Below the pieces are notes generated by a model. That model did no database searches. It saw nothing but the letters and a program-made list of their open reading frames with translations, and was not told where the DNA came from. Of a DNA stretch of 64,000 nucleotides, positions 1-64,000 are shown one piece after another. The stretch lies in contig NC_052154.1 of the NCBI RefSeq assembly GCF_902713615.1, forward strand, positions 65,269,652 to 65,333,651. The letters run 5' to 3'. Numbering within the stretch: the first letter of the stretch is position 1; the number at the start of each line of letters is the position of its first letter. Source of the DNA: Scyliorhinus canicula. Its lineage: Eukaryota. Position numbers and translations under genes: made by a program.

Positions 1-13476: not shown

Positions 13477-13674
13477 CTAGATAATGAAAGGAAAATGTTT
13501 TCTCATTACTTTATGGCTTGGAAGTATTCTACTAAGTTAAGAAAAGTCCATATGAATTTTACTTTTTGTCAAAACTATTTAAAACTAAATCACAACCAAC
13601 TTCATTGTATTTATCAGAAACTATTAACATAAGTTCATGTGTTATAATTATCTGGGTACAAGGCACAGCAATCT

Positions 13675-15414
13675 TTTTTTTAAATATTTCTTTATTCTCC
13701 TCCTTTTTCGCATTTTCTCCCAAATTTACACCCACCAACAATAACAATCATCAGTAATAAACAATAATCAGTAACAAATATGTAAATCCTCATATCGATA
13801 ACAACGATCCCATCCTCCCACCAAACCCAAAACATTCGGCCACATGTTCACATAAACAATTGACAGAAAGGCATCAGGAATCATCCATGGCCACCATTAA
13901 CACCCATCGCCCCCCCCCCCCCCCAACCCTCTCACACCCCCCCCCCCCACTAATGTTCGATGTTATCCAGTTCTTGAAAGGGCATAATGAATAATGCCCA
14001 TCAATTGTAGAACCCCTCCATCCTTCCCCTCAGTTCAAACTTAACCTTCTCAAGAGTCAAGAATTCCAACAGGCCCCCCTGCCACGCCAGGGCTCAGGAT
14101 GGAGAGGCTGCTCTTCATCCCAACAGGATCCACCTTCAGGCAATCAACGAGGCAAAGGCTACAATATCTGCCTCCGCACCCGTTTCCAACCCTGGCTGGT
14201 CCGACACCCCGAATATGGCCTCCCGGGGACCCGGGTCCAGTTTCACGTCCACTACTTTAGAAATTACCCTAAAAACCATCTTCCAGTAATCCACTAGCTT
14301 TGGACAGGACCAAAACATATGAACGTGATTAGTGCCCCCCCCAACGACGTTCACACACATCTTCAACTCCTTCAAAGAATCGCGTCATCTTCCTCGCCCT
14401 CGTGAGGTGTGCTGTGTATACCATCTTCAGCTGTATCAGCCTCAACCTCGCGCACTAGGTGGAGACATTCACTCTCCGGAGCACCTCACACCAGAACCCC
14501 TCCTCCATATCCTCTCCCAACTCTTCCTCCCACTTTGCTTTGATCCCTTCCAGTGGTGCCTTCTCCTCCACCAAAATAGCTCCGTAGACCGCTGACACTA
14601 TCCCCTTCTCCAGTCCCCCTGTCGTCAGCACCTCCTCCAGCAACGTGGAGTTCGGCTCCAACGGGAAGCTCTGTATCTCTTTTCTGGCAAAATCTTGAAC
14701 CTGCATGTATCTAAACACTTCTCCCTGCTCCAGCCCATACTTCACTTCCAGCTCCTTCAATCCTGCAAACCGATCCCCAAGAAATAAATCCTTTAGTGTC
14801 TTAATCCCCTTCTCCTCCCCCCATTTCCAAAAATTTCCATCCCACCTCCCTGGCTCAAATCTGTGGTTCCCCCGAATCGGCATTTCCCTTGACCCTGACC
14901 CCAACCCGAAGTGTTGGCGAAACTGACTCCAAATTCTCAATGAATATATTATTACCGGACTCCATGAGTATTTCCCAGGGGCTATCAGGAGCGGCGCTGT
15001 TGCTAGTGCTTTCAATCCTGCCCCCCTGCACAAACTCTCCTCCATTCTGACCCACTGGGAGTCAACCCCTCTGACCCAGCTCCGCACCGTCTCCACATTT
15101 GCCGCCCAGTAGTAATACATCAGGTTCGGATGCCTGCCTTCCCCTCTGTAGCAGCACCTTTCTAACTCTGGCCACCTGTTGCTAGTGCTTTCAATCCTGC
15201 CCCCCTGCACAAACTCTCCTCCATTCTGACCCACTGGGAGTCAACCCCTCTGACCCAGCTCCGCACCGTCTCCACATTTGCCGCCCAGTAGTAATACATC
15301 AGGTTCGGATGCCTGCCTTCCCCTCTTTAGCAGCACCTTTCTAACTCTGGCCACCTTCCCTCCCCATATGAACGACGTAATCCTTCCCTCAATCTCTCTG
15401 AAAAAAGCCTTTGT
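13675..15414 (-). mobile_element. 5'-truncated L1 (ORF2 C-terminus and 3'UTR) with an internal 179-bp tandem duplication
   Basis: YYWAAN and HMFWSCP motifs, A-rich tail. 16-bp TSD caaggcacagcaatct at 13659 and 15415. Confidence 0.92.
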
Positions 15415-16629
15415 CAAGGCACAGCAATCTAATGGCAAATTGCCAATTCATGCCAACAGTTTTACATGAGCACTTAGTCTTAGCAATGTGGCCACCAGTT
15501 TGTTGACAGATTAAAGTAATCTTAAGAAAACAAATTCATAAGTCACCCAGACTATTCTTTTGCAAAACCCTTTATTAAATTTAAGAGTGTAAATGATAGG
15601 CAACCATGATGGCTCAGTTTGAATAGGCTGGAGCTGGACCATGCAGACTAGAAGATTCCAGATTCAAATCCTGGTTGCTCCTAGAACAGTAGTAGTGGGC
15701 TTTAATCAACCAAGCTTTCCAAAATTGATCATCATCTATTGGAAGAGCTTGTGAACATTAAACAAGGCGAGAACTGATTTGATTATCCTTTTTGCCCCCA
15801 CTACCTCTCAAGTCTTCTGGGGGAAAAAGGTTTTCTAAATATCCTTTCAAACATAGCTTCTGCCCCACTTTTAACAAGGATTCCAGTACTAGGCTTTTCA
15901 CCTCTCCTTTCAGGCTTCCTTTATCTTGAATTGCAAACTGCATCCACATTTCTCCACAAACTCAGGTACTCAGTACCCAACAGAATATTATTGCTTCAAA
16001 CACTGGAAATAAGGGCACCAAACCTTACGATTGCTTTAGCTATATACTTGTATGTAGCCACCCTCATCAGCTTTTCTCTTCCCAGATCAGACTTTGATTT
16101 CCAAAAAAGTATTATGGTCTCAAGGCTCCTCTTTGCTCCTTTAACTTCAGACTTCTTGCCAACTTCTCTTCATTTCTCTAGTTTCATTAACTAGCCATTC
16201 TTTAGGTTTCCTGCACTCATTTCCTTGACCATCACTCCATGGTATGGCTTTTCTTCTGGCACACCCGAGAGGGATTCTCCATCTCTAGTCTTCTAAAATC
16301 AACTGTTATGAATTCAGCTAAAACTAAACTCAAAAAGTATTCCATCCCCTAAAGGTGCCCCTGGTTACTAAACAACTTTACACTTCTGAAAGCATGTTTA
16401 CTTTGCACGCCATAACCCTCTCTAAGCACAATAGAAGCAGTTTTATCCGAAATCAAAAATCCCCCAGTGTAAACACCTTTGTCTGGCATGAATCGAACTG
16501 TAGGTTGACCCTTCCTTACACAGCAACACTTAACTAAACCAACTTAAATGTATTCTTTACCTCTAATATTTAACAATACAAATATCGATCACTTAAAACT
16601 ACCTGTGTTTTCCTAATATGGTAAATACT

Positions 16630-16980
16630 CGAGAAGCTGGGGTTATTCTCAGAACGGAGAAGACAAGAGGCAATTCTTGATAGAGGTATATAAATTCTCA
16701 AAGATTTAGATGGAGTAAATAGAGAAACTTTTTCCAGTGACTGAAAGGTTGATTACTCGAAGACAGAGATTTATGGTGATCAGCAAAATAAGCAGAGGCA
16801 ACGTGGGAATGAATGTCTTTTTTTTGCTCAATTAATGATTAGGATTCACAATGCATTGCCTGATGGGGTAATCAAAACAGATTAAAGAGTATCGCTGAAA
16901 TATTTAATTTAAATATTTATCCAATTCCCTTCTTTGAAGAAGCCAGCAAGTTTTCTTCTCTGCTGGACTATTCTATGATT
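16630..16980 (+). mobile_element. Old CR1 3' fragment
   Basis: Degenerate R.RG.LIEVYK-type CR1 C-terminal sequence; similar to 63540-63840. Confidence 0.55.
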
Positions 16981-17166
16981 CATAGTTGGTCTCTGGACTA
17001 ACTCAAGGCCACCTTCTGTCATCAAGCTCCTGAATTGTCTTCCATTTAAGTCAATTCACATTCATTTGCATCCTATAAAAGGTAATAGTATGAAAGAGCT
17101 CATTTAGCATAGCACATAGCTGTTTCAGTTGTAGTGCAGGACACATTTAGAGTCATCAGCACCTAG

Positions 17167-17330
17167 CCTAGGCTAGCCTGCACATCTTTGGGTCGTGGGG
17201 GCGAAACCCACGCAAACACGGGGAGAACGTGCAAACTCCACACGGACAGTGACCCAGAGCCGGGATCAAACCTGGGACCTTGATGCCGTGAGGCATCAGG
17301 GCTAACTCACTGCGCCACCGTGCTGTCCCT
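17167..17330 (-). mobile_element. HE1-like V-SINE (3' truncated)
   Basis: Head and V-domain match the other HE1 copies. Confidence 0.88.
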
Positions 17331-18420
17331 TGAGTAAGTATTAAGGGAGCCCGGAGGTGCAGTCCACGGTGAAGATATGGAATCAGTTGAGGAAGCATTT
17401 TAGGGCGGATGGGATGTCTATGTTAACGCTGCTGTGTGAGATTCATCGGTTTCAGCAAGTTAGTGTGCAGGAGTTGGAGGGAAGTGGGGCTGGTCAAGGT
17501 GAGGGATCACCAGTCTGTAAAAGCTAAAGGAGAGGGTAGAGCTCTCACGGACGAGTGAATTCAGGTATCTGCAGGTTATGGACTTTGCGCGAAAGGTCTG
17601 GAGGGGGCTCGCTAGGTTGCCAGGATACACCCTGCTGGTGCAACTGCTGCTTCTGGATGTGGAAGAGGAGGGAAGAATTGGGGATATATCCCAAGTGGCT
17701 GGGGAAGCAGGGAGACGAGCGGGTAGTGAAGATTAAGGAGAAATGGAAAGGGGAGTTGGGACAGGCGATCAATTGGAGAGTATGGAGTGAGGCACTGCGT
17801 AGGGTAAACAGGACCATCTCCTGTGCAAGGATGAGCCTGATACAGTTTAAGGTAGTACACAGGATGCATATGATTCAGGCGAGAATGAGTGGGTTATTTC
17901 AGGAGGAAGCAGATGAGTGAGGGGTGGGGTGGGGGGCGAGCGAATCACGCGCACATGTTTTGGGGTTGCGAAAAATTGGGAAGATTCTAGGCAGGCGTGC
18001 TCGCAGTCTTAGCCAGGATAGTGGAGGAGGTGGTGGACCTGGACCCTTTGGTGGTGATATATGGGGTTTCAGAGAAGCCAGAGCTCATGGGGAGGAGAAA
18101 GGCCGATGTTGTGGCCTTTGCCACTCTGATTGCACTGCGACGAGATTTACTGGAGTGACGGTCGGCATCACCACCGGGAATAGCGGCTTGGTTGGGTGGC
18201 CTGTATGACTTCCTGCGGTTGGAGAAGAAAGAACGTGTTAAGGGACTCTATGGAGGGGTTTGAGAAAAGGTGGGGATGTTTGTGACTGTGTTTGAGGCGC
18301 TGTTCGTCGCGCGCATGTGCGCCGGGGGGGGGGGGGGGGGGGGGGGGTGCTTCCCAGGGTGTTTATTTGCTGTAACCTGTTTTGATACATGTTTGTAATA
18401 AAATACATTTTTTTTTTTTT
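17331..18420 (+). mobile_element. L1 3' fragment
   Basis: WSEALRRVN..SCARMSLIQFKVVHR in ORF 17555..17920; poly-G 3'UTR and AATAAA. Confidence 0.88.
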
Positions 18421-18700
18421 AAGTTCCAGGTTCGGGTCCTGCTCCAGGACTTGGATGGCCACGCAAGGTGCATTCATAATGTGGCCAAACAGGTTTATTA
18501 TCAAGCTGCAAATCTGTCCAACAAGGCTATGGCAGGCAGTAAGAGCGGGAGAGTCTCCTGGTCAGTCAGAACCTGCAGAAGGCAATGGCAAACCACTGCA
18601 ATACCTTGCCAATAATAACCATGGACTAACACATTCAAGTCTATGGTTGCCAACACCTCTTATGGCATGGTACCTGAAGGGAGAGAGTGAGAGATGGAGA
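18421..18700 (+). mobile_element. tRNA-headed SINE with an RTE-like segment; its head probably lies at ~17105-17166
   Basis: B-box-like ggttcgggtcc. gaaggcaatggcaaaccactgca resembles the conserved block of RTE/BovB-related SINEs. Confidence 0.45.
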
Positions 18701-18938
18701 GAGAGTTGAAGAGTATCCTGAGCAGAAGTGACTCACGTTACAAAACAGAAGTGGAAAAAGAAAACCAAGTGAACCACTCCAGGCAGCTGTTGTCAAATTC
18801 TTACCATCCAGTTACAAGAGTAGCTAACGCTGAACAGCAAGATCACCTGTATACAAGTTTAACACAAAGGAACTGAAGAGCCCAGAAAAAAAACTTCAAA
18901 AAGCAGGAGATAGGTATTTAGCAAAACATTTACTAAAC

Positions 18939-19066
18939 CTTTTGCTTGTTGCAGGTAGAAAAGTACACCTTTTTCAAAATCATCCTCATTGATAAATCTG
19001 TCTCTTTTTGGTCTTCTGCTCAGAACTGGCTTTGTCACTGACTCATCAATATCAACATTAATCGAT
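18939..19066 (-). CDS. CENPT: CENP-T exon, module 2 long exon (128 nt, phase 2 to 1): SINVDIDESVTKPVLSRRPKRDRFINEDDFEKGVLFYLQQAK
   Basis: Acceptor tctgtctgttgcag, donor GTTTAG. 23/42 aa identical to 26317-26444 by hand count. Confidence 0.85.
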
Positions 19067-19584
19067 CTGCAACAGACAGAATACTATTAATGCATTTTCC
19101 ACAGCTATCATAAATGGCCTTTAATGTTCTACTGTCCAAATATACACTTACATGAGACTAGGAAAGTCTATTCAACTTTTCTTCACACCTTAACTGAAAT
19201 CCTAGACGCATCACCTGGAAGACCAGTTGTAAGGCAGCGAAACTGACCATCTGAACCATAGTCAGTTGCAAGAATAACATTCACTGCCAGAGCTACCAGG
19301 CATTGACAATTAATATTCCAGCATACCAAATATATTGTACAGTTAAATTGTAATTAAATCACATCCAGAATACTCTACAGATCTGGCAAAGATTATTCAC
19401 CAGACTGAGACAATATCACCTATCAGAAAAGGGTGGACCTCTTTTCTCTATAAAAAAGGCCGAGGGGTGACCCAACAGAGAACTTTAAAACTACAAAGGG
19501 GTTTGATGAGTTGAAGTAAAGATGTTTCTACTTGATATGGAGACCACAATTAGTCTGAAAATGTCCATGAAAATAAGATATAAT

Positions 19585-20005
19585 TAGAACATACAGTGTA
19601 GAAGGAGGCCATTCGGCCCATCGAGTTGCACCAACCCACTTTAGCCCTCACTTCCACCCTATCCTTGGTCACAGGGATAGGATGGAGGTGTGGGGCGCTG
19701 TTTCCAGGGGCTGGTGCAGACTTGATGGGCTGAATGGCCTCCATCTGCACTGTACATTCTATGATCCCCGTAACTCAATAACCCCATCTAACCTTTTCTG
19801 GACATTAAGGGCAATTTAGCATGGCCAATCCACCTAACCTTCACGTCTTTGAACTGTGGGAGGAAACCGGAGCACCCGGAGGAAACCCACGCACACACGG
19901 GGAGAACGTGCAGACTCCGCACAGACAGTGACCCAGCGGGGAACCGAACATGGGACCCTGGTGCTGTGAAGCCACAGTGCTAACCATTGTGCGACCGTGC
20001 TGCCC
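19585..20005 (-). mobile_element. HE1-like V-SINE, long form with CR1/HER1-type tail; an opposite-strand tail piece is embedded at ~19670-19765
   Basis: gggcagcacggtcgcac head, V-domain, gaatggcctccttctacactgt tail. Confidence 0.88.
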
Positions 20006-20394
20006 ACTAGTTGCCCAGAACTTCAATATTGTGTGAGAGACATTTCAAAGCTTTTAGTCTTCTGCTCATCAGGAAACTTTGCAAGAATACCAGAATAAGG
20101 GGAAAACACTGATTGGTAGAGGTGGTGGAGAATGCACCAGCTGATGGTGACTGACAGTTTATTGCAAAGTATCATTTGAAATTTAAGCCAGACAGCTTGA
20201 CCCTGACTGATCAAGGAAATGCCTTGGGGAATTATTCAGGAAATGGTGGTTATTAATTTTGTTTAGTTGAAACAGGTAGGATATGCCCAAATTCTACCTG
20301 TGGGTTGGTGCAGACTCGATGGGCCAAATGGCCTCCTTCTACACTCTATGTTCTGTGTTCTAACTATATCTTATGTGTGCACATTCTAACAGAG

Positions 20395-20690
20395 GGCACC
20401 ATCTCAGATTAAAGGGGTGATCCTTTAAAACAGATGAGGAGGAATTATTTTCAGCCAGAGGGTGGTGAATCTGTGGAACTCTTTGCCGCAGAAGGCTGTG
20501 GCTGTGGAGGCCAATTCACTGAGTGTCTTTAAGGCAGAGATAGATAGGTTCTTGATTAATAAGGGGATCAGGAGTTATGGGGAAAAGGCAGGAGAACAGG
20601 GATGAGAAAATATCAGCCATGATTGATTGGCGGAGCAGACTCGATGAGCCAAGTGACCTAATTCTGCTCCTATGTCTTATGGTCTTACAT
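20395..20690 (+). mobile_element. CR1/HER1 LINE 3' end
   Basis: FSQRVVNLWNSLP-type coding end plus hairpin and microsatellite tail. Confidence 0.85.
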
Positions 20691-20959
20691 GTTCTTTCTG
20701 CTTGGAAAGAACAGTGCATTGTGTATGTAGCTTCCAGTATATGGCAAATACGCCACACTGTAAGCCTGACTGACAATTTTAGCCTACTTGAGTCAGAGGG
20801 GCGCGATTCTCCAGAAAGATTTCTAAGTGTGGTAGTGAGCGGGAACTGTCGCCGGCTTGCTGCCTCTCGGCCTGGCAAGACGTCAACGCAATACAACGTT
20901 AATTGTCCACACAAGGTCCCACTGGTATCACGCCACAAATGAAGGCGCCAGAACAACGC

Positions 20960-23455
20960 TCACTTGAACTTCCCTCTGACCACTGTCTTAAGCAAATCCC
21001 ATAGTGCGGAGGCCGAAACCTCACCTGTGTCGTTCAACTCCACAGAAGCTCGAATGGCAGTCCTCACCCGCTCGCACACCTCCTCATCTGCTAACAGCCC
21101 CACATCCAATCTCCACCGCGGGTGCTGAGCCCCTGCTGGGTCCACTTGCACGTCCATCCAATGCGGCATGTGGTCAGAGACCACAACCGTTGAGTACCCA
21201 GTTGACCATCCCTGCCAGCAGAGCCTTATCCACCATGAAGTAATCAATCCGTACTTCGCCCTTGGTCTCCCAAACCTTCACGGATCCACTCGCTCCATAA
21301 ATCCCTTTAGCTACTCCACCACCAGCATCACCCTCCCTGATGACGGACTCGACTGATTCAATCCCGGCTCAATAACAGTATTAAAATCCACCCACCCCCA
21401 TCATCATCAACCAATGCGAAACTCACCCCCCCACCCTTCCAGTCTGCTACTGTATTCCCCAAATCAAACTTTTTCCGCTTATTTATCAGCACCACTACTC
21501 CCCGCGTCTTCTTCATATCCAACCACGAGTGAAAATCTGCCCTATCCACCCTTTCCTTAGTCTAGTCTGGTCCCCAATCTTCAAATGCATGTCCTGTAGA
21601 AATGCCACATTCGCCTTTAAGCTCCTCAGGTGTGCGACAGCTTGACCGGCCCATTCAGCCCTCTCACATTCCACGTGAAGAACCTGGTCACTCCCTTCCC
21701 CTGCCAATCAACCATAACCCTTTTGGGCCAGCCTCTGGCTCGCGACCCGCAACTCGCCAGGCACACCAACCGCCCGATCCCCATCAGCAGTTACCCCCTC
21801 TAAACTAAACAATCCCAACAATTACAAGGGGACATAAATTTAAGGTGAATGGTGGAAGATATAGGGGGGATGTCAGAGGTAGGTTCTTTACCCAGAGAGT
21901 AGTGGGGGCATGGAATGCACTGCCTGTGCAAGTAGTTGAGTCGGAAACATGAGGGACCTTCAAGCGTACATGGGTAGATGGGTACATGGATTACGGTAGA
22001 ATGATGGGGTGTAGATTAATTTGTTCTTAATCTAGGACAAAAGTTCGGCACAACATCGTGGGCCAAAGGGCCTGTTCTGTGCTGTATTTTTCTATGTTCT
22101 AAACCTCTAACCACCTGCTCATCCCCCACTGTGCTCCCGTGAATTAGTTCACCCAGCTAGCCTGACAACCCCCGCGCATGGCACCAAGCAGCCTACTCCC
22201 CACTGATTCTCCTACCCCCACCCCCGCTAGCACACTTCCATTGTGCAAACAACAATAACAATCAAAAGAAAATAAAAACGGTGCACTCACCCACCACAGT
22301 CCTCCGGCTTCCCATCAAAGAACCCCGTAAAAAAGCTAAACAGTCCCTGAGAGATAAGGGGTTCTCCCCTGTCCATCACTCAAAGAACACAAAACAATAC
22401 AACAAAAAGAGGGGCAGGGAGAAGCAACACCACCTCACACTTCCTCCAAAGTTCAATGGACTCCCTCTCCTGCCAGTTCATTATCCCTCAAAATTTCTTG
22501 CCTCCTCCGGCGTTCCAAAATAATGCTTGCGGACGTTGTAGGACACTCAAAGGCAGGCCAGATACAGCATCCCGAACTTCAACGCCTCCTTAAAGAGGCC
22601 AGTCATCACCCGGTTGAATCTGGCCCTCCTCTTTGCCAGTTCCGCGCCCAGGTCCTGATAGACCCAGAGCTTGATACCTTTCCAGGTACCTCTCCTCACC
22701 TGACTGGCCCACTGCACGATCTTCTCTTTATCCAAAAACCGGTGTAGCCTCACTACCATCGCCCTCGGCGGCTCATTCGCTTGCGGCCTCCTCATCAATG
22801 CCCTATGCACCCTCCATGGGCCGGTCGAAAGCTCCCTCCCCCAATAGCTGTTCAAACATTTTGGCCACTAAAGAGCTCCCTTGATGCCCTCCGGCATCCC
22901 CACTATTCTCAAATTCTGCCTCCGGAAACACTTTTTCCTTGAGCTGCTTCTGGGTATCCCTCACCTTCCCAATTTTGGTTGCCAATGAGGGAAGCTGCTC
23001 CTTGCTCCTCGTGCTCCCCCATCGCCTCCTCCACCTCTGGATCACCTGGCCCTGAGCCTCAGCTCCACACGGTCGATCCCCGCTTTCAGCAGGTCTACCA
23101 CACTCACCAGGTCCTCCAGAGCCTCCCTCCTCTGTTGGCAGAACCTTTCCTTCAGAACGTCCACCAACTGCTCCATCGACCATTGGGCTGGTAGGGCCGA
23201 TCCCTTACTCTGCCATCTTTCCCTGAGTCACACAAAGAGTTTCTTGCTCTTGCAGCTCCTTCCTTTTAGACCCACTTCTGGTCCACGGATCCATCCACCG
23301 ACCTCACCAGTGGAGTGTAACTTTCCTCCACCACCTCTGCACCTCTTTTCTCCAAAACATCCACCCGACAAGCAGGGAAATGGACCAACAAAGTCCGCCT
23401 CGAGCAGGAGGTGCCAAATGTGCGACGACTAACTCCATTGCCGCCACCGGACGCC
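20960..23455 (-). mobile_element. Degenerate L1 5' half (5'UTR, ORF1, endonuclease); CR1 3' fragment (+) inserted at ~21830-22100
   Basis: ORF1 motifs HRAL...PRAMVVRLHRF...YQDLGAELAKRRA; endonuclease motifs AFLQ..HL, SDH.PH, WRLDVGLL. Confidence 0.87.
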
Positions 23456-23679
23456 CGCCCGGTCTGTTGCACTTTAAGCTTGGCACTCACCCACGTATGC
23501 ACGCCTATAGAAGGGACATCGCTTGTTTGTTCCCTGCGTGACACATTCCTGATTACTGCACAGCCACACCCAAGAGGGAAATTGCTGGTATAAATGGTTT
23601 GGCTTTTCAATGGGAAGTGTATTCACTGACTGAGTCTTTTACAAACCCTACAGCTGTCAGAAATTTGTCATTGTTTGGA

Positions 23680-23885
23680 ATTTTAAAAAAATTAATTAGA
23701 GTACCCAATTATTTTTTTCTAATTAAGGGGCAATTTAGCATGGCCAATCCACCTACGCAGCACATCTTTGTGGGTTGTGGGGGTGGGACCCATGCAGATA
23801 CCACACGGACAGTGACCTGGGGCCGGAATCAAACCCCGGTCCTCGGCGCCGTGAGGCAGCAATGCTAACCACTGAGCCGCCCCTC
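23680..23885 (-). mobile_element. HE1-like V-SINE (internally deleted)
   Basis: Matches the head and tail of the other copies. Confidence 0.8.
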
Positions 23886-23949
23886 AGTTGGAATTTTCTC
23901 TGCTGTTGCACCTCCAGGGGATGATGCAAAGGTGGAGGATTTGGATTCT

Positions 23950-24045
23950 TAAACAAAAACAGAAAATGCCGGACAATTTTCAACAGGTCTGACAGCATCT
24001 GTGGAGAGAGAAGGGAGCAAATTTTTCGAGTCTGGGTGAATCTTT
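23950..24045 (-). mobile_element. Probable Penelope-like terminal fragment
   Basis: aaacagaaaatgccggaca...aggtctgacagcatctgtggagagag resembles a PLE terminus common in sharks (from recall only). Confidence 0.45.
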
Positions 24046-24829
24046 GGATTCTTGTTTATTTAAGACACCAAAAATTGGCTTCAGTGCCTCTGGCTAAGAA
24101 GAGTACATTGGGAGAGTGCCAGTGACCAATTGCTACACAGTGATTGTTATACATTTGTGCAAATAGAAAGAGGAAAGGAATAGATTCATTTATGATGCCA
24201 CACCATCAAATAACATCAAACACTCATTATCTAGGCTTACACAGGAAGCTTGGTCACCTTGTTGTACTCCTGCATGTGCCATTGCTTTCAGAAGGGAGAA
24301 AAGGGAAAGAAAATTGAGAGATTGGGAAAATGATACAAGGTTCTCTCCAAGATAAGCAGGTGCATCATCACACATCTTGCATTAATTGTAAACATGCATA
24401 ACCACAGTGTTGTCCTAAACAGTCCGCGCAAACAGAAATGACAAGAAATGTTAAAATTATACTTATTTTTGTTTAGTTCTAACTTCAGCCACGTAGAGCT
24501 TTTAAAAAGTGCTAATTATCCAAGATCATATCCACATAGGAAAATTATAATCAATTCAGGACAGTATCAATCCAACACCAGCATTTACCCTGTCAACTTT
24601 ATTGCTCCCGCCCCCACCTAAAGATAAAATAAATCTTGCAATTACTGTAAAAATGCTTGATTATGAATGGCCTGTAACATGTGGTCTACAAACAAGCCCA
24701 CTGCATCAGGCCGAGTTCAAAGGAAGTCTCAAAATTACAGAAATGGCAACATTCGCAGATATCAAATAATTTCTGCTTTTTGCATCATCTAAATCACTGA
24801 TGTTTGGTTTTCACACAAAAATGGATAAT

Positions 24830-25057
24830 TGAGGGCAATAAGGTGGTGCAGTGGTTAGCACTGCTGCCTCAAGGCGCCAAGGACCTGTGTTCGATCCTGG
24901 CCCTGGGTCACTGTCTGTATGGAGTTTGCACATTCTCTCCGTGTCTGTGTGGGTCTTATCCCCACAACCAATGTGGAGGGTAAGTGGATTGATCATGATA
25001 AATTGCTCCTTAATTGGAAAAAAGAATTGGGTACTCTAAATTTATATTAAAAAAAAG
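24830..25057 (+). mobile_element. HE1-like V-SINE
   Basis: Head, V-domain and A tail; TSD aaaaatggataat. Confidence 0.9.
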
Positions 25058-25185
25058 AAAAATGGATAATCATGGAACCAGATTTCCAAATCATCAATAA
25101 TTATAGATATATAATAAACCATATAATGAACTGAATTTGACTTTTCAACATTAAAAAAGAGCATTCATTGTTTGTTTGTTATTAC

Positions 25186-25258
25186 CCAACTATTCGAGAA
25201 ATATCTGTCAGGCCTGAAGTCTTTTCAAACGGTCCAGATCTTTCAATTTCTTCAGGTT
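25186..25258 (-). CDS. CENPT: CENP-T exon, module 2 short exon (73 nt, phase 1 to 2): EPEEIERSGPFEKTSGLTDISRIVG
   Basis: Acceptor ttgttttttgtaaag, donor GTAATA. Paralogous to 30518-30590. Confidence 0.8.
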
Positions 25259-25469
25259 CTTTACAAAAAACAAAAATATACTTTAGCAGAGAAGCAACTG
25301 AACATTGGGACACTTATGTGATTTAACAATTTTGTTCCCTAATCGTTTATACATATTGTACATTCGACTTTCCAGAGATATTTCAAACATGATGAACTTC
25401 CTTTGAGCAAATATAACTATATTGTGTTGAGTAGCATAAACCAGAAAAAACAAAATAGATACAAGAGAT

Positions 25470-26050
25470 GTAACACCTGTATCAATGCAGTCTACTGCTC
25501 TACATTGGGGAAACCAAAGGAAGACTGGTAATCGTTTTGAGGAACATCTCTATTCAGTCTGCAAGCATAGCCCTGAGCTTAGTCAGCTATCGTTTTAATA
25601 CTCCATCTTGCTCCGACTCTGACCTTTATGTCCTTGACCTTCTACAATGTTCCAAAGAAGCTGAATTCAAGTTCAAAGAGAAAAGTTTCACCTTTTGAGT
25701 GGGCATTTTACAGCCTCTGAACTCAAAACCGAGTTCAACGATTTCAGATTATAACCTCTGTCCTCATTTTCTTTCCTTTTTCTTTGCTGGTTTCTTGTTT
25801 CTCTTTTGTTCCTTTCTCTTTGCTTTCAGGTGGCAGATCATGATCACACCTTTGGTTTTACTTGTCCCATTACTGCCCTTTTGCCTTGCACCATGAACCT
25901 TTTTTGTCATGTCATCTCTCATTTCTTCCACCCTATCACAGATCTTCTCTTGTTCTTTTTCTCGCTCTCTACCTTTTCACTTGCTCAAAACATATTACAT
26001 TTCTATCTTCTCCTAATTCAGGTGAAAGATCACAGAAAGCATCAACTGTT
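25470..26050 (+). mobile_element. Penelope-like element 3' fragment (GIY-YIG endonuclease and 3'UTR)
   Basis: LLYIGETKGRL, then a frameshift, then RFEEHL: the YIGET..R...RF.EH signature of PLE GIY-YIG domains. Confidence 0.75.
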
Positions 26051-26316
26051 TTATTTGTTATATAGTTTATAATTATACTATCTTCACTTATCTGCAATTT
26101 ACAAATATATGTGCGGCAAAAACTGTGCATTGCTTTATACTGGATGCCTTTCCAATTAACATCTACATTACCTTGCAATATGATAACGATTCATTCCTGA
26201 AATATAAAGAGGTAAAACCAAAACTGGGTGACAAGTCACCCCAGGCCATTCATGCTTTAATGTAAAGTAATATTGGTTATCAAACTATAGATGTCCAAAA
26301 ATTAACAATTTTATAC

Positions 26317-26444
26317 CTTTTTCTTGCTCCAGATAATTGAGCATTCCCTCTTCAAAGTCATCCTCATTTATAACTTTGCGTTTTAATGGTCTTCTACAAA
26401 GAATTGGTTTTGTTGTGGACTCTTCAAATTCAGGATTAACAAAA
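26317..26444 (-). CDS. CENPT: CENP-T exon, module 1 long exon (128 nt, phase 2 to 1): FVNPEFEESTTKPILCRRPLKRKVINEDDFEEGMLNYLEQEK
   Basis: Acceptor tatttatttcag, donor GTATAA. Resembles human RPGLARRPPARRAVDVGAFLRDL. Confidence 0.85.
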
Positions 26445-27389
26445 CTGAAATAAATATACAATCATATGGACCATATTATATCCTCTGTTTGAAACACCAT
26501 TACATTTTCACCTTCAATTCAGTATGTATTATAATCGGTGTCATACACTTTTCTAATTGCAACTTCAAGTGCATTCTGAACTTAGCTGAGTGAGCCAGGA
26601 ATTAACAAAGGAACAAGCAAAATTATCAGGTCCATTAACATCCTCACAGTCAGCCAGTGTTACCATGTACACCACTGACTCATTCTCTAACTATGCAATT
26701 TCCTGAGCACAAAAGCACAGAAACAAAACTATGGCCATTTCAGGAAAAACGCTGGTTTAAGTTACTCTCCTGTGCCTCAAGACAATTAAGCAAAACAACA
26801 AGGGACTATGTTAGCCTACAATTCACTTGAAATATCTTCTTATCTCAAGAAATTACGGTCCCGTTAACAGGGCACCTGCAAATCCACATCCAACATGCTT
26901 TGGTATGTTGTTCCAAAGGGCGATAACCGAATGAAAACAAATACTTTCTGGAATCTAACCCATGTCTTTGCTGAAGGATTTTTACTTGTGCCCTCTGGTG
27001 CTAGCATCCCAATCAATATCAGCTATCCTATGTAACTGCAGTGACTCTCCCATGTCTCTCTAAAGTATATAATCCAAACTATTAAAGCCAGTCCAAAGCA
27101 ACAAACGCATGGTTATCATTCTGGATGCTCTGCTTGCACCTCCTCTAAATTCACAAATACTTTGCCTTGACAAAATCTTGGTTGCATGCCAAGAACCCAT
27201 CCCCATTTTTAATAAGAATCTTGTCCTATCTTAGCCAATCTTAGGCCATAAAGCACCCTCACCAGAACTGCAGAAGAATGAAAACCGTGTTGCTAGTACA
27301 AACCTCTCATTTCTCCCCACCCACACTATTTAGTATTCAAAATGCACTCCCAATATTGTAACAGATTTTTAAAATCTCCTATGAACTTG

Positions 27390-28740
27390 AATGAAAGACG
27401 GTGCGGTTGAAGTCACAGTGACTGGAGATAGTTGAAACACTTGATGGATTAAAATAGTGGTGGTATTAGGTTAACTGCACTGAAAAATCTTTAAGTCTCT
27501 AGGACCAGATGAGATGCACGTAAGGATACAAATGGAAGCAAGGGTGGAAATTGCAGGGGTAAGGATAAGTCCAACACTGCAGGCCAGTAGGTTTAGCTTC
27601 AGAGGTAGGCACGCTTCTAGATGTGAACATTCAGATCTAAATTAAGTCACTTGGGCAAGTTCTGGTTAATTCAGGAAAGCCAGCACAGATCTGTCACAGA
27701 TCCTTTGAGGAGCTAAAAGAGAGGGTAGTTGACGGTCATGCTATTGATGTGATGGACCTACACTTCCAGAAGACATTTGTTAAAGTGCTGCACAACAGAC
27801 TTCTGAGCAAAGAGAGCTCATGGATTAAAAAGGATAGTAGCAACACGGATACAGAATTAGCAGAGTGACAGGAAACAGAGATTGGTGGTGATTGATTGTT
27901 TTTCGAACTGGAGGAAGGTTTGTAGCAGGGTTCCCCAGATTGGTATTACGACTTCCTTTCATCTTGATCTACAGTAATGACCTAGACCAGGGGTGGGCAA
28001 ACTTTTCCGTGCAAGGGCCACATTCAGAAATTCACAATTTTAAAGGGCCGCATAGTATATTAAGTAAAATAATTACTTCACCCGGTTATGATTCTGGGCT
28101 CCTCATATAGAACATAGAACAGTACAGCACAGAACAGGCCCTTCGGCCCTCGATGTTGTGCCGAGCAATGATCACCCTACTCAAGTCAACGTATCCACCC
28201 TATACCAGTAAGTAACCCAACAGCCCCCCATTAACCTTTAAAAAAAATTTTTTTTTTAATTTTTTTATGACTTGATCTTGGTGGGCCGCATGAAGACCTT
28301 TGGCAGGCCGCATGCGGCCCGTGGGCCGTAGTTTGGCCACCCCTGACCTAGACTTTGGTGTTCAGAGCAATTTCAAAATCTGCAGATGACATAAAACTAC
28401 ACTGTGAACTGCGAGGGGCATGGTGTCAAACTTCAAACAGTCACAGACAGGTTGGTGGAATAAGTGGACAAGTGGCAGATGAAACGCAATGCGGTAGAAA
28501 AATGGATACAATTCTAAAACGAGGTGCAGGAGCAGAGCAACCCAAGGGCATACGTAAAAAATTATTGAAGGCTGTAGGACTGTTTGTGCTAGCTGTTAAA
28601 GCATATGGGATCCAGGGCTTTAAAAAGGGCATAAAATACAAAAGCGAGGTAGATATGATAAAAAGGTACAAAATACTGCTTCAGCCTCAGCTGGAATATT
28701 GCATCCAGTTCTGCGCACCAAATTTAGGAATGGTGTGACG
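27390..28740 (+). mobile_element. Degenerate CR1 RT fragment interrupted by a hAT MITE
   Basis: Remnants of DFQK.F.KV.H.RL, (F)ADD.KL and P.LEYCIQF. Confidence 0.75.
27988..28345 (+). mobile_element. hAT/Charlie-type MITE (358 bp) containing a CR1-type 3' tail
   Basis: TIRs CAGGGGTGGGCAAACT / AGTTTGGCCACCCCTG; perfect 8-bp TSD ACCTAGAC. Confidence 0.92.
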
Positions 28741-29553
28741 ACATGAAATTGCACTTAACTACTTATATTTTCCCTGCAAGACTTTTATTCTACTGTCCCA
28801 ATGCAATCATCACATGGGGTGGCATGGAGTGCATACACATTATAATACACAAGGTAAACAATGTAGAAATGAGAAGGGTTCACTCTTCAGGGGTTTCCTC
28901 AATAAGGATGTGCAGCACCATTAAAGCTATCTCTCTCTTCTCAGAAGTGTGCATAGAACGGATTACAACTATAACTGTTGTCTATCACAGTAAATATTTT
29001 ATTCCTCACTGTACTAGTAAACTCAATTGACAATTTTCATTTGAGAGTTAACCACTAAGCATCAATCTAGAATTTAACCATTATCTAATTATATTCTCAG
29101 CATGTTTACCCATTTTAAAGATTTAAAAAACAAGAAATAAAATGCTGGTATCATCAAAAATGACCATGAAGCTGTCAGATTGCCATAAAGACATAACTGT
29201 TTAACTGCCATCACTTAGAGAAAAAAATCTGCGATCCTTATCTAATCTGGTTAATAGGTGACTCCAGCCCCAACAGCCCATTGAAGTGGCGTAGCTAGGC
29301 ACCAGCTGTTCAAGAAGACAGTCCCACCACCACCTCAAGGTAACTAGAGATAGACAATCTATCCAAACTACATCCTGAGAATTAAAAGCAATACAAAGAT
29401 TACATTTAATTTAACTTCCAAATCCCAAGTCTTTGAAGCTATCTAATCATAAGCCAAATTTTTACATTAGTTAGCCTGCAATAATTAAATTGCATAATTA
29501 AGCAAAAGGGGCTGCAGGCATCAATCAAGTTCAATAATTGGGTTCCGTTATAA

Positions 29554-30026
29554 CAGGGGTGGGCAAACTACGGCCCACGGGCCGCCAAAGGTCTTTATGC
29601 GGCCCACCAAGATCAAGTCATTAAAAAAAAAATTTTTTTAACAATTTTTTTTAAAAAAAATTTTATTTTTTATTTTTTATAAGGTTAATGGGGGGGGGGG
29701 GGCTGTTTGGTTACTGGTAGGGTGGATACGTTGACTCGAGTAGGGTGATCATTGCTCGGCACAACATCGAGGGCCGAAGGGCCTGTTCTGTGCTGTACTG
29801 TTCTATGTTCTATATGAGGCGCCGAGAATCATAACCGGGTGAAGCGCCATTTTTGAAAAGTAGAGAAAAAGAGGGCTAAAGGCAGGATGCAGCCGGGGGA
29901 AGCGCTGAGGTATATGCCACACGCTAATTAGTTACAACCGGGACTATTAATTAATATACTATGCGGCCCTTTAAATTTGTGAATTTCTGAATGTGGCCCT
30001 TGCACGGAAAAGTTTGCCGACCCCTG
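29554..30026 (-). mobile_element. Second copy of the same hAT MITE (473 bp), inverted relative to the first
   Basis: Same TIRs, 8-bp TSD CGTTATAA, body is the reverse complement of 27988-28345 plus extra internal sequence. Confidence 0.92.
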
Positions 30027-30517
30027 CGTTATAACATAATGCTCTTTTAATACTCAGCTGCAGAACTAATTGCTCTATCAAAACTGGGTGGTGACACAAC
30101 ATACAGCAGAAATATGTAATTACACTAACATTGTAATGTGGGCCAACAAGTAGGTTCGGCAATATTAATGCTAGAAACTTTATTCCAATTCCACCTGGTC
30201 GTTGGATTTTTTTTCACGGAGTATTAATAAATCACACCCATAAAATGAGACATAAACCGTAAAATGGTGAAGTTCCAAGGTCAATGCAAGACTATTGTGC
30301 AAGCAACTTTTCAATATTTCCGTACCAGCCTCCCCGGACAGGCGCCAGAATGTGGCGACTAGGGGCTTTTCACAGTAACTTCACTTGAAGCCTACTCGTG
30401 ACAATAAGCGATTTTCATTTCATTTTTCAATATTTATATGGCGAGTACACCAAAAATGCCTCAAATTAACTATCAAGTAATACTAACATGAATTTGAGCT
30501 TATTATATAATTATTAC

Positions 30518-30590
30518 CCAACTATTGTGGTGACATCTGGGAGTCTCGTGCTCTTTTCATGTAGTTCCACTTGTTCATGTTCTTGAGTTT
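30518..30590 (-). CDS. CENPT: CENP-T exon, module 1 short exon (73 nt, phase 1 to 2): ETQEHEQVELHEKSTRLPDVTTIVG
   Basis: Acceptor caattcctag, donor GTAATA. Same length, phase and 3' end as the exon at 25186-25258. Confidence 0.8.
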
Positions 30591-31299
30591 CTAGGAATTG
30601 AAACAGACACTTTAGCTCACAAAAGAAATCTATTGTGGCGTTGGGGAAGCCTGATTGACATCAGTGAAATACATTCATATATACCATTTTTAAATTCACC
30701 AAACAATTTTGTTAATAATATTGAAACATGCAAACGATAAGTACAGCATGCTTGGCATTGGGGAGAAAGACCTGAGAAAAAATGATTTTGGACCTTTGGT
30801 TCCCAAAGTTTTCCAGCACCGGGATTTACCTTGATGGGGTCTGTTGCAAAATAATTGATAAAGCTTGATTGCTATTATTAGTCAACAACTCTATTATCAT
30901 TATATCATGTGACTACCGGATGGTGGAACCAAACAAAATAGACATGGGTATTGCTAGAAGGAAAATGACCATTATTCATTGCTCAACTAAACTGCAATTG
31001 TATTTTTTTTAAGAGGACAGAGGAACTGAAGTTTGGAAATAACACTTGTTGCCCATCTAACTAGAAAATTCATTGTAACAAATGGTTTTCCAGTTTAAGA
31101 CAGCTGTGAGGATCCTTGAGGGGGTGCAAGCGATTTATTTTTCACTCATTAACAGTATTGGGGCAAGGCTGGCTAGGGCAGCATTTATTGCTCATCTCTA
31201 ATTGCCCATGAGATGGTGATGGTGAGCTGCCTTCTTGAACTGCTGCAGTCCAAGCGCTGTAGGTACACCCACAGTGCTGTCAGGGAGTTCTAGAATTGG

Positions 31300-31670
31300 G
31301 GGACAGGGTGGCGTAGTGGTATTGTCGCTTGATTAGTAATCCAGAGCTCCAGGATAATGATCTGGTGATACGGGTTCAAATTCCACTACAGCAGGTGGCA
31401 GAATTTAAACTGAATATCTGGAATTAAATGTCCCATGATGACCATGAAACCATTGTTGAAAAAAAAACACATCAGTTCCACCAGTGTCCTTTAGGGAAGG
31501 AAATCTACCATCTTTAACTGGTCTGGCCTACATGTGACCCCAGAGCCACAGCAATGTGGTTGACTTCTAAGTATCCTGTGAAATGGCCCAGTAAGCCACT
31601 CAGTTGTATTCAACCGCTACAAAAACACAAAAAAGGAATGAAACCGGTCAGACCACCCGACATTGACCTA
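31300..31670 (+). mobile_element. tRNA-derived SINE (second family); a truncated relative lies at ~29140-29380
   Basis: ggtggcgtagtggt A box, gggttcaaattcc B box, shared gaccatgaa...tggtctggcctacatgtgac body. Confidence 0.65.
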
Positions 31671-31679
31671 GGCACTATT

Positions 31680-34020
31680 CACATTGTCCTCCACCTCCGG
31701 GAAGAACCTGCTCATTCAAGTTCTAGTCTGGTGTGTTCTGTGTACCACTTTCAATTGCATGAGGTTTATGCGCATGAGGAGGTGGAGCTGGCCCTGTTCA
31801 GTGCTTCACTCCAGAGTCCCCACCCTAGTTCCATCCTCAGTACTTCCTCCCATTTTTGCAGTGTTTCGTCCAGTGGGGAGCATGACCTTTGTAATCATCA
31901 TCTGTACAGCACCCCGCAGTTTTCCTTCCCAGATTACCCGCGTCCAGTAGCTCCTCCACATTATGTGTCTCGGGCTCCGTTGATCTGCTGTCATCTCCTT
32001 GCGAAGAAACTTCTTAACCTGTAAGTGTTGAAGTTCGTTCCCAGCAGGTAGCTGCAGACTCCGTCAGTTCCGCAAAGGTCGCTAGCCTGCGCTCTGAAAA
32101 CAAGTCCCTAACAGTCAGTGACCCCCCCCCCCCCCCCCCAATCCTGTCTCCACCTCTTAAAGATGGCAACTAGCAAGGTTGGTGTGAACTTGTGGTTGCC
32201 ACAGATGGGGACTATGGTGGACATCTCAGTCAAGCCGAAGTGCTGCCTCATCTGGTTCCAGTTTCGGAGGGTGGATACTACCACTGGGCCCGTTGAGTGA
32301 TTTAAATAATTAATTATCTTTATTGTCACAAGTAGGCTTACATTAACACTGCAATGAAGTTACTGTGAAAAGCCCCTAGTCAGCACATTCCAGTGTCTGT
32401 TCAGGTACACAGGGAGAATTCAGAATTCTCAGCTGGTACGGTAATTGAATCCACGCTGCTGGCCTTGTTCTGCATCACAAACCAGCTGTCTAGCCCATTG
32501 AGTTAAACCAGCCCCGAGTTACTGTGAAAAGCCCCCACATGTGAAAAGTCGCCACATTCCACCGCCTGTTCGAATGCATCGAGGGAGAATTCAGAATTCT
32601 CAGCTGGTACGCGAATTGAACCTGTGCTGCTGGCCTTGTTCAGCATCACAAACCAGCTGTCTAGCCCACTAAGCTAAACCACACCTTAATCGTAGACTGC
32701 GCCACCGGGCTCACCGTGTACCTACCCGGTGCCGATAGAAGCAACGCCATCACCCATGGCCCTCAGGCTGGACCTTCTACAGGACTCCTCCTCCATCCTA
32801 CCCCACTCTAACACTCTCCTGCCCACCACCTGCTCTGCATTCGCCACCCAATAGTAATGCAACAGGTTTGGTAGAGCTAACCCTGCTTTCTGCCTCTGCA
32901 ACAGGGCTCTCTTTCCCCTAGGTACCTTCCCCGGCCATATAAATTCCAAAATCGCTGTATCCAGTTTCCGGAAAAAGGCCTTCGGGGTGAAAATTAGGAG
33001 CATCTGGAATACAAACCGGAACCTTTTGCAGAATGTTCATTTCAACCACCTGGACCCTCCACGCTAGTGTCAGTTGTAGCGTGTCCCATCTACTAAAGTT
33101 CCCCCAACCTCCTCCACCAACGTTGTCAGGTTCCACCTGTGCATTGTCGACCACTGCCCCATCACCTAGACCCCCAGATACCTGAACCTATCCCTGGCTA
33201 CCCTAAATGGCAACGCTCCTAAATAGGCTCCCTGACGCACCACATTCACTAGAAACACCTCATTCTTTCCGACATTAAACTTATAACTCAAGGCGGCCCT
33301 GGACCTCTCTAATATGTCCATAATTCTCCTCATACTCTCCAATGGGTTTGACACAAATAGCAGCAGGACGAGCGACATCTGGTGTTCCCTACCCCCCTCA
33401 CAATTCCCTGCCACTCTACTGAACCCCCCCCCACACAACAAGGACTCTATCACCAGCGCGGAAAATGGCAACAGCGGACACCACTACCTCATTCTCCTGT
33501 GTAACCCAAAACTCTGTGAACTCATTTAATTTGTCCATATACTTGCCACTGGGGCGACATACAACAGATGCACCCACGCCACAAGCCTTGGTCCAAACCA
33601 AAACTTTCCCAGAATCACAAACAGGTACCGCCACTCCACCCGGTTGAAAACCTTCTCCGGGTTCAGAGACCACCACCTCCTGTATCTGCCCCTTCGACGG
33701 GGTCATGATCAAGTTTAAAAGCCGCTTGATGTTACAGGAAAGCGGCCTGCCCTTTACAAAATCCGTTTGGTCCTCTGCGACCACCCCCCAGAACGCCCTG
33801 CCATTAACTTGGCCAACATTTTCACATCTGTGTTTGGCAGTGAAATGGACCTATATGACCCACACTCCAACAGGTCCTTCCCCCTTCTTCAGGATTATCG
33901 TGATCAATGCCTGGGTCAGTGTCACCAGTAGCTCCCCTTCGCCAGCGCCTCACTAAACATCTCCAGCAAATGTGGTACCAACTCCGTCGCAAACTCTTCA
34001 TAGAATTCCGCCAAAAGCCC
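31680..34020 (-). mobile_element. Fragmented L1 ORF2 (RT and C-terminus), interrupted by tandem SINE copies at ~32305-32680
   Basis: EDQT.FVKGR, FRYLGV and LALPNLLHYYW motifs in track ORFs. Confidence 0.82.
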
Positions 34021-35231
34021 TGGTTCATTACCAAGTACCAAATCCAATATGGCCTCCCCTCTGGTTGGACAATCTACATACTGTGTCAGAAAAGCTTCCT
34101 GGACACACTGCACAAAAACCACCCCATCCAAACTATTTGATCTAAAGAGTTTCCATTCAATATTTGGGAAGTTGAAATCACCCATGACTACTACTCTGTG
34201 ACTTCTGCACATTTCCAAAATCTGTTTCCCAATCTGTTCCTCCACATCTCCGCTACTATTGTGGGGCCTATAGAAAACTCCCAACAAGATGACTGCTCTT
34301 TTTCTATTTCTGACATCAACCCATACTACCTCAGTGGGCAGATCCTCCTCGAACTGCCTTTCTGCAGCTGTTATACTATCTCTAATTAACAATGCAACCC
34401 CCCCCCACCTCTTTTTCCATCCTCCCCAATTTTATTGAAACATCGATAACCAGGAACGTCCAACAACCATTTCTGCCCCTCTTCTATCCAAGTTTCCGTG
34501 AAGGCCACCACATCGTAGTCCCAAGTACCAATTCATACCCCACCTTATTCCTGATGGTTCTTGCGTTGAAGTATCCACACTTCAAACCATCTCCGTGCCT
34601 GCAAGTACTCTCCTTTGTCAGTGTTCCCTTCCCCACCGCCTCACTACACGCTTTGACGTCCTGAACATCAGCTACCTTAGTTGCTGGACTACAAATCCGG
34701 TTCCCATTCCCCTGCCAAATTAGTTTAAACCCTCCCGAAGAGTACAAGAAAACCTCCCTCCCAGGATATTGGTGCCCCTCTGGCTCGGATGCAGACCGTC
34801 CTGCTTGAACAGGTCCCACCTTCCCCAGAATGCGCTCCAATTATCCAAATACCTGAAGCCCTCCCTACTACACTATTCCTGCAGCCACGTGTTCAACTGC
34901 ACTCTCTCCCTATTCCTAGCCTCGCTATCACGTGGCACCGGCAACAAACCAGAGATGACAACTCTGTCTGTCCTGGCTTTTAACTTCCAGCCTAACTCCC
35001 TTAACTCGTTTATTACATCCACACCCCTTTTCCTACCTACGTCGTTTGTACCAATGTGCACCTCATTCTGGCTGCTCACCCTCCCCCTTAAGGATCCTGA
35101 AGACACGATCCGAGACATCCCCGGCCCTGGCACCTGGGAGGCAACATACCTTCCGGGAGTCTCGCTCGCGACCACAGAATCTCCTATCTATTCCCCTAAC
35201 CATTGAGTCTCCTATCACTATTGCTTTTCTA
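34020..35231 (-). mobile_element. CR1/HER1 LINE fragment: SGNH-esterase ORF1 end and ORF2 endonuclease
   Basis: HIGTNDVGRK...VVISGLLPVPR (ORF1); GVFYRP, VVMGDFNFP, PTRGEAILDLVL (endonuclease). Confidence 0.9.
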
Positions 35232-35457
35232 GGGGCAGCACGGTGGCACAGTGGTTAGCATTGCTGCCTACGGCGCTGAGGACCCGGGTTCGAATCCCAG
35301 CTCTGGGTCACTGTCCGTGAGGAGTTTGCACATTCTCCCTGTGTCTACATGGGTTTCACCCCCACAACCCAAAAGATGTGCAGGATAGGTGGATTGGCCA
35401 CGCTAAATTTCCCCTTAATTGTAAAAAATAATTGGGTACCCAAAAAATTTTTTTTTA
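35232..35457 (+). mobile_element. HE1-like V-SINE inserted into the CR1 fragment
   Basis: Full head to tail; 15-bp TSD actattgcttttcta. Confidence 0.92.
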
Positions 35458-35762
35458 ACTATTGCTTTTCTATTCTTCCCCCTTCCCTTCTGAGTACCAG
35501 AGCCAGAGACATGCTGCTAGCCCCCCCCCCCCCTTGATAAGCCCTATGATAAGCCCTTGAGGGAATAAACCTGAAGTGAAGGGGTATCAGGGTAGAGAAA
35601 TGAATGACTGAACTGCTTTGAAGAGAATGGACATGATTTGAAGGGCTGAATGGCCTCCTTCAGTACTGAAATAGTCTCTGTGGCTCTTTAGAGGAAATAG
35701 TTTTGACCCAACAAATTCTCAACAATTTGATCACATCTCGCTAAGTCCGTATGCACACATAC

Positions 35763-35896
35763 CTGCTGAATGTTGGAGTCTTTGTTGTCTTGCCTTTTCA
35801 AACTCTGAAACACTTATCTTCTTTAGTTTGCGAACTTTACGGTCGCTGGACAACTTTTCCTCTGGGGTATCTTCTGCTGGCAAACTTAAACCAAAG
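35763..35896 (-). CDS. CENPT: CENP-T exon (134 nt, phase 2 to 1): SFGLSLPAEDTPEEKLSSDRKVRKLKKISVSEFEKARQQRLQHSA
   Basis: Parallels human GSLELQLP...RRKQRLRLSVFQQGV. Acceptor ttcactaatgacag, donor GTATGT. Confidence 0.85.
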
Positions 35897-36329
35897 CTGT
35901 CATTAGTGAAGAAAACATGAATCATTTATACAAGATGCGTTATCAGTCTGTTGCACACATTTTAACCTTTCTGCAGAATGACATTTAAAATTCTGATTGT
36001 TATTGAGCATCATCAATGACAATGCAGCGCAACCAGTGCGGAATTGCGCCACCTAGAACAGAACTGAAAAGTACCATGATTCTCAGCCTATGCCCATCTG
36101 GGGTGCTTCCAGTCTAAGTAAAAATAATTACCAGGGTTTTCACTCCTTAACCCTATCCAGTGATCCTAATTTAAAAGTGTGTGCAGGCAAACGAGAGATG
36201 AAAGCATAACCAGGTTTGCCTGTGGTGCTTCATATGGTTAAATAGCTTGTAAATACTAATGGCATTGGACGACATAGGAATGAAGACAATTTAAGTGATG
36301 CCTGTACCTTTAAAAACATTATTCTGTGG

Positions 36330-36705
36330 GGAAACACTTCAATTTCCAGGATGTCCCAACTTTCTTTACAGCCAACAAATTACTGTTGAGGTATAGTTGT
36401 AATGTCGGAAATGTGGAGACAATACAAGCCCCTGCTGACAGCAATATAATCTGTTTTTATGTATTGATTGAGGGGTAAACAATGACGATAATACCAAGGA
36501 TAATTCCATTGGTCTTATTTCAAATGGGATCTTTTATGGCACCTTTGGAGAGCAGAAGCCTCAGCTTACTAGCTCATCCAACAACGCAGCACTCGGGCTG
36601 GAGCATCAGTCTCAATTTTGTTCTCAAGTCCTGGAGTGGGACTTAACTCCGCAACCTTTGAATTCAGAGGCAATGGTGCCTCCCAGCGGAGTCACAGCTG
36701 GCAAT
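36330..36705 (-). mobile_element. Old Deu-domain SINE
   Basis: Reverse-complement similarity to 5560-6330 (head ...cccactccagga; Deu core). Confidence 0.55.
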
Positions 36706-36741
36706 TTAGCACTGTGGCTTGGGGAGAAGCAGACAATCCAT

Positions 36742-36971
36742 TAAAAAAAATAAAAAAATTTAGAGTACCCAATTCATTTTTCCAATTAAGGGGCAATTTA
36801 GCGTGGCCAATCCACCTACCCTGCACATCTTTGGGTTGTGGGGGCGAAACCCACGCAAACATGGGGAGAATGTGCTAACTCCACGTGGATAGTGACCCAG
36901 AATCGCGATCATACCTGGGACCTAGGTGCCGTGAGGCAGCAATGCTTACCACTGTGCCATCATGCTGCCCT
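36742..36971 (-). mobile_element. HE1-like V-SINE
   Basis: Full copy; flanking repeat gacaatccat. Confidence 0.9.
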
Positions 36972-37035
36972 GCTTTTCTGACAATCCATATCAGGAGTTA
37001 GGCTCTACATATTCTTACTTCATTAATTTATATAC

Positions 37036-37129
37036 CTGCCAGATGACAATTTTTTCGTGGGCTGAGATTTCTTTTGCATGGGCGTTTTCATTTTGGGATT
37101 CACAACCTTAACCAAGGAGGATTCCAGCT
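37036..37129 (-). CDS. CENPT: CENP-T exon (94 nt, phase 1 to 2): ELESSLVKVVNPKMKTPMQKKSQPTKKLSSG
   Basis: Acceptor tttcttaacag, donor GTATAT. QT-ELESSL parallels human LT-APESSIL. Phases fit both neighbours. Confidence 0.85.
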
Positions 37130-37734
37130 CTGTTAAGAAAGCAGAAAGTTTGTTCAAGAATTTAGAAGCTTAATCGTACTAAAGTATGAAATAGCTGTGA
37201 GCAAGTAATGCTCTGATGGGTGATTTGGTGTCTCCTCCAATAATTCAGCTGATATAACCAGCAACTGAACCAGACAGACCAGATTAGATGTACAGAGTTA
37301 GGAAATCCGAGAATTATAACAATTCTCTGAGCTATTGGATTTGGTAAATCTGCAAGACTTCCTCCTCCCAATCCTATCCAGTGGCCTTGAATGGGCATCA
37401 GTGGACATGAAGTCAGGACATGATGACACTTGACCCTGATATCGCACCATAGTTAAACAATTAGCCAATATTCAACATTTCAATTCACACACTAATTGCC
37501 ACTTAGGTGTGATGCTGAAACCCGACTGTACCCGTGCACAGCTCCTTCCAAACACATTCAAGCTGCGATACAAACTTATCAAATTCCAACTATTTGTAAT
37601 AAGATTTCTAGATATTGACATTGTTCCTTTTTCCACTTTACGGATTTACGTGTAGCATCCTTACATTGAACAGTGCATGGAAATATATATGCCGTCTATA
37701 AATATAACTGTAAGAATGTGCTATTGCTACCCAC

Positions 37735-37876
37735 CAGTCTGCATGAATTTCTTCAGAAGATTTCTTGGTGTGTATTCATCTAAAGCCTCCGGCGGGATTG
37801 CTTCCACAGTTTTTGCTTTCCTTGGTGCCGAAGAATTCTTTCCAGTTGAATGAATTTTAGAAGATCCAGCAGTCTC
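37735..37876 (-). CDS. CENPT: CENP-T exon (142 nt, phase 0 to 1) with the TPRxLL motif: ...LDEYTPRNLLKKFMQT
   Basis: Resembles human CENP-T EEQTPRTLLKNILLT (CDK-site/Ndc80-binding motif). Acceptor tttctttttgggtgaag, donor GTGGGT. Confidence 0.85.
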
Positions 37877-38686
37877 CTTCACCCAAAAAGAAAGTTTCCT
37901 TATTAATGAAAAGAACTTGGAGGATAGCCAGATATTTTTCTCATTATCAGTATTAACAGGCATTCCAAATGCAACTTTATATGCAGGTTCAATGTAACAT
38001 TGCATAGCTTTGGACAGAATCCATATTACTATAATTAGTCACTGGAATTGGCACAATCACATTTGTACTATGCTCACCTTTTTAAAATTATTTTTCACAG
38101 GATGTGGCTACTGCTGGCTAGGCCCATCTCTAATGACCCGACAGTTAGTGGGAGGATGAACACTATCAGACTATATCCATTTAGGCTACAAATTATGAAT
38201 TATGGTTATTAAATAAAGCAACTTTCATAGCCTCAGGATATCCCAAAGCATTTTACACAAATGTTGTCTGGTCAGGGAAGACCTGCAAGAAATATGGGTT
38301 TTCATATATTTTTCCTTGTACTATGAAATTTTAAGTACTGTACTTTTTAAATATTTGTGCAGACTTTTGGTCAGCAATTTATTAACCATTAGATAGTGTT
38401 CTCATGAGAGATTGCTGCTTGCATTGATTAGGTTAGGCATAAACAAAGGATAGTTAGGGATAACACGTTGTATGAAACTGGATATGTACAGAGACAAAGA
38501 ATAAGAAGTTAGAACAATTCATAATGATTAAGTTAAAGAATTGAGGAAACAGCTTAAAATGATTGAGTCCATCTAGGAAATATATAGTTTAACAGTAAAA
38601 GTCAAGAAAAGGACAATTCAAAATTACACGGTTGTTTGGATATTTTTGATTGCATTGCTAAACTCTGATTATAATTGTGTTACCAA

Positions 38687-52300: not shown

Positions 52301-52494
52301 AATGCCAATAAACATGTTGGGGAATGTAAAATATGTACGCCGGCAAAGAGGGGGAAGCCACAGTTATTACTACGAAGATGCTCACCTGTAAATATATATG
52401 TTAATTTTTGCGTGTTTTTTTTTTCTCTCTCTAACAATTTGTAATTTGTTCAATATAAAACATGAAAACTGAATAAAAAACATTTATTAAAAAA
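49339..52494 (+). mobile_element. Young 5'-truncated L1 (A/C-rich subfamily) with RT; a few frameshifts
   Basis: YRPISLLN, LDAEKAFD, GTRQGCPLSP, YADD. 18-bp TSD aatagagagggcagagag at 49321 and 52495. Confidence 0.96.
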
Positions 52495-55400
52495 AATAGA
52501 GAGGGCAGAGAGAGGAGCGCGGAGGTCAATAAAGAGGGCAGAGTAGCGGGCGGCACGTCAATAAAAAGGGCAGAGAGAGGAGCGGGGGATCAATAGAGAG
52601 GGCAGAGAGAGAGGAGCGGGACGTCAATAAAGAGGTCAGAGAGAGCGCAGGGCGTCAATAAAGAGGGCAGAGAGAGGGGCGAGGTGTCAATAAAGAGGTC
52701 CGAAAGAGCGCAGGGCATCAATAAAGAGGGCAGAGAGAGGGGCAGGATGTCAATCAAGAGAGCAGAGAGCTGGGCCGGAAGTCAATAAAGAGGGCAGGGG
52801 TCGGGACCTCAATAGAAAAGGCGGAGAGAAGGGCGGGATGTCAATAAAGAGGGCCAGAGAGAGCACAGGGCATCAATAAAGAGGGCAGAGAGAGGGGCAG
52901 GATGTCAATCAAGAGAGCAGAGAGCTGGGCCGGAAGTCAATAAAGAGGGCAGGGGTCGGGACCTCAATAGAGAAGGCAGAGAGAAGGGCGGGATGTCAAT
53001 AAAGAGGGCCAGAGAGAGCACAGGGCATCAATAAAGAGGGCAGAGAGAGGAGCAGGACGTCAATAAAGAGGTCAGAGAGTGCGCAGGGCATCAATAAAGA
53101 GGACAGAGGGGGCGAGACGTCAATAAAGAGGGCAGAGAGAAGGGCGGGATGTCAATAAAGAGGGCAAAGAGAGGAGCGGGATGTCAATAAAGAGGGCAGA
53201 GAGGGGCAAGGTGTCAATAAAGAGGGCAGAAAGATGGGCATGACGTCAATAAAGAGGGCAGAGAGATGGGCAGGATGTCAATAAAGAGGGCAGACAGAGC
53301 GGCGAGGTGTCAATAAAAAGGGCAGAGAGGGGGTGGGACGTTAATAAAGAGGGCAGAGAGAGGAGGAACGTCAATAAAGAGGGCAGAGAGTGGGGCTGGA
53401 CTGCAATAAAGAGGGCAAGAGAGGGGAAAGGTGTCAACAAAGAGGGCGGAGAGAGGGTCGGGACATCAATAAAGAGGGCAGAGAGAGGGGCATGACGTCA
53501 ATAAAGAGGGCAGAGAGGGGGCAGGGCGTCAATAAAGAGGGCAGATAGAGGGCAGGGCGTCAATAAATAGGGCAGAGAGAGGGCAGGGCATCAATAAAGA
53601 GGGCAGGGAGAGGGACAGGACATCAATAAAGAGAGCAGGGAGAGGGCTGCGACATCACTGAAGAGGGCAGAGAGAGGAGCGGGATGTCAATAAAGAGGGC
53701 AGAGAGAGGGGCGAGGTGTCAAAAAAGAGGGCAGAGAGAGGGGCAGCACGTCAATAAAGAGGGCAGAGAGAGGGACAGGACATCAATAAAGAGAGCAGGG
53801 AGAGGGCTGCGACGTCAATAAAGAGGGCAGAAAGAGGGGCAGGAAGTCAATTATGAGGGCAGAGAGGGGCAGGATGTCAATAAAGAGGTCAGAGAGAGGG
53901 GCAGCACGTCAATAAAGAGGGCAGAGAGAGGGACGGGACATCAATAAAGAGGGCAGGGAGAGGAGCAGCACATCAATAAAGAGGGCAGAGAGAGGGACAG
54001 GACATCAATAAAGAGAGCAGGGAGAGGGCTGCGACGTCACTGAAGAGGGCAGAGAGGGAGGCGAGACGTCAATAAAGAGGGCAGAGAGAGGGGCGGGACG
54101 TCAATAAAGAGGGCAGAGAGAGGGGCAGGACATCAATCAAGAGGGCAGAGAGATGAACGGGATGTCAACAAAGAGGGCAGAGAGAGGAACAGGACATCAA
54201 TAAAGAGAGCAGGGAGAGGGCTGCGATGTCACTAAAGAGGGCAGAGAGAGCAGCAGGAGGTCAATAAAAAAAGGCAGAGAGAGGAGGTACATCAGTAAAG
54301 AAGGCAGAGAGGGGAGGAAAGGAAATAAAGAGGGAAGAGAGAGGAGCGGGACGAAAATAAAGGCTGCAGAGGGGGGCATGGTGAAAATAAAGAGGGCATT
54401 GGGAGGGGCGGGACATCAATAAAGAGAGCAGAGGGAAGGGCGGTTCGTCAATAAAGAGGGCAGAGAGAGGGGCGGGGCGTCAATAAAGAGGGCAGAGAGA
54501 GGAGCGGGACGTCAATAAAGAGAGCAGAGGGAAGGGCGGGACGTCAATAAAGAGGGCAGAGAGAGGGGCAGTACGGCAATAAAGAGGGCAGGGAGAGGGG
54601 TGGGACGTCAATAATGAGGGCAGAGAGGGCAGGATGTCAATAAAGAGAGCAGGGAGAGGGGTGGGACGTCAATAATGAGGGCAGAGGGGGCAGGGTGTCA
54701 ATAAAGAGAGCAGGGAGAGGGCTGCGACGCCACTAAAGAGTGCAGAGAGAGGGCAGAGTGTCAATAAAGAGGGCAGAGAGGGGTAGCACGTCAATAAAGA
54801 GGGCAGAGATGAGCGGGATGTCAATAAAGAGGGTTCAGAGGGGAGCGGGATGTCAATAAAGAGGGTTCAGAGAGGAGCGGGATGTCAATAAAGAGGGCAG
54901 AGAGAGGGCTGGGCATCAATAAAGAGGGCAGAGAGAGAGGCGAGGTGTCAATAAAAAGGGCAGAGGGGGCGGGACATTAATAAAGAGGGCAGAGAGGCGA
55001 GGTGTCAAAAAAGAGGGCGGAGAGATGGGCGGGACGGCAATAAAGAGGGCAGAGAGAGGGGCGAGGTGTCAAAAAAGAGGGCGGAGAGATGGGCAGGACA
55101 TCAATAAAGAGGGCAGAGAGAGGGACAGGACATCAATAAAGAGGGCAGAGAGAGGGGCAGGACGTCAATAGAGAGGGCAGAGAAAGGGTCAGTACGTCAA
55201 TAAAGAGGGCAGAGAGAGGAGGAACGCCAATAAAGAGGACAGAGAGAGGGGCAGGACGTCAATAGAGAGGGCAGAGAAAGGGTCAGTACGTCAATAAAGA
55301 GGGCAGAGAGAGGAGGAACGCCAATAAAGAGGACAGAGAGAGGAGCGGGACAGCAATTAAGAGGGCAGAGAAAGGGTCAGTACGTCAATAAAGAGGGCAG

Positions 55401-55951
55401 AGAGAGGGGTGGGACATCAATAATGAGGGCAGAGAGGGCAGGATGTCAATAAAGAGAGCAGGGAGAGGGCTGCGACGCCACTAAAGAGTGCAGAGAGAGG
55501 GCAGAGTGTCAATAAAGAGGGCAGAGAGGGGTAGCACGTCAATAAAGAGGGCAGAGAGAGGAGCGGGATGTCAATAAAGAGGGCAGAGAGGGCTGGGCAT
55601 CAATAAAGAGGGCAGAGAGAGGGGCGAGGTGTCAATAAAAAGGGCAGAGAGGGGGCGGGACGTTAATAAAGAGGGCAGAGAGGCGAGGTGTCAAAAAAAG
55701 AGGGCGGAGAGATGGGCGGGACGGCAATAAAGAGGGCAGAGAGAGGGGCGAGGTGTCAAAAAAGAGGGCGGAGAGATGGGCAGGACATCAATAAAGAGGG
55801 AAGAGAGAGGGGCAAGACGTCAATAAAGAGGGCAGGGAGGGGGGCAGGACGTCAATAAAGAGGGCAGAGAGAGGGGCGGGACCTCAATAAAGAGGGCAGA
55901 GAGAGGGGCAGGACATCAATAAAGAGGAGAGAAGGGCAGGACATCAATAAA

Positions 55952-56207
55952 GAGCACAGTAAGAAGTCTTACAACACCAGGTTAAAGTCCAACAGGTTTG
56001 ATTCAAACACGAGCTTTCGGAGTGCAGCTCCTTCCTCAGGTAAATGGCGAGGTATTTTCCAGGTTTCTGGAACATACCTCGCCATTCACCCGAGGAAGGA
56101 GCTGCGCTCCGAAACCTCGTGTTTGAATCAAACCTGTTGGACTTTAACCTGGTGTTGTAAGACTTCTTACTGTGCTCACCCCAGTCCAACGACACATCTC
56201 CACATCA
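55952..56207. mobile_element. Penelope-derived inverted-repeat element (arms ~110 bp plus a 30-bp tail)
   Basis: 55952-56177 is a near-perfect palindrome centred ~56064. Flanked by catcaataaagag, which is also the satellite unit. Hammerhead-like core in each arm. Confidence 0.8.
56005..56046 (-). ncRNA. Minimal type-I hammerhead-ribozyme-like motif of PLE type
   Basis: Minus strand reads tac-CTGAGGA-a-GGAG ctgca CTCC-GAA-AGCT-C-gtg: CUGANGA core, helix II, GAAA, palindromic helix III and a CUC triplet. Confidence 0.6.
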
Positions 56208-56227
56208 TCAATAAAGAGGGCAGAGAG

Positions 56228-59200
56228 GAGTGAGAGGGATAGACTGGTGGGAAAGATGCTGGAGGTGGACAGGAGGTATGCAGAGGCACCAGAGGAGGGA
56301 CTGTTGGAGTAGAGGCGCAGCCTGCAGGCTAAATTTGATTTGCTGACCACTAGAAAGGCTGAGGCACAGTGGAGGAAGGCACAAGGGGCAGTGTACGAAC
56401 ATGGTGAAAAGGCGAGTAGGATGCTGGCTCATCAGCTCCGTAAGCGGGATGCGGCTAAGGAGATTGCTGGAGTGAGAGACAAGAGTGGGAATGTGGTGCG
56501 GAAGGGGGTAGAGGTGAATGAGGTCTTCAAGGACTTTTACGGGGAACTGTACCAGTCGGAGCCAACGGGGGAGAGGAGGGGAATGGAGAGGTTCCTTGAC
56601 AGGCTTTCTTTCCCGAAGGTGCAGGAGGAGAAGGTGGAGGGGCTGGGTGCGCCGATTGAGCTGGAGGAGCTAGTTAAGGGGATCGGGCAGATGCAGTCAG
56701 GGAAGGCACCAGGGCCGGATGGGTTCCCGGTGGAATTTTATAAAAAGTTTGTGGACCTAGTGGGCCCCTTGCTGGTGCGGACACTCAACGAAGCGTGGGA
56801 AGGGGGGACTTTGCCCCCGACGATGTCACGGGCGCTGATCTCGTTAATTTTAAAGAAGGACAAGGACCCCCAGCAGTGTGGGTCATACAGGCCCATATCT
56901 CTCCTCAACGTGGATGCTAAGGTGCTGGCAAAAATCCTGGCCACCAGGATAGAGGACTGTGTGCCAGGGGTTGTGCATGAGGACCAGACAGGTTTTGTGA
57001 AGGGAAGGCAGCTGAACACGAATGTGCGGAGATTGCTGAATGTCATTATGATGCCGGCGATTGAGGGGGAGGCAGAGATAGTGGTGGCGCTGGATGCGGA
57101 GAAGGCCTTCGATAGAGTGGAGTGGGGGTACCTATGGGAGGTGTTGGGGAGGTTTGGATTTGGTGAAGGGTTCATTAGATGGGTAAGGCTGCTATATGAG
57201 GCCCCGATGGCGTGCGTGGCCACGAATAGGAGGAGGTCGGAGTACTTCCGGCTTTACCGAGGGACCAGGCAGGGTTGCCCCTTGTCCCCCTTGTTGTTTG
57301 CACTGGCAATCGAGCCGCTGGCGATGGCATTGAGAGAGGTGGAGAGGCTTGGTGCGAGGTGGAGAGGAACATAGGGTGTCGTTGTATGCCGACGACCTGT
57401 TACTGTATGTGGCAGACCCGGTGGGAGGGATGCCGGGAGTGATGGAGTTACTAGCCGAGTTTGGGACCTTCTCAGGTTATAAATTAAACTTAGGCAAGAG
57501 CGAGGTGTTTGTGGTGCACCCTGGAGACCAGGAGGAAGGAATTGGTAGGCTCCCGCTTAGGCGGGCAGGGGAGAGCCTTAGGTACCTGGGGGTGCAAGTG
57601 GCCAGGGACTGGGGGACTCTCCACAAGCATAACTTTACCAGACTGGTAGATCAGATGGAGGAGGAGTTCAGGAGGTGGGACATGCTGCCATTGTCGTTGG
57701 CGGGGAGGGTGCAGTCCGTCAAAATGACAGTGCTTCCGAGGTTCTTGTTCCTTTTTCAGTGCCTGCCCATATTTATCCCCAGGGCCTTCTTTAGGAGAGT
57801 GACCGGCAGTATTCTGAGCTTTGTGTGGGCACATGGGACTCCGAGAGTGAGGAGGGTATTCCTGGAGCGAGGAAGGGATAGAGGCGGGCTGGCGCTGCCC
57901 AACCTTCTGGGGTACTATTGGGCAGCCAATGTGTCAATGGTGCGTAAATGGGTGATGGAGGGGGGAGGGGCGGCGTGGAAAAGAATGGAGATGGCGTCAT
58001 GTAGAGGTACAAGCCTGGGTGCCATGGTAACGGCACCATTGCCGCTCTCCCCCAAGAGGGTTACCACGAGCCCGGTGGTGGCGGCGACCCTAAGAATCTG
58101 GGGACAGTGGAGACGGCATCGGGGGGTAACAGGGGGCTCGATGGAGGCTCCACTGGGTGGCAACCATCGGTTCATCCCGGGGAACACGGATGGGGGATTC
58201 AGGGGATGGCAAAGGGCGGGCATCAGCAAATTGAGGGACCTGTTTATTGGCGGGAGGTTTGCGGGCCTGGGGGAACTGGAAGATAAATTTGGCCTTCCCC
58301 AGGGGAACATGTTCAGATACCTGCAGGTAAAGGCGTTTGCTAGGCGACAGGTAGAGGGATTCCCTTTGCTGCCCTCGCAGGGGACGATGGACAGAGTGCT
58401 TTCGGGGGTGTGGGTAGGAGAGGGGAAGGTGTCTGACATCTATAAGGTAATGCAGGAGGTGGAGGAGTCGTCAGTGGAGGAGCTGAAGGCTAAATGGGAG
58501 GAGGAACTCGGGGAGCAGATAGAGGACGGGACTTGGGCGGAGGCCTTGGAGAGAGTCAACTCCTCCTCCTCATGTGCGAGGCTTAGTCTCATCCAATTTA
58601 AGGTGCTGCACCGGGCCCATATGTCCGGGACTAGGATGAGTAGGTTCTTCGGGGGTGAGGACAGGTGCACCAGATGTTCAGGGAGTCCTGCGAACCACGC
58701 CCATATGTTCTGGGCATGCCCAGCACTGGAAGAATTCTGGAAGGGGGTGGCGGGGACGGTGTCGAGGGTGGTTGGATCCAGGGTCAAACCAGGGTGGGGA
58801 CTCGCGATTTTTGGGTTTGGGGTGGAGCCGGGAGTGCAGGAGGCGAAAGAGGCCGGTGTCCTGGCCTTTGCGTCCCTAGTAGCCCGTCGAAGGATTCTGT
58901 TACAATGGAAGGATGCAAGGCCCCCAAGCGTGGAGACCTGGATCAGTGACATGGCGGGATTTATAAAATTGGAAAAGGTCAAATTTGCCCTGAGAGGATC
59001 AATACAAGGGTTCTATAAACGATGGCAGCCTTTTCTGGACTTCCTGGCTCAGAGATAGGTAACTGGGTCAATAGCAGCAGCAACCCGGGTTGGGGGGGGG
59101 GGGGGGGGGTGTGTGTGCATTATTGTAGTGTTTATTCTGTAACTTTATAGTGTGTTAATTTGCGTTGTTGTTAAAATGCTGGGTTGTTCATGGGGATGGG

Positions 59201-59305
59201 GCGAATGTATATGATTGTTAATATTATTGTTATTTTCGGTATTTTACTAAGGTGCGTTATTGTTGTATAAAATCAAAATTTCTCAATAAAAATTATTTTA
59301 AAAAA
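56228..59305 (+). mobile_element. Young 5'-truncated L1 (G-rich subfamily) with RT; one stop near the 5' end and one frameshift ~57335
   Basis: ORFs 56340..57374 and 57349..59058. 18-bp TSD aataaagagggcagagag at 56210 and 59306. Confidence 0.96.
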
Positions 59306-59545
59306 AATAAAGAGGGCAGAGAGAGGGGCGGGACGTCAATAAAGAGGGCAGAGAGATGGGCAGGACGTCAATAAAGAGGGCAGAGAGAGGAGCAGGATGT
59401 CTATAAAGAGGGCAGAGAGAGGGGCGGGATGTCAAAAAAAAGGGCAGAGAGATAGGCAGGACGTTAATAAGGAGGGCAGAGAGAGGGGCGAGGTGTCAAT
59501 AAAGAGGGCAGAGAGAGCAGTGGGATTCAACGAAGAGGGCAGAGA

Positions 59546-59770
59546 AGGCAGCACGGTAGTGCAGTGGGTTAGCGCTGTGGTGTCAAGGCGCTGAGGTCCC
59601 AGGTTCGAACCTGGCTCTGGGTCACTGTCCATGTGGAGTCTGCACATTCTCCCCGTGTTTGCGTAGGTTTCACCCACAACCCAAAAATGTGCAGGTTAGG
59701 TGGATTGGCCACTTTAAATTGCCCCTTAATTGGAAAAAATTAATTGGATACTCTAAATTTATATTAAAAA
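59546..59770 (+). mobile_element. HE1-like V-SINE inserted into the minisatellite
   Basis: Full copy flanked by aaga(g/a)ggcagaga. Confidence 0.9.
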
Positions 59771-59929
59771 AATAAAGAAGGCAGAGAGGGGTGGGACGTC
59801 AATAGAGGGCAGAGAGAGGGGTGGGACGTCAATAGAGGGCAGAGAGAGGGGTGGGACGTCAATAGAGGGCAGAGAGAGGGGCGGCATCTCAATAAAGAGG
59901 GCAGAGAGAGGTGGGACGTTAATAAAGCA

Positions 59930-61020
59930 GGCAGATATTGAATGGGCAAAAATGGAGGAGAGCTCCTGTACAAAAACCCTCCGAGCTCTCGCCATGGCGG
60001 CACGCCTATCCCCACCAACCAACCATTCAACAAGCCCAGTGGTGATAGCCACTCTCTGAACCTGGAATCAAATGAGACAACACTTCAGCTAAACCAAAAT
60101 GTCCACTACAGCCCCCATCTGCGACAACCACAGGTTTGCACCAGCCATGCTAGACGCCACCTTTAGTGGGTGGAGACAGGATTGGGGGCACTGACTGTTA
60201 GGGACTTCTAAATAGAGGACAAGCTCGCAAACTTAAAGGAACTGACAGAAAAACTACAACTACCCAACGGGAACGAACTGCGACACCTACAGGGAAAGAA
60301 CTTTCTTCGCAAGGAGAAAACAACATACCCACAGGCCTGAGGTACACAACGCTAGAGTACTAATGGATGCAGGCAACTGAGATGGGGGGGTGGGAAACAG
60401 CGGGGACCCGTACGGACAACTACTCGAAAGGGCATGCTCCCCACTGAACGAGACACGAGAAAAGTGGGAGGAAGAACTAGGGATAGAAATAGGGTGGAGA
60501 CTCGGAAGCAAAACACTGAACAGGTCCAACTCCACTTGCCAAGCTAAGCCTCATGCAGCACAGATCACACCTAAAAAGATTGCGAATGAGCAGGTTCTTC
60601 CCGGAGGTAGAGGACAATGTGAGCACTGCCAGGGAAGCCCGGCTAACCACACCCACATGTTCGGGCATGCCCCAGACTTGTCGGGTTCAGGAGAGCTTTC
60701 TTTGAAGCAATGCCCAAGATTGTGGGGGTGAGGGTGAAGCCATGCTCCAAAGTGGCAGTCTTCGAGGTATCAGACCAGCCAGAGCTACTTATGGGGAAGG
60801 GGACTGACCCCCTTGCCTTTGATTCCCTAATCGCCTGCTAAAGAATCCTGCTCGGCTAACGATCAGCAGCACCACCCAAAGCTGCAGACTGGCTGGCAGA
60901 TCTGTCGGAGTGTGTCCACCTGGAGAATATCAAATTTGCCATCCAAGGGTCAGATGAGGTCTTCCGCAAAACATGGAGTCCATTCACCAACTTGTTCCAG
61001 GACCTGTTTAAAGCCATCAG
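59930..61020 (+). mobile_element. Older degenerate L1 ORF2 C-terminal fragment
   Basis: KWEEELGIEIGW and PANHTHMF remnants; homologous to 38830-39960. Confidence 0.85.
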
Positions 61021-61227
61021 AGCGAGTTCTGCGGGGAGACCACACAGGAGCCAACAAGGCAGCAGGGAACAGGTCGAAGGGGGGGTGGGTTCAGAGTAGC
61101 AGGAAGAGACAACTGGAGGCCAAGTGCAAGGCCACAAAGTAAAATACCCCAAAGAAACACTTAAAATATGAATTGGGGGGGCAGAGCCAAACAACAGGAG
61201 GCAAGGGGAGGGGAAAGGGCTATATGA

Positions 61228-61405
61228 AATGAAAAATGAAAATCGCTTATTGTCACAAGTAGGCTTCAAATGAAGTTACTGCGAAAAGCCCCTAGTCGCC
61301 ACATTCCGGCGCCTGTTCGGGGAGGCTGGTATGGGAATTGAACCGTGCTGCTGGCCTGCCTTGGTCTGCTTTCAAAGCCAGCAATTTAGCCCTGTGCTAA
61401 ACCAG
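61228..61405 (-). mobile_element. Short tRNA-derived SINE with (catttt)n end
   Basis: Head ctggtttagcacagggcta...ggttcaattccc; tail shared with 30320-30425. Confidence 0.75.
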
Positions 61406-61683
61406 TAGATGACAATCACCTTTTGAAAAATGTGTATTCCAATAAAATATCTCTTTAGGAAAACAGAAAGGGGGCAAGGAGACCAATTCCAATATTGAGT
61501 TCTTGTGAATTATATCTGATGTACATCTCTTTGTTTAGTGTACAGTGTATAAAGTGAAAAACTTCAATAATAATCATCTTTATTATTGTCACAAGTAGGC
61601 TTACATTAACATTGCAATGAAGTTACTGTGAAAATCCCCTAGTCGTCACATGCCGAGAGCGCAGCCAAGGGGGAGAGCACAAG

Positions 61684-61890
61684 AGAGCGAGCGCAAGAGA
61701 GCGAGCGCAGGACAGCGAGCGCAGGGCAGCGAGCGCAGGACAGCGAGCGCAGGACAGCGAGCGCAGGACAGCGAGCGGGAGAGAGCGGGCGGGAGAGAGC
61801 GGGCGGGAGAGAGCGAGCGGGAGAGAGCGAGCGGGAGAGAGCGAGCGGGAGAGAGCGAGCGGGAGAGAGCGAGCGGGAAAGAGAGAGAGC
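61684..61890 (+). repeat. 14-bp tandem repeats (GAGCGCAGGACAGC)n then (GAGCGGGAGAGAGC)n
   Basis: Directly visible. Confidence 0.9.
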
Positions 61891-61899
61891 ATGAAAGAG

Positions 61900-62361
61900 A
61901 GCAAGTGCGAGAGAACAAGCGAGAATCTAGTGTTGAATAGATACAGAAGAGAAGGCTTTGGAAATCAACCAAGAGAGGTCATGAAAGTTGCCACCTCGGC
62001 AGGTTTGGGAAAGGCTTCTGAACAAATGTCACTAACAGAAAAATTGCTTCTTGAATGCAAGAATTGCCTTTGTTGGCCTGTGTAAGTGGCAAAAGAGCTG
62101 CATGTTCTGTTAAGAGTGCTGTTTAATTGGAACTAGTGTTAAGGTTAAGAAACTAAATGCAACCTGTTATTGTTCGGGTTGAAGTTTAATGTTATTTTCT
62201 TTCCTTTTAATAAAGTTTATTTATAAAATAACCACGCCCCACTTCTTATATTATAACTCCTGGTACGAATCGATCTTTCCACACTGTCTTAAAACTTTAA
62301 AATGTTATGGTTCTGGTGCTGTCTCATAGCCACTGCTGAGAGCTGACCAAGCATCCGTAAC
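61900..62361 (+). mobile_element. Possible LTR 3' portion
   Basis: AATAAA at ~62209 followed by U5-like sequence ending in gtaaca. Confidence 0.35.
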
Positions 62362-62499
62362 ACTCTCCCAGACCACAAGTGATCCAAGTGATGAAAAGTA
62401 GGTCAAGCGTTAAACAATAGCACAGAGATTTGAATCTAAAGTGAAATTTCATTGGATTTCAAAACCAATACCTTAATAGAATACAAAACCAGCATAGGA

Positions 62500-63842
62500 T
62501 ACTGAAGTGGCTCGGTCACAGAAGGCAAAAGGTAGCAGTAGAAGGGTGTTTTACTGAATGGAAGTTTGTGACCAGTGGTGTTCCACAGGGATCTGTGTTG
62601 GGACCTTTGTTGTTTGTAGTATACATAAATGATTTGGAGGAAGATGTAGCTGGTCTGATTAGTAAGTTCGCGGATGACACCGTGGTTGGTAGAGTGGCAA
62701 ATAGTGTTGAGGATTGTCAGAGGATACAGCAAGACATAAATAGGTTGAAGACTTGGCCAGAGAAATGGAAAATGGAGTTTAATCCAGAAAAATGTGCGGT
62801 AATGCATTTTGGTAGGTCTAACATAGAGGGTAAATATACCGTAAATGGCAAAACTCTTAGGAATATAGAAAATCAGAGAGATCTGGGCATGCAGGTCCAC
62901 AGATCTTTAAAAGTGGCTACAGAAGTAGACAAGGAAGTCAAGAAAGCATAAGGAATGCTTGCCTTCATTGGACGGGGCATCAAGTATAAAAACAGGCAAG
63001 TCATGCTACAGTTGTATAGAACCCTGGTACGGCCGAACTTGGGATATTGCGCACAATTCTGCTTGCCACACTACCAGAAGGATTTTCATAGAATTTACAG
63101 TGCAGAAGGAGGCCATTTGGCCCATCGTGTCTGCACCAGCTCTTGGAAAGAGCACCCTACCCAACCCCATACCTCCTCCCTATCCCCATAACCCAGTAAC
63201 CCCACCCAACACGAAAGGCAATTTTGGACACAAAGGGCAATTTAGCATGGCCAATCCACCTAACTGCACATCTGTGGACTGTGGGAGGAAACCAGAGCAC
63301 CCGGAGGAAACCCACGCACACATGGGGAGAACATGCAGACTCCGCGCAGACAGTGACCCAAGCCGGGAATTAAACCTGGGACCCTGGAGCTGTGAAGCAA
63401 TTGTGCTAACCACTGTGCTACCGTGCTGCCCGAATGTGGATGTGGAGGCTTTGGAGATGGTGTAGAGGAGATTTACCGGGATGTTGCCTGATCTGGAGGG
63501 TATTATCTATGCGAAGAGGCTGAATAGACTAACTATTTTCATTAGAACAACGGAGGTTGAGGGGTGACTTGATAGAGGTCTACAAGATTAGGAGGGGCAT
63601 GGATAGAGTGGATGGGCAGGCACTTTTTCCCAGGGTGGAGGGGTCAGTCACCAGGAGGCATAGGTTTAAGGTCCATAGGGCAAAGTTTAGAGGGGATGTG
63701 CGAGGCAGGTTTTTTACGCAGAGGGTGGCGAGTGCCTCGCACGCGTTGCCAATGGAGGTTGTGGAAGTAGATACATTAACGGCATTCAAAAGGCATCTTG
63801 ACAAATACATGGATAGGATGGGTATAGAGGGAATATGGCACA
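62500..63842 (+). mobile_element. CR1/HER1 LINE RT 3' part, interrupted by an HE1 SINE
   Basis: SGVPQGSVLGPLLF, FADDT, RGDLIEVYK, FFTQRV. Confidence 0.93.
63085..63431 (-). mobile_element. HE1-like V-SINE, long form
   Basis: Head, V-domain and CR1-type tail. Confidence 0.9.
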
Positions 63843-63849
63843 AGGAACT

Positions 63850-64000
63850 GTTTTTTTTTAATTTAGAGTACCCAATCACTTTTTTCTAATTATGGGGCAA
63901 TTTAGCATGGCCAATCCACCTAACCTGCACATCTTTTGGGTTGTGGGGGCGAAACCCACGCAAACACGGGGAGAATGTGCAAACTCCACATGGACAGTGA
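63850..64000 (-). mobile_element. HE1-like V-SINE running off the window edge
   Basis: Tail and V-domain. Confidence 0.88.

What the first reader, a model, noticed from the sequence alone, without database searches (positions are those of the whole stretch)
18939..30590. CENP-T carries a tandemly duplicated two-exon module, giving two candidate Mis12-complex docking motifs
Seen: exon pairs 30518-30590 + 26317-26444 and 25186-25258 + 18939-19066 have identical lengths (73 + 128 nt) and phases (1-2-1). The short exons share the ...ATAGTTGG|GTAATAA donor. Both pairs are stop-free and diverged (23/42 and 10/25 aa identical), with identity concentrated in TKP.L.RRP and INEDDFE.G.L.YL. I saw no similarity in the flanking introns, which suggests an old duplication kept by selection. 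Known: the human CENP-T segment RPGLARRPP...VDVGAFLRDL (about residues 200-230) recruits the Mis12 complex and is single-copy. Inference: this CENP-T could recruit two Mis12/KMN units, changing kinetochore stoichiometry.
Basis: partly seen in the sequence, partly recalled or inferred. Interest (0 to 1): 0.85.

Follow-up and report, generated by a model that had tools for sequence, protein, structure and literature searches.

The report
Shark CENP-T has two Mis12-docking modules
In this catshark, and in every cartilaginous fish checked, the kinetochore protein CENP-T carries two conserved tandem copies of the segment that docks the Mis12 complex in human and chicken, so it may anchor more microtubule-binding machinery per molecule, though binding itself was not tested.

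Summary
Four minus-strand exons (73+128 nt, twice; intron phases 1-2-1-2-1; AG/GT at every boundary) encode two paralogous 67-residue modules, 32/66 residues identical.

The gene is CENP-T. Twelve window exons give an open 955-codon reading that is 89% identical to residues 34-837 of Scyliorhinus torazame cenpt, which ends in a CENP-T histone fold.

A module profile hits human CENP-T once, at residues 178-222, the experimentally defined Mis12C-binding site. Both shark copies keep the Ser (human S201), the Arg-Arg (R209/R210) and the Phe-bearing helix at the same spacing.

The duplication is not peculiar to this species:
- It occurs in 18 other chondrichthyan species, including the chimaera, so it predates their split.
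- Both copies are about as conserved as the Ndc80C-binding motifs.
- Bowfin, reedfish, most teleosts, frogs, duck and human have one copy.
- The cassette was amplified independently in coelacanth (3), salamanders (2-3) and a pipefish (3).

This is a new variant of a known kind, of moderate to high interest.

The parts
30518..30590 (-). Exon A1 (73 nt), first half of Mis12C-docking module A (..TQEHEQVELHEKSTRLPDVTTIVG)
   Evidence: AG/GT boundaries and open frame. 92% identical to S. torazame CENP-T residues 195-219.
26317..26444 (-). Exon A2 (128 nt), core of module A: S..KPILCRRP..INEDDFEEGMLNYL (Ser, Arg-Arg, Phe helix)
   Evidence: 42/42 identical to S. torazame residues 220-261. Predicted helix at P0001 246-258. 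Chondrichthyan pair identity 0.79.
25186..25258 (-). Exon B1 (73 nt), first half of module B (PEEIERSGPFEKTSGLTDISRIVG)
   Evidence: 26/26 identical to S. torazame residues 261-286. Its first 12 nt are identical to the chimaera B1 exon.
18939..19066 (-). Exon B2 (128 nt), core of module B: S..KPVLSRRP..INEDDFEKGVLFYL
   Evidence: 95% identical to S. torazame residues 287-328. Predicted helix at P0001 313-330. Pair identity 0.75.
35763..35896 (-). Exon of 134 nt encoding 'module 0' (..DRKVRKLKKISVSEFEKARQQRLQ), a weak, probably older relative of the module's basic-plus-helix half
   Evidence: Module HMM hits it in several sharks at 12-28 bits. Predicted helix at P0001 181-195. The same 134-nt exon exists in the chimaera. 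The human counterpart, residues 152-177, is only sub-threshold.
37735..37876 (-). CENP-T exon carrying the Ndc80C-binding-type motif EYTPRNLLKKFMQT
   Evidence: Chondrichthyan pair identity 0.78 over the motif.
47894..48020 (-). CENP-T exon (about S. torazame residues 33-75)
   Evidence: tblastn; AG/GT and open frame.
37036..37129 (-). CENP-T exon (about residues 122-153)
13093..13476 (-). CENP-T exon directly after module B (EKSFPEGED...), residues 329-457
   Evidence: 91.5% identical to S. torazame; AG/GT.
5097..5237 (-). CENP-T exon (residues 457-503)
610..1962 (-). Long CENP-T exon with the acidic EDERVE-type coding repeat
301..388 (-). Last CENP-T exon inside the window (VRPIFQQSAKVFKSSPLLTTPHFLKILGSK). 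The histone-fold exons lie beyond the window start.
   Evidence: 97% identical to S. torazame residues 807-837. The GTAAGT donor was read by eye: one search tested the end at 300 and found TA there, not GT, and the end at 301 was not re-run.

Best explanation
Shown. The gene is CENP-T. A symmetric two-exon cassette, bounded by phase-1 introns with a phase-2 intron inside, encodes the whole Mis12C-binding domain. It was duplicated in tandem in the stem lineage of cartilaginous fishes. Both copies sit in frame, one after the other, in every annotated transcript model. Both have stayed about as conserved as the Ndc80C-binding motifs ever since.

Inferred. Each copy is a working Mis12C dock. The conserved Arg-Arg would contact the acidic patch of Nsl1. 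The Phe-bearing amphipathic helix would pack on Head1. The conserved Ser eight residues upstream would be the phospho-switch, equivalent to human S201 and chicken T184. Chondrichthyan CENP-T would then offer two KMN docking sites about 67 residues apart, raising the number or the dwell time of KMN complexes per CENP-T.

My odds: duplication, gene identity and selection about 0.95; both copies bind Mis12C about 0.55; two Mis12C bound at the same time about 0.35.
For: Gene identity:
- 12 exons with AG/GT give an open 955-codon reading, 712/796 aligned residues identical to S. torazame cenpt residues 34-837.
- That protein has Pfam CENP-T_C at 92.6 bits.

Homology to the known site:
- A profile of the modules hits human CENP-T (PDB 7QOO chain T) at residues 178-222, E 1.3e-10.
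- That region binds Mis12C when S201 is phosphorylated (PMC5241120).
- Its chicken equivalent, residues 161-216, needs R192/R193 and I202/F205/V209 (PMC11612794).

Features kept in both modules:
- In the window, both have Ser at -8 from the Arg-Arg, the Arg-Arg itself, and Phe at +12.
- Across chondrichthyans the Phe never varies and the Ser is Ser or Thr. The Arg-Arg is RK, KR or shifted in a few species.
- AlphaFold2 predicts an isolated helix with block-mean pLDDT about 70-80 over EDDFE..YL in both.

Age:
- Two modules occur in 18 other chondrichthyan species, including Callorhinchus.
- The B copies form a clade that includes the chimaera copy (100/99*).
- All chondrichthyan copies are separated from all bony-vertebrate copies (100/97*).

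Selection and structure:
- Mean pair identity is 0.79 for A2, 0.74 for B1 and 0.75 for B2. Flanks score 0.45-0.49, the Ndc80 motifs 0.76-0.78 and the histone fold 0.87.
- The cassette has the same two exons and the same 1-2-1 phases in the chimaera (61+125 and 73+122 nt) and in a single-copy teleost (67+149 nt).
- All isoform models seen, including 10 of Amblyraja, contain both copies.
Against: - There are no RNA reads for this species, and no binding or structural data for any chondrichthyan.
- The TP site equivalent to human T195 is Asn in both shark modules.
- The Pro at -2 of the non-canonical CDK1 site around S201 is Asp or Glu. Phospho-regulation must therefore differ, or be replaced by fixed acidic residues.
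- The residue aligned to human V219 / chicken I202 is not hydrophobic in this register.
- The chimaera copy A has RS..RR instead of RR.
- Copy B sits on a long branch (0.85 changes per site) after the duplication, which also fits a changed function.
- The two docks are directly adjacent, and whether two 20-nm Mis12C rods fit side by side is unknown.
Confidence: 0.55

Rival explanations
1. Both modules bind the same site on Mis12C, but only one complex is bound at a time. The second copy raises avidity or rebinding, or lets two differently regulated switches control one dock. Stoichiometry stays 1:1.
For: - The modules are contiguous with no spacer.
- The sequence around the phospho-Ser differs consistently between copies: EEST in A, D-E-S-V in B.
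- Human and chicken manage with one dock (PMC5241120, PMC8844409).
Against: - Human CENP-T binds two Ndc80C at motifs only 74 residues apart (T11 and T85, PMC5241120). Close spacing therefore does not by itself exclude double occupancy.
- Repeated gain of third copies in coelacanth, newt and pipefish fits a dosage effect better than a two-switch design.
Confidence: 0.25
2. One copy, more likely B, has changed function since the duplication. It would now bind another partner or act as a regulatory pseudo-site, leaving a single true Mis12C dock.
For: - There is a long branch leading to the B clade, then strong conservation.
- B-specific residues are fixed, such as VLFYLQQ against VHNYLEQ.
Against: B keeps the Ser, the Arg-Arg (RK or KR in some rays), the invariant Phe and the predicted helix, at the same spacing as A and as the human site.
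Confidence: 0.13
3. The two cassettes are used as alternative, mutually exclusive exon pairs, as many tandemly duplicated exons are. Each protein molecule would then carry only one module.
For: Each cassette is 201 nt, so skipping either one keeps the frame. There are no RNA data for this species.
Against: - Every RefSeq model retrieved in 18 species, and every isoform of Amblyraja, Narcine, Hypanus, Heptranchias and Callorhinchus, holds both modules.
- The Callorhinchus protein V9KBP6 also holds both. From my own knowledge, not checked here, that entry is transcriptome-derived.
Confidence: 0.05
4. Chance resemblance or an assembly artefact, meaning a falsely duplicated segment.
For: None found.
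Against: - The copies are only 48% identical in protein, their introns are unrelated, and there are no N runs in the window.
- The same two diverged copies occur in independent assemblies of 18 other species.
Confidence: 0.01

Closest known systems
Mis12C-binding region of human CENP-T (residues about 176-232; S201, R209/R210, V219/F222/L226) and chicken CENP-T (161-216; T184, R192/R193, I202/F205/V209)
   Same: The sequences are homologous: the module profile hits human residues 178-222 at E 1.3e-10. The order and spacing of phospho-Ser, Arg-Arg and the Phe-bearing helix are the same (PMC11612794, PMC5241120).
   Different: There is one copy in human and chicken (1:1 with Mis12C) and two in cartilaginous fishes. 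The shark copies lack the T195-type TP site and the Pro at -2 of the S201 site, and carry acidic residues there instead.
The two Ndc80C-binding motifs of human CENP-T (T11 and T85), against one in chicken
   Same: This is a precedent that the number of outer-kinetochore docking motifs on the CENP-T arm differs between vertebrates, and that two docks about 70 residues apart can be filled together (PMC5241120, PMC9252888).
   Different: Those motifs bind Spc24/Spc25 directly. Here the repeated unit is the Mis12C dock, which would bring a whole KMN unit, including Knl1C.
Engineered chicken CENP-T 2x(1-90) (Takenoshita et al. 2022, PMC8844409)
   Same: Doubling a docking domain on CENP-T is tolerated and recruits extra complexes in cells.
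   Different: It is artificial and doubles the Ndc80C-binding domain. The shark case is natural, ancient, and doubles the Mis12C-binding domain.
Recurrent amplification of MELT-type repeat modules in the kinetochore scaffold KNL1 (Tromer, Snel and Kops 2015; from my own knowledge, not checked here)
   Same: A short docking module in a disordered kinetochore protein is amplified again and again in separate lineages.
   Different: It is a different protein and partner (Bub3/Bub1). KNL1 arrays turn over quickly, whereas the chondrichthyan CENP-T pair has been stable since before the chimaera-elasmobranch split.

Membership tests
CENP-T (vertebrate centromere protein T) | C-terminal CENP-T histone fold (Pfam PF15511) | tested here: inconclusive
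   The histone-fold exons lie outside the window, beyond coordinate 1. The window's 12 exons are collinear with and 89% identical to residues 34-837 of S. torazame cenpt. That protein's residues 857-954 match PF15511 at 92.6 bits against a cut-off of 28.1. The feature is therefore met through the ortholog, not in the window itself.
CENP-T (vertebrate centromere protein T) | N-terminal Ndc80C-binding motif of the TPRxLLKxxxxT type | tested here: met
   Exon 37735-37876 encodes EYTPRNLLKKFMQT. Pair identity is 0.78 among 16 chondrichthyans.
CENP-T (vertebrate centromere protein T) | Segment homologous to the Mis12C-binding region between the Ndc80 motif and the long linker | tested here: met
   The module profile hits human CENP-T residues 178-222 at E 1.3e-10. 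Pfam CENP-T_N covers module A in Mustelus at 27.6 bits, cut-off 27.
Mis12C-binding domain of CENP-T | Arg-Arg pair that contacts the Nsl1 acidic patch (chicken R192/R193, human R209/R210) | tested here: met
   RRP is present in both window modules and in nearly all chondrichthyan copies. Exceptions are RK or KR in some rays and one sawshark, and RS..RR in chimaera copy A.
Mis12C-binding domain of CENP-T | Amphipathic helix with hydrophobic face (chicken I202/F205/V209) | tested here: inconclusive
   Phe at +12 from the second Arg is invariant, with Met/Val at +16 and Tyr-Leu at +19/+20. A helix is predicted in both modules with block-mean pLDDT about 70-80. The residue aligned to I202/V219 is Glu in this register, and contact with Head1 was not modelled.
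Mis12C-binding domain of CENP-T | Phospho-acceptor eight residues before the Arg-Arg (human S201, chicken T184) in a P-x-S-V-x-R/K context | tested here: inconclusive
   Ser is present in both modules and Lys at +3 is kept. Pro at -2 is replaced by Glu or Asp. The kinase is unknown.
Mis12C-binding domain of CENP-T | TP CDK site equivalent to human T195 | tested here: not met
   The aligned residue is Asn in both shark modules (NP in A; NV or NF in B). Bony vertebrates keep TP. PMC5241120 reports that T195 is weakly conserved and not required for binding in vitro.
Mis12C-binding domain of CENP-T | Physical binding to the Mis12 complex | not testable with these tools
   The structure tool predicts single chains only, and there is no chondrichthyan biochemistry in the literature searched.
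Mutually exclusive tandem exon duplicates | Transcripts contain one copy or the other, not both | tested here: not met
   All RefSeq models and isoforms retrieved contain both modules. Direct RNA evidence for this species was unavailable.

The most novel reading that the evidence does not exclude
The number of Mis12C docks on CENP-T is an evolvable dial of kinetochore strength. Cartilaginous fishes fixed two docks before the chimaera-elasmobranch split. One CENP-T there would carry two full KMN units plus directly bound Ndc80C. The same cassette was amplified independently to two or three copies in coelacanth, salamanders and a pipefish.
Probability: 0.3. Interest if true: 0.8.

Novelty: new variant of a known kind. 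Interest (0 to 1): 0.6.

Why it matters
Current models of the vertebrate kinetochore, built on human and chicken, fix CENP-T at one Mis12C (one KMN) plus one or two directly bound Ndc80C. Work in chicken cells shows that the number of Ndc80C per CENP-T matters for segregation (PMC8844409).

A whole vertebrate class with two strongly conserved docks is a natural experiment on that number. So are the at least three further lineages that amplified the same cassette independently. These cases allow direct tests:
- whether two KMN units can sit on one CENP-T;
- whether the dock can work without the TP and P-x-S CDK sites;
- whether changes in CENP-T valency go with changes in the CENP-C pathway or in chromosome size.

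The sequences are already in public annotation. What is new is recognising the repeat and its distribution.

Tried and rejected
- **RNA evidence.** No junction evidence exists for this species.
- **Pfam on the bare modules.** This gave only a sub-threshold AIF_C match (17-19 bits, cut-off 25.9). I rejected it as chance.
- **Short transcript-derived protein fragments** spanning the A2-B1 join: none found.
- **Solved structures.** The shark segment alone matched nothing. Only the broader module profile reached human CENP-T.
- **Genomic DNA of other species:**
  - No record for P0006, P0009 and P0082.
  - No DNA for S. torazame (gene about 102 kb), Chiloscyllium and Mobula.
  - Exon structure could therefore be compared only with the chimaera and a tarpon.
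- **dN/dS between the two modules.** It is near saturation (dS 0.96) and says little. I used cross-species protein conservation instead.
- **Exon 1** (about S. torazame residues 1-32) was not found in the window.
- **Genome size.** I considered a link with module number and dropped it. The chimaera and, from my own knowledge, the pipefish have small genomes, while large-genome frogs have one copy.
- **Two tool calls failed** on input slips.


Full report
**What is in the sequence.**
They are 30590-30518, 26444-26317, 25258-25186 and 19066-18939. They measure 73, 128, 73 and 128 nt. Spliced in order, they read open in one frame:

- Module A: ..TQEHEQVELHEKSTRLPDVTTIVG|FVNPEFEESTTKPILCRRPLKRKVINEDDFEEGMLNYLEQEK
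- Module B: PEEIERSGPFEKTSGLTDISRIVG|SINVDIDESVTKPVLSRRPKRDRFINEDDFEKGVLFYLQQAK

Intron phases are 1-2-1-2-1, so each 201-nt pair is a symmetric cassette. Both short exons end AATAGTTGG|gtaataa.

Identity is 23/42 for the long exons and 9/24 for the short ones, 32/66 overall. Shuffling reached those values at frequency 7e-05 for the short exons and never in 100,000 trials for the long exons. At the DNA level the long exons are 71% identical (E 1.6e-12), and the introns share only a 57-nt dispersed repeat.

**Which gene.**
I searched a profile of the two long-exon peptides against 1.84 billion representative proteins. It returned 12 proteins. All that were named are CENP-T. The best is Scyliorhinus torazame cenpt (XP_072374438.1, 964 aa), which contains the spliced A1-A2-B1-B2 sequence almost letter for letter.

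tblastn of that protein places twelve collinear exons in the window, from 48020 down to 301. Eleven of them tested AG/GT. The twelfth gave no GT at the end I tested (300), and I moved it to 301 by eye. The twelve exons, as tested, give a stop-free reading of 955 codons. It is identical to S. torazame at 712 of 796 aligned residues, covering its residues 34-837.

The S. torazame protein ends in a CENP-T histone fold (Pfam PF15511, 92.6 bits). The exons for that fold lie beyond the window start. The window also encodes the Ndc80C-binding-type motif EYTPRNLLKKFMQT (37876-37735). The gene is therefore CENP-T of a catshark close to S. torazame.

**What the module is.**
I aligned modules from shark, chimaera, coelacanth, salamanders, frogs, duck, bowfin and tarpon and used the alignment as a profile against all PDB chain sequences. 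It hit human CENP-T (7QOO chain T) at residues 178-222, GNADASSLTRSLNLTFATPLQPQSVQRPGLARRPPARRAVDVGAF, with E 1.3e-10. That was the only significant stretch.

This is the experimentally defined Mis12C dock:

- Peptide 184-215 binds Mis12C when S201 is phosphorylated, and the complex is 1:1 (PMC5241120).
- In chicken the equivalent 161-216 needs R192/R193 (human R209/R210) to contact an acidic patch on Nsl1.
- It also needs a helix with I202/F205/V209 (human V219/F222/L226) to contact Head1.
- T184 in chicken is the counterpart of human S201 (PMC11612794).

Both shark modules carry a Ser exactly eight residues before an Arg-Arg and a Phe twelve residues after it, followed by Met/Val and Tyr-Leu. 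AlphaFold2 on the region (17-sequence alignment) predicts a mostly disordered chain with three isolated helices. Block-mean pLDDT is about 70-80 over the EDDFE..YL stretches of A and B, and about 75 over the similar stretch of the upstream exon. Each 67-residue cassette thus corresponds to the whole 56-residue chicken domain.

There are two differences from the tetrapod site. The TP equivalent to human T195 is Asn in both shark copies. The Pro at -2 of the S201 site is Glu or Asp. The resulting D/E-x-S-hydrophobic context in copy B looks more like a Plk1-type site than a CDK1 site. That last point is my inference only.

**How old and how widespread.**
Using histone-fold regions as bait I collected CENP-T from many vertebrates. 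I counted modules with an HMM.

| Modules | Lineages |
|---|---|
| 2 strong | all 18 other chondrichthyan species: sharks of seven orders as I assign them (Carcharhiniformes, Lamniformes, Orectolobiformes, Heterodontiformes, Hexanchiformes and Pristiophoriformes are six; the sampling is summarised), skates, electric ray, stingrays, manta, and the chimaera Callorhinchus milii |
| 1 | bowfin, reedfish, about 25 teleosts, four frogs, a duck, human |
| 3 | coelacanth |
| 2, 2, 3 | Ambystoma, Pleurodeles, Lissotriton |
| 3 | the pipefish Syngnathoides |

Every isoform model retrieved keeps all of its modules.

Trees of the modules give the following (71 columns, so only the strong branches count):

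- All chondrichthyan copies fall on one side of a starred branch, against all bony-vertebrate copies (100/97*).
- The B copies form a clade that includes the chimaera's second copy (100/99*).
- The A copies have short branches and surround B.
- The coelacanth copies (99/95*) and the pipefish copies (100/99*) are each their own clade.
- The salamander upstream copies (100/97*) and downstream copies (96/87*) are two clades shared by axolotl and newts, with a further recent duplication in Lissotriton (100/94*).

So the shark pair arose once, after the split from bony vertebrates and before the chimaera-elasmobranch split. The cassette was amplified independently at least three more times.

**Mechanism of the duplication.**
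In the chimaera the cassettes are 61+125 and 73+122 nt. In the single-copy tarpon the cassette is 67+149 nt. In all three species the flanking and internal intron phases are 1-2-1 (phases computed from the exon lengths). The preceding exon is 134, 134 and 137 nt.

The two-exon symmetric cassette is therefore ancestral. A tandem genomic duplication of it gives an in-frame second domain without further change. The distance between equivalent positions of successive copies is 64-71 residues in chondrichthyans, 75 in coelacanth, 69-72 in salamanders and 60 in the pipefish.

**Selection.**
Mean pair identity among 16 chondrichthyan CENP-T proteins:

| Segment | Mean pair identity |
|---|---|
| A2 | 0.79 |
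| B1 | 0.74 |
| B2 | 0.75 |
| A1 | 0.60 |
| The two Ndc80-type motifs | 0.76 and 0.78 |
| Histone fold | 0.87 |
| Neighbouring linker | 0.45-0.49 |
| Repeat-rich linker | 0.20 |

Both copies are thus among the best-kept parts of the disordered arm. dN/dS between A and B is 0.38, but dS is near saturation.

**Reading.**
The duplication, the gene identity, the homology to the Mis12C dock and long-term purifying selection on both copies are shown. That both copies bind Mis12C is inferred from the conserved determinants. That two complexes bind at once is a further inference. Its only support is the precedent of two Ndc80C bound 74 residues apart on human CENP-T, and the repeated gain of extra copies in other lineages.

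The rivals are:

- one complex at a time, with higher avidity or dual regulation;
- a changed function for copy B, which sits on a long branch;
- alternative use of the cassettes, which all annotated isoforms argue against.

**Novelty.**
Full-text searches found no paper describing more than one Mis12C-binding region in any CENP-T. I combined CENP-T and Mis12 with duplication, shark, axolotl, and copy number plus evolution, and CENP-T alone with coelacanth. Reviews state one Mis12C site (PMC9252888, PMC11189300).

I class it as a new variant of a known kind: a known protein and a known docking domain, present in a repeated form that is fixed in a whole vertebrate class and recurrent elsewhere.

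Noticed in passing
window 35763-35896 (-): The exon just upstream of module A (..DRKVRKLKKISVSEFEKARQQRLQ) resembles the basic-plus-helix half of the module. The HMM scores it 12-28 bits in several sharks, AlphaFold2 predicts a helix, and the same 134-nt exon exists in the chimaera. Human residues 152-177 (RRKQRLRLSVFQQGVDQGL) align only below threshold. It may be an older, degenerate third copy of unknown function.
   Followed up: partly
P0010/P0024 (Latimeria), P0012 and P0074-P0076 (Ambystoma), P0077 (Pleurodeles), P0078 (Lissotriton), P0082 (Syngnathoides): The same Mis12C-docking cassette was amplified independently: three copies in coelacanth, two in axolotl and Pleurodeles, three in Lissotriton, and three in a pipefish. 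Each lineage's copies cluster together on the tree.
   Followed up: partly
window 26317-26444 and 18939-19066 (-); alignment A3: In cartilaginous fishes the TP site equivalent to human T195 is Asn, and the Pro at -2 of the S201 site is Asp or Glu. Bony vertebrates keep TP and mostly P-E-S. The phospho-control of the dock has probably changed.
   Followed up: partly
window 610-1962 (-): This 1353-nt CENP-T exon consists largely of an acidic EDERVE-type coding repeat. It is longer here than in S. torazame and very poorly conserved among chondrichthyans (pair identity 0.20). Skates and rays have GLDG-type repeats at the same place.
   Followed up: no
window 29756-29812, 28108-28164, 22045-22101: A 57-nt element (93% identical) occurs twice in inverted orientation in the A1-A2 intron and once in the B1-B2 intron. 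It is probably transposon ends, and it is the only similarity between the introns of the two cassettes.
   Followed up: no
P0031, P0002, P0008 (public annotation): Hemiscyllium ocellatum CENP-T is named 'ribosomal L1 domain-containing protein CG13096' in RefSeq. The Carcharodon model is cut short (584 aa, no histone fold). The Pristis model starts inside module B.
   Followed up: no
window, above 48020: The first coding exon (about S. torazame residues 1-32, with the conserved MTMRTLIKGMI motif) was not found in the window. The stretch 48.3-59.9 kb upstream is filled with a minisatellite and LINE insertions. The S. torazame gene spans about 102 kb.
   Followed up: partly
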